Assembly (NCBI GenBank): GCA_022601435.1
Contig: JAJACQ010000020.1
Span: forward strand, 85,535 to 149,534
Reading direction: 5' to 3'
Origin: Chlamydiia bacterium
GTDB lineage: Bacteria; Chlamydiota; Chlamydiia; Chlamydiales; 2-12-FULL-49-11
DNA: 64,000 nt
Each line of letters starts with the position of its first letter. Positions within the stretch are counted from its first letter, which is position 1. The position numbers were made by a program, and so were the translations under genes. The notes below the pieces were generated by a model. It ran no database searches. It saw only the letters and a program-made list of their open reading frames with translations, and had not been told where the DNA came from. Positions 1 through 64,000 of the stretch are shown here, in pieces.

Positions 1-274
1 TTTCTTTTCTTACTTCCATGATTTGATCATGACTTTTAGTAAATAAAGATTCATCGGCAGTAGTTATTAGATCATTTGTAGACTCTTTATAGAGTTTTTC
101 AAGTTTTTCATAGAGTGTTTTGATCTGAGTGTTTTTATCACTTAAATCACTTTGATCAAAGTTAGTCTGCCTATTCAAAATCTCTTTTCGCTTGTCCTCA
201 AGACTTAAAGAGAACAGGTTTATAGAGATAAACAATGAGGTGAAGAGAATGAAATGCTTATAATTTTTTAACAT
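1..274 (-). CDS. hypothetical secreted/coiled-coil protein, 5' part only (3' end lies beyond the left window edge)
   Basis: Minus-strand frame is open from ATG at 274-272 to position 1. Translation starts MLKNYKHFILFTSLFISINLFSLSLEDKRKEIL, a signal-like hydrophobic N-terminus followed by a charged, helical-looking region. No family recognised. Confidence 0.35.
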   Translation of the reverse strand, partial: MLKNYKHFILFTSLFISINLFSLSLEDKRKEILNRQTNFDQSDLSDKNTQIKTLYEKLEKLYKESTNDLITTADESLFTKSHDQIMEVRKE

Positions 275-300
275 ATGAAAAACCTCTGACTATTATACTC

Positions 301-1527
301 TTAACCTTTATTTTTTTTAAGAGGAATCTCTAATTTTCGATAGTTAGATCGTGTAGTATCAAACAGATAACCTACAAAGTAGTCTTGATTTTTCTTTTCT
401 TTGATTTTTTCACAAACAAGGATTTCGTGATTTTGCTTCAAATCTAATAAATCGTCAAATTCTTGTGTTGAAGTCATGTGTTTCCAAAGTGACTCTTTTT
501 TTACTAACCAGTCATTTTCTTTTAAAATAAAAGTTTTGCCTTTAATTTTTCCTATTACAGAAGTTTTATTACGTTTATAGACTTCATCAAATTTAAATTC
601 GTGAAGAGATTTACTTGAAGATTGGTGTATAGGGATCAAGAGCTTATGTTGAAAAAAACCGTTGCTTGTATAATAAGTGGCTTTAATCTCATGATCATTG
701 ACAGAAGATATGATTAAAAGAGGCTTTTTCTGAGTGGATTTAGGATTTATAACCCACTTATTATTTTGGAAAGAGAGCTTATCTCCTTTTTTGATAAAGA
801 GAGGTTTAGAATCCTTGTTTTTATTAATACAAAGTCTAAATAACTTTCTTTTTTTGTCAAAGGAGCTGCTTTTATCGAGCCCTATTAGTTTGTCTGGTGC
901 AAAGCAAGAGGAACCTTCAAGAGAATCAAAGGCTCTTTTTGACGCAGCTTTTAGTTTGGTAGGCTCTTGAAGAGTCTTTTTTAGAAAGACTTCTTCTGAA
1001 GATTGGTAGATTATATCATTTTTTTTATTTCTATATTCCACATGAAATTTTGCTACAAGTCCCTCTGGGGTGACTTTGAGAGGAATAAATGAGTATGGTG
1101 TGGGAGCTTTTGAAAAAGTGATAGAAGACAAATCACTGCAATTTAAAAAGATGGGGATATTTTGCTTTGCGTAGATGGTATCAGAATGAGAAGACAGGGC
1201 AATTGTTTTTTCTGTTTTAAAATTAGCATCGGGGCGAGCGTTGTAGTGCGTAAAGTTTATGAAATCAGTAATTTCTGGATTTGGAATATAGGGCTTTTTT
1301 GTGTCATCAAAGATTGTTATCTCTTTTTGAATAGGTGAAGGCTTTCTTTGAATCGTAGCTTTTTGTTTTAAATGCGGGGATTTTGCAAAAAAATAGTCAA
1401 AATCAGTCTCAAATAAATAAAATGTTAATGCGAGCAAGGGTGTTATTAAAGAAACTAGTAAAAAAAAACCAGTAATTATTTGAATGGTTTTTTTCCAGGT
1501 TCTAAAAGGTATTCCACTAACAATCAT
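301..1527 (-). CDS. hypothetical membrane-anchored protein
   Basis: 408-aa ORF with one N-terminal TM helix (IQIITGFFLLVSLITPLLALTFYLF). The rest is Lys/Ser-rich and soluble. No family recognised. Confidence 0.6.
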   Translation of the reverse strand: MIVSGIPFRTWKKTIQIITGFFLLVSLITPLLALTFYLFETDFDYFFAKSPHLKQKATIQRKPSPIQKEITIFDDTKKPYIPNPEITDFINFTHYNARPDANFKTEKTIALSSHSDTIYAKQNIPIFLNCSDLSSITFSKAPTPYSFIPLKVTPEGLVAKFHVEYRNKKNDIIYQSSEEVFLKKTLQEPTKLKAASKRAFDSLEGSSCFAPDKLIGLDKSSSFDKKRKLFRLCINKNKDSKPLFIKKGDKLSFQNNKWVINPKSTQKKPLLIISSVNDHEIKATYYTSNGFFQHKLLIPIHQSSSKSLHEFKFDEVYKRNKTSVIGKIKGKTFILKENDWLVKKESLWKHMTSTQEFDDLLDLKQNHEILVCEKIKEKKNQDYFVGYLFDTTRSNYRKLEIPLKKNKG

Positions 1528-1698
1528 ATTGATCCAAATAAATAAACATGAGATTTAAAGTATAACTCGTCATTATTTTAATGTAAATCTATATAAAGAT
1601 AAGATTGGGATTGATAAAAAAATAATAAAATTCTAAATAGAGAATAAGAGATTATATATAAATTTCTAGAATATTATATTACCCTGATAGAGGAGACT

Positions 1699-2175
1699 AT
1701 GGATAGCAACAACTCAAACAATGGAAGAAAAGGATTTACTGTTTCAGAATTAGAAGGAACAGCAAAAAAATATGCTTCAGAGATAGGGCTATCAGCTATT
1801 TTTGTAGTCACGGCAATATTTACACTTATTTGGGGTGGAGCGATGATGGTCTGGTCTGTTCTGCTTTGTATGATATTAGGTATCGTAGGAACATTAGTTC
1901 CTGATTCTATGACCATCTGGATGTCAAAGGCATTTGATTTTATTTATAAAGAAAAAGTGATGTTAATTGTAGTTGGAATTGTTATGCTTGTGATTGGCAT
2001 CTTTATCCCAGTCTTGATTTTTGCTCTAATTGGTTTAATTGCAGGTGGAACGCTTTCTTTATCTATGAAAAGAAAAAGCAAAGATACATTTGATTCATCA
2101 TCAAATAACGACTCAGGAAGCAATTCAGGAAATGATACTGGAAATAATTCTGGTGGCGGTTCAGATATATCATAA
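1699..2175 (+). CDS. hypothetical multi-pass membrane protein with Ser/Asn/Gly-rich tail (Inc-like topology)
   Basis: GAGGAG Shine-Dalgarno at 1690-1695, ATG at 1699. Two long hydrophobic blocks (SAIFVVTAIFTLIWGGAMMVWSVLLCMILGIVGTLV and VMLIVVGIVMLVIGIFIPVLIFALIGLIAGG), each wide enough for a TM hairpin. Low-complexity SSSNNDSGSNSGNDTGNNSGGG C-terminus. Confidence 0.6.
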   Translation: MDSNNSNNGRKGFTVSELEGTAKKYASEIGLSAIFVVTAIFTLIWGGAMMVWSVLLCMILGIVGTLVPDSMTIWMSKAFDFIYKEKVMLIVVGIVMLVIGIFIPVLIFALIGLIAGGTLSLSMKRKSKDTFDSSSNNDSGSNSGNDTGNNSGGGSDIS

Positions 2176-2196
2176 CAATAGATTGAATCTATGTTT

Positions 2197-2760
2197 TTAA
2201 TCATTAAAGGTAAAGAATAGAAGGGCTGTTTCGCCTTTGATTTTTTCTTTAAAAATCGAAATATCTAGATGTTGAATAAGTTCATCTTTTGATTTAGAAG
2301 GCATCTCAAGACAGATAAGACCTTTAGTGTCGAGAATGTCCTTTTCATTAATAAGCTTTAGGATTTGTAATACAGAGTCAATCTTCATGCTATAAGGGGG
2401 GTCCATAAAGATAATATCTATACCGGTAATGGATGTTGATTCAATGAACCCAAGAACATCCTTTCTTATTACTGTGCATTCATTTTCAATGTCTAAAGTC
2501 TCAATATTCTCTGAAATTATTTTTGCAGGTCTGCTTTCTTTATCGACAAAGGTAGCAAAATGAGCTCCTTTACTGATTGCCTCAATTCCTAGTGCGCCTG
2601 ATCCTGCAAATAGATCAAGGACCTTACTTGCCAAAAGGTGTGATTGAAGAGTGTCAAAGATCACTTTCTTTGAGTAGGCAGTAGAAGGTCTTGTAGCTGA
2701 GTCATCAGGTGTATTAATATATCTATTTTTAAATTTACCTGAACCAATTCGTAATTTCAT
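2197..2760 (-). CDS. rsmD: 16S rRNA (guanine966-N2)-methyltransferase RsmD
   Basis: 187 aa. SAM motif I is DLFAGSGALGIEAISKGA and motif IV is IIFMDPPY. Size and motifs are typical of RsmD. Confidence 0.85.
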   Translation of the reverse strand: MKLRIGSGKFKNRYINTPDDSATRPSTAYSKKVIFDTLQSHLLASKVLDLFAGSGALGIEAISKGAHFATFVDKESRPAKIISENIETLDIENECTVIRKDVLGFIESTSITGIDIIFMDPPYSMKIDSVLQILKLINEKDILDTKGLICLEMPSKSKDELIQHLDISIFKEKIKGETALLFFTFND

Positions 2761-2787
2761 ATTAAATACTTAGTTTTTTGCATAAGG

Positions 2788-5700
2788 TTAAGGGATTGGA
2801 AGGGGGATGTCAAATTCTTTAGAAGTGTTTTTAGCTTCTACTAAATACTTTTCGTCTTTTGTCTTTAAGAATGAGTAGAGTGATAAAAGAGTTTTTTGAC
2901 TTTCTAGTTTTTTGCGTAAAGAATACCTTGCTTTTCGAGCTTCTTTAAGAGGAAGCTCTTTTAGGATGTTAACCCAACGCTCTCCTGAACGACCTTGTAT
3001 AAATATACGCGCTTTTGACTTTGTGTCTGTATTTCCATAGAAGGTAAAGCTTTTATCAGCTAGAAGAATTGGGCTGATACGTTCATTGAAGTAAACATTT
3101 TGCTCTTTGTTATCTGGAAATGAGATATGAATGTCATGTAGCAAAGGTCTTTTGATATGACGAAGCATTGTGGCAAACTTTCGTGCAAAAGAAGAATGAG
3201 TCTTTGTATAAAGGGAAAATCCATGATTTGTTTTTGCAAGTAATGAAAGCATGGCATTATTATTCTTATCACTCACAGAAGCTGTATAAACTGAGAAGTT
3301 ACCGGCATCTAATGATGTTAAGCTTTCTAAAGACTTTTGGTCTATGCGAATATTCTTAGCAAGGTTTCCGTCTGATAATAACAAGCAGCAACGGTGCGTA
3401 ATTTCGTTAAAGGCAAGAGATTTTTGCTTTTTTAGTAATGTAATAAGAGAATCAAAGGATGTTTTAGATGATTGCTCTATCTTTTGAAGACGCCTTTTAA
3501 CAAAGCTAATTGCTCCTTCTGTTGGAGAAACACTTTTTTCATGTAGGAGCTTATAGCCATCTTTATCTAAAATAGCGATATTGAATTTGGAATCTTCATC
3601 TAAATAATTTAAGGACGTTATGATAGCTTTTTTAAAGACTTTGAATCTGTGTGCTTCAATAGAGCTTGAGGTATCAAGAATATATAGAGCATGGAGAGGA
3701 AGTGGTGCAAAGACATCCCTTTCATCGGTTTTTAAGGTACAAACAAAGTCATAGACATCTTCAGATGAAGAAAACAAACGAGTATCTAAAGAAAAGCTAT
3801 CAGGATATGAATCTGTTTTTAACTCATCTAGAGTTGGCCAGTTGAAAAGATTATAACCAACCATTCTGAGAGCCTTATTTGCTTTTTGAGCACGATCTAG
3901 TAATTGTGTAGCCATTGGATATAATCCCTCTCCCATTAACGAGAGCATAGGATTTAAGAAGAAGGATTTCTTTTTATTGATCTCAGATAGCTTAGGTAAA
4001 TTAACTGACGTTTCAAAAGAGGCTTTTTTGAGCTTAACTTTACAAAGATGGGAAGTTGAAAGATCAGGTAAATTATATGCTTCATAGTTTAAGATTTCAA
4101 TTTCATCATCTAAATCTAAATCAAGTTCATCTAATGGGACATCCACGGCATTTGCTATAAGATTAATTTGTGTATCAGTTACAATTATTTTTGTTTCTGT
4201 ATTCAACTCATCTTTTAAATCAACTGTTGTAATATTTGCTTTGAGGCGATGAAATAGGGGGTGATCTTTAAAAAGAATATTTGAGTGAATGTGATGGTCA
4301 AGGATATTATAATATGAAAGACTATAATCTTCTTGCGCTCCATGCTTTGATTCTGATTTTTGAGAAATCAAAAGTGTACTTTCTGGATCATAGCCTCTGA
4401 TCTTTAAGGAGCTTATGTTGTCTGAGCCTTGTTTAAAAAGATCGTGAGAAACAAGGCGACCTAACTTATTTGTTTGATAAATAAACGATTCATGAAAATT
4501 ATCAGGTACGGGGGCTAAGTAATAAGATTTATTTAGATTTTTATAAGTTAGAAAACTAAGTGAAATTTCTTGAGAGGCTTTTCTTTCTTCATTTTGAGCG
4601 CTATACTCAGAAGGTTTTTTTGAGCTTGCAATTGTTTCGTGATGTGAAGGTAAAAGAAGGTATGAGTTATCAATTTCATTCATTTCTATGCTTGCAAGCA
4701 TCAAGTTATTCTTTGGAGGAGGAGATTTATTTTGCTTTGGTTGCTCAAAAGCAATTTTTTTAAGATTTTTTGTTTGAAAGTGATATTCTTTTGATGGGTC
4801 TTTTGTTTCAATTGCTAGAATAACATTTTCTGCCTTAATTGATTCATCCTTAGGAGAGGCTTCTTTATTAGAGAAATCCCTTTTACTGAGTTGTCTAATT
4901 TTAATGTTTGTATCAGGGAAAGAAGGATCATAATCAAGTACTAAGATATCAGTTTTTTCGTTTATAAAAGACTTTGCAGGGCTTACATTAAATGATTCTT
5001 TTGTAAATTCTTCTGAAAGTGCTTGGAAACTTTGAGCAAAATTATTCTTTTTTATGGTTTTTGGGTTAATAGATTTTAAATAACTTGCACAGCTTGCATT
5101 TTGTAAAGGATTTGAATGATGATTTGCATCATCTAATGCTAATGTAACAGACTTATATCCTTTGTCAATATTGTAACACGACCCTTTTGAGTCAAAGTGA
5201 GTTATCTTTTTGTTTGAATATACAATCGCTGCGTCTGCAAGGCTTTGAGAGGGGGAATACAATCCAGGATGATAATAATATTTGTTAGATCTAGTTTCTA
5301 CAAACAGAGGTAAATGAGTTTTGTTGCAATCTAAAACAAGACTATTTTGAACAACTAAGGAATTTTCAGGGAGCTTAAATGAGGTGTTTAATTCAACTGA
5401 GGAAACACTGTTATTTGGAAGGTTAAGTTCTTGAACAGCTACAGTTTTTATATTTTGTTTAGTAAACAGAGACTTGGTTAATGTAAGTAATGGTTTTTCA
5501 TGTTCATTTAAAGCTTTATCAATCTTCTTTTTAATTCTAGATGTTTTTGAAAGCACTTTAAACTCAATGGAATTTGAAAGATATGTTTCTAAGGTATCTG
5601 TTTCGGGGATTGCATGCTCTGGATGGAAAAGAGCTCTAATATGATAGTATTCTGATTGTCTTTTAAGAGAGTCTACCAAATCGTGAAGAAAGTCATCTTC

Positions 5701-6075
5701 ATTGAAATAATGTAATGAAGCAGATTCTTGTTTTGGAGTTTTTAAACCTTCTTTCTTGGGCCCCGAAGACGATACTTCACAAAAAAAAGTATGATAATTA
5801 ACTGTATTTTTTGCTTTAGGTATTTTTTTATTCCAACTTAATGGCTGGTCATCAAATGAAAATGAGATTTTATGGGAATCTAAATAAGCATCAAATAAAG
5901 AGCCTTGATAATGAATGGAATCAAGAGCAATCTTAGGTATCTTTATTGAGTATCTGATGTCCCCAACACTATTTTTCTCTTTGGAAGGGTTTATTGTTGT
6001 AGTTTGTGAATACAGCAAAGTCCAAAAACTCAAAGTGCACAAGCAAAGGAATAGAAGGGTTTTTATTGGTCGCAT
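2788..6075 (-). CDS. large secreted protein with C-terminal von Willebrand factor A (vWA) domain
   Basis: 1095 aa with an N-terminal signal peptide (MRPIKTLLFLCLCTLSFWTLLYSQ). MIDAS-type DxSxS motif in YILDTSSSIEAHRFKVFKKAI, followed by LLLSDG. The long N-terminal part has no recognisable family. Confidence 0.7.
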   Translation of the reverse strand: MRPIKTLLFLCLCTLSFWTLLYSQTTTINPSKEKNSVGDIRYSIKIPKIALDSIHYQGSLFDAYLDSHKISFSFDDQPLSWNKKIPKAKNTVNYHTFFCEVSSSGPKKEGLKTPKQESASLHYFNEDDFLHDLVDSLKRQSEYYHIRALFHPEHAIPETDTLETYLSNSIEFKVLSKTSRIKKKIDKALNEHEKPLLTLTKSLFTKQNIKTVAVQELNLPNNSVSSVELNTSFKLPENSLVVQNSLVLDCNKTHLPLFVETRSNKYYYHPGLYSPSQSLADAAIVYSNKKITHFDSKGSCYNIDKGYKSVTLALDDANHHSNPLQNASCASYLKSINPKTIKKNNFAQSFQALSEEFTKESFNVSPAKSFINEKTDILVLDYDPSFPDTNIKIRQLSKRDFSNKEASPKDESIKAENVILAIETKDPSKEYHFQTKNLKKIAFEQPKQNKSPPPKNNLMLASIEMNEIDNSYLLLPSHHETIASSKKPSEYSAQNEERKASQEISLSFLTYKNLNKSYYLAPVPDNFHESFIYQTNKLGRLVSHDLFKQGSDNISSLKIRGYDPESTLLISQKSESKHGAQEDYSLSYYNILDHHIHSNILFKDHPLFHRLKANITTVDLKDELNTETKIIVTDTQINLIANAVDVPLDELDLDLDDEIEILNYEAYNLPDLSTSHLCKVKLKKASFETSVNLPKLSEINKKKSFFLNPMLSLMGEGLYPMATQLLDRAQKANKALRMVGYNLFNWPTLDELKTDSYPDSFSLDTRLFSSSEDVYDFVCTLKTDERDVFAPLPLHALYILDTSSSIEAHRFKVFKKAIITSLNYLDEDSKFNIAILDKDGYKLLHEKSVSPTEGAISFVKRRLQKIEQSSKTSFDSLITLLKKQKSLAFNEITHRCCLLLSDGNLAKNIRIDQKSLESLTSLDAGNFSVYTASVSDKNNNAMLSLLAKTNHGFSLYTKTHSSFARKFATMLRHIKRPLLHDIHISFPDNKEQNVYFNERISPILLADKSFTFYGNTDTKSKARIFIQGRSGERWVNILKELPLKEARKARYSLRKKLESQKTLLSLYSFLKTKDEKYLVEAKNTSKEFDIPLPIP

Positions 6076-6090
6076 TCACACTCCCATCTC

Positions 6091-8907
6091 TTAGAAAAGA
6101 GAACCTTTTTTAATTAAGCCCTGACTTTCTTTAATTCTTTGAGATAAATAGACACTTGTTGTTTCTTTACTTAAAGAAGAAAGTAATGAAGATGCTTTTT
6201 GCATAAGATCTAAGCTCATGGAGTTGTTGTTTTCTTTGGCTTTAATTATCGCTTCCATACGAAGAGATTCTGCGTTTATAAACTTCATGTATTGGCTATA
6301 CAGACTTTTAAGAGAATCACTGCCATTTATCTTTTCTTGATACTTTTGTGACATCGGATCTTCGCGATTACCAAAGTCTTCTTTGATTCTCCCTATGAAA
6401 AATAAGTATTTTAGATGGGGGGATTTATCTTTTGTGACAAGACCTCTTATTTTTGCATACTCTAAAGCAGCTTCTAAATGAAGAGGCTCAGAAATTGCAT
6501 TTTTTTGAATCTGGATATTTTTTAAGCTACTTAAGATATCAAAGACCTTTTTATTGCTATCAGTTCTTTCTTTTAGCGCAATCTTGTTAAAACTTAATCT
6601 TACAGAGCAAAGCTTTGAGTACTCTTCTATGAAAGTTCTTTTTGTTGATTGCTGATTTGATAAGAAAGTATATGTTTCAAAAGCTCCATTTTGATCGCCA
6701 TAGATTTCATACGTTTTTCCAAGTTCAAATAAAGCTTCTTGGATTGCTTGCCATTGCCAATCTTTTTTATGAGATTGCTTTTCTACTAAAGATCTTAAAA
6801 CATTAAGCTTTTTGTTATATTGCTTCTTTCTTCCAAGAAGATTTGCATAGCGAAGCACTTCCCATTCTAAGAATATCTTATCTTCATCAATGACTCTAAG
6901 ATTTTCTGTAGCAGGATCGATGAGTATTTCTTCTAAGATTGCAAAGCTTCTATTGAAGAGCTCTTGGTTTTGGGGCAGGTTTCCATCTGTTAGGTATATC
7001 CCTTTTTCCGTGAGTAGATCTTGTAGATATGAACTTGCCAACCATAGCTTATTTTCTAATTTAATCGAAGTCTCACCTAAAGATAAAGCTGTATAGAGAT
7101 GATCTCTTGCTTTGTTAATCAAGGCCTTGGAATTTTCCGATTTTGTTGAAATGTGTAGATAGACATTAAAAAGCTCTAGATGAAGAGCTCCTTTTTTTGA
7201 AAGCTCAGGATCTAAAGAAAGAGCTTTTTCTGCGTGGGCACAGAACATATCATTTGAATCACCTTTTTTATGATGACATAAAGCAGTTAACAGATGCGCT
7301 TCTGCTATGTGATCATTTTGGAAGTGTTTATATATGAATTTTCCGAGATGAGTTAAGGCATCATCATAGTTTCCAAGCTCATATGAAAGCTTTCCTTGTA
7401 AAAAGAGGCATTCAACAATCTCTCCTTTATCAAGAACTTCACTGTGTAGCATAATACTATCTAGATCAGCAAGAAAATCTTTTTTGGTATAAGTTGGCGC
7501 TTGCATCTTTTGATGTTCTTTTAAAAGATTTAAAGATGATGAAAGCAAGTACTTCCAAGCAATTGGCGCATGAGCACTAGATTGATATTTCTGTACAAAT
7601 GAACTGAGCGTATTTTTAGACAGTTCCCAATTGTCATTGTTATAGGCGACAAGCCCATACTCAAGAAATAAAACCTCTTCGTCTTTAAAAGAACTTTTGT
7701 TTTCGATTAATGAAGCAAGTTTAGTTTCTGCTTCTGATGCTCTTCCCATTTCTTTTAACATCATCGCATGAATGAAGACTGCTTGGGAAAGCTCGCTATC
7801 TTCCGGGAAATGCTTTTCTAACTTATCTAACGTCTCTTTATACTGAGATTCGTCTTTGAGGTACTGAGCGGCTCCTAATTGCATGAGGAGGGCATTTCTT
7901 TTCTCATCGCTTGTCCCTTCATTTAATGAAAGAAATTGATTTAAGTGGTGATTGGCTTTGTCATAGATCTTTTTTGCAAAATAACTTCTTGCAATGATGT
8001 ATTCAAGAGTTGCCTTTTTATCATCTGAGCACGTTGCTGTTGTAGCTTCATAGTTGTCGATGACATCGTCATATCTTTCCTCTTGGAAATATAGGATGAG
8101 CCTATTTAGAGCAGAATCAACAGATTTTTCTCCGTTTAACGAAATGATTTGCGTAAATGTTTCTATAGCCATGGGCTTATCAAACTCTGCCTGTGCTAAA
8201 GCAGCATGGAATAAAAGCTCTTCTTTACGATCAGGATGCCTTTTAGCCAGCTCTAAAAAGAAAGATTGCGCCTTATCATTTGTCGATTGAAGTCTATAGA
8301 TTTCTGCTAAAGCAAACATTGTAGGGTCATTAAATGAGGAGTTTAAAATCTTTTCATATAAGGGAAGAGCTTTGGTAAGGTATGTGTTTTTCTTGTCTTT
8401 TGTTTGCATAGATAGAGCATTTCTAAAATATCCCTCTGCCATTAAAAAATAAAATTCATCTTTGCGGTCTAATAACTCTTTTGACATCTTGGTTAAATAC
8501 GGATGGCCACATGAAATTAACTCTTCATATTGCTCAAGTTCGTAATAACACTGCATCTTGTTTAACAAGAAAGTTTTTTTTACTTTTTCATGAGAAATTT
8601 TCAAATAAGAGTCTAAAGCTTCCTTGTATTTTCCTTCTTGAACTAAAAGATCGCCATAATTTCCACGCAGCTGATCACAAAACACACTATTTTCATGTGT
8701 TTTTAAGAAGGAAACGATTTCACTTTTAACAGTTTTATAGTCACAGTCTTTCCAAAATTCCGTGATCCTTCGAAGCATAAATCCTTCTTCTTTAGTTGTT
8801 GCATCGTAATTTGTCATTGCAAATAGACTAAATTGAACGCTACAAAGAATAAGTACAGTCTTTGATAAATGATCTTTAACTTTAGAAAAGTCTAAAAAAA
8901 GGTACAT
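6091..8907 (-). CDS. giant tetratricopeptide-repeat (TPR) protein
   Basis: 938 aa with many degenerate 34-aa helical repeats of TPR character (for example YKEALDSYLKI, YDDALTHLGKFI, AEAHLLTALCHHKKGD). Hydrophobic N-terminus. Only 15 nt upstream of the vWA gene, so probably co-transcribed. Confidence 0.7.
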   Translation of the reverse strand: MYLFLDFSKVKDHLSKTVLILCSVQFSLFAMTNYDATTKEEGFMLRRITEFWKDCDYKTVKSEIVSFLKTHENSVFCDQLRGNYGDLLVQEGKYKEALDSYLKISHEKVKKTFLLNKMQCYYELEQYEELISCGHPYLTKMSKELLDRKDEFYFLMAEGYFRNALSMQTKDKKNTYLTKALPLYEKILNSSFNDPTMFALAEIYRLQSTNDKAQSFFLELAKRHPDRKEELLFHAALAQAEFDKPMAIETFTQIISLNGEKSVDSALNRLILYFQEERYDDVIDNYEATTATCSDDKKATLEYIIARSYFAKKIYDKANHHLNQFLSLNEGTSDEKRNALLMQLGAAQYLKDESQYKETLDKLEKHFPEDSELSQAVFIHAMMLKEMGRASEAETKLASLIENKSSFKDEEVLFLEYGLVAYNNDNWELSKNTLSSFVQKYQSSAHAPIAWKYLLSSSLNLLKEHQKMQAPTYTKKDFLADLDSIMLHSEVLDKGEIVECLFLQGKLSYELGNYDDALTHLGKFIYKHFQNDHIAEAHLLTALCHHKKGDSNDMFCAHAEKALSLDPELSKKGALHLELFNVYLHISTKSENSKALINKARDHLYTALSLGETSIKLENKLWLASSYLQDLLTEKGIYLTDGNLPQNQELFNRSFAILEEILIDPATENLRVIDEDKIFLEWEVLRYANLLGRKKQYNKKLNVLRSLVEKQSHKKDWQWQAIQEALFELGKTYEIYGDQNGAFETYTFLSNQQSTKRTFIEEYSKLCSVRLSFNKIALKERTDSNKKVFDILSSLKNIQIQKNAISEPLHLEAALEYAKIRGLVTKDKSPHLKYLFFIGRIKEDFGNREDPMSQKYQEKINGSDSLKSLYSQYMKFINAESLRMEAIIKAKENNNSMSLDLMQKASSLLSSLSKETTSVYLSQRIKESQGLIKKGSLF

Positions 8908-9026
8908 AGTAACCCCAGATTTTTTGGGTCTGATTATACAAAGTAATTATTATAGGACAAATAAAATTTTTTCTTTCTTTTAAAATCACCTATTTAACTG
9001 CTCGTAGTAAAAAAGAAAAAGTTAAT

Positions 9027-9452
9027 CTATTGATTCATTTCCCGATTTATATTTTCTAGAGCTTGAGTAGCATTTTTAATGCATGATTTTGCGCATCGAT
9101 TGATACAATAATGGACCCTTATATACTGCGATGCTGCTGTAACTAGAAAAAGAAAGGGAGTTACAGTAGCTTGAAGGTTTTTAAGGTTGTAGAGGATACC
9201 GAAACAACTGGTTGCTATACAACCACATGCAGATGCTTTTGTATATATCTTCATCTTGTTAACATTTTTGCTGGTTGCAGTGCATAGCTGAAGGCAATGA
9301 CTGTGATAAAGTAAGCGTGCTTGATTATAACAAGAGGTTTTAGGATCCTTAAATAAATTACTGATTTCTCTTTGAAGCTGGATAGCTTCATTTCTATCTT
9401 GATCATAATCGTGTTGTGCACTAGAGCTAACGTTTCTGTGTTGGATCTCCAT
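9027..9452 (-). CDS. hypothetical small Cys-rich protein with bilobed hydrophobic segment (Inc-like)
   Basis: 141 aa. Hydrophilic N-terminus, then ASACGCIATSCFGILYNL-KNLQ-ATVTPFLFLVTAASQYI: two short hydrophobic lobes separated by a 4-6 aa turn. Confidence 0.5.
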   Translation of the reverse strand: MEIQHRNVSSSAQHDYDQDRNEAIQLQREISNLFKDPKTSCYNQARLLYHSHCLQLCTATSKNVNKMKIYTKASACGCIATSCFGILYNLKNLQATVTPFLFLVTAASQYIRVHYCINRCAKSCIKNATQALENINREMNQ

Positions 9453-9533
9453 ATTGCTCTCACTGTTTATTAAAATTAAAACAATACTATATTTAGTTTA
9501 CCAAAAGCAAGAAGAAGGTTGCAAAAGGCTAAT

Positions 9534-10562
9534 CTATGTAAAATTATAATGAGCCAAAAGGTTCTTGGCATAGAGAGCATCTATGTGTTTAAGGCGATCA
9601 TAGATCTTCAATCCATGTGAGGTTTTATGATGCTTGAAATATAAAATTCCTAGCTTGTATAAAATTTCTTTATCGTCTGCAACTCTATTGATAATAATTT
9701 CGTATTGCTGCATTTCTAGCTCTGAGTCATCAAACTTTGCATAGAGAGATGCAAGCTCTAGGTGGGTCCAGGGTTCAGAATCAGAAATATCACAAATGAT
9801 TTTTAGCTCCTCTATTGCTAAGGTATAATACTTCTCAAACTGGGTTTGATATTCTGTTGCTTTTGTAATTGTTGAATAGCTAAAAGCTTTTTCTAAATGA
9901 GTCCCTTTGGGGATTTTATAACACGTTGCAAGTGTGGAATAGACCTTAGAAAGGGAACTGTGAAATTCTAAACTGCAGGCGCAATCTGCTAGGACATACG
10001 AATGCTGCTCTAGAGAAATCTCTAAAAGCTTTTCTTGCATATAGAGGATGTCGTTGTAATGAAAATAGAGGAAATGCGCAATAAGGTGATTCTTAGAAAA
10101 CTTGAAAGGGTGAATCGTCAGATGAAACAGCTTTGGATCATGTACCGACTCTGCTAAATCACGTAAACACTCTGCAATTGCTAAATGCAACTTTTCAGAA
10201 TCTTCTATATTTGTTGAAAGCTTTTGATAACAATAACGACGATACTCCTTACAAATGGTATCAATAGTGTCTAGCTTTCTATTCTTTTGATAGTAGGCTA
10301 TGAGCCCATAAGAAGCTATGCTTAAAAACAATAAAGCAAAAGCAGCAGGCGTATATAGTGATCCTTGATCTCTTAAAAAAAGAGAAAAAGAGACAATCGA
10401 ACCTAATAAAATAAATGCGCAAAAAGAAAAATGTAAGAAGGCACTTTGATGGAATAGGTCCTTAAATTTACAAAAAGCAGCCTTTTTACCACGCGTGATC
10501 ACACTGGTATAAAGCTTCGGCGGGGAAGTCTCTGAGGAAAATGTTTGATAAAATGTTGCCAT
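9534..10562 (-). CDS. hypothetical protein with bilobed hydrophobic domain and helical-repeat C-terminus (Inc-like)
   Basis: 342 aa. About 38 hydrophilic N-terminal residues, then AFLHFSFCAFILLGSIVSFSLFL-RDQGSLY-TPAAFALLFLSIASYGLIAYY. The C-terminal part is TPR-like (ELASLYAKFDDSELEMQQYEIII, ILYKLGILYFKH). Confidence 0.6.
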   Translation of the reverse strand: MATFYQTFSSETSPPKLYTSVITRGKKAAFCKFKDLFHQSAFLHFSFCAFILLGSIVSFSLFLRDQGSLYTPAAFALLFLSIASYGLIAYYQKNRKLDTIDTICKEYRRYCYQKLSTNIEDSEKLHLAIAECLRDLAESVHDPKLFHLTIHPFKFSKNHLIAHFLYFHYNDILYMQEKLLEISLEQHSYVLADCACSLEFHSSLSKVYSTLATCYKIPKGTHLEKAFSYSTITKATEYQTQFEKYYTLAIEELKIICDISDSEPWTHLELASLYAKFDDSELEMQQYEIIINRVADDKEILYKLGILYFKHHKTSHGLKIYDRLKHIDALYAKNLLAHYNFT

Positions 10563-10639
10563 AGTGTACTTTTTAGTTTTTTTAAGCGTTTAACTTAAAT
10601 ATTTATATCAAAGTCTAGATAATCTCAAGCTGAATCTTT

Positions 10640-11023
10640 TTACGACTCAATCATAAAGTTGATTACCTCAAAGGGAACTCCTCCTAATTGCATGGTTACA
10701 ATATCATCAGTTGTAAGCATATACACACTTTTTGTATACTTTATGATGTGAATTAAAACTTCAGATTGAAGCCCTATTTCATGTAGAATCACGACATCTT
10801 TAACATTTAAAGGCTTTTGAATAAGAATCTTTCTTAAAACAGCTGGATAATGCGCTTCTAAAATAAGTAAATCGTCATTTGACAGCCTTGCAGCCCGAAG
10901 CGTTCGCTCACTTTTCTTTTTTTGAACTGACCCTGTTGTCGCAGACGTTGTATACGATCCACACGAAGTGAAAAAAATAATTAGAAATAAGTATAATAAT
11001 CTCATAATTATCAAATATGACAT
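10640..11023 (-). CDS. hypothetical lipoprotein
   Basis: Lipobox FFTSC follows MSYLIIMRLLYLFLII. I trimmed the ORF-track start (11134) to Met38 (11023; Met44 at 11005 is equally possible). The upstream extension runs through a palindromic repeat at 11076-11110 and precedes the signal peptide. Confidence 0.5.
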   Translation of the reverse strand: MSYLIIMRLLYLFLIIFFTSCGSYTTSATTGSVQKKKSERTLRAARLSNDDLLILEAHYPAVLRKILIQKPLNVKDVVILHEIGLQSEVLIHIIKYTKSVYMLTTDDIVTMQLGGVPFEVINFMIES

Positions 11024-11075
11024 TAACCAAATCTTTACAAGAAAAAAAGTGTTAGTTTGAGTTCTTTTTACAGAT

Positions 11076-11110
11076 CTTGGCCTTGCAGGTACCCATTCGT
11101 ACATACGGCG
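11076..11110. repeat. GTAC-core palindromic repeat (family A), copy 1
   Basis: CTTGGCCTTGCAGGTAC-CCATTC-GTACATACGGCG. Nearly identical to the copy at 33518-33568 and, in inverse orientation, to 11287-11328. Confidence 0.8.
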
Positions 11111-11149
11111 ATAAAAAAAACAATACTTTGGCATCTTTTTTCACTTATT

Positions 11150-11183
11150 AGACCTTGCCAGTGCTTAGCACAGGCAGCGGTCT
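11150..11183. repeat. imperfect GC-rich hairpin between the two family A copies
   Basis: AGACCTTGCCAGTGC-TTAG-CACAGGCAGCGGTCT: arms of about 15 nt with 3 mismatches. Confidence 0.5.
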
Positions 11184-11286
11184 AAACGAAAAAAAATATA
11201 TCCAAACTATCGCTTTTTATTTCTCGGAACTTATCAAATAAAATTCTAAAGAAAGAAAGTTATAGTTTAGATGAATTTTTTACTAT

Positions 11287-11328
11287 CCTTGGCCGCCGCA
11301 TGTACAAGTAGTACCTGCAAGGCCAAGG
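11287..11328. repeat. GTAC-core palindromic repeat (family A), copy 2, inverted relative to copy 1
   Basis: CCTTGGCCGCCGCATGTAC-AAGTA-GTACCTGCAAGGCCAAGG. The outer 8-bp stem CCTTGGCC/GGCCAAGG is perfect. Its reverse complement shares 17 identical nt (CTTGGCCTTGCAGGTAC) with copy 1. Confidence 0.8.
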
Positions 11329-11361
11329 TAGGGAAAAAGGCGCTAAACTATAATCTTTCGC

Positions 11362-12093
11362 CTAAGAAGTTACGAGCTCCTCAGCTTCAGAAACTTCCTC
11401 GGAGAGGTCTAACTTGAAACGGTAGCCAATACCTCTAACAGTATCAATCCATTTAAAGTTAGGTCCAAGCTTTCTTCTCAACGATGCAATATGCACATCG
11501 ATGTTTCTGTCCACGATGAACGAGTCATCATTATGGATATCATCAAGAAGTTGATTTCTTGTAAGCACTTTGCCTCTATTTTGAAGCAATCTTTTCAAGA
11601 TACCAAATTCTGAAAGAGTGATCGGAATCACTTTGTCATTTTTTCTTAAGAGATAGCGATCTACTTCAAGAGTAAATTCACCGAAGCTAAAGACTTTTGC
11701 TGTCTTTTCGGTATCACGCTTTCTTCTAAAGATAGCTTTTATGCGAGACATTAAAACTTTAGGAGAAAATGGCTTTTCGATATAATCGTCAGCACCAAGC
11801 TCTAGTCCTAGTAATACGTCAATTTCGTCATTTTTTGCAGATAAGATAATTAAAGGGATCCCTCTTAATTCAGGATTACTTTTTATCTTTCTACAAACAT
11901 CAAAACCATTTTGACCTGGTAACATGATGTCTAAAATGACAAGATCTGGTTTTTCGCGCTCAACAGCTCTTAGTCCGTTAATGCCATCTACTTCAACATG
12001 GAGCTTATAACCAGAAAGCTCAGCCTGAAGTTTGATCATAGAAGCAATATCTGCTTCATCTTCTATTAGTAATATTCTTTTTCTTTGTGCCAT
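11362..12093 (-). CDS. OmpR/PhoB-family response regulator (canonical receiver, no adjacent histidine kinase)
   Basis: Receiver residues are all present (LLIEDE, LVILDIMLP, ILSAK, EKPF). Winged-helix C-terminus (LTLSEFGILKRLL, VDVHIASLRRKL, TVRGIGYRF). Start moved to ATG 12093, which follows GAAAGGTGG; the ORF track starts at 12138. Confidence 0.85.
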   Translation of the reverse strand: MAQRKRILLIEDEADIASMIKLQAELSGYKLHVEVDGINGLRAVEREKPDLVILDIMLPGQNGFDVCRKIKSNPELRGIPLIILSAKNDEIDVLLGLELGADDYIEKPFSPKVLMSRIKAIFRRKRDTEKTAKVFSFGEFTLEVDRYLLRKNDKVIPITLSEFGILKRLLQNRGKVLTRNQLLDDIHNDDSFIVDRNIDVHIASLRRKLGPNFKWIDTVRGIGYRFKLDLSEEVSEAEELVTS

Positions 12094-12207
12094 GGTCCAC
12101 CTTTCTGCAAAACAATGATTGAAAAGTACTTTATACATTCAGGAATTTATTTACAAGAATTTTTGCAAAAAAGATAGAGATAAATTTTTATTTTGACAAT
12201 AGAATTT

Positions 12208-12669
12208 TTACGATTCCTTTTCGTCCATAGGGGCCAGTGAGAGCGCATTCTTCTCTAATTCATGGATCTTTTTTTTATTTTGATGGGACGCTTTGCTTTG
12301 AACTTTTAGTTCTTCTTCCATCTTATTAAGAGCCAAGTCTCTTTCCTCTTCTTTTAAGGAGTAGGCATCTACTTTTTTCTCTAATTTGGAAAGTTTTTCT
12401 TGCTGCTTATCTAAAAGTTGTTTTTGAAGGATAAGATCTCTTTGTTTTAACTCAAAAATGGTGTCTTCTGAATTTACCATTTTATTTGTTAAGATGCTCA
12501 TTTGCATCACTGTAGTATGAATATGATGCTTCATTTCTTCTAGCTCAACTCTTAGTTGATGGATCATAACATCATTTTGAGAGGAGGTAGCTGTCTTTGC
12601 ATTATTGGATACACAAGAGGTAGTAAAAAGAAAGAGAAGGAAAAATATGGGTAACTTAAATTTATTCAT
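12208..12669 (-). CDS. coiled-coil lipoprotein, last gene of the tol-pal cluster
   Basis: Lipobox LFTTSC. The rest has heptad-like charged helix sequence (LRVELEEMKHHIH, QKQLLDKQQEKLSKLEKKVD). Lies 6 nt downstream of pal, in the position held by CpoB/YbgF in proteobacterial tol-pal operons. Confidence 0.55.
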   Translation of the reverse strand: MNKFKLPIFFLLFLFTTSCVSNNAKTATSSQNDVMIHQLRVELEEMKHHIHTTVMQMSILTNKMVNSEDTIFELKQRDLILQKQLLDKQQEKLSKLEKKVDAYSLKEEERDLALNKMEEELKVQSKASHQNKKKIHELEKNALSLAPMDEKES

Positions 12670-12675
12670 GAGCGC

Positions 12676-13356
12676 TTACTTTTTTGAGTATAATTTAAAG
12701 GCTACACGTCTATTTTTTGCATAGACATCTTTTGATTTACCTTTTACAGCTGGTTTTTCCTTTCCATAAGAAATAGTATATAGTTGATTTGGATTCACTC
12801 CATAATTCACTAATATTTTTCTGATAGTACCAGCCCGTTTTGTGCCAAGAGCAAGATTATAGCTTTCAGAGGCTCTTTCATCACAGTGTCCTTCAATAAA
12901 GATAAAGGTGTTAGGGTTCTTTTTTAAATAATTTGCTATTTTTTGAAGGTCCTTTTTAGCAGTGGCTGTCTTTGGAGAGTACTGATCGGTATTAAAATAG
13001 ATTTTTTTAAAGATGGCCGCTAAGATACTATTTGGATTACTAAACATTTGGATAGAGGGGATGGGACTATTTTTTGCGCCAGGTGTAGCTGATGGTTGAG
13101 GGATAGGGATGTCGGTAATTTTTGAATTGATCTCCTCTCGATTTAAAGGAATAAATTCATCATCTGCTGCTCCAAAAAATTCAGCAGGCGTGTAAGCAAC
13201 TCGGTTTTCATTTGCAGGATCTTCTAAATATTCAATAGCCTTTGTTTTTAGAAAAGCTGTGAAATGAGTCAGTCTATCTGAGAGAGCTGAAACTTGACTT
13301 GAGCATGATGAACAGAGAAAAAGTAGGGAAAATGCAAAGATATTAATTTTTTTCAT
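12676..13356 (-). CDS. pal: peptidoglycan-associated lipoprotein Pal (OmpA-like C-terminal domain)
   Basis: Lipobox LFLCSSC. OmpA_C signature IEGHCDERASESYNLALGTKRAGTIRKILVNYGV...YGKEKP. Confidence 0.85.
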   Translation of the reverse strand: MKKINIFAFSLLFLCSSCSSQVSALSDRLTHFTAFLKTKAIEYLEDPANENRVAYTPAEFFGAADDEFIPLNREEINSKITDIPIPQPSATPGAKNSPIPSIQMFSNPNSILAAIFKKIYFNTDQYSPKTATAKKDLQKIANYLKKNPNTFIFIEGHCDERASESYNLALGTKRAGTIRKILVNYGVNPNQLYTISYGKEKPAVKGKSKDVYAKNRRVAFKLYSKK

Positions 13357-13365
13357 AGTGTGTCC

Positions 13366-14706
13366 TTATTTCTCAAAAGCTGGGTAGTGTTTTTCCCCTG
13401 AACCTTTGGTCAGTCTCCTATTGGTTTGATTTTCACTATCTAATAAGAAAAGATCTGTTGTTGGTGAGGTTGTATTATAGACAATATGCCTACTATTGCT
13501 TCCAAAACAAGGGTTTTCCTTATCTTCGGGGCCGCAAGTGAGTTGAGAGGCCTTCTTTTGGCTTATATCATAAAGCCATATTTGCCGCCTTCCATTTATT
13601 TTTCCAGAAAAAACGATTTTTTTCCCATCTGGAGAAAAAGAAGGGGCAGTACATTCAGTGCATGGTGATTTAATACGCTGTAAAGTTGGGCTTTTTCGAG
13701 ATGAAAGAGTTTCTGAAATATCAGCAATATAAATTTTTGCTACACCTGTTTTATCAGAAACAAACACAAGAGATTTATTATCAGGACTAAGTGATGGTGA
13801 AGCAGAAGTTTGGGATAGACCTGAATAAATCTGTATAGGCTTACCATAAGGTTTACTGTTAGATCCAAGAGTTTGCACAAAGACATCAGATTTTCCAGAA
13901 GCATCAGAAATGAATGCTAAGTATTTTCCATCAAAAGACATTTTTGGAAGGAGTTGATTACCTCGAAGCTTGATCAAAGAATCGCCTGTTTTTTTACCAA
14001 CATTTGAAAGATAGATTTGAGGTTGTCCTTGTTTATATGTAACGTAGACAAAGTCATAATTTCTAGAATTTTTAGAATCTTTTGTAAACTCTGGATTGAT
14101 TGAGTAGCTGTTATCAAAGGTCACTTGTTTGTTTATAAGTCCCAATGTATCAGTTTCGTAAATTTCGGCATGCCAATTATTTAAAGAAGCGATGGCGCCT
14201 TTTTGAAAAGGTTTATATGAATATAATATCCGCTTAGAAGCAATGCCTTCTGTTTTAAAAATTTGCTTCATTAAAAAATCAGAAACATTGTGAAGAGCTT
14301 TTATCGTATCATCCCGTCCTTTAGTCAATTTTATTTCTGAAAGAGATTTGATAGTTTGTTTTCGTACATCAAAAAAGTCAATAGAAAGAGTATTGTTTGA
14401 AAGATTAGTTTTAATGACAAAGTCTATTTTATGAGATTTCCATTCAGAGCTCTTGAAAAATTCTGTAGAAGTAAGTTTATTCAGAGCAAGCAGTCTATTA
14501 TTTTTTAAAAGGATGCCTCTATCATCAACTTTAAAGTCTTCTTGTAAGACGAAATTAACAAGTTTGCTTGTTTCGGAATCATTCTTAACAGGTGATATGT
14601 AGATTCTAAGAGTTTTATCTTGTGTAGGAAGTGAGATTTCTATTTCATCTGCAAAGAATCTAGATGAGAGACATAATAAGAGTAAAAACAATTTATTTTT
14701 CATCAC
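13366..14706 (-). CDS. tolB: Tol-Pal system beta-propeller protein TolB
   Basis: 446 aa with a signal peptide. Repeated propeller blades of the P.FSPDGK type (PKMSFDGKYLAFISD, PSLSPDNKSLVFVSD, PSFSPDGKKIVFSG). Sits between the tolA-like gene and pal. Confidence 0.85.
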   Translation of the reverse strand: MMKNKLFLLLLCLSSRFFADEIEISLPTQDKTLRIYISPVKNDSETSKLVNFVLQEDFKVDDRGILLKNNRLLALNKLTSTEFFKSSEWKSHKIDFVIKTNLSNNTLSIDFFDVRKQTIKSLSEIKLTKGRDDTIKALHNVSDFLMKQIFKTEGIASKRILYSYKPFQKGAIASLNNWHAEIYETDTLGLINKQVTFDNSYSINPEFTKDSKNSRNYDFVYVTYKQGQPQIYLSNVGKKTGDSLIKLRGNQLLPKMSFDGKYLAFISDASGKSDVFVQTLGSNSKPYGKPIQIYSGLSQTSASPSLSPDNKSLVFVSDKTGVAKIYIADISETLSSRKSPTLQRIKSPCTECTAPSFSPDGKKIVFSGKINGRRQIWLYDISQKKASQLTCGPEDKENPCFGSNSRHIVYNTTSPTTDLFLLDSENQTNRRLTKGSGEKHYPAFEK

Positions 14707-15352
14707 TAAACACTATGGTAAAAGTTCTATCTTCTTGTTTTTTGTAAGCAGGAAAAGAAAGAGTGCTTAAATTCGTTTGAAGATAAGCTAGATTGTCATT
14801 ACTTTCAGACAAAAGGGTGACGATCTTTGCAACTTTTCCATTTGGTCTAATCGTAAGCTTAAGTTTTACTCTTCCTTTCTCAGGAAGTGTTAAAGCTTCA
14901 GCTAAAAGATCAGAGACCATGCTTAAATATAGATTGTATTCACTTTGCGCCTTTCCTGCATCCTTTTTTGTACTTTTTTTTGTTTTTAGATTTTTATTTT
15001 TATTCGTTTTTGTCGCTATTTTAGTTTTGTTCAGGCTCTTGTTGATTGCTTTTTGAATCTTTTTTTTGGCAATTTTTTTGGTAGGCTTGCTTTTAACCTT
15101 TTTTACAATCTTCTTTGAAGGAGCTTTTTTAAGTTTAGGCTTTGCTTTTGGTTTAAAACTAGGCTTTTTAGCAATAGAAGTCTTTGCTTCTTGTTGATAG
15201 GCAACAAAAGGTTTTTCTTCTAAAAGATTTATAGTATTAATAATGATTTTCTTGCGTGGGGGATCTTTTTTTTTAGCATGATGAATTTGGATAAAGAGTA
15301 TTGGTAAATGACAAAAGGTAATAAAGAGAGGTAATTTATAGGCTTTTTTCAT
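14693..15352 (-). CDS. TolA/TonB-like energy-transducing protein with Lys-rich linker
   Basis: N-terminal TM anchor (LPLFITFCHLPILFIQI), about 90 aa of KP/KK low-complexity linker, and a small C-terminal domain (GRVKLKLTIRPNGKVAKIVTL). Start overlaps the tolR stop (ATGA at 15349-15352). Confidence 0.6.
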   Translation of the reverse strand: MKKAYKLPLFITFCHLPILFIQIHHAKKKDPPRKKIIINTINLLEEKPFVAYQQEAKTSIAKKPSFKPKAKPKLKKAPSKKIVKKVKSKPTKKIAKKKIQKAINKSLNKTKIATKTNKNKNLKTKKSTKKDAGKAQSEYNLYLSMVSDLLAEALTLPEKGRVKLKLTIRPNGKVAKIVTLLSESNDNLAYLQTNLSTLSFPAYKKQEDRTFTIVFSDEK

Positions 15353-15771
15353 GAATGTTTACTTTTTACAACTAAATCAAGAGAGTCAAATCCGCAATTT
15401 TCTATTAAATCTTTTGTCTCTGTAAAAGCGCCAAAAGACGATTGTTTATCAATAAAAAGCCTGGGAGTGATTTGCTTGTTTTGTTTATGAAGCTCTGTTA
15501 ATACAGCTCTTAAGGTTTGTTTTTCAACTTTCTTATTTTTAATGGTGAGTGATCCATCTGCGGCTAAGAAAATATTTAGCGAATCTTGCTCATTCATAGC
15601 AGATTGGACAAGAGTCTTAGATGTACTTTCTGCTAAACTTATTCTATCAAGATTTAATAGAGGGGCGATTAGGATAAATAAGATAAGGATTACAAATAAA
15701 ACATCTAATAATGGCGTTAAATTAATTAACTCATTTTCTTCAGTATGAGAAAATAGAAATGTTTTTCTCAT
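15349..15771 (-). CDS. tolR: biopolymer transport protein TolR/ExbD
   Basis: 140 aa. Contains INLTPLLDVLFVILILFI, the ExbD/TolR TM signature with conserved Asp. Start overlaps the tolQ stop (TAATG). Confidence 0.8.
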   Translation of the reverse strand: MRKTFLFSHTEENELINLTPLLDVLFVILILFILIAPLLNLDRISLAESTSKTLVQSAMNEQDSLNIFLAADGSLTIKNKKVEKQTLRAVLTELHKQNKQITPRLFIDKQSSFGAFTETKDLIENCGFDSLDLVVKSKHS

Positions 15772-16463
15772 TACACCTCCACGTTTCTATAGGCAAGCTC
15801 TAGCTCTGAAAGAATGTGGTGAGAAAAGCCTTCCATCTCACTTCCAATTTGCGAAAGAGAATTTTTAAGATAGTTATAGGCAATCAGCGCAGGTATTGCA
15901 ATAACTAGTCCTAAAACCGTTGTTGCCAAAGCAGTAGAGAGCCCTCCTAAAACAATCGCGTTTGAGGCGCTTGCCGATTTTTGAAGCTCTCCTAGAGAAA
16001 TTAAAATCCCCCAAACTGTTCCTAAAATTCCAAGAAAAGGAGCTAATGAAACAACTGTCGATAATATGAATAGATCATGCCCTAAAGACTTTACTTCTTT
16101 GTATATTGTCATTGATGAGAATTCATCGATAACCTGCATATCTCTTTGAGAAAGAAAAGTACGATGATTTTCTTTGAAGTGATGATTCTTTTGAAGAATT
16201 TGAGAGGTCTTTGACGAAATAGAATCTAACACTTTAGTAAAAGGATTTTCAGAAATAGAAAAGTCTTTTTCAAACAGAAGAGATTTTAAATCACTGCTTT
16301 GAGCTCGCCCTACAGTTTCATCACCTTGAGATTTAACGAATTTGATAAGCTTTATTTTTCTTATTAAGACTGTCCAAGAAATAATAGATAGCGCAAATAA
16401 CATGATAAAGATAAGTTTTCCGAACAGATCGGAGTCTGCATAAGATGTAAAGAAAATGCTCAT
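15771..16463 (-). CDS. tolQ: proton-channel protein TolQ/ExbB (MotA family)
   Basis: 230 aa with three TM segments. C-terminal signature LGILGTVWGILISL...GGLSTALATTVLGLVIAIPALIAYNYL. Confidence 0.85.
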   Translation of the reverse strand: MSIFFTSYADSDLFGKLIFIMLFALSIISWTVLIRKIKLIKFVKSQGDETVGRAQSSDLKSLLFEKDFSISENPFTKVLDSISSKTSQILQKNHHFKENHRTFLSQRDMQVIDEFSSMTIYKEVKSLGHDLFILSTVVSLAPFLGILGTVWGILISLGELQKSASASNAIVLGGLSTALATTVLGLVIAIPALIAYNYLKNSLSQIGSEMEGFSHHILSELELAYRNVEV

Positions 16464-16522
16464 TGATAAATTCTCCTTTTCTCTATATTATAGAAATCAT
16501 TTTTCTAAGCAAAGAGATAATT

Positions 16523-17332
16523 ATGAAAGATCAGATTTTTGAATTAATGGATTCACATGCTCATTTAACTTCGGAAGACTTTTTAATAGACGCAGAAGCT
16601 GCTATTAGTAGATGTAATGAAGAAAGCGTTACAAAAGTTATTAATATTTGCACAAATCCAAATGAATTAAGAGAAGGACTTTTATTAGAAAAAAAGTATC
16701 CAAATTTAATTAGGAATGTTGCTTCGACAACGCCTCATGATTCCCATAAAGAAACAGAAGAGTCTTTTTCGTTCTTTGAAAAGATGGCTCTGCAAAAAAG
16801 ATTAGTGGGAATTGGCGAAACAGGTTTTGATGATTTCATTGAACCAGATAACCAAAAAGAACAAATGGAAATATGTAGACGGTATATCGATTTAGGAATT
16901 AGAGCAGAATTACCAGTTGTTTTCCATGTGCGAGGGGATAAGGCTTTTGATAATCTTTTTAAGCTCTCAAAAGAATTTGATGCTTTTACAGGGATTATTC
17001 ATTGTTTTACTGGAACTATAGAGCAAGCAAAAAAAGCACTTGATTTGGGATGGTTTATTTCTATAAGTGGCATAGCGACATTTAAAAAATCTACTGAGTT
17101 AAGGGATGTGATAAAGCAAATACCACTAGATCATTTGTTAGTTGAAACAGATGCCCCTTGGCTTGCGCCTCAAGGATATAGAGGGCAAAAAAATGAACCT
17201 GCTTATGTGAGGGTTGTTGCAGAAACGCTGAGTGTCCTCTTTGAATGTTCCTTAGAAGAGGTCAGTCGAATTACTTATGAAAATGGATTAAGAGCTTTTC
17301 CACTTGCCGTTAAACCTTTTGTTGAAAACTAA
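16523..17332 (+). CDS. tatD: TatD-family metal-dependent hydrolase (YcfH-like)
   Basis: DSHAHL, GETGFD, VFHVR, IIHCFTG and ETDAPWL motifs. Start trimmed to ATG 16523 (MKDQIFELMDSHAHL); the ORF-track extension overlaps the tolQ start. Confidence 0.85.
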   Translation: MKDQIFELMDSHAHLTSEDFLIDAEAAISRCNEESVTKVINICTNPNELREGLLLEKKYPNLIRNVASTTPHDSHKETEESFSFFEKMALQKRLVGIGETGFDDFIEPDNQKEQMEICRRYIDLGIRAELPVVFHVRGDKAFDNLFKLSKEFDAFTGIIHCFTGTIEQAKKALDLGWFISISGIATFKKSTELRDVIKQIPLDHLLVETDAPWLAPQGYRGQKNEPAYVRVVAETLSVLFECSLEEVSRITYENGLRAFPLAVKPFVEN

Positions 17333-17379
17333 ATAACTAAAATATAAACTGTCATTTTTACGTCAATAAGGTGAAAGTT

Positions 17380-18402
17380 ATGGCAGCGGCAGTATCAGTA
17401 CAATCAGTACCACGAGCTTTTGTGTGGAGAAGACTTCATTCTCTTACAGGGCTTTGGTTTTTAATCTTTTTATGTGAGCATCTATTTACAAATTCACAAG
17501 CAGCCATCTTTTTTGGAGCAAAGGCTACCTGGTTTGTAAATAGCGTAGGTTTTTTATTAAATTTGCCATATTTGCCTTTAGTTGAAACTATTTTATTAGG
17601 TATCCCAATTGCCTTTCATAGCATCTGGGGCGTATGGTATATGTTTACTGCAAAGTCGAATGTAGCAGGGCGAGGAGGGAAAGCTCCTTCGATGAAGTAT
17701 GAACGGAATAAAGCTTATTCAATGCAAAGGATTTCTGCATGGATAATTTTATTTGGTATTGTTCTTCATGTTGTACAGATGCGTTTTATTATGTATCCTC
17801 ATAAAGTACATATGGGCACTTATACTCAAGCTTTTGGCAAATATAAGGTTGATTCAGGTTTATATAAGATTTCTGATCAATTAAATGTTTCGATTTTTGA
17901 TGAGGCGGCAATTGCAAGAGAGAAATCATCTCTTGCAAGAAAGAAAAATAAAATTTCGTTGGTAGATAAGCGATTAGAAGAAATGAAGAAGAGTGGTATT
18001 CATCAAAGGGACTCATATAATGCAGAGATGAGTGAAGTTTATAAAAATATAGAGGATTATCGCAACAATGAAGCATTTGTTAAAGGGCTTGAGTATTTCC
18101 CGATAAAGTCAAATGAGGTAATTATTGTCTCTAAAAAGCCTGCAGATTTGATTTTATTAAGTGTGAGGGAAACCTTTCAGAGCTTGTGGATGTGCGCCTT
18201 TTATACGTTGTTTGTGCTTGCGTCTGTCATGCATGGGTGTAATGGGTTTTGGACATTTTGTATAACCTGGGGATTACTAATCTCTCGAAAGGCTCAGAAG
18301 ACTTGGGTACATTTTGCTCGAGGACTAGCGTTTGTTTTAATTGCTTTAGGTATGCTTTCTATTTGGGGAAGCTTCTTTTTTAACTCGGGGTATTATAGTT
18401 AG
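17380..18402 (+). CDS. sdhC: succinate dehydrogenase cytochrome b subunit SdhC (dihaem type) with large soluble insertion
   Basis: Directly precedes sdhA. TM helices carry candidate haem-ligand His residues (CEHLF, AFHSIW, VLHVVQ, VMHGCNGFW). AAGGTG lies 6 nt before ATG 17380. About 130 hydrophilic residues (nt 17794-18180) interrupt the TM bundle. Confidence 0.7.
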   Translation: MAAAVSVQSVPRAFVWRRLHSLTGLWFLIFLCEHLFTNSQAAIFFGAKATWFVNSVGFLLNLPYLPLVETILLGIPIAFHSIWGVWYMFTAKSNVAGRGGKAPSMKYERNKAYSMQRISAWIILFGIVLHVVQMRFIMYPHKVHMGTYTQAFGKYKVDSGLYKISDQLNVSIFDEAAIAREKSSLARKKNKISLVDKRLEEMKKSGIHQRDSYNAEMSEVYKNIEDYRNNEAFVKGLEYFPIKSNEVIIVSKKPADLILLSVRETFQSLWMCAFYTLFVLASVMHGCNGFWTFCITWGLLISRKAQKTWVHFARGLAFVLIALGMLSIWGSFFFNSGYYS

Positions 18403-20314
18403 ATGAGTAAGAAAAAAGTTGTGATTGTTGGAGGAGGCCTTGCAGGTTTATCTGCAGCAATGAAATGTGCGGAACTGGGCATGCAAGTTGATTTGATAAG
18501 TCTTACAAATGTTAAGCGCTCTCATTCAGTCTGCGCTCAAGGCGGTATTAATGTTGCGATTAATTTGATGGGAGAGATGGATTCTTGTGATATTCATACC
18601 TATGATACAATTAAAGGCGGCGACTTTTTAGGTGATCAGCCTCCTGTCTTGGAAATGTGTTATAATGGACCTGCTATCATTAGAATGTTTGATAGATTAG
18701 GCGTTCCTTTTAATAGAAGGGCCGACGGCCATTTAGATTTTAGAAGATTTGGAGGAACGCTCTACAAGAGAACGGCATTTGCAGGAGCTTCAACAGGGCA
18801 ACAACTCTTATATGCATTGGATGAACAAGTCAGGCGATTTGAAGTGGCGGGACTTGTAAAGAAATACGAGCATCATGAGTATATGCGAACTGTTATAGAT
18901 GAAGAGGGTATTTCCCGCGGAATTGTTGTTATGGATCTTTATACTTCTAAGATGGATGTAATAAAAGGCGATGCAGTACTTCTTGCAACAGGTGGAAATG
19001 GCGTTATCTTTAAATACTCAACAAATTCTACGATCTGTACTGGAGCTGCAAATGGCCGGGCCTATATGCAAGGTGTAAAAATTGCAAATCCTGAATTTAT
19101 TCAGATTCATCCAACGGCAATTCCTGGTGATGATAAATTGAGATTGATGAGTGAGTCTGCTCGTGGAGAAGGGGGACGCGTTTGGGTTTATGGCGATAGC
19201 ACAAAGAGTATTGAAGGACCAGATGGCAATATGGTTCGTTGTGGAAAAACTGGTGAGCCTTGGTATTTTTTAGAAGAGCTCTTTCCTTCTTTTGGTAATC
19301 TTGTTCCACGAGACATTGCTTCTAGATATATTATTAAAGTAGTAGAAGAGGCAAACCTTGGTATTGATGGAAAGAAACAAGTTTATCTAGATCTTACTCA
19401 TCTAGAAGAAAAGACACTTCACAAACTAGAAGCGATATTAGAAATCTATCAAAAATTTACAGGCGAAAATCCTCGAGAGGTTCCGATGAAGATTTTCCCC
19501 AGCTGTTCATTATACAATGGGGGGCATGTGGGTTGATTGGCCAGCAACAGGTGATGATGATCGGTTTGAACGTTATCGACAAATGACTAACATCACAGGT
19601 CTTTTTGCTGCAGGGGAATGCGAATTTCAGTACCATGGAGCAAACCGATTAGGAGCTAATTCACTTTTATCATGTGTTTATGGTGGCATGGTCGCTGCAA
19701 ATGAAATGTTTTTTTATATCGAAGATGTGCCACATAAAAAGCCTGCGGTAAAAGAAGATATCTTTGAAGAGGCATTGGCTCATGAAATGGCAATTAAGCA
19801 AAATTTATTAGAAAGAGATGGTGGAGAAAATATCCATAAACTTCATGATGAACTGGCTTCTATTATGGTATCAAATGTAACTGTAGTGAGGAGTAATGCC
19901 GGATTAAAAGATGCAATCGCTAAGATTAAGGAGTTAAGAGAACGAGCTAAGAATGTTAGTTTAGATGATAAGGGAAATCATTTAAATCAGACAATGCATT
20001 TTGCTTTGCAGTTTCCATATATGCTTGAGATGGCTTTAACGGTTGCTAAAGGAGCTTTAATGCGTGATGAATTTAGAGGATCACACTATAAACCTCAGTT
20101 TCCGAAGAGAAATGATGAAGAGTTCTTAAAAACGACTATTTTAACCTTTGACCCTTATGCAGATGAACCTCAAATTTCATATGCTCCTGTAGATATTAGA
20201 TATTTAGAGCCTGTCTTGCGCGATTATTCGAAAGCAAAAAGAATTACGCCAAAGTTAAAAAATCTTCCCAAAAAAGTACCACTTGTGACAGAAATAGATT
20301 ATGGACGTCGCTAA
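18403..20314 (+). pseudogene. sdhA: succinate dehydrogenase flavoprotein subunit SdhA, reading frame broken once (ORFs 18403-19536 and 19517-20314)
   Basis: N-terminal ORF carries VIVGGGLAGLSAA, the covalent-FAD His (RSHSVCAQGG) and IQIHPT. The C-terminal ORF starts inside the conserved HY.MGG motif. Deleting one C from CCCC at 19497-19500 gives ...[20 protein letters not shown].... The span is 1912 nt, which is 3n+1. This may be a sequencing error rather than a true pseudogene. Confidence 0.85.
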
Positions 20315-20328
20315 ATAAAGAAGGGTTT

Positions 20329-21111
20329 ATGAGCAGTACACAAACCAAAACATTTACTTTAAAGGTTTATCGTGGAGATCAAAATTCACAATATTTTGTT
20401 GAATTTGAGCTTGATCGCAGAGAGGGATTAAATGTTATTTCTGCTTTGATGGAGATACAAAGAAATCCCATTACCAAAACAGGAGAAAGAGTGACTCCTA
20501 TTGTTTGGGAGCAAGCTTGTTTAGAAGAAGTATGTGGTTCTTGCTCAATGTTAATAAATGGAAGACCAAGACAGGCTTGTACAGCTTTAATTGAAGAAAT
20601 TTTAAAAGCTGATAAGACAAATACGATTATTTTAGCGCCTTTTACAAAGTTTCCTTTGATTAGAGATTTAGTCGTTGATCGCTCTTCAATGTTTGAGTCT
20701 TTAAAAAAGATTAAGGGATGGATTCCAGTTGAAGGCTATCACTCAGAAGAGTTTGGCCCTACTATTTCCCCTAAAAAGCAAGAAGCTATGTACGTAGAAT
20801 CTACATGTATGACTTGTGGTTGTTGTTTAGAGGCTTGTCCTCAATTTAGTGATCGCTCTAAATTTGTAGGGGCGGCAGCAATTAACCAGGTTAAGTATTT
20901 TAACTCAAATGAAACTGGTAAAGCCTTAAAAGATCAAAGACTAACTGAGATGATGAAGGAGGGTGGGGTTTCTGATTGTGGAAATGCCCAGAACTGTGTT
21001 CAAGTTTGCCCTAAAAAAATACCACTAACCCAATCGATTGCTTCTATTGGAAAAGATGTTGTTAAAAGCTATTTTAATAGAAAATTTTCTCTTCCAGAGA
21101 AGTCAGAGTAA
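20329..21111 (+). CDS. sdhB: succinate dehydrogenase iron-sulfur subunit SdhB
   Basis: Three Cys clusters: CLEEVCGSCSMLINGRPRQAC (2Fe-2S), CMTCGCCLEACP (4Fe-4S) and CGNAQNCVQVCP (3Fe-4S). Confidence 0.9.
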   Translation: MSSTQTKTFTLKVYRGDQNSQYFVEFELDRREGLNVISALMEIQRNPITKTGERVTPIVWEQACLEEVCGSCSMLINGRPRQACTALIEEILKADKTNTIILAPFTKFPLIRDLVVDRSSMFESLKKIKGWIPVEGYHSEEFGPTISPKKQEAMYVESTCMTCGCCLEACPQFSDRSKFVGAAAINQVKYFNSNETGKALKDQRLTEMMKEGGVSDCGNAQNCVQVCPKKIPLTQSIASIGKDVVKSYFNRKFSLPEKSE

Positions 21112-21730
21112 AATCATGCTTAAATTGATTTTTTATTTGGTTAATGAATTCGTCTTTTGTAAGATAAGGCTTGAGTGTTGTTAAGAAGTCAAAATGATGA
21201 CGCCCTTTTCTATACTTAGGTTCTTTAGGAGGGTGATGTAAAATATCCATCAATGCTTTATCATAATTCCATAAAAAAGAGGTGTGGTGTAAAAAGCGAT
21301 CTTTTTTTATGTATTGAGCATTGCCGCCTACCTTTTTATTTTCAATGGTATAGTCATTGTCTTTTAAAGAAAAAGAAGGAATTAGAAGAGCTTTTTGGTA
21401 AAAAGTATTAGTCCATTGCATAATAGATGATGGAAAAAGATCAATTCCTACATCTGCTTTATTTAAGATAAAGCTAACCATTATAGTATCTTGATTTAAT
21501 ATAACGCAGCCTCCTGCAGAAAAACGTCTAATGATGGGGATGTCGCATTTTTTAGCTTTTTCTAATTGAATGATCTCTTCAGGTATTTGAGAAGATCCCA
21601 TAACAATTGCTGGGGGAGGATTTTTATTAATGATCACAAAGGAACGTGTTTCATTCTGAAGCAAGTTTTTTTCTATCTCTAGTTGCTTAGAAACGGGGGT
21701 GTTTTCTAATTTGAGGTAATGTATGGTCAT
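21074..21730 (-). CDS. lplA: lipoate-protein ligase / octanoyltransferase family protein (BPL/LPL catalytic domain)
   Basis: 218 aa. IRRFSAGGCVILN resembles the RR.SGGGAV motif, and the KVGGNAQYI catalytic-Lys motif is present. The 3' end overlaps sdhB convergently by 38 nt. Confidence 0.7.
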   Translation of the reverse strand: MTIHYLKLENTPVSKQLEIEKNLLQNETRSFVIINKNPPPAIVMGSSQIPEEIIQLEKAKKCDIPIIRRFSAGGCVILNQDTIMVSFILNKADVGIDLFPSSIMQWTNTFYQKALLIPSFSLKDNDYTIENKKVGGNAQYIKKDRFLHHTSFLWNYDKALMDILHHPPKEPKYRKGRHHFDFLTTLKPYLTKDEFINQIKNQFKHDFTLTSLEEKIFY

Positions 21731-22185
21731 TCGGTTTCCAATGAAAGAATTTCTGAGGTTTTAATAATCTTATATTGTAGTCCATGAAGGTTTTTTACTG
21801 TAAAAATCATTAGGTAACCTCCGGGGAGAGTATCTATATTAGAGATGTCTTTTACTTTTTCTCCATTTGCTAATTTAAATAAAAGACCTTGATTTTGTTT
21901 ACTCTTAAGGGTTGTAAAAGCTTGCTTCCAGTCTTTAGCCATCTCTTTAGGATCGACAATCATGATGTCATTTGATGAAGGCATATTTGGGCTCTTTACT
22001 TGTGCATGATGAGCAGATGCTTGCTGTAGCTCTGTACTCATGAGAGTTTGACCTATCAAAGTATTATCATTTTTTTTAGACGCTTTTGTCTGATGAGGAA
22101 CAACAGGCGACGGCTGCATTTGCACAGAAGAAAGAAGTATGATGATGAGAGGGAGGCTATTTTTTAACAAAGAAGCTAATTCCAT
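21727..22185 (-). CDS. hypothetical exported protein
   Basis: Start set at ATG 22185 (MELASLLKNSLPLIIILLSSVQ, signal-like), preceded by AAGGA. The stop overlaps the lplA start (ATGA at 21727-21730). No family recognised. Confidence 0.45.
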   Translation of the reverse strand: MELASLLKNSLPLIIILLSSVQMQPSPVVPHQTKASKKNDNTLIGQTLMSTELQQASAHHAQVKSPNMPSSNDIMIVDPKEMAKDWKQAFTTLKSKQNQGLLFKLANGEKVKDISNIDTLPGGYLMIFTVKNLHGLQYKIIKTSEILSLETE

Positions 22186-22933
22186 TTGGTGTTTCCTTTG
22201 CACGTTGAAGTGCTTGTTTGGCATCTTTTATCATTAAAGCAATATCGTCATAAACGAAATCTTCTGAAGAGACTATCCCAGCATACGCATTTTTATTTTT
22301 AATTTGAAGGATATCATCTAGTAAAGCGCGTTTATTTTTGATTAAAGAGATAATACAAAAGAGATTTTCACTTACTTCCATTACAAGATCAGAAGGAAAT
22401 AAAGGTTTTTTATCTGTTGAAAGAAGAGCAAGAGCAACATGGCTTTTGTTAATAAAAGCTTTCTTTACTCTACCTATAGCCTCTTGATCTATTACACTTC
22501 GACTATCAATATCAACCTGAGCATCGTCTAATACAGGAATCTTCATTTGTGAGATGATCTCATTAGCTTTTTTACCTGAGGATGTGTCTTTTAGAGTTTG
22601 ATAGATATTTTCATCTGCAAGGGGTAAAGATAAAAAGTTTGAAACGCCATGATGTATGAGCCTTTCTAAATATGATTGGTTTAACTTTCCTGTAATAACT
22701 AAAATAGGGGAGGCTTGAGTATTGGGATGTTTTTTTACCGCATCAACAATATGAAGAGTCTTTTTTTCAGCTTCTGTCTCATCAATAATAATAAATGAAA
22801 ACCTTAAGTGCTCAAGCCTTTCTTTTGCAAAGTTATGACTCGGTAGAAAAATAAGCGAAGAATCCAAAAGCTTCTTCTTCAAAATTAACTCATGGGTTTT
22901 GTTTTCGGTAATAACAAGGATATGATCTTTCAT
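22157..22933 (-). CDS. receiver-like domain protein with degenerate GGDEF-like C-terminal half
   Basis: From Met58 of the ORF-track protein. CheY-like fold markers are ILVITEN, FIIIDE (Asp present) and ILVITG, but the conserved Lys-Pro is SLP. The C-terminus aligns by eye to the distal half of GGDEF domains (HVALALLSTD; DLVMEVSENLFCIIS, with GGDEF replaced by SENLF; YAGIVSS...AKQALQRAKETPNG). The upstream 57 codons lie in a tandem repeat and were removed. Confidence 0.5.
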   Translation of the reverse strand: MKDHILVITENKTHELILKKKLLDSSLIFLPSHNFAKERLEHLRFSFIIIDETEAEKKTLHIVDAVKKHPNTQASPILVITGKLNQSYLERLIHHGVSNFLSLPLADENIYQTLKDTSSGKKANEIISQMKIPVLDDAQVDIDSRSVIDQEAIGRVKKAFINKSHVALALLSTDKKPLFPSDLVMEVSENLFCIISLIKNKRALLDDILQIKNKNAYAGIVSSEDFVYDDIALMIKDAKQALQRAKETPNGISFFVKK

Positions 22934-22940
22934 AGCTCTT

Positions 22941-22969
22941 CTTTTAAACGACTTTTCATTCTCTGTCAA
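22941..22969 (-). promoter_or_regulatory. candidate sigma-70-type promoter of the receiver/GGDEF-like gene
   Basis: On the minus strand: TTGACA (22969-22964), a 17-nt spacer, then TAAAAG (22946-22941). ATG 22933 lies only 7 nt after the -10 box, implying a leaderless or near-leaderless mRNA. The -35 box lies at the proximal edge of the 237-bp repeat array. Confidence 0.3.
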
Positions 22970-23650
22970 GTGGGGCTTTGCCGCACCGCCCACCCGAGGA
23001 ACAAAGTCCCTCTTAACTCCCTTCTTGGATTTTTTTGTGCCTGCACAAAAAATACTAAAATTAGAATTATTCACTTCCATTTTTTTGCAATGCAAAAAAA
23101 TCAAGCATGGGTGTGTTAAGGGCGTAGCCCTTGGCTAGGGTATGGGACAACGTCCCATAGGTCTTGATGAGATTAGACTTATGATTTTTCAGAGCTTTTT
23201 TTTTACCAGTGGGGCTTTGCCTTACGCTCACCCGAGGAACAAAGTCCCTCTTAACTCCCTTCTTTGATTTTTTGTGCTTGGACAAAAAATACTAAAACTA
23301 GAATTATTCCCTTCCGTTCTTTTGCAATGCAAAAAAATCAAGCATGGGTTTGTTAAGGGCGTAGCCCTTGACTAGGGTATGGGGCAACGTCCCATAGGTC
23401 TTGATGAGATTAGACTTATGATTTCTCAGAGCCTTTTTTTTACAAGTGGGGCTTTGCCCTACGCCCACCCGAGGAACAAAGTCCCTCTTAACTCCCTTAT
23501 TTGATTTTTTTGTGCTTGGACAAAAAATACTAAAACTAGAATTATTCACTTCCATTTTTTTGCAATGCAAAAAAATCAAGTATGGGTTTGTTAAGGGCGT
23601 AGCCCTTGACTAGGGTATGGGACAACGTCCCATAGGTCTTAATGAGAATA
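22967..23650. repeat. tandem array, about 2.9 copies of a 237/238-bp multi-hairpin unit (family B)
   Basis: The anchor TGCAATGCAAAAAAATCAAG recurs at 23086, 23323 and 23561. Copies differ only by scattered substitutions and 1-nt indels. Each unit carries a chain of short GC-rich hairpins, mostly with 3-nt loops. Confidence 0.9.
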
Positions 23651-23652
23651 GG

Positions 23653-25468
23653 CTAATAGCCTAAGGTGATCATTAAAATGGAGATGTCAGCAGGAGTAAC
23701 TCCTTCAACACGACTGGCAAGTCCGAGCGTTTCAGGTTTGATCTTTGAAAGGCGTGTAGACGCTTCTTTACGAAGGGTTTTCATGCCTAAGTAATCAAAG
23801 TTTGAGGGAATTTTTAAGGAGTCGAGCTTCTCTAACTTTTCTAAAAGCTTGGACTGTCTTTCAATATATCCTGAATATTTAATTTCTATTTCGATTCGCT
23901 TGGCTATATAGGGATTTATCTGAGGGATAATTGATGGGTAAAGACTTTGTACGTCTTGGAAAGTTATTTCAGGGCGAGCAAGGTAAGTAGAAAGCATCAG
24001 ACTTTTACCATGGATCTCCTTTCGGGTGCTTTTGAGCTTTACTACAATAGATCTGATAATCTCTTGCTCTTGGTTGAATTTTTCGAAACGTTCATCGTCA
24101 ATTAAGCCTAGTAAATGTCCAATAGGAGTTAGACGTGTGTCGGCATTATCATAGCGAAGGTGGAGTCTGTGCTCTGCTCGAGATGTAAACATTCTATAGG
24201 GTTCGGTGAGCTCTTTTGTGATGATGTCCTCTATAAGGACACCTATATATGATGAGCTTCTTGATAGAATGAATGATTCTTTCCCTAAGGCGTTGTGTGC
24301 AGCGTTGATACCTGCAATCAATCCCTGTGCTGCTGCTTCTTCATAGCCTGTTGTTCCATTTATCTGCCCTGCAAAAAAAAGATTCTTAATAAGATGAGTT
24401 TCTAAAGTTGCTTTTAGCTGAAGTGATGTGATGTAATCATATTCAATAGCATAGGCAGGTCTCATGATTTTAGCATTTTCTAGACCTTCAATAGTCTTTA
24501 GCATTGCAACCTGTACATCAAAAGGAAGTGATGTAGATATTCCTGCAGCATAATATTCATGAGTTTTTAAACCTTCTCTTTCTAAAAAGATTTGGTGGCG
24601 AATACGCTCTTTAAATCTTGTGATCTTATCTTCATAAGAGGGACAGTAACGTGGTCCCGCACTGTTAATGTTTCCGCTATACATTGCGGATCTATGTAAA
24701 TGCTCTTCTGCGATCTTTTGAGTTTCAAGGTTTGTGTATGTGATAAAGCAGGGGATTGCAGGAAGCCTTTCATCAGTATCTGAATGAGAAAAACACACAT
24801 CATCCTCTGTTTCTTGAATTTCTAATTTAGAAAAATCAATGGTTTTACCATGAATACGTGGAGGAGTCCCTGTCTTTAATCTTGCTAAGTTAAAGCCTAA
24901 ATCTTTTAATTGATCAGAAATAGGGGATGGGGGATCTCCAATTCTTCCGCCGGGAGATATCTTATCTCCAATATGAATGAGGCCTTTCATAAAAGTTCCA
25001 GCAGAAAGAACCACAGTTTTTGCTCGATAGGAAACGCCTAAAGGGGTGGTTACTCCGCAAACTTTTCCTTCTTCTATGATTAATGAGTTTATTCCGCCTT
25101 GCATTAAAAAAAGGTTTTCTGTGTTTTCTAGAAGATATTTCATCTCATATGAATACATAAATCTATCAGATTGACAGCGTGGAGCCCAGACCGCAGGGCC
25201 TTTTGAGCGATTGAGCATGCGGAAATTTATACCGGTTTTGTCGGCTATTTTTCCCATAACTCCGCCAAGTGCGTCGATTTCACGCACAATTTGACCTTTG
25301 GCAGACCCTCCAATAGAAGGATTGCAGCTCATTTTAGCAATAGTATCTAAATTCATTGTAAGAAGCAGGGTTTTTGCACCAATTTTTGCTGATGCATATG
25401 CAGCTTCACAGCCAGCATGCCCTGCCCCCTATAACGATAACATCAAAGTAATCGGGATAGTCCCACAT
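23653..25468 (-). pseudogene. mnmG: tRNA uridine-5-carboxymethylaminomethyl synthesis enzyme MnmG (GidA), frame broken once near the 5' end
   Basis: The ORF 23653-25356 lacks the N-terminal FAD dinucleotide-binding motif. That motif is encoded upstream from ATG 25468 ([14 protein letters not shown]...) but is out of frame. Removing one G from the GGGGG run (C-run 25425-25429 on +) gives ...[46 protein letters not shown].... The span is 1816 nt, which is 3n+1. May be a sequencing error. Confidence 0.85.
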
Positions 25469-25473
25469 AATAA

Positions 25474-25563
25474 TTATTTATTTTTGTGACGATCTCTTCT
25501 ACTTCTCTTTTTACGCTTGTGCTTATTCATTTTAAGCTTACGCTTTTTCTTCACTGAAGACAT
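25474..25563 (-). CDS. 29-aa highly basic protein, bS22 / AURKAIP1-COX24-like small ribosomal protein candidate
   Basis: Absent from the ORF track because it is under 60 aa. Reads ATG at 25563 to TAA at 25476-25474: MSSVKKKRKLKMNKHKRKKRSRRDRHKNK. AAGG lies 7 nt upstream. The stop is 5 nt before the mnmG ATG. The KKR+K+M.K.KHRK pattern matches my memory of actinobacterial bS22. Confidence 0.55.
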   Translation of the reverse strand: MSSVKKKRKLKMNKHKRKKRSRRDRHKNK

Positions 25564-25594
25564 ATTATACCTTTTTTTTAAAAAGTTCGTATCT

Positions 25595-25623
25595 AGCATA
25601 CGCTTATGCCTAGATTTTGTAAA
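25595..25623 (-). promoter_or_regulatory. candidate sigma-70-type promoter for the small basic ORF and mnmG
   Basis: On the minus strand: TTTACA (25623-25618), a 17-nt spacer, then TATGCT (25600-25595). This is about 31 nt upstream of ATG 25563. Confidence 0.35.
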
Positions 25624-25629
25624 GCTTAA

Positions 25630-33891: not shown

Positions 33892-35001
33892 TTAATAGAC
33901 GTCTAGGTGGAAACGCTTTTCCTTCTTGAGAGCCTTTACGGCTAGATGGGCATCCTGGGGCGATAGTTTTTTTTGATCGGCAAAAATGCGCTCTATCGTG
34001 AGCGTGACATCTTTTGCCATCCTCTGGGCATCTCCTGATACGAATATGTGAGCATGCTTGTTCTCTATGAGATCGAAGAGGAACTCTTTTTGATCCCAGA
34101 GACGATCTTGCACATAGACCTTATGAGATGAATCTCTTGAAAATGCTGTGAAGAGCTTAAGATTTCCATGCTGCTCATGCTTTTTTAACTCTTCTTCGAA
34201 ATAAAAATCATACTCTTTATTCCGATCACCTGTAAATAATAGATTATGGCAATGCTTTCTATGCACCCTTTCTTGTATGAACCCTAAAAACGCTGCTATC
34301 CCTGTCCCTGGCCCTATCATTATTATTGGCGTATCATCTTCTGGAGGTTTGAATGATGGATTTGGCTGATGGAAAAGACGTATCGTCTTTTTATTAAGCA
34401 GATGCATAGATGTAAGACTACGATGAGACTTTACTCCTCGCTTATAAGAAAAATCTGCAATAAAAAGCCCAAGGGTGTCATTCATCACACTTTGTGATGA
34501 GGCTACAGAATAAAACCTTGCAAGCATCGGTGATAGAAGATCTACAAGCTCCTGTACGTCTAACTCTTTGCTATAAAATTCTTCTAAAAATTCTACTAAA
34601 TCATGCTTTTCTGTGTATCCTTTCCAATCATCTTCTAATAATTTTTCAAGTCTATCATCCTTTTGGTGGGGGATAAGCGCAGCTGCTATCTTCTTCGTCA
34701 CTCGTGTAAGATTGACATGTTGAAAAAGATATTCTGATAAAGTAATTTCGCTGCCAATTTTCTTCGGAGAAATTCTATGATCTCCAGAAATATCTAATAT
34801 AGAAAGAATCTGAGCTACATCTTTGTCATCATTATCGGGAAGTAAGCCAAAGCTACATCCCACTTCATATTTAATATTTGATCCTTCTAAGGAAAACTCT
34901 GCAAAATGATTTGATTTTGTTGAGCCTTTTTTATTTAGTTGCTTTAGACTTAATATATCTGCCGTAAACGGATTTTTTATTGAATACTTGATCTCATTCA
35001 T
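33892..35001 (-). CDS. CysJ/CPR-like FAD- and NADPH-binding oxidoreductase (no flavodoxin/FMN domain)
   Basis: FNR-superfamily motifs: RFYSVASS (R.YS..S), IIMIGPGTGIAAFLGF, FTAFSRD, IFVSGDAQRMAKDV and a C-terminal ...LDVY. The ATG overlaps the gltX stop (ATGA at 34998-35001). Confidence 0.7.
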   Translation of the reverse strand: MNEIKYSIKNPFTADILSLKQLNKKGSTKSNHFAEFSLEGSNIKYEVGCSFGLLPDNDDKDVAQILSILDISGDHRISPKKIGSEITLSEYLFQHVNLTRVTKKIAAALIPHQKDDRLEKLLEDDWKGYTEKHDLVEFLEEFYSKELDVQELVDLLSPMLARFYSVASSQSVMNDTLGLFIADFSYKRGVKSHRSLTSMHLLNKKTIRLFHQPNPSFKPPEDDTPIIMIGPGTGIAAFLGFIQERVHRKHCHNLLFTGDRNKEYDFYFEEELKKHEQHGNLKLFTAFSRDSSHKVYVQDRLWDQKEFLFDLIENKHAHIFVSGDAQRMAKDVTLTIERIFADQKKLSPQDAHLAVKALKKEKRFHLDVY

Positions 35002-36503
35002 GTGTTTGCAAATAGCTCTTTTCCATTTTGTGCATCGTATGCCTTTTGTAATAAAGGCATTTTCTTATTTGAAATTCCTCCTAAAAGCTTTATCGCTTCT
35101 AAAATACGAGCTCTTGCTCGATGCTCTCCTAAAAGAGCAATTGAATCAAAAAGTGGTGGCCCTGTGAGCTTTCCTGTAAATGTCACAAATAAAATTGGAA
35201 TAATCTCTTTTTTAAAATGCGCTTGAAAAACTTCTGCTAAGTTCTTACAGCTAACTTCCACAGCTTCTTTATCCCAACCATTTTTCTCTAGATTCCATAA
35301 AAACGTCTGAAGAATGAAACATGATTGAATGGGAGTAATTTTTCTAGGGCAGAGCATTTCAGCATTTAAGTGAAGATGATTTACAAAGAAAAAACCACAC
35401 AAATCAATAAAATCTCCGAATGTTTTCATGCGAGTATGCACAAGAGGCATAAGCTTTGTCATAAACTCATCATTAAAACCCCAATCCTTGATTCTACCCC
35501 AAAGATCTTTTTCTTCAATTGAAGAAATCATGTATTGTTGATTGATCCAGTCGAGCTTTTTTACATCAAAAACTGCACCACTTGTCCCTATTCTTTCTGG
35601 ATTAAATGTTTTGATGATCTCATCAAGTGAATAAATCTCTTTATCACCCTCCATTGAATAGCCCATCAAACTTAAGAAGTTTAAAAATGCCTCTGGAAGA
35701 TAACCGGAATCTCTATAGAAATAAGCAGATGTAGGATTCTTTCTTTTTGAAAGCTTTTTCCCATCAGTCCCTAACAAAAGTGGCATATGAATGTAAACCG
35801 GAGGCTTAAATCCAAAAGCTTCATTAATTAATATATGCTTTGGCGTTGAGCTCACCCACTCATCACCACGAATCACATGTGAAATTTCCATCAAATGATC
35901 ATCGATCACATTGGCTAAGTGATAAGTTGGAAGCCCATCTGACTTCATCAAGACCTGATCATCAATATCTGCACACGGTACTTTGATAATGCCCTTAATC
36001 TCATCCTTAAAGACAACTTCTCCTGTTAAAGGTACCTTTAATCTGATTACAAAAGAGCGGCCCTCATCTTCAAAAGCTTTAATCTCATCCGGTGTTAAAT
36101 TTCTATGCCTTCTGTCATAACCAATCTTTTTGCCTGTCTTTTTAGCAATAATCCTCATTTCATCTAGCTCTTCAGATGTGGTGAAACACTTATATGCCTT
36201 GCCTTCTTTTAGCAATTGATCACAATATTTTGTATAAATAGCACTTCTTTCAGACTGCTTATATGATCCATAATCTCCACCAATATCTGGACCTTCATCC
36301 CATTCAAGACCTATCCATCTAAGTGATTCATAAATACTTTCTTCATACTCAGGACGCGATCTTTTTTGATCGGTGTCTTCAATCCTTAGGATAAATGAGC
36401 CATTATTGGCTTTTGCAAAAATTAAATTAAATAAACCCATATATAGGGTGCCAACATGAGGATGCCCCGTTGGCGAAGGAGCAATACGTGTACGAACTTT
36501 CAT
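34998..36503 (-). CDS. gltX: glutamyl-tRNA synthetase
   Basis: Class I motifs are present: HIGH variant (PSPTGHPHVGT) and KLSKR (KMSKS-type). 501 aa. Confidence 0.92.
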   Translation of the reverse strand: MKVRTRIAPSPTGHPHVGTLYMGLFNLIFAKANNGSFILRIEDTDQKRSRPEYEESIYESLRWIGLEWDEGPDIGGDYGSYKQSERSAIYTKYCDQLLKEGKAYKCFTTSEELDEMRIIAKKTGKKIGYDRRHRNLTPDEIKAFEDEGRSFVIRLKVPLTGEVVFKDEIKGIIKVPCADIDDQVLMKSDGLPTYHLANVIDDHLMEISHVIRGDEWVSSTPKHILINEAFGFKPPVYIHMPLLLGTDGKKLSKRKNPTSAYFYRDSGYLPEAFLNFLSLMGYSMEGDKEIYSLDEIIKTFNPERIGTSGAVFDVKKLDWINQQYMISSIEEKDLWGRIKDWGFNDEFMTKLMPLVHTRMKTFGDFIDLCGFFFVNHLHLNAEMLCPRKITPIQSCFILQTFLWNLEKNGWDKEAVEVSCKNLAEVFQAHFKKEIIPILFVTFTGKLTGPPLFDSIALLGEHRARARILEAIKLLGGISNKKMPLLQKAYDAQNGKELFANT

Positions 36504-36544
36504 GCAAAGAAGTATAGCTTAAAATTCATCTTTTTGCAAATCTC

Positions 36545-38473
36545 TTATTTCTCATGAAGAAGAATAAATTCTTTCATAATATTTTTTGACTCGGTAAGTT
36601 GTAAATCTTCTTGGGTAAAAAACTCTTCAGAATAGGTCTTATCAGATGGATCCTTTAGTGCTTTTAAGAAGTTTTGATAGTCTTTATTTTTTGAAATCCT
36701 ACTCTGAGAGGATTTTTTTAGAGTGGGAAGATACTTTGAGACAGATTCTTGTTTTTGAAGGTTTTTTTGTAGGGCTTTTTTGACGCGGAAGCGATATAGA
36801 GGATGGATGTCAGCAAGATCATCTTCAAATAAAGGAGCAATTGAGTCATTTTCTAGTGGGTATTTTGAAAATTTTTCTCCCACTTCTGTTTCGGCATAGA
36901 TTCCCGGCACCACCACATCTGAGGCAACGCCATGAAGTTGAGGACTTTTTCCGGCAACTGTATAGTAAACTCCGCCGGTAACTTTATATTCCCCTTTAGG
37001 GTTAACTCTATCAGGTGTTTTATCAAAGAATGTTCCTGATTGATGGCTTCCTTTTCCGTATGAGGAGGCGCTTCCTACAACAATAGCTCGACCATAATCA
37101 GAGAGAGATTGAGCAACAATTTCAGAGGCAGAGGCAGATCCTTTATTGATAAGAACCATCAAAGGCCCGTCCCAGATTTTATTATCATTGAGGTTTCGAA
37201 GGCGACTTACTTCGCCAGTGCTTGTTCTAATGGCTGCTACAACACCTTTATCAATAAATAAAGAGGCTACATTGATAGCCTCCATTAAAAGGCCTCCGCC
37301 ATTATCTCGAAGGTCTAGGATCACACCTTTTAGTTTGTGTTTTTTCTGGATATCTAAAAGCTCTTTTCGAAGATCCTTTGATGAGGCAGTCGTTGGGTCT
37401 CCGTAGAAAGAATGAAGGTGTAGATGTGCTATAACGCCATCACCATAGGGTTCAAAATGTGAAGAGTAACGACTTTCTTCTACAACAATTTCATCGCGTA
37501 CAATCTCAACATCAAAATTTTGTTTTACATCATCTGCAACACGGATAATTGAAAGGATGACTTTTGATCGACGAGGGCCTCTAATTAAATCTACTGCTTC
37601 AGAAAGATCCATTCCTATAATAGATTCATTGTTTACAGCAATTATTTTATCACCCTTTTTAAGAAGTTTTCCTTTTTGAGCAGGCCCTCCTTTAATAATT
37701 TTTTCTACTGATAGACCATCCATGGAATCTCTTAATAAGGCGCCAATGCCAAAGAGTCTTTGTTGGATATGAACAATAAACTGTTTTGCTTCATGAGGTG
37801 TAAAGTATGTCGTGTGGGAATCAAGCGCTTCTGCAATGCTTTTTAAAAAAAAGACATGAACCATTCTAGTTCTCTCAAGATTTGATTCGCATGTGAGCTC
37901 TTTTTCTCGATTTAGCCTTTTTCTTAATATAAATGCTCTTTGCTTTTCTTGCTTTTTTGCGTCCAGGTGAGAGATTGCTTCTTCCTGAATAGATTTAACC
38001 ATCCTTAGCTTATTCTTCCATTCAGCTATACTTTTAGGGTGAGACATCTCTTCAATAGCCTTGTAATCTACTGCTTTAGGGAGATCCTTATAGAAAATAC
38101 TAGTCTCTAAGGAATTGCGGCGTTCTATGGCCTTTAAAAAGGTGCTGTAAAGATTAGTAAATAACGTAAAGTTCTCATGCTCATAGTCTTCTGTTGCAAC
38201 TGAGAGAAAGCTGTCAGAGGGGTTTAGGTATTTTTCTACTTCATTTTTAAGTAGATACATTTTTATTGGGTCTATCTTGTCAATAAATATTTTGAAAGCT
38301 CTTGAAATAAGCGCTTTATCTACTTTTTTGTACTTAGCGTGCATTTTAAGCATCTCTTCAGTCTTTTCATAGGTGTCATGGGAGGTTAATTGTGGAGGTG
38401 CTACTATAGCCTCTAAATTACAAGTAACAGATAATAAGAAGATTACAAGAAATCTCGTGAAAATTTTGCCCAT
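36545..38473 (-). CDS. tsp: tail-specific (C-terminal processing) protease, S41 family (Tsp/CtpA)
   Basis: 642 aa with a signal peptide. PDZ segment (GDKIIAVNNESIIGMDLSEAVDLIRG). S41 catalytic context LINKGSASASEI and GKGS. Confidence 0.88.
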   Translation of the reverse strand: MGKIFTRFLVIFLLSVTCNLEAIVAPPQLTSHDTYEKTEEMLKMHAKYKKVDKALISRAFKIFIDKIDPIKMYLLKNEVEKYLNPSDSFLSVATEDYEHENFTLFTNLYSTFLKAIERRNSLETSIFYKDLPKAVDYKAIEEMSHPKSIAEWKNKLRMVKSIQEEAISHLDAKKQEKQRAFILRKRLNREKELTCESNLERTRMVHVFFLKSIAEALDSHTTYFTPHEAKQFIVHIQQRLFGIGALLRDSMDGLSVEKIIKGGPAQKGKLLKKGDKIIAVNNESIIGMDLSEAVDLIRGPRRSKVILSIIRVADDVKQNFDVEIVRDEIVVEESRYSSHFEPYGDGVIAHLHLHSFYGDPTTASSKDLRKELLDIQKKHKLKGVILDLRDNGGGLLMEAINVASLFIDKGVVAAIRTSTGEVSRLRNLNDNKIWDGPLMVLINKGSASASEIVAQSLSDYGRAIVVGSASSYGKGSHQSGTFFDKTPDRVNPKGEYKVTGGVYYTVAGKSPQLHGVASDVVVPGIYAETEVGEKFSKYPLENDSIAPLFEDDLADIHPLYRFRVKKALQKNLQKQESVSKYLPTLKKSSQSRISKNKDYQNFLKALKDPSDKTYSEEFFTQEDLQLTESKNIMKEFILLHEK

Positions 38474-38786
38474 TTAAAAACCCTTTGATTTGATCGCAGC
38501 ATAGTAGATTGGGTCCTTTCTAGCTATAAAAAAGGATGAAATTGAAATAGTTTTTATAATACTCGTATATAAATAATCCTAAATTCTTAATTTTTTTGTG
38601 TTTTTGAATGAAAAAGATTGATATCAATTCTTTTTTTATGGCAAAATTAATAATTCAAAAGGGTAAAAGAATGAATAAAATGGAAATTGGGATTACTAAC
38701 CAGATTAGTTAATTATAATTTATATAGTTGGCTTTGAATTAGTTGCTCAATAAAAAATTATCTTTAGAGAGGAGGATAATAAACAA

Positions 38787-39245
38787 ATGGAAAATAGAGA
38801 AGAGATCATGCAGGAGCAAGCAGAAATGGCTCAACCAAGAGTTGTGTCAATTACTGAAGCTGCTAGAATCAACAATGTGACAAGACAAGCGATTTATGTT
38901 GCAATTAAGCAAAAGAAGCTTCGTGCGTCAAAAGATGCGACTAGATGGACAATTGACCTTGCTGATCTAGAAGAGTACAGAAGAAAGAAGTATTCAAGAG
39001 CAAAATCAACATTTGATGGTGAATTAATTTTTGATAACCAGAAAGGTTATTTTTCAGTAAATCAAGTTGCTAAAATGCTTGGTGTGCCACCACAAAAGAT
39101 TTATTACGCAACAAGAATTGGTTTACTAAAAGCAGTTAGAAAAGGTGCTGCTTGGGTGATCCATTCTGATGACGTAAAGGCTTATCAAGAAAATTATTTG
39201 AATAAGAGAACTGTTAATACTGAATCTTCGGATGAAGCAATGTAA
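38787..39245 (+). CDS. euo: Euo-like chlamydial developmental transcriptional repressor (two tandem excisionase-type HTH domains)
   Basis: The internal duplication shows one HTH in each half (ITEAARINNVTRQAIYVAIKQKKL...RWTIDLADLEEY and SVNQVAKMLGVPPQKIYYATRIGLL...GAAWVIHSDDVKAY). Blocks such as FDN.KG.YSVNQVA.MLG.P.QK.YYATR and RKGAAWVI match my memory of Euo. The position next to recJ matches euo in Chlamydia trachomatis. GAGGAGG SD at 38770-38776. Confidence 0.75.
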   Translation: MENREEIMQEQAEMAQPRVVSITEAARINNVTRQAIYVAIKQKKLRASKDATRWTIDLADLEEYRRKKYSRAKSTFDGELIFDNQKGYFSVNQVAKMLGVPPQKIYYATRIGLLKAVRKGAAWVIHSDDVKAYQENYLNKRTVNTESSDEAM

Positions 39246-39325
39246 TTTCTCTTTGGAGATTTTAACATTTAAACAATTTTATAGCAATTCGATAGGGTTA
39301 ACCTATCGAGGCTAGAACCTCTCGC

Positions 39326-39363
39326 AAACCGCTGTCAAAAAATTATTTTACAGCGGTTTTTTT
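39326..39363 (+). terminator. rho-independent terminator downstream of euo
   Basis: AAACCGCTGT (39326-39335) pairs with ACAGCGGTTT (39350-39359), followed by a T-run to 39363. It is preceded by a second small hairpin, TCGATAGG-GTTAA-CCTATCGA. Confidence 0.6.
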
Positions 39364-39419
39364 ATATCCAGAATTTTGATCTAATATGTTGTAAATTAAG
39401 AGCTCTCAAAAAGCTCTAT

Positions 39420-41183
39420 TTAGGTGTCTAAAACTATAAAATCTTTTATTTGAAGTTGTATTGAAGACTTATTTAGATAAGCGTTTATATGAGGAGTAAA
39501 GGCAATTAGAAGCTTTGTATTCTTCTTGATAAGTGAGGGTTTTCTATTTGCCATGTTAAATCCTATTCCTTCAAGATAACGATCCCCGTCTTCTAAAGAA
39601 AATTTTAAATGATTCTTCCCGACGATTTTCGGAGGATTAACTTGCTTGCATGTAGCGAATAATGTGACATTGGGATTTTCCATTCCATATGGTTCTAGGA
39701 GGGTGAGTGATTCTAGAAACTCAAAAGTCAAATCTTTGAAAGAGATCTCAGCATCTAAATAGAGTTTTGGTAAAACATCCTTGTCTTTAAGGTTATTTTG
39801 AGCGGCTTTAATGAATTTTTCTCTTAATAAAGGGATGTTTTCTTCTTTGATAGTTAGCCCGCACGCGTAATCATGCCCCCCAAAGTTTATCAATAAATCT
39901 TTATTTTTCTTCAAGACATGCAGAACTGGAAACTCAGGAATTGTTCTTATTGATCCTTTTCCAATCCCATCTTTAATGGTTATAATGATAGTGGGCTTAT
40001 TATAGAGCTTTGAAATTTTAGTTGCTAAAATTGCGATAATACCGGAATGCCATGTATATGAATGTAATACAATTGCTTTATCTCTAATAATACCAGGATT
40101 TACAGCTATTTCTTTATCGAGGGTTTCAGTGTCTTTACGCTCTATTTTTTGTCTCTTTTGATTCATTTCATCAAGATCTCTTGCAAGAGCTTCTGCTTCG
40201 CTCATATCTCGTACCAAAAGAAGATTAACACCCTTTACAGGATCATCTATTCTTCCTAAACTATTTAAACGAGGAGCCACTTTAGAGGCTATATCAGAAG
40301 TTGAAATTTCTTCAGGGTTTACATCTGATACGTGAATTAGTTTTAATAATCCAATACGTTGAGTTTGCCTGAGCTGTTCAATTCCATAGCGAACTAATAT
40401 TCTATTTTCACCTGTTAAAGCCCCCATATCTGAAATGGTTCCAAGGGCAACAAGGTCTAAATATCTTCTTAAATCAATAAGATCTGTTTGTACTTCACCT
40501 TTTTTTGCAAGCATGTTCATCATAGCATGAGCAAATTTGAAAGCAACACCTACTCCAGTTAGGTCCTTATTTGAATAACGACTGCCCTTTAATTTGGGAT
40601 TTAAAGTGGCCACACAGTGAGGAATGGTGTCTGTGGGCTCGTGATGATCTGTTACTATGACATCAATCCCATTTTTGGTAAGCACTTCAATCTCTTCTGC
40701 AGCAGTAATTCCACAATCCACAGTAATAAGAAGTTCACATTCTTTTTCTTTAGCAAAATCATAGCAATCTAAAATTGTATTTCCTCGATCAGAGGTTCTT
40801 GAAACTATGTAGAAATAAACACGGGCACCAAGGGCACGAAGGAAATCTACTAATAAGGTTGTTCCAGTAATTCCATCAACATCGTTATCTCCAAAAATCA
40901 AAATACTTTGATTTTTTCGAAGAGCTTCATAGAGCCTTTCTGTTGCCTTATCTATTTCGGATAGTTTTTCTGGTGGGATCAGTTGAGGGAGTTTTGAATA
41001 GAGAAATCTATGAACTTCTGATTTCTTTGTAAACTTTCTTGAGACTAAAACTTGTGCAGTAGCAGGGTGAATGTGAAATTCTGATACAAAGAAATCGCGC
41101 AGAGAGTTGTTCTCTGTTGGATAAACCCATAATAGGTTTGAGGGGGATTGTTTGTATTTCATAAAGGCGTCTTTTTTTGCCAT
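39420..41183 (-). CDS. recJ: single-stranded-DNA-specific exonuclease RecJ
   Basis: DHH motifs (IFGDNDVDGITG, TVDCG, VTDHH) and DHHA1 (GGHDYACG). Confidence 0.9.
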   Translation of the reverse strand: MAKKDAFMKYKQSPSNLLWVYPTENNSLRDFFVSEFHIHPATAQVLVSRKFTKKSEVHRFLYSKLPQLIPPEKLSEIDKATERLYEALRKNQSILIFGDNDVDGITGTTLLVDFLRALGARVYFYIVSRTSDRGNTILDCYDFAKEKECELLITVDCGITAAEEIEVLTKNGIDVIVTDHHEPTDTIPHCVATLNPKLKGSRYSNKDLTGVGVAFKFAHAMMNMLAKKGEVQTDLIDLRRYLDLVALGTISDMGALTGENRILVRYGIEQLRQTQRIGLLKLIHVSDVNPEEISTSDIASKVAPRLNSLGRIDDPVKGVNLLLVRDMSEAEALARDLDEMNQKRQKIERKDTETLDKEIAVNPGIIRDKAIVLHSYTWHSGIIAILATKISKLYNKPTIIITIKDGIGKGSIRTIPEFPVLHVLKKNKDLLINFGGHDYACGLTIKEENIPLLREKFIKAAQNNLKDKDVLPKLYLDAEISFKDLTFEFLESLTLLEPYGMENPNVTLFATCKQVNPPKIVGKNHLKFSLEDGDRYLEGIGFNMANRKPSLIKKNTKLLIAFTPHINAYLNKSSIQLQIKDFIVLDT

Positions 41184-41262
41184 ACTACACCACTTAAGTT
41201 TATATAATCAAGGCCTACAAGAGGGTACTTAAAAAAATTTCAGAGTTTTAAAAAAGGCTTTT

Positions 41263-44200
41263 TTAGAAGTCTTTTCTATAGTCATTTAGATTTACCCTTA
41301 CCTTTACAGAAGAGATTTGCTTTTGCTCTTTAGATTCTTTTTTCTTAAAGAAATATAGGAATGTAGAACTTAAAAATAGTGTCGATAAAGTCCCGATAAT
41401 TACACCCATCATCATTAAGAATGAGAAGTTAAAGATAGATTTTCCTCCTAAAAGCACAAGCGACAGCAAAACAACTAATGTTGTTAGCGACGTCATGATT
41501 GTTCTTGAAAGCGTTTTATTTAGTGAATAATTGATTACTTCACTTGCACTCATTGTTTTCTTGTTTTTCAAATCCGAGCGAACCCTGTCAAACACAATAA
41601 TTGTATCATTTAACGAGTATCCGATAATTGTCATCAAAGCTGCTATAGTATTTAAATCAATAAGAAGAGGCATTCCAAAAGCTTTAAATATTCCAAGCAT
41701 TGCTAATGTTAACATTAAATCAAATGCCAATCCAATAGTTGCTGAGATCGCATACGTAAACTCAAATCTTACAGTGATGTATATTAAGATAGCAATCAAA
41801 GCTAAACACAAACCAAATATAGCATTATTTCGCATCGTCTTTGACATCTGTCCACTGATGCTTGTGAAATTTTTGTCTAAGTTTATGAGTGATTTCTCTG
41901 TAAGCTGCACATTGTTCTTTTGTAAAGCACTCACCACAAAGTTAAGTTTTGGATTTTTTTGATAACTATAAGACATATCTTCAAAAGAAGTAGGCTTTTT
42001 AAGGTTTGCAAAAGGTCTTCCTGTTGAGCTTAATGAATTGCTTAAGAATATCTTAAGATTCTCAGGAGTCCCTAACTCACGTATAGAGAATTCAGACGAC
42101 TTCATTCCTGCATTTTCAAATGCATGGGATACCTGTTGCTTAGGTGAGATCTCTTTGTTTGAGGCTATTTCTACCTCAAGAGACATTCCTCCAGTAAAAT
42201 CCATTCCTAATAAGCTGTTTTTCTGCTCATAGAGAGTGATTGCTCCTACGAAGATAATTGCTGTTGAAATAAAGATCGCAAGCTTACCATACTTTAAAAA
42301 CTTGAATCCTGTGTTAGGAAATAAATTTAACATTTTAAGGGTTTGATTCTTGCTTCTCTTTAGCCAAAAACTAAAGAATGTACGTGTCATATATAAAGCT
42401 GTAAACATTGAAGAGACAATACCAATAATTAAGGTGAGAGCAAAGCCTTTCACTGGGCCCGCATCAAAATTCAATAATATTAGAGCAGCTATGATGGTTG
42501 TTATGTTTGAATCAAAAATAGCCGTAAAAGCTTTTTGATACCCTGCCGCTATTGATTTAGACAAGTTATCCTGAATTTGACTTTCTTCACGAATCCTTTC
42601 AAATATTAAAACGTTTGCATCAACAGCCATCCCTATGGTTAGAATGATACCTGCAATTCCTGCAAGAGTTAAAGCAGCGCCTAAGTTTTGCAAAGTTGCC
42701 CATATAATTAAGATGTTGAAAATGACTGCTATAGAAGCGATTATTCCAGCAAAGCGATAGTATCCAACCATGATTAGAATAACTGCTACAAAAGCCATAA
42801 GAGCAGCAAGAAGTCCTTGTGAGCGCTCTTTAGTGCCGAGTTCTGGGCTAATTGTTGTCTCAGAAACAATTTCAGGTCTATATGTTAATGAACCTGCACG
42901 AAGATCAGCTGCTAACTTATTTACTTCTTTTTGAGTGAAAGAACCTGAGATACGACCATTATCTTTTAATGAGTCAGAAAGACGAGGCATTGAAATGATC
43001 TTTCCGTTTAATATCGCTGATAATCTCCATCCATTTCCATTTGTATACTGAGCATAATCGGCATTATTCATATGTGAAGTAGAGAAAACAGAAGTCCAGC
43101 TATATAAAACATCTCGTGGATTAAAGCTATTTCCATCACTTCCTTTTGCAGAGCTGTTAACTGAGAATGAAAGAAAATTCCCTGAAGAAGGGTCATAGCC
43201 TGCATGAACATCACTAAGAGAGGATCCTTCTAAGGCATAGTTGTTCATAATTATCACCAGTGGATTTGGCATGCCATACCACTCTTGATAACTATCGCCA
43301 TCTAATACACCAATTTTTGAGATGCTATCATTGAATGAAGAGCTCATCTCAGAACTATCAGGATCTGCTAAAATGAGGCCACTATCTAAAAGGACTCTTC
43401 CTGAATCACTTCTTGGTAGCGCATTCTCCTTATTTACGGCATCTCCATAAAGATGATTAAACGCAATTCTATTAATGCTTTCGCTATCTGTTCTATCTGT
43501 AACTTGAGCTTCATTCCAAACTTCTTGAAGGAACTTTGAAATTGCTCCTCTTAGTTGATTGTTATGCATCGAGTATTTTTCATTAACAATATGAAAGGTC
43601 ATTGAAGAAGAAGTTACAAGCTCATGTGCGGATAAACTTTGAGTTGCTGGAAAATCAAGCGTAATTAATGAGCCCTCTTTTCGAATGGAAACGTCTGATA
43701 CTCCCATTTTATTGACACGTCTATAAAGCTCACTAACACCTTGATTAAGGTCAGCCTCTGCTTTTACAGGTTTATTCTGTTTATCTTTTAATGCAACAGA
43801 TACAGTTGTTCCACCTTCTAAATCAATGCCCCAGTGAAGAATCTTTCTGTCATCTCCTCGGAAGTATTTAGAAGTAGAAAGCGCTAGATTGCTATAAAAT
43901 GGACTTTTAGTGGGAGCCGGTACACTTAAATATCCCTCTGATTCAGGATTTACCCTTGCTTGTTTATAGTCATCATTCCATTTTAAAAGAGCAGCATGCT
44001 CTTTATTTTCAATAGCATTAACAGTAAGAATTCTGTTTTTTACATCAGAAAACTCAAGTGTTGCAAATTTCTTTGAGCCAATTACCTTCCAATCCTCTCT
44101 TGTTGCACTCAATAATGATCCGGATAAATCGCTAATTTCATAGATGATATCATCTTTGTATTCTGATCCAAATGGATAGGCATTTCCCGACAGAGTTCTT

Positions 44201-45861
44201 ACGTTATATTGTCTTAGAATATTCCCAAGACTTAAGATGTCTGTATAGGCAACAGAATTTTCATCACTGTACTCGCCGGTTGATAAATTTTGATAAAGCC
44301 TTAAAAGATCTTTTGCGATTATATAGATTGAGCCATTATTAAAACCTCTATTTGCATGACCTTTTAAGAGAGGAGAATATAGAACCAAGGAGAAGTGCTT
44401 ATCTTGAGCGTCTAATGAATTAAATGTTTCCCAATCTAGAACACTGTAGTTTTCTTTTGAAAGGGTTTCTGAGTTCCTGGTCCACTTTGAATTAATGTGT
44501 TTCTTTAAAGAGGAAAGCCTTTGAGAGGCTACTTCCTTTAGATCAAATTTTAATAGACTTTGCGCGTTATTTAAACCAGATAAATCAACAATAAATTGAT
44601 GGTTCTCTCTTTGAACTTTTTCATTAGCAAAGCGCTTTACTTTAGCGATTTCATCATAGATAAGTTGATTTATTTTCCTTTGATTAATCGCATCAGAAGT
44701 GTCTAAGAAATTTTTTAGCGAATCATTGATGTTAATTGAGATGCTTTTTTCTTTATAATCGATCAAAAGAGAAGAAATAACAGGATTTATAGACCCTGTG
44801 GACAGGGTAAAATCATTTTTGTTTTCTATTTTTTTATTCTTTAGCTCTACTGCAAAATCTGTAAATGGAACAACTTCTTGTTTACTCCCAATCCATTGAT
44901 TATTTTGTAAATAAGAAAGTGCTTCTAGCAAGATAGCTTCTTTACGCTCAATTGCTTTAATAGCTATTACTTCAGGGATTTGTTGATCAGTTGCATCTAA
45001 ATTATCTTTTTCAATCTGCTCTTTTATAGTGATTTTTTCATTTAAAAGAAGATCTCTACTTGTTTGAAATCCTTTAACACATTCGTGATAGAGAACATCT
45101 GGTTTTGTATATTTAGATCTAAAGAGATGGGATACGAACTTTTTTTGTAGGGATGAGTTATTTTCAAATAATTTTTTATAGTGAAGAAGTGATTCTGCAA
45201 CGACCATAAAGAAAGGCGTTTTTTGATTTGCTGGGATATCACTAAAAGATTTTTCTATGTTAGAAGCTTCTGTACTTTCATGGGTAAGTGCATTTGCTAC
45301 AGAAAGCACTCTATCATCAAGGATATCTCTATAATCGTTTGTTATAGAGCCTTTGTCGTCATGCATTTTTACAAATGAAAAATAATTTTTAAGCTCTTTA
45401 AGGTTAAAATGAATTGGTATTTCTCTTTTTAATGAGACTGTTTTTAAATCCATGTCTTCATATGAAGAAGCGGTAGGATCTTCATTTGCAAAGGGTACCA
45501 TTCTTTTAGGGAAGAAAGGAATTAAGTTTCCAGCTCTATTCATATGAGCTTTAAACTTTTTTGCCTCTTTTTCTGACCCAAATGAGACAGAGATAAGATC
45601 AGGAGTTTTATTATTTAAAGAAATTTTTGTTGGTTTTACATTAAGAAGACTGCAGTAGGAATGAATCCATGAAATGGACTCATCTTCTAATTTGTTGACT
45701 CGGACGCTAATTTCTTTAGCGATTTTCAAACCACGTTTTTCATCTATAGGAGCTTTTAAATCATTACTATAAAAGAAAAGCGTAGGTAATATGTTATATA
45801 GAGTCAGTGCTGATACAGCAAGGATAATGAAAAGAGATCGTTGTTTGTTTTTAGTTTTCAT
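41263..45861 (-). CDS. secDF: fused protein-export membrane protein SecD/SecF with a very large periplasmic insertion
   Basis: 1532 aa. Two 6-TM SecD/SecF-type modules ([25 protein letters not shown] and [17 protein letters not shown]), preceded by about 900 aa of extracytoplasmic sequence. This architecture is characteristic of chlamydial SecDF. Confidence 0.9.
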   Translation of the reverse strand: [1532 protein letters not shown]

Positions 45862-46085
45862 CTACAATAGTCCCTGAAAAGTAATATAAAAGAAAGAGTT
45901 TATTAGATTTTGTAAGAATTGTCAATAACCCATCCTCATTTGATTCATTAAGATCAAGGTTCTGAAACTTTCAGGAAAGACAAAAGAATTTTAGATAAGC
46001 TAAATACTTCTAGTTGGTTTGAAGAGAATATTCTAGTAAAGAATATGATTTGTTGTTATATTTGGAAGAACTTTTTAAGGAAACT

Positions 46086-46832
46086 ATGAACGAGATGCTT
46101 TGTAAGAGCCGTGATCTATTAAAGAAGGGTCAAAAGAATCAAGGGCCTTACCATGTTGCGATTATCATGGATGGCAATCGACGGTTTGCAAAAAAAGAGA
46201 ACTTGCAAACAGAAGAAGGGCATCTTGCAGGTGCAAAAAATCTTTTGAAGATCACAGAAGCTGCTCTTTTACTTGATATAAAAGTTTTAACGGTGTTTGC
46301 CTTTTCTACAGAAAATTGGCTTCGAAGCGATCCTGAAATTCAATCATTATTTCATTTATTTGAGCTTTATTTAATGAAAATGAGACCTCTTTTGATTGAA
46401 AATAATATTAGACTATCAACGATTGGTGACATTTCGCCCTTTCCGATGTCTCTTAAGACAATATTATTTGAGGTAAAGAATGCTACAAAGGATGGCCGAG
46501 CTTTAGAGCTTGTTTTAGCAATCAATTATGGGGGGCGGGATGATATGACTCGCGCTGTGCGTTCTATTGTAAAAGATATCGAATCTAAAAAAATTGATGA
46601 AACAGAGATTTCAGAAGAGTTAATTGCTAAATATTTAGATACAGCTAACTGGCCCGATCCAGATCTTTTAATTAGAACAAGTGGAGAGCAAAGGGTGAGT
46701 AATTTCTTATTGTGGCAAATATCTTATACTGAGATTTTTGTTGCAAAAACCCTTTGGCCTGAATTTACAGTGGAATTGTTTGAAAAAGCGATTGAAACTT
46801 ACAAAGAGAGAAATAAAAGATTGGGAGCTTGA
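46086..46832 (+). CDS. uppS: undecaprenyl diphosphate synthase
   Basis: HVAIIMDGNRRFAKK, FAFSTENW and RTSGEQRVSNFLLWQ motifs. Start set to ATG 46086 after AAGGA; the ORF track begins at a TTG at 46050. Confidence 0.9.
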   Translation: MNEMLCKSRDLLKKGQKNQGPYHVAIIMDGNRRFAKKENLQTEEGHLAGAKNLLKITEAALLLDIKVLTVFAFSTENWLRSDPEIQSLFHLFELYLMKMRPLLIENNIRLSTIGDISPFPMSLKTILFEVKNATKDGRALELVLAINYGGRDDMTRAVRSIVKDIESKKIDETEISEELIAKYLDTANWPDPDLLIRTSGEQRVSNFLLWQISYTEIFVAKTLWPEFTVELFEKAIETYKERNKRLGA

Positions 46833-46835
46833 AGT

Positions 46836-47699
46836 ATGGAAAAATTTGCTGATTTAAAAAAACGATTTATATTTTCAGTTTGTGCAATTGCATTTTTTAC
46901 TGTTTTTGTGTTCTTTTCCCAACATATTATTGTTAAGCTTTTTGTCTTTGCAATTGCATCAGTAATTGGAGTTTGGGCTATATGGGAATATGTTGCATTT
47001 TTAAAAACAAAGATGGTTGATCTTCCTTTTAAGATGATGGCAACATTTACTGTTTTGTTGATTTGCTCAAATGGTTTGCAGATGTTTGATGTTTCCTTAT
47101 ATGGGATAAATCAAATAATGCTTGCGTTGTTTGTATTTTCTATATTCCTTTATTACTTTTCAAAGGTAGAAGGAGCAATTGTTAGTATATCAACGTGCTT
47201 TTTTGGAATATGTTATATTTTAGTTCCTATTAGCCTGATGGTAAGAATTTTATATCCTGAAACAATCATCTCTATACCAATTAATGGTAGATTATGGCTT
47301 GCCTATCTTTTGATAGTAACAAAAATCACAGATATTGGCGGCTATTTCTTGGGGACACGATGGGGAAAAACTAAGATTGCTCCGCGGATTTCTCCAGGAA
47401 AAACTATTGTAGGGGCTTTTGGAGGTCTTGTTTTTGCTCTATTAACTAGTTTAGTCTTTTTTTTAATTTCCTATTTCTTTCCAACTATTGGTTTTCATTT
47501 AACGTTTGCCCAAGCAATCATACTAGGAGCGCTACTCGGGATATTTGGTCAAATTGGAGATTTGGCTGAGTCGTTGTTAAAAAGAGATGCTAAGGTTAAA
47601 GATAGTAATAAAATGCCTGGTTTTGGCGGCGTATTAGATAGTTTAGATTCTCTTTTATTTACGGCCCCAATAGTGTATACTTTTATAAAAAGCATGTGA
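46836..47699 (+). CDS. cdsA: phosphatidate cytidylyltransferase (CDP-diglyceride synthase)
   Basis: Multi-TM protein with the CdsA signature ...ISPGKTIVGAFGG... and GDLAESLLKRDAKVKDSNKMPGFGGVLDSLDS. Confidence 0.85.
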   Translation: MEKFADLKKRFIFSVCAIAFFTVFVFFSQHIIVKLFVFAIASVIGVWAIWEYVAFLKTKMVDLPFKMMATFTVLLICSNGLQMFDVSLYGINQIMLALFVFSIFLYYFSKVEGAIVSISTCFFGICYILVPISLMVRILYPETIISIPINGRLWLAYLLIVTKITDIGGYFLGTRWGKTKIAPRISPGKTIVGAFGGLVFALLTSLVFFLISYFFPTIGFHLTFAQAIILGALLGIFGQIGDLAESLLKRDAKVKDSNKMPGFGGVLDSLDSLLFTAPIVYTFIKSM

Positions 47700-47703
47700 T
47701 GAT

Positions 47704-49056
47704 ATGGAAAAATGTATACAGATAACAATCGATGGCCCTTCTGCATCTGGTAAATCGACTGTAGCAAAGAAAATTGCTAAAAAACTAGGTTTTACTCATT
47801 TAGATACAGGAGCAATCTATAGAGCTATTGCGCTTTTCTATAAACAAGAGAATTTACTTGATGCTTCAGACAAAGAGCAAGAAGATGCCTTAGATAGATT
47901 TTCTTATTATTTTATTGGGAAGCTTGATGATAAGCATCACTATTTAGATGGTCAAGATGTAACTGAAAAGTTAAGAAGCCGTGAGGTCACGGAGCTTTCA
48001 TCGACGATCTCTACAAAAGAGTTTGTAAGAGATTTTGCTACAAGAATGCAGCGAGTTTTTTCTCAGGATGAAAACATTGTTGTTGAAGGAAGAGATACGG
48101 GATCTGTAGTGTTTCCAGAGGCAAGCTTAAAGTTTTATTTGGATGCTGACCCGATTGAAAGAGCAAAGAGGCGTTTTTTAGAATTAAAAGAAAAAAGAGG
48201 TTATGAGTCATTAACTAAAGATGAAATCTCAGATGATATCACAAAAAGAGATCAACGAGACAAAGAAAGAGAGCTCTCTCCTTTAATTTGCCCGAAAGGT
48301 GCTATGCATATCGATACGACTAAATTATCAGTACAAGAAATTGTTGATACAATGGTTAACAAAGCTAAAAAAAAGAAGTATCCAAAGTCCTTTTCTAGCC
48401 GTTACTTTTTAACCTATAAAGGAAAAAAATGCTCATTTCTATATCTTTTGACAAAGTTTTGTGCTTGGATTTATTTTAAGGTCTTTCATCGGTTTGAAAT
48501 GCATGGTGCAGAAAATATTCCATTAAACGCGCCAGCAATAATAGCCGCTAATCATGTTTCTGTTTTGGATCCACCTCTTATAGGGATAACTGCTCCAGAT
48601 GTCATTTATGGTCTTGGAAAAAAAGCTTTATTTAACTCTAAGATAACTAAGTATTGGCTTACAAAAATTAATGCGTATCCAGTTTCAGGTGGGGTTGGTG
48701 ATCGTGATATGATGAGAAAGGTTGTTATGCTTTTGCTTAAAGGTCAGAAGGTAATGATTTTTCCTGAAGGGACAAGAAGTAATGAATTAGTTGTAAAACC
48801 TCTTAAAAAAGGACTTGCCCTCTTTGCAGATAAAGGAAACGCATTGACAATCCCAACTGCTGTAATTGGTACAGAAAAAGTATTGCCGAAGAACGCAAAG
48901 TTTCCGAGATTATTTAAGAAGGTAAAGGTGATTTATGGCCCTCCTATCTCACTTGCAGAAATACATAAAGAGATTGGGGATAAAAAAAGAGCAAAAGAAA
49001 TCTTTCTAGAAAGAGTTAGAGAGGCTATACAAAAATTAATCGACAAACATAAATAA
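47704..49056 (+). CDS. cmk-plsC: fusion protein: cytidylate kinase (N-terminal) plus 1-acyl-sn-glycerol-3-phosphate acyltransferase (C-terminal)
   Basis: N-terminal half: ITIDGPSASGKSTVAKKIAKKLGFTHLDTGAIYRA and EGRDTGSVVFP (Cmk). C-terminal half: NHVSVLD (the H.{4}D acyltransferase motif) and FPEGTRS (PlsC). One uninterrupted 450-aa frame. Confidence 0.85.
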   Translation: MEKCIQITIDGPSASGKSTVAKKIAKKLGFTHLDTGAIYRAIALFYKQENLLDASDKEQEDALDRFSYYFIGKLDDKHHYLDGQDVTEKLRSREVTELSSTISTKEFVRDFATRMQRVFSQDENIVVEGRDTGSVVFPEASLKFYLDADPIERAKRRFLELKEKRGYESLTKDEISDDITKRDQRDKERELSPLICPKGAMHIDTTKLSVQEIVDTMVNKAKKKKYPKSFSSRYFLTYKGKKCSFLYLLTKFCAWIYFKVFHRFEMHGAENIPLNAPAIIAANHVSVLDPPLIGITAPDVIYGLGKKALFNSKITKYWLTKINAYPVSGGVGDRDMMRKVVMLLLKGQKVMIFPEGTRSNELVVKPLKKGLALFADKGNALTIPTAVIGTEKVLPKNAKFPRLFKKVKVIYGPPISLAEIHKEIGDKKRAKEIFLERVREAIQKLIDKHK

Positions 49057-49067
49057 GAGGAGAAAAA

Positions 49068-49376
49068 ATGGCAGTTCAAGAATTAAATCAAGAAGGATTT
49101 GAACAAGCAGTAAAATCAGAAATCGTTGTAGTTGTAGACTTTTACGCAGAATGGTGTGGACCTTGTAAAATGTTAAAGCCTATTTTAGAGGAAGTGTCAT
49201 CGGAAGGGGTTATTGTTTACTCTGTAAATGTAGATGACAATAAGGAGCTTGCAGCTAAGTACCAGGTATCTTCTATACCGACAGTTCTACTTTTCAAAGG
49301 TGGTAAGCAAGTTGATCAATTTGTAGGTGTAAAAGAAAAAGAAGACATTATGGCTCTTGTTTCTAAAAGCTCATAA
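49068..49376 (+). CDS. trxA: thioredoxin
   Basis: 102 aa with the WCGPCK active site and a GAGGAG SD upstream. Confidence 0.92.
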   Translation: MAVQELNQEGFEQAVKSEIVVVVDFYAEWCGPCKMLKPILEEVSSEGVIVYSVNVDDNKELAAKYQVSSIPTVLLFKGGKQVDQFVGVKEKEDIMALVSKSS

Positions 49377-49396
49377 TAAGTTATCACAATTTATTT

Positions 49397-49858
49397 CTAT
49401 AAAGAAATAAGTTTAAAGTCTTGTTGCCTGAGACCTTCGTAAGCTACAATAGATACTGAGTTTGCTAAATTCAGGCAACGAGCTCCATGATGCATCGGAA
49501 TAGTATAAAAATCTTTGCTATATTCTTCATGGATATTTTTCGGAAGACCTTTGGTCTCACTTCCAAATATCAACATTCCATCTTTATCAATGTCTGCAGA
49601 ATGAATACCTTTGCTTGCCTTGCTAGAAAGAAAATATTTCTTACGCTCTGAGAACTTTTTAAGATAATCATCTAATGAGTCTATTGTTTGAATTTCTACA
49701 TCTTCGTGATAATCAAGACCTGCTCTTCGTAGTCTTTTTTCAGAAAGGGTAAAACCAAGTGGTTTTACAAGAGTGAGTTTACATTTTGTAGCTTTGCAGA
49801 GCCTGATAATATTCCCAGTATTTTGGGGTATTACAGGCTCAAAGAGAATGATTTCCAT
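49397..49858 (-). CDS. trmL: tRNA (cytidine/uridine-2'-O-)-methyltransferase TrmL (SpoU/TrmH family)
   Basis: 153 aa. The IILFEPVIPQNTGNIIRLC...LVKPLGF...RRAGLDYH pattern is typical of YibK/TrmL. Confidence 0.85.
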   Translation of the reverse strand: MEIILFEPVIPQNTGNIIRLCKATKCKLTLVKPLGFTLSEKRLRRAGLDYHEDVEIQTIDSLDDYLKKFSERKKYFLSSKASKGIHSADIDKDGMLIFGSETKGLPKNIHEEYSKDFYTIPMHHGARCLNLANSVSIVAYEGLRQQDFKLISL

Positions 49859-50668
49859 TTATTTTACAACTTCGCGTGAAAGCTGTGCATCTAGAGCAAA
49901 TGTATCGTTACCAGGAAGGTCTTTCATTTCAGAAAGCTCATCATTTACTTTTGAAGGCTCTTCCATTCCTGTTAACTCAATTTCAAATGTTAATAAAGCG
50001 TTAGGAGCAAGACTGCTATTTACGCCATATCCTAGTTCAGGGTGAATGTAAACTTCACGCTTTTCTCCAATCTTCATTCCTACGATTGATTTTCTAAACC
50101 CTTCGATAGTTTCATTTAAGGCAATAGGTTCTGCTTTTTCTGAATGCCCGAAAACTTCACCGCTTAGGTATTTACCTTTATAGTTGATGATAGGTGTATC
50201 GTTTTCTTTACACTCTTTTCCTGAGCCTTTAGCGATTTGTTTATACTGAAGCTTGCCTTTTTCTAGCTCAACAACATTTTTATTTGATTTATTTGTTGAT
50301 AAGAAAGCTTCGGCAGCTTTTAAGTTTGATTCACATTCATTCTTAAACTTACGCTCTTGCATTGCTGTGATCATTTCTATTGTTTGTGAGTCTTCTAGAG
50401 GTGATGAAACACCTTCGAAGGCGTTTTGGATTCCTTGTAGAATCTGAGAATTATCAAGTTCTAAGCCAATTGAATTTAAGTTTTGACCAATCATATGACC
50501 GTAAGCTTGAGAAAGAAGCTTGATGTCTTTTTCTGTAAGTTCTGCTTTTTCTGATTCATTTAACTTTTCTTTAGAAACTTTGTTCTCTTCTTTAGAAATC
50601 TCTTTAGCATAAACATTACCAGTTAATAACATGATGCTAGAAAGAGTTAAGGTAAATAGGTATAACAT
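49859..50668 (-). CDS. mip: Mip-like FKBP-type peptidyl-prolyl isomerase
   Basis: Signal peptide, long helical N-terminal domain, and an FKBP C-terminus (INYKGKYLSGEVFGHS, GMKIGEKREVYIHPELGYG, LLTFEIEL). Confidence 0.85.
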   Translation of the reverse strand: MLYLFTLTLSSIMLLTGNVYAKEISKEENKVSKEKLNESEKAELTEKDIKLLSQAYGHMIGQNLNSIGLELDNSQILQGIQNAFEGVSSPLEDSQTIEMITAMQERKFKNECESNLKAAEAFLSTNKSNKNVVELEKGKLQYKQIAKGSGKECKENDTPIINYKGKYLSGEVFGHSEKAEPIALNETIEGFRKSIVGMKIGEKREVYIHPELGYGVNSSLAPNALLTFEIELTGMEEPSKVNDELSEMKDLPGNDTFALDAQLSREVVK

Positions 50669-50745
50669 TTGTGTCTCCTGTGTTAATGTACTACTTTACT
50701 GACTTTTTCTTTATTATCCAAGGCTTTTATTCACAGTTATTGATA

Positions 50746-52533
50746 TTATTTTATAGCTAGTAATTTTCTTTTTTCTATAAATAATTCTTCTAATTGCTTG
50801 TTACTAACAATCGAAGGGCAATCCATCATTAAATCTGCCGCTTTTTGAGTCTTTGGAAATGCAATGACATCTTTAATAGAAGCAGCGTTAGTTAAAAGCA
50901 TCATTATGCGATCGAGTCCGAATGCGATTCCTCCATGAGGGGGAGCTCCGTATGTCAGAGCCTTTGTCAAGAATCCAAATTTTTCTTCGATCTCTTCTTC
51001 TGATAGATTTAAAAGACCAAAAATTTTCTTTTGCAGGTCTGAGCTGTGAATACGGATTGATCCACCACCTAATTCTGCTCCATTTAAAACAAGATCATAA
51101 GCGTTGGATCTAACTTTTAAAGGATCTGAATCAAGAAGGGGGATATCTTCTTTAAGAGGAGATGTGAAAGGATGATGGACTGATGTTAGTTGCTTGGTGT
51201 CTTTATCTAGTTCAAAAAGAGGGAAGTCTGTAACCCATAAAAATTGAAGTTCATCTTTATCTATTAAGTTCATCTTGTCAGCAATATGTCTTCTTAAATG
51301 GTCTAATGCCTGCTGAACAACATCCTTTTTGGCTGCTGCAAAAAGAATTAAATCTCCAGTTTTAGAGTCACATGTAGAAATCAAGTCTTCTTGGCATGAT
51401 TCATCAAAGAATTTAACGATATTTGATGTTAAGCCTTCATCAGAATGCTTCATCCAAGCAAGACCTGCTAAACCAAACTGTCTTGTAAATGTTGTCAATT
51501 CGTCAATCTCTCTTCTTGAAAGCTTAGATCCATTAGGAACGCAAATTGCTCTGATAATATGCTGTTGCTCTAATGCTGAATGAAAGATTGAAAAAGATGA
51601 TCTTTTGGCGATCTCTTCAACATTAATGAACTCCATGCCGAATCTAAGGTCTGGTCTATCTGTTCCATATTTTTCCATACAGTCATTATGGGAATAACGA
51701 TCAAAAGGTTGATTCAAATCAATACCTTTACACTCTTTCCAAAGCTTTTTGTATAAACCTTCAGTCATCGAGATGATATCTTCTTGAGAGTTAAAGCTCA
51801 TCTCAATGTCTACTTGAGTAAATTCAGGCTGTCTGTCTGCTCTTAAGTCTTCGTCTCTAAAACATCTGGCAATTTGAAAATAGCGATCCATTCCTGAAAT
51901 CATCAAAAGTTGTTTGTATATTTGAGGCGATTGAGGAAGTGCATAAAAATGATGAGGGTGTACTCTTGAAGGGACCACATAATCGCGAGCTCCTTCTGGA
52001 GTAGATTTTGTTAAAATCGGCGTTTCAACTTCTGCAAACTCAAGGTCAGTTAAATAAGATCTGATAATATTTGTTGCTTTTGAGCGCATAAGAAGGATAT
52101 CTTTGATTTCCTTTCTTCTTATGTCAAGATAGCGATACTTTCCTCGAAGTTCTTCCTGTACATCGATCTTTTCATCAGCAATAGAAAAAGGAGGGGTAGG
52201 GCAAGTTGATTCAACTGTTAAAGATGTGATCTCTACTTCAATTTCACCTGTAAATAGATTTGGATTAGTCATTCCTTCTGCGCGGTTTCTGACTTTGCCT
52301 GAAACTGAAATAACCCATTCACTTCGTAATCGATCTGCTTCTTGGTGAGCGTTTTGATCAATTGTGGGGTCAAAAACAATTTGAGTAATTCCAAAACGAT
52401 CTCTTAGGTCAATGAAAATAAGACCTCCGTGATCACGGCGTCTATTTACCCATCCACAGAGAGTGACCTGTTTGCCAGCGTCTTTTTTAGTCAGTTCTTT
52501 TAAATGATGAGTGCGATAAGTTGTCTTTAACAT
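50746..52533 (-). CDS. aspS: aspartyl-tRNA synthetase
   Basis: OB-fold N-terminus (GWVNRRRDHGGLIFIDLRD). Class II motifs FYALPQSPQ, FQIARCFRDEDLRADRQPEFTQ and GGIAFGLDR. Confidence 0.95.
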   Translation of the reverse strand: MLKTTYRTHHLKELTKKDAGKQVTLCGWVNRRRDHGGLIFIDLRDRFGITQIVFDPTIDQNAHQEADRLRSEWVISVSGKVRNRAEGMTNPNLFTGEIEVEITSLTVESTCPTPPFSIADEKIDVQEELRGKYRYLDIRRKEIKDILLMRSKATNIIRSYLTDLEFAEVETPILTKSTPEGARDYVVPSRVHPHHFYALPQSPQIYKQLLMISGMDRYFQIARCFRDEDLRADRQPEFTQVDIEMSFNSQEDIISMTEGLYKKLWKECKGIDLNQPFDRYSHNDCMEKYGTDRPDLRFGMEFINVEEIAKRSSFSIFHSALEQQHIIRAICVPNGSKLSRREIDELTTFTRQFGLAGLAWMKHSDEGLTSNIVKFFDESCQEDLISTCDSKTGDLILFAAAKKDVVQQALDHLRRHIADKMNLIDKDELQFLWVTDFPLFELDKDTKQLTSVHHPFTSPLKEDIPLLDSDPLKVRSNAYDLVLNGAELGGGSIRIHSSDLQKKIFGLLNLSEEEIEEKFGFLTKALTYGAPPHGGIAFGLDRIMMLLTNAASIKDVIAFPKTQKAADLMMDCPSIVSNKQLEELFIEKRKLLAIK

Positions 52534-52551
52534 AATGATCTAGCTATCCTT

Positions 52552-53859
52552 TTAGCTTTGCATTGCTAAAGTAGAGCCTGTCAGAGAGACAAGCCAAGAT
52601 TCTAATTCTTTAAAAGGGATTGATTTTTCTTCTCTTAAAGTTAAATCCTTTACTTTACAAATGCCCTTGGTTAGTTCGTCTTTCCCTAAGATAATAGCAT
52701 ATTGAGCATTTTTTTGGGCAGCTTTCTTTAGAGCTGATTTGATAGAAATGCCTTCATGGAGATGGGCAGATGCATCATTTTTTCGGACAAAATCAAGAGG
52801 TTTTAGTAAATTATTTCTACATTCTTCATCAAGACCAATGAAATAAAATTTTAATGGAGCAGCTTTTGGTATTTCAATGTTTTCTTCTAGTAGATACTGA
52901 ATAGTTCTTTCAAGACCTAGAGCAAACCCAATCCCAGGAAGATCCTTGCCTCCTAAAGCTTTAACTAGTCCTGAATAAACACCACCGCCTCCGAGTGTGT
53001 TTTGAGCAGAAGCATCGTCTTCTCTGATCAACTCAAAAACAGTGTCAGTATAATAATCTAAGCCTCTTACTAACTTATGGTCAATTTTGTAAGAAACACC
53101 AATCTCATCAAGGCCTTTTAAAACTTGTTCAAAATGATTTTTGGAGTCCTCGTTGATAAAATCTAAAATATTTGGAGCGGTTACAATAATTTTCTTGTCG
53201 TTTTCATCCTTTGAATCCAGGATTCTTAAAGGATTGGTCTCTAATCGTCTTTTACTATCTTCTGATAATTGATCTTTCTTGCTCGAAAGAAAAGATACGA
53301 GTTCTTCACTATATTTTTTGCGGCATTCGGGCGATCCAATTGAGTTGATAAGAAGAGTTGTTTTTTTGATTCCAAGGTCTTCAAAGAAATGGATAAGCAT
53401 ACTGATAACTTCAACATCTATTAAAGGATCTTTGACACCGATTACTTCAATGCCGAATTGATTAAATTGACGATAACGACCTTTTTGAGCGCGATCATAA
53501 CGGTAACACGGGCCTTTATAAAAAAGTTTCGAGACCTTTTCTTCCATCCCACCATTTTCAATATAAGCTCTAATTGCAGGAGCGGTGAGTTCTGGGCGAA
53601 GAGAAAGTGAGCGGCCCTTTTTATCTAAAAAAGTATACATCTCTTTGCTGACAATATCGCTTTCTTCACCAGAGGATCTAGTAAAAACTTCAGTATATTC
53701 AAAAGAAGGCGTGGAGAGTTCTTCAAAGCCATAAAGCTTTGTTATTTTAGAAATCGTTTCATAGACATAAGACCAAATCTGAGGATCTTGCCAGGACTCT
53801 TTTGATCTTGGGTAAAGATCGTAGCAGCCTTTTACACGTTTTTTTAACATAGGATCCAT
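52552..53859 (-). CDS. hisS: histidyl-tRNA synthetase
   Basis: Class II motifs LRPELTAP, CYRYDRAQKGRYRQFNQ and GFALGLER, plus a C-terminal anticodon-binding domain. Confidence 0.9.
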   Translation of the reverse strand: MDPMLKKRVKGCYDLYPRSKESWQDPQIWSYVYETISKITKLYGFEELSTPSFEYTEVFTRSSGEESDIVSKEMYTFLDKKGRSLSLRPELTAPAIRAYIENGGMEEKVSKLFYKGPCYRYDRAQKGRYRQFNQFGIEVIGVKDPLIDVEVISMLIHFFEDLGIKKTTLLINSIGSPECRKKYSEELVSFLSSKKDQLSEDSKRRLETNPLRILDSKDENDKKIIVTAPNILDFINEDSKNHFEQVLKGLDEIGVSYKIDHKLVRGLDYYTDTVFELIREDDASAQNTLGGGGVYSGLVKALGGKDLPGIGFALGLERTIQYLLEENIEIPKAAPLKFYFIGLDEECRNNLLKPLDFVRKNDASAHLHEGISIKSALKKAAQKNAQYAIILGKDELTKGICKVKDLTLREEKSIPFKELESWLVSLTGSTLAMQS

Positions 53860-53937
53860 TGTATTTTAAAAAATGAAAAGTGTAAAGAGCGTTTTTAGCC
53901 TTACTTGACTTTGTTGAATCACATCTTTTGGAAAAAA

Positions 53938-54576
53938 TTATTCTGGATTCGCTATTTGATTTTGAAGGATAGTAATTATTCGAAGCCATTTTGATAAGAG
54001 GCTATCTAAGTTATTGATTTTATGGTCATCATGTAGTGAAGTGAGCATATTAAGATAGGGGATAGGAAACCAGTCTTGATTTTTGTGAGCTTTTAAATAG
54101 TAGCCAAGCGCTTCTTGATCTTTACTCCCATAAGATTCGATTGAATAGATCATCTCATCAAGAGTGTCTATATATTGACAGGGAGGTTTAAGGTGTTGTC
54201 GTCTTTGATGTGCAAGGAGTATAAAGTTCCAGGTTTCTGAGAGTTTTTGTAAGAATATGGCATCTTTGGATTTATCTATAGAAGATAGGGATAGTAGTAG
54301 TGATTTAAGAAATGTTAAAAGTCCATATAGCTCTTTTTCACCAGCATTTAGATGTGATAAATCGAGCGTATCGGGGTTTTCGGTATTTGTTTGCAAAAAT
54401 CCTATTATAGCAGCATAGAGAAGTTTTTCAGATGAAAAATCTTTATCATTAAAACTTAACCATTTAGATGATCTTTCTTTATTTTTGTGAATTCTTCTGG
54501 CTTCGTGAGTTTTTAGATTTTCAGCGCTTGCTTGATCAAATTTCCGAATAGGGGTGTTTTTCGAGATATCGCTCAT
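53938..54576 (-). CDS. hypothetical protein
   Basis: 212-aa ORF, helical with no TM segments. No family recognised. Inserted between hisS and uhpC, which as far as I recall are adjacent in Chlamydiaceae. Confidence 0.5.
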   Translation of the reverse strand: MSDISKNTPIRKFDQASAENLKTHEARRIHKNKERSSKWLSFNDKDFSSEKLLYAAIIGFLQTNTENPDTLDLSHLNAGEKELYGLLTFLKSLLLSLSSIDKSKDAIFLQKLSETWNFILLAHQRRQHLKPPCQYIDTLDEMIYSIESYGSKDQEALGYYLKAHKNQDWFPIPYLNMLTSLHDDHKINNLDSLLSKWLRIITILQNQIANPE

Positions 54577-54717
54577 AATTTAAAGAAATAGGTAAATACC
54601 CTTCTCGTCAATGGAAAAAATTATTATTATTTTTACTTGATTTTGATTAGGGAAATTAGTTGACATTTTGCTCAAATAAGGATAAAATTTAACAGATTTT
54701 ATGTTCGAAAGGTCGTG

Positions 54718-56058
54718 ATGGCATTATTAGGTCGATTCAAAGTTTTTCAAAATGCTCCTGCAGCTGAGAGGATCACAGACAAAGCAAAAATTGATAAGGA
54801 CTACTCTTATTGGAGAATGAGAACATTCTATTCAATGTATTTTGGATATGCTTTTTTTTATTTAACTCGCAAGAGCTTTACATTCGCTATGCCTTTGATG
54901 ATAGATGAGTTAGGGTTTACAAAAACTGACTTAGGTATTTTAGGAAGTATTTTATATTTTACATATGGAATTTCAAAATTTTTTAGTGGGATTGTTAGTG
55001 ATCGATCAAATCCTCGGTATTTCATGGCTTTAGGTTTAATAGCTACAGGAATTTGGAATATCTGTTTTGGTTTTTCCTCTTCGCTTTTTTTCTTTGCCGT
55101 ATTCTGGGGGCTAAATGGTTGGTTTCAGGGCTGGGGTTGGCCACCATGTGCGCGTTTCTTAACTCATTGGTATGCAAAAAAAGAAAGAGGACGATGGTGG
55201 GGAATTTGGAGTACATCGCATAATTTAGGTGGTGCAGTTATTCCTGTAGTTGTTGGATTGATTGCGGCAAGTTTTGGATGGCGTATGGCTATGTATGTTC
55301 CTGGTGCTATTTGTATTTTGATGGGCTTTTGGTTAATGAATCGTCTCAGAGATACCCCGTCATCGTTGGGTCTTCCACCTATTGAAGAATATAAAGGTGA
55401 TGGTCTTACCGAACAAGATAAGATCACAGAAAAGCTATCAAAAAGGCAGCTTTTATTAGATGTTGTCTTAAGAAATAAGTATATTTGGATTTTAGGATGT
55501 GCCTATTTCTTTGTTTATATTATCAGAACGGCTGTTAATGATTGGGGGCAGCTCTATCTTTATCAAGAGAAGGGACTTTCGTATTTAAGTGCAGGTGTTT
55601 GTATTTTCACTTTTGAAGTGGGTGGATTTTTAGGGTGTCTTCTTTCAGGTTGGTTATCAGATACTGTTTTTGGTGGGAAACGAGGTCCTGTAAATGCTTT
55701 GTTTGCTTTAGGTGTTATTTTGGTTACAGCGATGTTGTGGTACACTCCATTAGGAGGGGTTTATTACGCTCATTCAATGATGTTTTTTATTGGTTTATTA
55801 ATTTTTGGGCCACAGATGTTGATTGGCATGGTAGCTGCAGAGCTTTCGCATAAAAAAGCAGCAGGTGCTGCAACAGGATTTGTGGGGTGGTTTGCTTATG
55901 CAGGAGCAGCAGCGGCTGGATATCCTTTTGGGAAGCTTGCTGAGGATTATGGTTGGAATACGTTCTTTATTTCATTGCTTGCTTGTGCTATGGTTGCTTT
56001 TTTATTACTTTCTTTAGTTTGGGCTCCTCAAAAAGAAACATCGCTTCCCGCAAAATAA
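54718..56058 (+). CDS. uhpC: MFS hexose-phosphate transporter/sensor UhpC
   Basis: 12-TM MFS protein of the organophosphate:Pi antiporter type (YWRMRTFYSMYFGYAFFYLTRKSF, SDRSNPRYF, NGWFQGWGWPPCAR). ATG 54718 is preferred over GTG 54715 because AAAGG lies 5 nt upstream. Confidence 0.85.
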   Translation: MALLGRFKVFQNAPAAERITDKAKIDKDYSYWRMRTFYSMYFGYAFFYLTRKSFTFAMPLMIDELGFTKTDLGILGSILYFTYGISKFFSGIVSDRSNPRYFMALGLIATGIWNICFGFSSSLFFFAVFWGLNGWFQGWGWPPCARFLTHWYAKKERGRWWGIWSTSHNLGGAVIPVVVGLIAASFGWRMAMYVPGAICILMGFWLMNRLRDTPSSLGLPPIEEYKGDGLTEQDKITEKLSKRQLLLDVVLRNKYIWILGCAYFFVYIIRTAVNDWGQLYLYQEKGLSYLSAGVCIFTFEVGGFLGCLLSGWLSDTVFGGKRGPVNALFALGVILVTAMLWYTPLGGVYYAHSMMFFIGLLIFGPQMLIGMVAAELSHKKAAGAATGFVGWFAYAGAAAAGYPFGKLAEDYGWNTFFISLLACAMVAFLLLSLVWAPQKETSLPAK

Positions 56059-56067
56059 GGAAAATGG

Positions 56068-59000
56068 ATGCAGTATACGCCTCTTTATTTACACTCTCAG
56101 TATTCCATTCTTGATTCAACGTTATCAATTAAGAATTTAGTAGCAAAGGCAAAAGAGTTAGAGCTTGAATCAATAGCTTTAACAGACTTTTGCAATCTTT
56201 ATGGTTGTGTTGAGTTTTATACTGAGTGTCTGAAGGTAGGTATTAAGCCAATCATTGGTTTAGAGGTTATGGTTGCTCCTTATTCACGTTTAGATAAAAA
56301 GCGTGTACCAGGAAGGTCTGCAGGGAATCCGATTGTGTTACTTGCTAAAAATCAGGATGGGTATAAAAATTTATGTAAGCTCTCATCGATTGCGCATGTT
56401 GAAGGATTTTATTATACGCCAAGGATTGATAAGCAGTTATTAATGGAGTATAGTGAAGGATTAATATGTTTGTCAGGACCTTTTTATGGCCCACTGGCAA
56501 CTATAATTCAAAAGGGTGATCAAAAAGAAATTGATGAAGAGATTTCTTTTTATAAGACTTTATTTAAAAATGATTTTTATTTACAAGTTTCGTTAAATCG
56601 GATGACGCATGAAAGACTTCAAAAATGCGGGGTGATTGATGAGTCTTGGGTTCTACAAAAAATGGAAAGTGGCTTTAAAGCGCAAGAAGAATTGGTAGAA
56701 AGTTATAAAAAGATTTCTAAGGAGCATGGAATTGAATTGGTTGTTGCTACAGATATTCGTTATGCTTCAAAAGATGATTATTTAGCGCACGAGGCGCAAA
56801 TGAATATTGCTTCTGGTGAGACAATTCAGATAATTGAACAAGCAGGTTATGGTCAAGCGCCTAATATATTTAAGAATCCAAAGCGAAAGATTGCAAGTAG
56901 TTATAATTTACATTTTCCTTCAAAAGAGGAGATTGCTGAGCGTTATAAGGATTTTCCTGAGGCAATTGAGAATACAAATAAAATCGCTAAGATGTGCGAT
57001 GTGACTATTGATTTTGATACAAAGCATTATCCTGTTTATACACCGAAGCATTTAGAAGGGAAAAAAGTTTCTGCAAAGAAGCGATTGGAAGAAGCAAATG
57101 CTTTTTTAAAGAAGCTTTGTGAAGATGGAATTGAAAAACGTTATGGAGAAGAAGAGCTTGCAAGAGTGCGTTCTAAGCATCCAGGTGAAGATATAACAAA
57201 AGTTATCAAGGACCGCCTTGCTTATGAGCTTGAGATTATTATATCAAAAGGTATGGGTGATTATCTTTTAATCGTCTATGACTTTATTCACTGGGCAAAG
57301 CAAAATAAGATACCAGTAGGTCCAGGAAGGGGATCAGGAGCGGGTTCTATCATTTTGTATTTGATAGGAATTACTGATATTGAGCCGTTAGGATTTAGTT
57401 TGTTCTTTGAAAGATTTATTAATCCAGAGCGTATTTCTTATCCTGATATTGACGTTGACATCTGTATGGAGCGAAGATCTGAAGTGATTCGCTATACAAT
57501 TGAAAAATATGGCACTGATAAGGTTGCTCAAATTATAACGTTTGGCACGATGAAAGCTAAGATGGCGATTAAGGATGTAGGCCGTGTTTTAAATGTACCT
57601 CTTTCAAAAGTCAATATGCTTGCAAAATTAATTCCTGAAGAGATTGGTTCAACTATTGATGGAGCACTGCAGATTGATCCTGAGCTTAAGCGGATATACT
57701 CTGAAGAAAAAGAAGTAAAGACGTTAATAGATCTAGCAAGAAAGTTAGAGGGAAGTGTTAGAAATACAGGTGTTCATGCAGCAGGTGTGATTATTGCTGA
57801 GCAGCCATTAACGGATTTAATTCCTGTTTGTAATGCAAAAGATACAGATTTATTAGTGACGCAATTTTCAATGAAACCAGTAGAAAAAGTCGGGATGTTG
57901 AAGATTGACTTTTTAGGCCTTAAGACTCTGACCTCAATTCAAAAGACTGTTGATGCAATTGCGCTTCACAAAGGAATAGAAATTGATTGGGTGAATCTTT
58001 CTTTAAATGATACAAAGACTTTTGAATTATTGAATCAAGGAAAGACAGCAGGTATTTTTCAGCTAGAGTCAGGTGGGATGCAGGACTTGGTAAGGCAGTT
58101 ACATGTTGATCATTTTGAAGAGATCATAGCGGTAGGCGCTTTATATCGTCCTGGCCCAATGGAGATGATTCCATCATTTATTAGCAGAAAGCATGGTAAG
58201 GAAAAGATTGAGTATGATCATGAAGGTCTTGTAGATATCTTGAAAGAAACTAATGGGATTATGATTTACCAAGAGCAGGTGATGCAGATTGCGTCATTGC
58301 TTGCTGGATACACGCTGGCAGAAGGTGATGTGCTTAGAAAGGCGATGGGTAAGAAAGACCATGACGAGATGCAGAAGCAAAAAGAGAAATTTCGTTTAGG
58401 TGCTAAAGAAAAAGGTGTAGATGAAGCTCAAGCTATTGCGATATTTGAAAAAGTTGAAAAATTTGCGTCTTATGGCTTTAACAAATCTCATGCAACAGCC
58501 TATGGGTATATAAGTTATGTAACTGCTTATTTGAAGGCTAATTATCCTTATGAATGGATGGCTGGGCTAATGACTTCTGATATGCAGGATATATCAAAAG
58601 TATCAAAGCATATTGCAGAAGCAACAAATTTAGGGATTGATATATTACCTCCAGATATCAATGAGTCTTATCCTTATTTTGTAGCAACTGATCAAGGTGT
58701 AAGATTTGCTCTTTCTGCAATTAAAGGTGTAGGCGAAGGTGTTGTTTTAGAAATTTCTGAAGAAAGGCGCAAGAATAAAAGCTTTGCTTCGTTAGAAGAT
58801 TTTTTAACTCGTGTTGATTTTTCTTCTGTAGGAAAAAAGATGGTAGAAAACTTGATACTATCTGGTTGTTTTGATTTTACAGGATGGAAGCGTAAGTCGC
58901 TCTTTACTTACTTACAAGAAAATTTTGATCGTATAGCAAAGTCAAAAAAAGAAAAGCAGAAAGGTATTATGGACTTTTTTGCAGATGATAGCTCTGAAAC

Positions 59001-59769
59001 AGAAAACAAAAATTTCAATAGTGATGAAGAGTTTGAAGACTTAGAAAAACTTAAATATGAAAAAGAACTTTTAGGGTTTTATGTCACAGGGCATCCTTTG
59101 GGAAGTTATAAAGAGGCAGTTGATAAATTAAAATGTAAGAATTTTGAAGCGGCAATGGAAGGAGAAAATGCTGAGGTATTTAAGATTCCTTTTGTGATGG
59201 ATTCTGTGAGTGTTCGAGTGTCTCAAAGAACAAAGAAGAAGTTTGCCATTTGTATTGCCAGTGATGATGATCATCGCATGGATTTACCTGTTTGGCCTGA
59301 TTTATATGAGAGGATAGCTTCTGATTTAGAAGAAAATGCGTTATATATTGGTATAGTAGCAGTGGATAAGCGTGATGGGAATGTAAGGCTTTCGTGTAAA
59401 GATCTATTTAAGCTAGAAGACATTGAAGAAAAAACAAAAGAGATCGAAACAGCATACAAAAAAGCGTCAAGAATGAGTAAAAAGAAAGCAGATTTAGAAG
59501 TAAAAGAGCAAAAACAAATGATTCCTATCAAGATCCATGTTGATTTAGATAAGATTACGATGAAAGGCGTCACATCTTTACGTGATGGCATTAAACAATC
59601 CCCAGGTAATCGACCTGTGGAGATTATATTTATCTCAAAAGAAGTTAAAAAGGCAAAGATCTATATTGAAGAGACTAAAGGAATTGATCCCTCAGAAGAG
59701 ATGAAGAAAAAATTAAAACAATTACAGGCAGTACTTGACATTATAGAAGAACAGGAGGTATCATCTTAA
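56068..59769 (+). CDS. dnaE: DNA polymerase III alpha subunit
   Basis: 1233 aa. PHP domain start (LHSQYSILDS), polymerase core (GPGRGSGAGSIILY, PDIDVD, LKIDFLGLKTL, YRPGPM, FNKSHA) and a C-terminal OB fold. Confidence 0.95.
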   Translation: MQYTPLYLHSQYSILDSTLSIKNLVAKAKELELESIALTDFCNLYGCVEFYTECLKVGIKPIIGLEVMVAPYSRLDKKRVPGRSAGNPIVLLAKNQDGYKNLCKLSSIAHVEGFYYTPRIDKQLLMEYSEGLICLSGPFYGPLATIIQKGDQKEIDEEISFYKTLFKNDFYLQVSLNRMTHERLQKCGVIDESWVLQKMESGFKAQEELVESYKKISKEHGIELVVATDIRYASKDDYLAHEAQMNIASGETIQIIEQAGYGQAPNIFKNPKRKIASSYNLHFPSKEEIAERYKDFPEAIENTNKIAKMCDVTIDFDTKHYPVYTPKHLEGKKVSAKKRLEEANAFLKKLCEDGIEKRYGEEELARVRSKHPGEDITKVIKDRLAYELEIIISKGMGDYLLIVYDFIHWAKQNKIPVGPGRGSGAGSIILYLIGITDIEPLGFSLFFERFINPERISYPDIDVDICMERRSEVIRYTIEKYGTDKVAQIITFGTMKAKMAIKDVGRVLNVPLSKVNMLAKLIPEEIGSTIDGALQIDPELKRIYSEEKEVKTLIDLARKLEGSVRNTGVHAAGVIIAEQPLTDLIPVCNAKDTDLLVTQFSMKPVEKVGMLKIDFLGLKTLTSIQKTVDAIALHKGIEIDWVNLSLNDTKTFELLNQGKTAGIFQLESGGMQDLVRQLHVDHFEEIIAVGALYRPGPMEMIPSFISRKHGKEKIEYDHEGLVDILKETNGIMIYQEQVMQIASLLAGYTLAEGDVLRKAMGKKDHDEMQKQKEKFRLGAKEKGVDEAQAIAIFEKVEKFASYGFNKSHATAYGYISYVTAYLKANYPYEWMAGLMTSDMQDISKVSKHIAEATNLGIDILPPDINESYPYFVATDQGVRFALSAIKGVGEGVVLEISEERRKNKSFASLEDFLTRVDFSSVGKKMVENLILSGCFDFTGWKRKSLFTYLQENFDRIAKSKKEKQKGIMDFFADDSSETENKNFNSDEEFEDLEKLKYEKELLGFYVTGHPLGSYKEAVDKLKCKNFEAAMEGENAEVFKIPFVMDSVSVRVSQRTKKKFAICIASDDDHRMDLPVWPDLYERIASDLEENALYIGIVAVDKRDGNVRLSCKDLFKLEDIEEKTKEIETAYKKASRMSKKKADLEVKEQKQMIPIKIHVDLDKITMKGVTSLRDGIKQSPGNRPVEIIFISKEVKKAKIYIEETKGIDPSEEMKKKLKQLQAVLDIIEEQEVSS

Positions 59770-59773
59770 GCTT

Positions 59774-60697
59774 ATGAAAAAATATTTATTACCATTTATA
59801 ATTGTCTCATCTCTGATCTTTGGTTCAGAAGAAGAGCAATTTTCAGATCTGAAAACTGAATTTCACAATAAAGAGTGGAGTAAAGTAGTTTCTCACTCTC
59901 AAGAGATGATTAAAAAATACCCAGAGTCAGTTTTTTCTAAAGAGATAAACTTCTTTAGAGCTGTTGCATATTATCATATTGATGATCCAGATTTGGCAAA
60001 TCAATATTTGACAGCTTTCTTAGAGATGGGTGGCAGTACACGTTATTTTGAAGATGCTTTAAAGTATAAGTACTTTATCGCTGAAAAGTTTGAAAATGGT
60101 TATTACGGTCATTTATTTGGAGTGTCTGCGCTCCCTAGATTTGAGTCTATGTGGGAGTCTGCTTATCAATTGTATGATGAAGTTATTGTTTCAATTCCAA
60201 GAAGTGATTTGGCTGCAAAAGCTTTGTTTAGAAAATCTGCTATGTATTTATTAGATGAGCAATTTGAAGAAAGTATTGAATCATTGAATAATCTAATTAG
60301 ACGTTTTCCAAGAAATCCTCTTGCTCAAGAGGCTTATGTTAACATTGCAAAAGTTTATAGAAAGCAAATTAAGGTTCTTTATTTAGATCCGAGATGTTAT
60401 GAGCTTGCTTTATTGAATAAGAAGCGTTTTGATATGGAGTATCCATCTTCTCCTTTAAAGATTGAGATGGAAGAAGTTGTAGCGGATATCGTTGATTATT
60501 TTGCTGAAGATATATATAAAAGTGCTATTTATTTTGATAAGAGAAATAATTCAGAGTCTTCCATTATGTATTTAAGATCATTAGTACAAAAATATCCAAC
60601 GTCTAAGTATGCTATATATGCAACACAAAAAATTGCGGCTTATGAGTTGAGCTTGGATAAAAAAAAAGTGAATGAAATAGCTGATATTGTGAATTAG
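59774..60697 (+). CDS. TPR/helical-repeat outer-membrane assembly lipoprotein-like protein (BamD/YfiO-like, tentative)
   Basis: 307 aa with a signal peptide. The repeat pattern (ESVFSKEINFFRAVAYYHIDD, AAKALFRKSAMYLLDEQFEESI, NPLAQEAYVNIAKVYRK, YPTSKYAIYATQKI) resembles BamD. Starts 4 nt after dnaE. Confidence 0.45.
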   Translation: MKKYLLPFIIVSSLIFGSEEEQFSDLKTEFHNKEWSKVVSHSQEMIKKYPESVFSKEINFFRAVAYYHIDDPDLANQYLTAFLEMGGSTRYFEDALKYKYFIAEKFENGYYGHLFGVSALPRFESMWESAYQLYDEVIVSIPRSDLAAKALFRKSAMYLLDEQFEESIESLNNLIRRFPRNPLAQEAYVNIAKVYRKQIKVLYLDPRCYELALLNKKRFDMEYPSSPLKIEMEEVVADIVDYFAEDIYKSAIYFDKRNNSESSIMYLRSLVQKYPTSKYAIYATQKIAAYELSLDKKKVNEIADIVN

Positions 60698-60704
60698 GAT
60701 TTAT

Positions 60705-61313
60705 ATGAAACGGTATTTGACTTTTATAGCTATGTCTCTTTTGATGGTTTCTTGTAATTATAAGTCTTCATCTTTATGTCTAAATGGGCAGGATGTTATT
60801 GAGACTAGTATTCCTGTTATCAAGAAAGATCCTAATGGCTATTTAAGAAATTATCTTGCAAGAGAGATGTCATATTCTAATTCGTTATATTACAAGGATC
60901 GAAGAGCAAAATATAATTTATTAGTTTCTATTACAGAAGATAGAAATTCAAAGATTACTTTCATGTGGGATAGAGATCCTGTCACTGGTAGAGACTTAAA
61001 AGTCTTTTATCCTTCTGAAGGAATGCGAGAGGTTGTTGCAAAGGTTGAATTGGTTGATGCAGCCACCGGCGAAAAGGTTATTGAGCCTTTTTTCTTAAAT
61101 GAATCTGTCGATTATGATTTTGTTAACCCAACTGTTAGATCTGCTGTTGAATTTCCTTCGACAACAGGGACGCAAAGTGTTTTGCAATTTTCATTAGGGC
61201 AGCTAGATTCAGAGGAAGGTGCTCAGGACGCGTCATATAACCCTGTGTATGAAAAGCTTGCGAAAAAGATAGTGACTCGTCTTGCAAGAACAAGATTTAA
61301 TAAGCAAACTTAA
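60705..61313 (+). CDS. lipoprotein (LptE-like size and layout, tentative)
   Basis: Lipobox LLMVSC, 202 aa. Placing it in the LptE family is a guess from length and position next to a BamD-like gene. Confidence 0.5.
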   Translation: MKRYLTFIAMSLLMVSCNYKSSSLCLNGQDVIETSIPVIKKDPNGYLRNYLAREMSYSNSLYYKDRRAKYNLLVSITEDRNSKITFMWDRDPVTGRDLKVFYPSEGMREVVAKVELVDAATGEKVIEPFFLNESVDYDFVNPTVRSAVEFPSTTGTQSVLQFSLGQLDSEEGAQDASYNPVYEKLAKKIVTRLARTRFNKQT

Positions 61314-61328
61314 AAAAGTGAAATAGTT

Positions 61329-61748
61329 ATGGAATCCAGAGATTTTTCAGCTACATTATCAGAACTTGACCATATCATGAGCTATTTAAGATCAGAAATG
61401 ACAAAAAGTGGTCTTGTTGAAAAATTTGCTAAGCAATTTGAGGTTGCTTTAGAAGAAGCTGTGGTTAATATCATAAATTATGCTTATGCAAAACCATCAG
61501 GTATAATAAAGTTAAATACCAAGTTTGATTCTGATTCGGGCTCTATGGAAGTAATCATTCGTGATAAAGGCAAGCCTTTTAACCCTCTACTTCATGAGTG
61601 TCCTAATGTTCCTCCAAAAGATTTAGAGACTCAGAAAATTGGGGGATTAGGCATCCATATCATCAAAAAAATGGTCGATTCTGTTCGTTATGAGTTTGTT
61701 GATGGTACAAATGTCCTACATCTTACCAAAAAAATCAATGTATCGTAA
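61329..61748 (+). CDS. rsbW: anti-sigma-factor serine kinase RsbW (HATPase_c)
   Basis: 139 aa with N box (EEAVVNIINYAY), G1 (RDKGKPFNP) and G2 (GGLGIHIIKKM). Same position relative to dnaE and dacF as rsbW in Chlamydia trachomatis. Confidence 0.8.
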   Translation: MESRDFSATLSELDHIMSYLRSEMTKSGLVEKFAKQFEVALEEAVVNIINYAYAKPSGIIKLNTKFDSDSGSMEVIIRDKGKPFNPLLHECPNVPPKDLETQKIGGLGIHIIKKMVDSVRYEFVDGTNVLHLTKKINVS

Positions 61749-61910
61749 AAATTCCTAAAAGGCTCTGAGTAAAATCTCATCCAAAATACAGACAAATTTT
61801 GATGCTGTGCAACGAATAATAAAAAGTAAATAATTCTAATATTAAAATTATCGAATTTAATTATGATGTTTTCAGTAGTTACCTTTGCTGAAATCTAGAT
61901 GTTTTTTATT

Positions 61911-61987
61911 TTTTGCGATGCAAAAAATCATATATGGGTTTAGAAAGGGTCTTTGACCCTTCTCAGGGTTTGGGACAGAGTCCCATG
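61911..61987. repeat. solo family B hairpin module, same orientation as the 22967-23650 array
   Basis: TTTTGCG-ATGCAAAA, then TCATATATGGGTTT, then AAGGGTC-TTT-GACCCTT, then TGGGAC-AGA-GTCCCA. Collinear with TTTTGCAATGCAAAAAAATCAAGCATGGGT..AAGGGCGTAGCCCTT..TATGGGACAACGTCCCATA of the array. Confidence 0.8.
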
Positions 61988-61992
61988 AACAG

Positions 61993-62424
61993 TTAGCCTT
62001 CGAGGAAGCTGGAGATTTCTTCTTCTGTGTCGATGACTTCGGTGAGGAAGTGGCGAAGAGTCTTTAAAACGTACTTCGGTGTGTTATAAACACCGCTTGT
62101 TTTATAGACGATCTCAAGTTTAAGATCTTCTTCTTTGATGAGAGCAATCATAACTGTTGTGGAAGGGATGTCATCTATTACATCTGGAACAATCCAAACG
62201 ATGAATTGATTATTAAAGAGAGTTACTTTGCTGTTATTTTCTAAAACATGGAAATAGAATGGGAATTGATCTTGCAATAGTTTCTCTTCATCTTCTGTTT
62301 GATTGAGAAGACCCCAATCCTTAAGCATCTCAAGATCAACATCAATCACACCATCATGAACCCAATATGATGGGTCATCAAGAAATTGGTGAAAATATTC
62401 TTCAAGTTTTTCTGGTTTAATCAT
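61993..62424 (-). CDS. hypothetical small acidic protein
   Basis: 143 aa, rich in Asp/Glu, with no TM segment or signal peptide. No family recognised. Confidence 0.55.
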   Translation of the reverse strand: MIKPEKLEEYFHQFLDDPSYWVHDGVIDVDLEMLKDWGLLNQTEDEEKLLQDQFPFYFHVLENNSKVTLFNNQFIVWIVPDVIDDIPSTTVMIALIKEEDLKLEIVYKTSGVYNTPKYVLKTLRHFLTEVIDTEEEISSFLEG

Positions 62425-62520
62425 AGAAATCAGAACCCCGGTTTAAATCTCTAAATAGTCATCATAGGATTTTATTGATACTTTTTTTTTTTAATTTTTT
62501 CATTTTTTTTTGATCGATCA

Positions 62521-62550
62521 TTGTATTTATTGGTTTTACTCGTATAGAAT
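62521..62550 (+). promoter_or_regulatory. candidate promoter of dacF-like gene
   Basis: TTGTAT (62521-62526), an 18-nt spacer, then TAGAAT (62545-62550). ATG 62557 lies only 6 nt downstream and has no SD, suggesting a leaderless start. Confidence 0.3.
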
Positions 62551-62556
62551 AAATAT

Positions 62557-63831
62557 ATGAGGTTAAAACATTTTATTTTTCTATTTCCTTTTTTTCTTTT
62601 TGGAAATATTTCTGTTATCACAAATTCTACAAATCTTTGTGTAATGAATGCCGAAACTGGCAATGTTATTTATCAAAAGAACATGCACCAGAAGATTTAT
62701 CCTGGAAGTGTTACAAAGGTAGCTACCGCTCTTTATTTAATTGAAGAGTGCGAAATTGATGAAGAGTATGTGGTTACTTGTATGAAGGAACCATTAGTTG
62801 TCACAACTGAACAAAAGAAGGTGGAGAGTAATTTTACTTTACCCGGCCATATTTTAGAAAATGATGGTGTAACTATTTACTTAAAGAATCAAGAGAGGTT
62901 AAAGTTAAAGGATCTATTTTATGCTATGATGATAAAATCCGCTAATGACGCTTCAAATGTCATTGCTTCTGTCTATGATAAAACCATTCCAGACTTTATG
63001 TTTAAGGTAAATAAGTTCTTGCGGCAGCTTGGCTGTAGAGACACTCACTTTGTTAATCCTCATGGATTGCATCATCCTGATCATGTCACCACACCTTATG
63101 ATCTGGCTATTATTATGAAGAAAGCATCTTCTCACCCATACCTTAAAAAACTTATGTCCACTACGGACTATCTGATTCCAAAAACAAACTTATCATCTGC
63201 ACGGGAAATTAAGACCTTTAATAAACTAATGCGTAAAGAAAGTAGGTATTATACTCCTTCTGTAACTGGAGTAAAGACAGGATATCATCATAGAGCAAGG
63301 TATAATATAGCTTTGGCTGCTGAAAAAGACGGTAGAGCAATAATTGTAGCAATCAATAAATCACAGAGTTCTAAAACACTTTATGATGACTGTAGAAAAC
63401 TTCTTGATGCTGTTTTTGATGAGAAGCCTAAAGAAAGGCTGTTATTTAATGCCAAGGAATCCAAGTTTCATCATGAGTATGAATGGGGCAATCAAAAGCT
63501 TACTGCTAGTTTAAAAGAAAATTGCTTACTTTCATACTACCCATCTGAAGAAGAGCCTGTAGATGTAAAACTTCATTGGATAGAGAAAGACTCACCTATC
63601 AAAGCAGGTGATGTGGTGGCTACCATAGATATTTATAATCAAGCTGGCGCACCTTTGATGCAACAGGCTGTTTATGCAGAAAACTCAGTAGGGGTTAGAT
63701 TTGGAAAGAAAGTAGCATTTGTTGTAAATACTATCATTAGATTTACAGCGTCTTATCCTCTTTCATCTATTGCGTTTATTCTATTGATTGGTCTTTTTAT
63801 TAGATCAAGAAGACGCAAGAAGATCGTATAA
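62557..63831 (+). CDS. dacF: D-alanyl-D-alanine carboxypeptidase (S11, PBP5/6-type, DacF-like)
   Basis: Signal peptide, SVTK (SxxK), SAND (SxN), KTGY (KTG) and a C-terminal membrane anchor (IAFILLIGLFI). Confidence 0.85.
   Translation: MRLKHFIFLFPFFLFGNISVITNSTNLCVMNAETGNVIYQKNMHQKIYPGSVTKVATALYLIEECEIDEEYVVTCMKEPLVVTTEQKKVESNFTLPGHILENDGVTIYLKNQERLKLKDLFYAMMIKSANDASNVIASVYDKTIPDFMFKVNKFLRQLGCRDTHFVNPHGLHHPDHVTTPYDLAIIMKKASSHPYLKKLMSTTDYLIPKTNLSSAREIKTFNKLMRKESRYYTPSVTGVKTGYHHRARYNIALAAEKDGRAIIVAINKSQSSKTLYDDCRKLLDAVFDEKPKERLLFNAKESKFHHEYEWGNQKLTASLKENCLLSYYPSEEEPVDVKLHWIEKDSPIKAGDVVATIDIYNQAGAPLMQQAVYAENSVGVRFGKKVAFVVNTIIRFTASYPLSSIAFILLIGLFIRSRRRKKIV

Positions 63832-64000: not shown

Follow-up and report, generated by a model that had tools for sequence, protein, structure and literature searches.

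What kind of sequence fills the spacer between mnmG and the gene downstream of it, here called gene X, in the 64,000-nucleotide stretch of chlamydial DNA that we analysed as a whole (the window), and how did it arise? An earlier note, made from the letters alone, had described a tandem array of about 2.9 units of 237/238 bp, and this description proved accurate. Tandem Repeats Finder places the array at 22967-23651 with a period of 237, 2.9 copies, 93% matches and a score of 1207; a repeat search gives unit spacings of 237 and 238, and identity between units is ~94%. The anchor TGCAATGCAAAAAAATCAAG lies exactly at the three positions claimed for it, 23086, 23323 and 23561, against a chance expectation of 0. 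The same organism was also assembled independently from a metagenome, and that scaffold (L001; 99.991% identity over 21.4 kb) has an identical array; the repeat is therefore not an assembly artefact.

22967-23651, unstranded: tandem array, 2.9 x 237/238 bp (Tandem Repeats Finder, repeat search, identical copy in L001)

The remark that GC-rich, short-loop hairpins are unusual in such AT-rich DNA also holds: in the window, with a GC content of 34.8%, they are rare and concentrated at a few intergenic sites. The hairpins of the array had been listed less exactly. AAGGGC-GTA-GCCCTT does occur three times, and TATGGGAC-AAC-GTCCCATA twice, with one further copy that carries a G.T pair; several other stems need correction. 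GAGGAAC-AAA-GTCCCTC is interrupted by an A.C mismatch when read on the + strand, and only the - strand can close it, by G.U; TTGTGC-CT-GCACAA is perfect in unit 1 and imperfect in the other units; and TTTTGCA-A-TGCAAAA is more realistically read as 9 bp of stem around a loop of 3 nt. A further small hairpin, rightly reported over the mnmG stop codon, was flagged in a terminator-like scan:

23649-23663, - strand: small hairpin TAGGCT-ATT-AGCCTA across the mnmG stop codon, followed by a weakly T-rich tail (terminator-like scan)

Of the flanking genes, mnmG is confirmed by a Pfam match. The 258-aa product of gene X, previously called response-regulator-like, is weakly receiver-like (NCBIfam PleD/BarA at E ~1e-4), and one homologue is annotated 'PleD family response regulator' by JGI.

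A REP/BIME-like element amplified in tandem had been among the options of the earlier note, and it is the option that we favour, with the correction that the element is smaller than the 237-bp unit. Two copies of a polar element of ~87 nt, inverted and head to head, make up each unit together with flanking DNA. In order, the element comprises an AT-rich hairpin (hp0; T6-7 G..C A6-7), the single-stranded linker TCAnnnnnGGGTTT, a GC hairpin (hp1), the stretch nGGGGT and a second GC hairpin (hp2), hp1 and hp2 being GC-rich palindromes of 15-22 nt. RNAalifold on aligned copies returns these three hairpins, and both halves of each unit fit one covariance model (R1), the R copies with 74-84 bits and the L copies with 60-67 bits:

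22967-23055, - strand: element L1, 'GGGAGT' subtype, element forward being the window - strand (R1 model, 63.1 bits, E 4e-11)
23078-23161, + strand: element R1 (R1 model, 80.1 bits)
23206-23292, - strand: element L2 (R1 model, 59.7 bits)
23315-23398, + strand: element R2 (R1 model, 74.1 bits)
23443-23530, - strand: element L3 (R1 model, 67.2 bits)
23553-23636, + strand: element R3, its hp2 end 16 nt from the mnmG stop codon (R1 model, 84.4 bits)

The proposed check for covariation on aligned copies came out in favour of a conserved structure: over 32 copies, 19 of the 23 pairs show compensatory changes on both sides, a count reached by 0 of 500 shuffles. Stem pairing holds in 95.9% of cells over the same 32 copies, as compared with 35-63% when the partners are slid, and hp1 and hp2 occur in 15 and 26 distinct sequences, respectively. 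Of the 32 copies, 28 have GGG(T) before hp1 and 30 have it before hp2; the A6-TC...GGG linker is invariant, and the T6/A6 tracts are kept as sequence, not as structure alone. The element takes three forms, namely solo copies, symmetric pairs that have one common hp0 (L019, L027, L036 and L043) and head-to-head pairs with two hp0 (the array, L022, L036 and L041). The symmetric form, of 146-160 bp, is one long imperfect palindrome (L019 1859-2018, L027 88-235, L036 2945-3093, L043 1371-1516).

The DNA that flanks the pairs extends from mnmG (stop codon) as far as codon 5 (nt 13) of gene X. The two upstream units hold a dead version of the gene X start (-10 box, ribosome-binding site and codons 1-4), and unit 1 alone retains the ATG and the 20 nt ACAGAGAATGAAAAGTCGTT (unit alignment).

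22921-23179, - strand: unit 1, gene-X side, 259 nt, pair L1+R1 with the live promoter, ribosome-binding site and start codon of X (unit alignment)
23180-23416, - strand: unit 2, 237 nt, pair L2+R2 with a dead X start region, CTG for ATG and 20 nt of the promoter spacer lost (repeat search, unit alignment)
23417-23654, - strand: unit 3, mnmG side, 238 nt, pair L3+R3 with a dead X start region, starting at the mnmG stop codon (repeat search, unit alignment)
22941-22969, - strand: sigma-70-type promoter of gene X, TTGACA 22969-22964, 17-nt spacer, TAAAAG 22946-22941 (read from the sequence; matching layout in L006 and L002)

As each unit consists of a dimer plus a flank with an X start region, dead in units 2 and 3, the whole intergenic segment was amplified. 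The claim that the array supplies the TTGACA box of gene X did not survive: the repeat covers only the TTG of this box (22964-22969, -), and array-less relatives (L006 and L002; the mnmG-X spacer is 40 bp in relatives) likewise have TTGACA-N17-TAAAAG. The predicted promoter is thus ancestral and not derived from the array. A compact mnmG-X junction has been expanded from the 40 bp seen in relatives to 720 bp, leaving the ancestral X promoter undisturbed.

Related copies elsewhere, for which the earlier note had suggested looking, were found in the window, in the metagenome-assembled genome (MAG) O_S4.2_bin.6, in L002 and in L055. With the speed filters of the covariance model search off, the window holds 9 copies in 4 loci; besides the array, these are:

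25653-25739, - strand: site C, diverged solo element between dnaB and a tiny Lys/Arg-rich ORF (R1 model, 40.9 bits, E 2e-6)
33781-33866, + strand: site A, solo, hp2 end 25 nt from the stop codon of a cysJ-like gene (33892-35001, -) (R1 model, 74.5 bits)
61906-61989, + strand: site B, solo, hp2 end 3 nt from the stop codon of ORF 61993-62424 (-) (R1 model, 76.3 bits)

The MAG contains about 22 copies in 11 loci, L002 one copy and L055 two decayed ones. The family can be searched for by means of the R1 model and the pattern T6G-N4-10-CA6-TCA-N5-GGGT. A scan of 185,579 species genomes with the exact pattern gave 15 matches in O_S4.2_bin.6, the other 26 loci having no hairpins after the match; pattern scans of metagenome contigs gave 0 stretches with a first pattern and 8 loci with a second, all of them chance matches according to the covariance model, in a collection that evidently lacks the contigs of interest, as not even L002, a JGI contig, was retrieved. 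Altogether, the family was found in three or four genomes only. The copies of the window are mutually 44-65% identical and thus do not resemble a recently active copy-and-paste family.

Occupancy differs between relatives. At the mnmG site, the window has three dimers, L002 one solo copy and L055 one decayed dimer, the site is empty in L003-L006 and L057, with a 40-bp spacer only, and in L053 no element is present and a converging ORF lies 3 nt past mnmG; the MnmG proteins of relatives with differing occupancy are 81-86% identical. The site C element is missing from L003, L006 and L055, and at site A the entire intergenic gap is missing in L055 and L056. The O_S4.2_bin.6 loci examined for synteny share no genes with the window, and filled- versus empty-site alignments are too diverged to define a target-site duplication. 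Short-read contigs end within elements, as contig L060 does inside that of site B, an assembly behaviour typical of repeats.

The elements are all intergenic or overlap ORF ends, and they are placed with a clear polarity relative to stop codons. In 19 of the 32 copies, the stop codon of a converging ORF lies between -21 and +26 nt from the hp2 end, most commonly between -6 and +4. Where genes converge, element pairs occupy the entire gap, and in L030 the ORF of enolase reads through hp2. The abutting genes are housekeeping genes, among them those for SctV, RNase R, AsnRS and enolase. A terminator scan of 22800-23800 detected no T run after any element hairpin, its sole flag being the small hairpin over the mnmG stop codon, and this weak hairpin is also the only hairpin-plus-T-run terminator at any of the element-bearing gene ends. 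A classical terminator role is therefore unsupported, and intrinsic terminators were rejected as a class because the element hairpins have no T/U run within 0-2 nt.

We thus propose, with a probability of about 0.62, that the array brings together several members of a dispersed family of REP/BIME-like palindromic repeats, apparently undescribed in Chlamydiota, and that one dimer with its spacer was triplicated there by segmental duplication. The proposal builds on the architecture of the element, its dispersal, the conservation of its structure, its placement at gene ends, its presence or absence between relatives and the boundaries of the units. An ancestral head-to-head pair at the 3' end of mnmG, together with all flanking spacer from the mnmG stop codon to nt 13 of gene X, would have been duplicated twice in tandem, probably by unequal recombination or slippage, giving 3 x (L+R), and the two upstream copies of the gene X start region would then have turned inert. 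Spread and maintenance of the family may depend on a process that recognises structure on single strands, as a RAYT-type enzyme maintains REPs. In transcripts of the abutting genes, the hairpins may act as 3'-end barriers that protect against exonucleases or attenuate read-through; the array would accordingly insulate mnmG from gene X, which would retain its own ancestral promoter.

The position at stop codons can also be understood differently. The element might be a cis-acting RNA module selected by the host, i.e. a three-hairpin 3'-UTR or terminator/insulator and not a selfish repeat, possibly read by a lineage-specific factor via the conserved GGGTTT and GGGGT linkers, and the array would then provide extra-strong insulation between mnmG and X. 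Near-perfect stems at only 44-65% identity could indeed reflect host-level selection on structure; moreover, hp2 is tightly positioned at stop codons in an orientation-dependent manner, symmetric pairs sit exactly between convergent genes, and canonical hairpin-plus-T-run terminators are barely enriched in the genome (20 versus 13.2 +/- 3.8 in shuffles). G.U pairs outnumber A.C mismatches 51:8 in the raw count, a figure that a register problem in hp0 has pushed up; counted per distinct variant, the ratio in hp1 is 11:1 on one strand. Yet this strand is antisense to the abutting gene, and hp2 is unbiased (4:4). Half of the array copies face away from any gene end, no T tail follows the hairpins, orthologous gene ends in close relatives do without the element, and the orthologous dimer of L055 is decaying. 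With about 4 of the ~70 gene ends in the ~84 kb of source genome bearing it, the element cannot be a general terminator. On balance, we consider such a host module unlikely, though worth keeping in view. It is distinctly unlikely that the family is no REP analogue at all, that is, either a three-hairpin module, selected for its structure and abutting stop codons, with a recognition of its own (such as a 3' end or insulator that depends on a lineage-specific factor and acts via GGGTTT and GGGGT) or a mobile element free of HUH/Y1 enzymes that targets stop codons, its subtypes having long been kept in at least two chlamydial genomes.

Arrays of structured small RNAs and of protein-binding palindromes had both been suggested before, and neither gained positive evidence. 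Sites bound by proteins at the DNA level, as in BIMEs, with hairpins or cruciforms and A/T tracts that would organise supercoiling or the nucleoid, would be compatible with the REP/BIME-like reading. The conservation of the A6-TC...GGG linker and the T6/A6 tracts as sequence and the alternation of two subtypes in the array, resembling BIME-2, are consistent with such sites; the compensatory stem changes, however, point to single-strand folding over duplex recognition, and judged by eye against the element consensus the linker is unlike the IHF core WATCAANNNNTTR, with an unfit spacing. We give such binding sites a slim chance. That every unit harbours one or two small RNA genes transcribed on their own appears highly improbable. 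Their case is the conserved structure with covariation and the 722-nt spacer, which folds far better than shuffles on both strands (z ~-7.7 and -8.0), but any DNA palindrome gives such symmetry, so the equal folding does not discriminate. Promoter-like sites in the array region are not in excess (2 versus 1.4 in shuffles), including a TGGACA-N17-AATTAT in the head-to-head spacer whose frequency is within shuffle expectation; no T-tailed terminator closes the units, and solo copies are wedged at stop codons with no room for a promoter. Rfam gave no match in the whole window at the gathering threshold besides a tRNA (27268-27356), and in 22800-23800 at E <= 10 the best hit was to a miRNA model with E = 0.08, far below threshold. 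Finally, a repeated remnant of coding sequence, or an assembly artefact, is effectively refuted. ORFs of 55-91 aa do run through the units, and 237 equals 79 x 3, yet the second spacing of 238 loses the frame, the ORFs have no Pfam match even at E = 1, and conservation tracks the hairpins and not the reading frame, in line with the earlier view that protein coding does not explain it; the array is identical, to the base, in two independent assemblies.

Two units had no blastn match in PLSDB plasmids or INPHARED phages, and our literature search located no report of REP/BIME-like or other small palindromic repeats in Chlamydiota, which, together with the Rfam result, agrees with the former statement that this is not any described chlamydial element. 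RAYTs, i.e. Y1/HUH transposases (Pfam Y1_Tnp), are typically single-copy and flanked by inverted REPs. In the DNA examined, the check for a RAYT or Y1 transposase was negative: Pfam revealed no Y1/RAYT or other transposase family among ~45 window ORFs and the ORFs flanked by or adjacent to elements, and tblastn with approximate IS200 TnpA and E. coli RAYT queries, usable as a lead only, had no match in the ~84 kb of source genome, the ~80 kb of O_S4.2_bin.6 and the other DNA examined. Nor did the DNA examined contain a parent IS with ends matching the element. A PATE-like or IS200-IS605-derived origin, the former also raised at the outset, finds no support, the paired halves being inverted and not same-strand ends, and no TnpA- or TnpB-like ORF being present in the window or the element loci. 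CRISPR (no unique spacers) and integron attC sites (no cassette arrays or integrase; R'/R'' cores not conserved) were rejected.

Small palindromic repeats matter for where transcripts end, how genomes rearrange and how well they assemble. The present element accounts for contigs that break off in MAGs built from short reads of these organisms, and a family whose occupancy shifts between relatives could mark recent genome dynamics in an uncultured chlamydial clade. The R1 model, the pattern and the polarity relative to stop codons make it concretely searchable. With this family one can also ask if a REP-like system needs GTAG/CGTC tags or a RAYT at all.

How does it compare with known systems? 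Intrinsic and bidirectional terminators likewise have GC-rich hairpins just past stop codons and symmetric structures between convergent genes. They differ in that neither strand of the element has a T/U run after hp1 or hp2, T6 and A6 pairing with each other in hp0, and in that the chlamydial copies keep a linker sequence, whereas ordinary terminators show none. MITEs have terminal inverted repeats, a target-site duplication and a related autonomous IS whose ends match theirs; the Correia elements of Neisseria are MITEs whose terminal inverted repeats are long. Similar to them, the symmetric form is one long imperfect, intergenic palindrome, foldable as a long RNA hairpin, that may affect transcript ends; unlike them, solo half-elements are commoner, each arm is built of autonomous hairpins, and no matching IS occurs in the DNA examined. 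MITE-like palindromic repeats also occur in Coxiella and Wolbachia. With these and with the palindromic elements of Rickettsia, the family shares its non-coding nature, its persistence in small AT-rich intracellular genomes and the ability to enter ORF ends, but no sequence similarity (blastn against plasmids and phages, Rfam). Rickettsia palindromic elements carry a CGTC tag (PMC3733652) and typically lie in-frame within genes, whereas the chlamydial elements are extragenic and abut stop codons.

In E. coli, BIMEs are bound by gyrase, IHF and Pol I, gyrase binding being a mark of BIME-2 and IHF binding of BIME-1 (RIP). For REPs we took the criteria of Di Nocera 2013, i.e. repeated extragenic palindromes of 20-40 bp with unpaired GTAG/CGTC at the foot of the stem-loop. 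The only REP survey that we located covers PVC members other than chlamydiae (PMC3733652). From the REP/BIME/REPIN systems of Enterobacteria and Pseudomonas, the chlamydial family differs by its composite monomer of three hairpins and ~87 nt, including a long AT-rich one, by its tag GGGT(TT) in place of GTAG or CGTC (found in 5 and 6 of the 32 copies, several inside hairpin loops and not at the hairpin foot), by the lack of a RAYT in the ~84 kb of source genome or the ~80 kb of O_S4.2_bin.6, and by its host phylum, Chlamydiota. REPs are GC-rich, imperfect extragenic palindromes with an unpaired foot tag that occur as singletons, inverted dimers and tandem clusters of dimer plus flank, and they lie at gene 3' ends, sometimes supplying the stop codon, with several old sequence subtypes per genome (PMC3733652). 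The chlamydial elements resemble them in all these respects: short, GC-rich extragenic palindromes in an AT-richer host, a conserved unpaired tag at the hairpin foot, the same three arrangements, a position at gene 3' ends with occasional supply of the stop codon, and several old subtypes per genome. The array itself, with its 3 x (L subtype + R subtype) plus flank, reproduces the layout of BIME-2, in which two subtypes alternate in orientation.

We commit to the reading that the tandem array described in the earlier note, between mnmG and the gene downstream of it (gene X), is one cluster of a REP/BIME-like palindromic repeat family. Its existence was borne out by Tandem Repeats Finder (22967-23651, period 237, 2.9 copies, 93% matches); a repeat search of the window gave copy spacings of 237 and 238, and the 20-nt anchor was located at 23086, 23323 and 23561, against a chance expectation of zero. 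The same 2.9-copy array is present in L001, a metagenome scaffold from the same organism that is 99.991% identical over 21.4 kb, and the array is thus no assembly artefact. The features concerned lie as follows:

22157-22933, minus strand: gene X, weak receiver-domain similarity
23653-25356, minus strand: mnmG (Pfam)
25653-25739: site C, solo element, more diverged than the other solo elements of the window
33781-33866: site A, solo element, the same element as in the array
61906-61989: site B, solo element, the same element as in the array

The receiver-domain evidence for gene X consists of an NCBIfam match at E about 1e-4 and one homologue so named by JGI. The named proteins closest to MnmG come from MAGs of Chlamydiae, Chlamydiota and Simkaniaceae and share ~60% identity with it. 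Among NCBIfam models, the bifunctional SecD/SecF one best fits a long SecD/SecF fusion encoded in the window, with a score under its curated cut-off. The chlamydial assignment therefore stands. Relative to L001, otherwise identical over 21.4 kb, the window carries single-base homopolymer insertions at 25425, splitting mnmG (N-terminus upstream at about 25467), and at 19497, splitting sdhA (377 + 265 aa, against 636 aa in L001). Both splits probably reflect errors in the consensus of the assembly behind the window, not pseudogenes. Between dnaB and mnmG lies a 29-aa Lys/Arg-rich ORF, MSSVKKKRKLKMNKHKRKKRSRRDRHKNK (25474-25562, minus strand), which has its own promoter-like site, TTTACA-N17-TATGCT, is almost identical in the relatives L003, L006 and L055, and may be a tiny ribosomal protein of the bS22 type. 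Within 27414-30608 (minus strand), four ORFs in a row (249-278 aa) lack a Pfam match, and three such are found in the syntenic block of L055. At 38787-39309, an ORF with HTH_17 (excisionase-type) and AbiEi_4 matches is followed by a perfect 8-bp palindrome at 39289-39309 (TCGATAGG-GTTAA-CCTATCGA); this segment may be the remnant of an integrated element.

The 237-bp unit had been taken for the elementary repeat, which is wrong: its halves, read on opposite strands, are versions of one ~87-nt element. In order of polarity, the element comprises an AT-rich hairpin, hp0 (T6-7 G ... C A6-7), a single-stranded linker TCAnnnnnGGGTTT, and two GC-rich hairpins, hp1 and hp2, joined by a short linker nGGGGT. 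Each unit joins an L copy (GGGAGT subtype, forward on the minus strand) head to head with an R copy (forward on the plus strand), with 27 nt between the hp0 ends, so that the array reads L1 R1 L2 R2 L3 R3. The hairpins listed earlier are present, and three need correction in detail: GAGGAAC-AAA-GTCCCTC contains an A.C mismatch on the plus strand and closes by G.U on the minus strand only, TTGTGC-CT-GCACAA is perfect in unit 1 only, and for TTTTGCA-A-TGCAAAA a stem of 9 bp closed by a loop of 3 nt is the better reading. Perfect short-loop GC-rich hairpins are rare in the window (GC 34.8%) and are clustered at a few intergenic sites. Protein coding was rightly dismissed as the explanation, as ORFs through the units have no Pfam match and the 237/238 periods break the frame.

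The earlier note raised the possibility of a repeat unique to this locus; related copies of the element do occur at other window sites and in other genomes. A scan of one genome per species (185,579 species) with the pattern TTTTTTG-N4-10-CAAAAAA-N0-1-TCA-N5-GGGT returned 38 loci. Eleven of these (15 matches) lie on ten contigs of one MAG, 'bacterium isolate O_S4.2_bin.6', and every one runs on into both GC hairpins, a continuation missing from the other 26, which look like chance. With a covariance model made from 20 element copies and a threshold of E < 1e-5, we counted 32 copies in the DNA examined: 9 in the window, 1 in the close relative L002 and 22 in O_S4.2_bin.6. With the model's filters off, the window yields exactly the same 9 copies at 4 loci. 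The family is dispersed in at least three genomes. No further copies lie in the 10 kb to either side of the window, JGI metagenome contigs yielded no true copy in two scans, plasmid and phage collections gave no match to array units, and Rfam has no family for the element. Assemblies break at multi-copy repeats, and short-read contigs end inside the element in L012 (both ends), L056 (end, 77 nt after mnmG) and L060 (start, inside site B); the family is therefore a cause of fragmented MAG assemblies in this clade.

RNAalifold recovered the three hairpins, and the stems show the compensatory changes for which a covariation check had been proposed. In the 32-copy alignment, which was fitted to the model, both-sided changes occur in 19/23 pairs, and 95.9% of pair cells are standard pairs, against 35-63% with the 3' partners slid by 1-3 columns; the observed values were reached by 0/500 shuffles. 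A MAFFT-only alignment already has compensatory changes in 10/22 pairs. The copies include 15 distinct sequences for hp1 and 26 for hp2, and independent window copies are just 44-65% identical with the stems kept in each. L022 393-477, an O_S4.2_bin.6 copy, matches the R subtype of the array at ~80% identity, and the subtypes therefore predate the split of these genomes. Counts of G.U versus A.C (hp1 11:1, hp2 4:4) hint at one functional strand for hp1, not for hp2; for the whole spacer, neither strand folds better than the other, which is the case for any palindromic DNA.

The family prefers gene 3' ends with a defined polarity. In 19/32 copies an ORF runs toward the element and has its stop codon within -21 to +26 nt of the end of hp2, mostly at -6 to +4, and in several the hp2 stem includes this codon. 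Between convergent genes a symmetric pair occupies the entire gap (e.g. L019, L023, L036, L041). The abutting genes are ordinary housekeeping ones (SctV, RNase R, AsnRS, enolase, HemW, dCTP deaminase, P-type ATPase). Exceptions are the array-internal copies, site C and L030:7012; no converging stop was detected within scan range for L014:426, the L022 pair, L027:88 and L036:3006. No hairpin of the element is followed by a T run, and canonical terminator-like sites in the region barely exceed shuffle expectation. In O_S4.2_bin.6, the L009 and L043:1434 copies are without hp2, which is replaced by a common ~45-nt sequence, TTAGGTTnnAnnTTCnATTAAATATC...CGTAAAAG (L009 449-500, minus strand; L043 1480-1529, plus strand), that could represent another repeat or else a promoter region under conservation; the L009 copy adjoins an apparent tRNA gene. 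In the same MAG, an extra third GC hairpin, GTGTGGGGTGGAACCCCACATA (L027 236-260), and a partly re-duplicated hp2 3' arm, CAAAGCCCCAC twice (L036 4018-4031), lie between hp2 and the stop codon, which suggests local slippage at hp2.

The mnmG locus has undergone segmental tandem duplication. Alignment of the three units plus flanks places the unit start at the mnmG stop codon (TAG followed by CCTATTCTCATTAAGACC matches AAG followed by TCTAATCTCATCAAGACC) and its end 13 nt inside gene X (TAAAAGAAGAGCTATGAAAGATCATA matches TAAAAAAAAGGCTCTGAGAAATCATA). In the two upstream units CTG replaces ATG, and 20 nt, ACAGAGAATGAAAAGTCGTT, are missing, which in the X promoter make up the spacer together with the -35 box's 3' half, so that TTGACA-N17-TAAAAG is kept in the proximal unit only. 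The array had been credited with supplying this promoter box; that cannot stand, because the relatives L006 and L002 have the promoter without any array, and it is thus ancestral and not repeat-donated. Pairwise unit identity is 93.5-94.4%. A single inverted dimer plus its whole spacer would have been duplicated twice in tandem, the promoter deletion probably arising in the first duplicate, ahead of the second round; an inverted dimer of the ancestral type persists, decayed, in L055.

Element occupancy downstream of mnmG in the window and its relatives
Window: three dimers
L002 (MnmG 86% identical to window, C-terminal fragment): one intact solo element, same orientation
L055/L056 (MnmG 85%): one decayed inverted dimer, distal half of the L (GGGAGT) subtype
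L004 (MnmG 82%): absent; 40-bp spacer
L057 (MnmG 81%): absent; mnmG-X spacer just 40 bp
L003, L005, L006: absent; 40-bp spacer
L053 (MnmG 74%): absent; converging ORF 3 nt past mnmG instead of X

The family is likewise polymorphic at site C, absent in L003, L006 and L055, and at site A, whose whole 480-bp gap is absent in L055/L056, the two convergent genes there having a 4-nt overlap. Gain or loss of elements therefore takes place on a short evolutionary scale, with in-place decay possible. Just past the mnmG-side element, L002 (1027-2431) and L055 (11675-12776) carry, on the opposite strand, homologous small membrane-protein ORFs (31-36% identical, no Pfam match) that are absent in the window; in L002 the element is on one side of them and gene X on the other, and the L055 contig stops ahead of any X homologue. 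The junction adjoining the element is therefore a rearrangement point. The 480-bp gap of site A also holds, at 33447-33675, a hairpin GCGGGGC...GCCCCGC, then 2.2 tandem copies of an 86-bp repeat (81% matches) that contains nested palindromes and is not recognised by the element covariance model.

Dispersed copies, dimers and gene-end placement favour the REP/BIME-like option, among those offered at the outset, as right in kind: the element has a composite hairpin architecture with compensatory stem conservation and forms dimers and clusters. The family may be spread or homogenised by an enzyme recognising folded single strands, to which the GGGT-type motif found at each GC-hairpin foot would be what GTAG is to RAYTs. 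In mRNAs of abutting genes the hairpins could act as 3' barriers; at this locus, such a barrier would part mnmG transcription from X, which keeps its own promoter. The window copies are old, which speaks against mobility, and no transposase was found in the window or adjoining any copy, in a search covering < ~170 kb of the relevant genomes. These two points keep alive the alternative of a cis-acting RNA element whose structure is itself under host selection. This alternative is weakened, however, since few gene ends carry the element, orthologous gene ends of close relatives lack it, the L055 dimer has decayed and half of the array copies face no gene end.

The behaviours seen here are described for tagged REPs (PMC3733652), in a survey whose PVC members are other than chlamydiae. 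Nothing relevant to chlamydiae came from full-text searches on REP, RAYT/REPIN, MITE or palindromic repeats. The present family differs from these in its three-hairpin composite monomer, in its tag, GGGT instead of GTAG or CGTC, in that a RAYT is not in evidence in the < ~170 kb searched, and in its host phylum, Chlamydiota. Because the GTAG/CGTC tag, one defining feature, proved to be different, we claim no membership of the tagged REP superfamilies and file the family as one that works like REP/BIME. Nothing in its behaviour goes beyond what is known of REP-type elements; the repeat family is one apparently undescribed in Chlamydiota, and its relation to stop codons is unusually clear.
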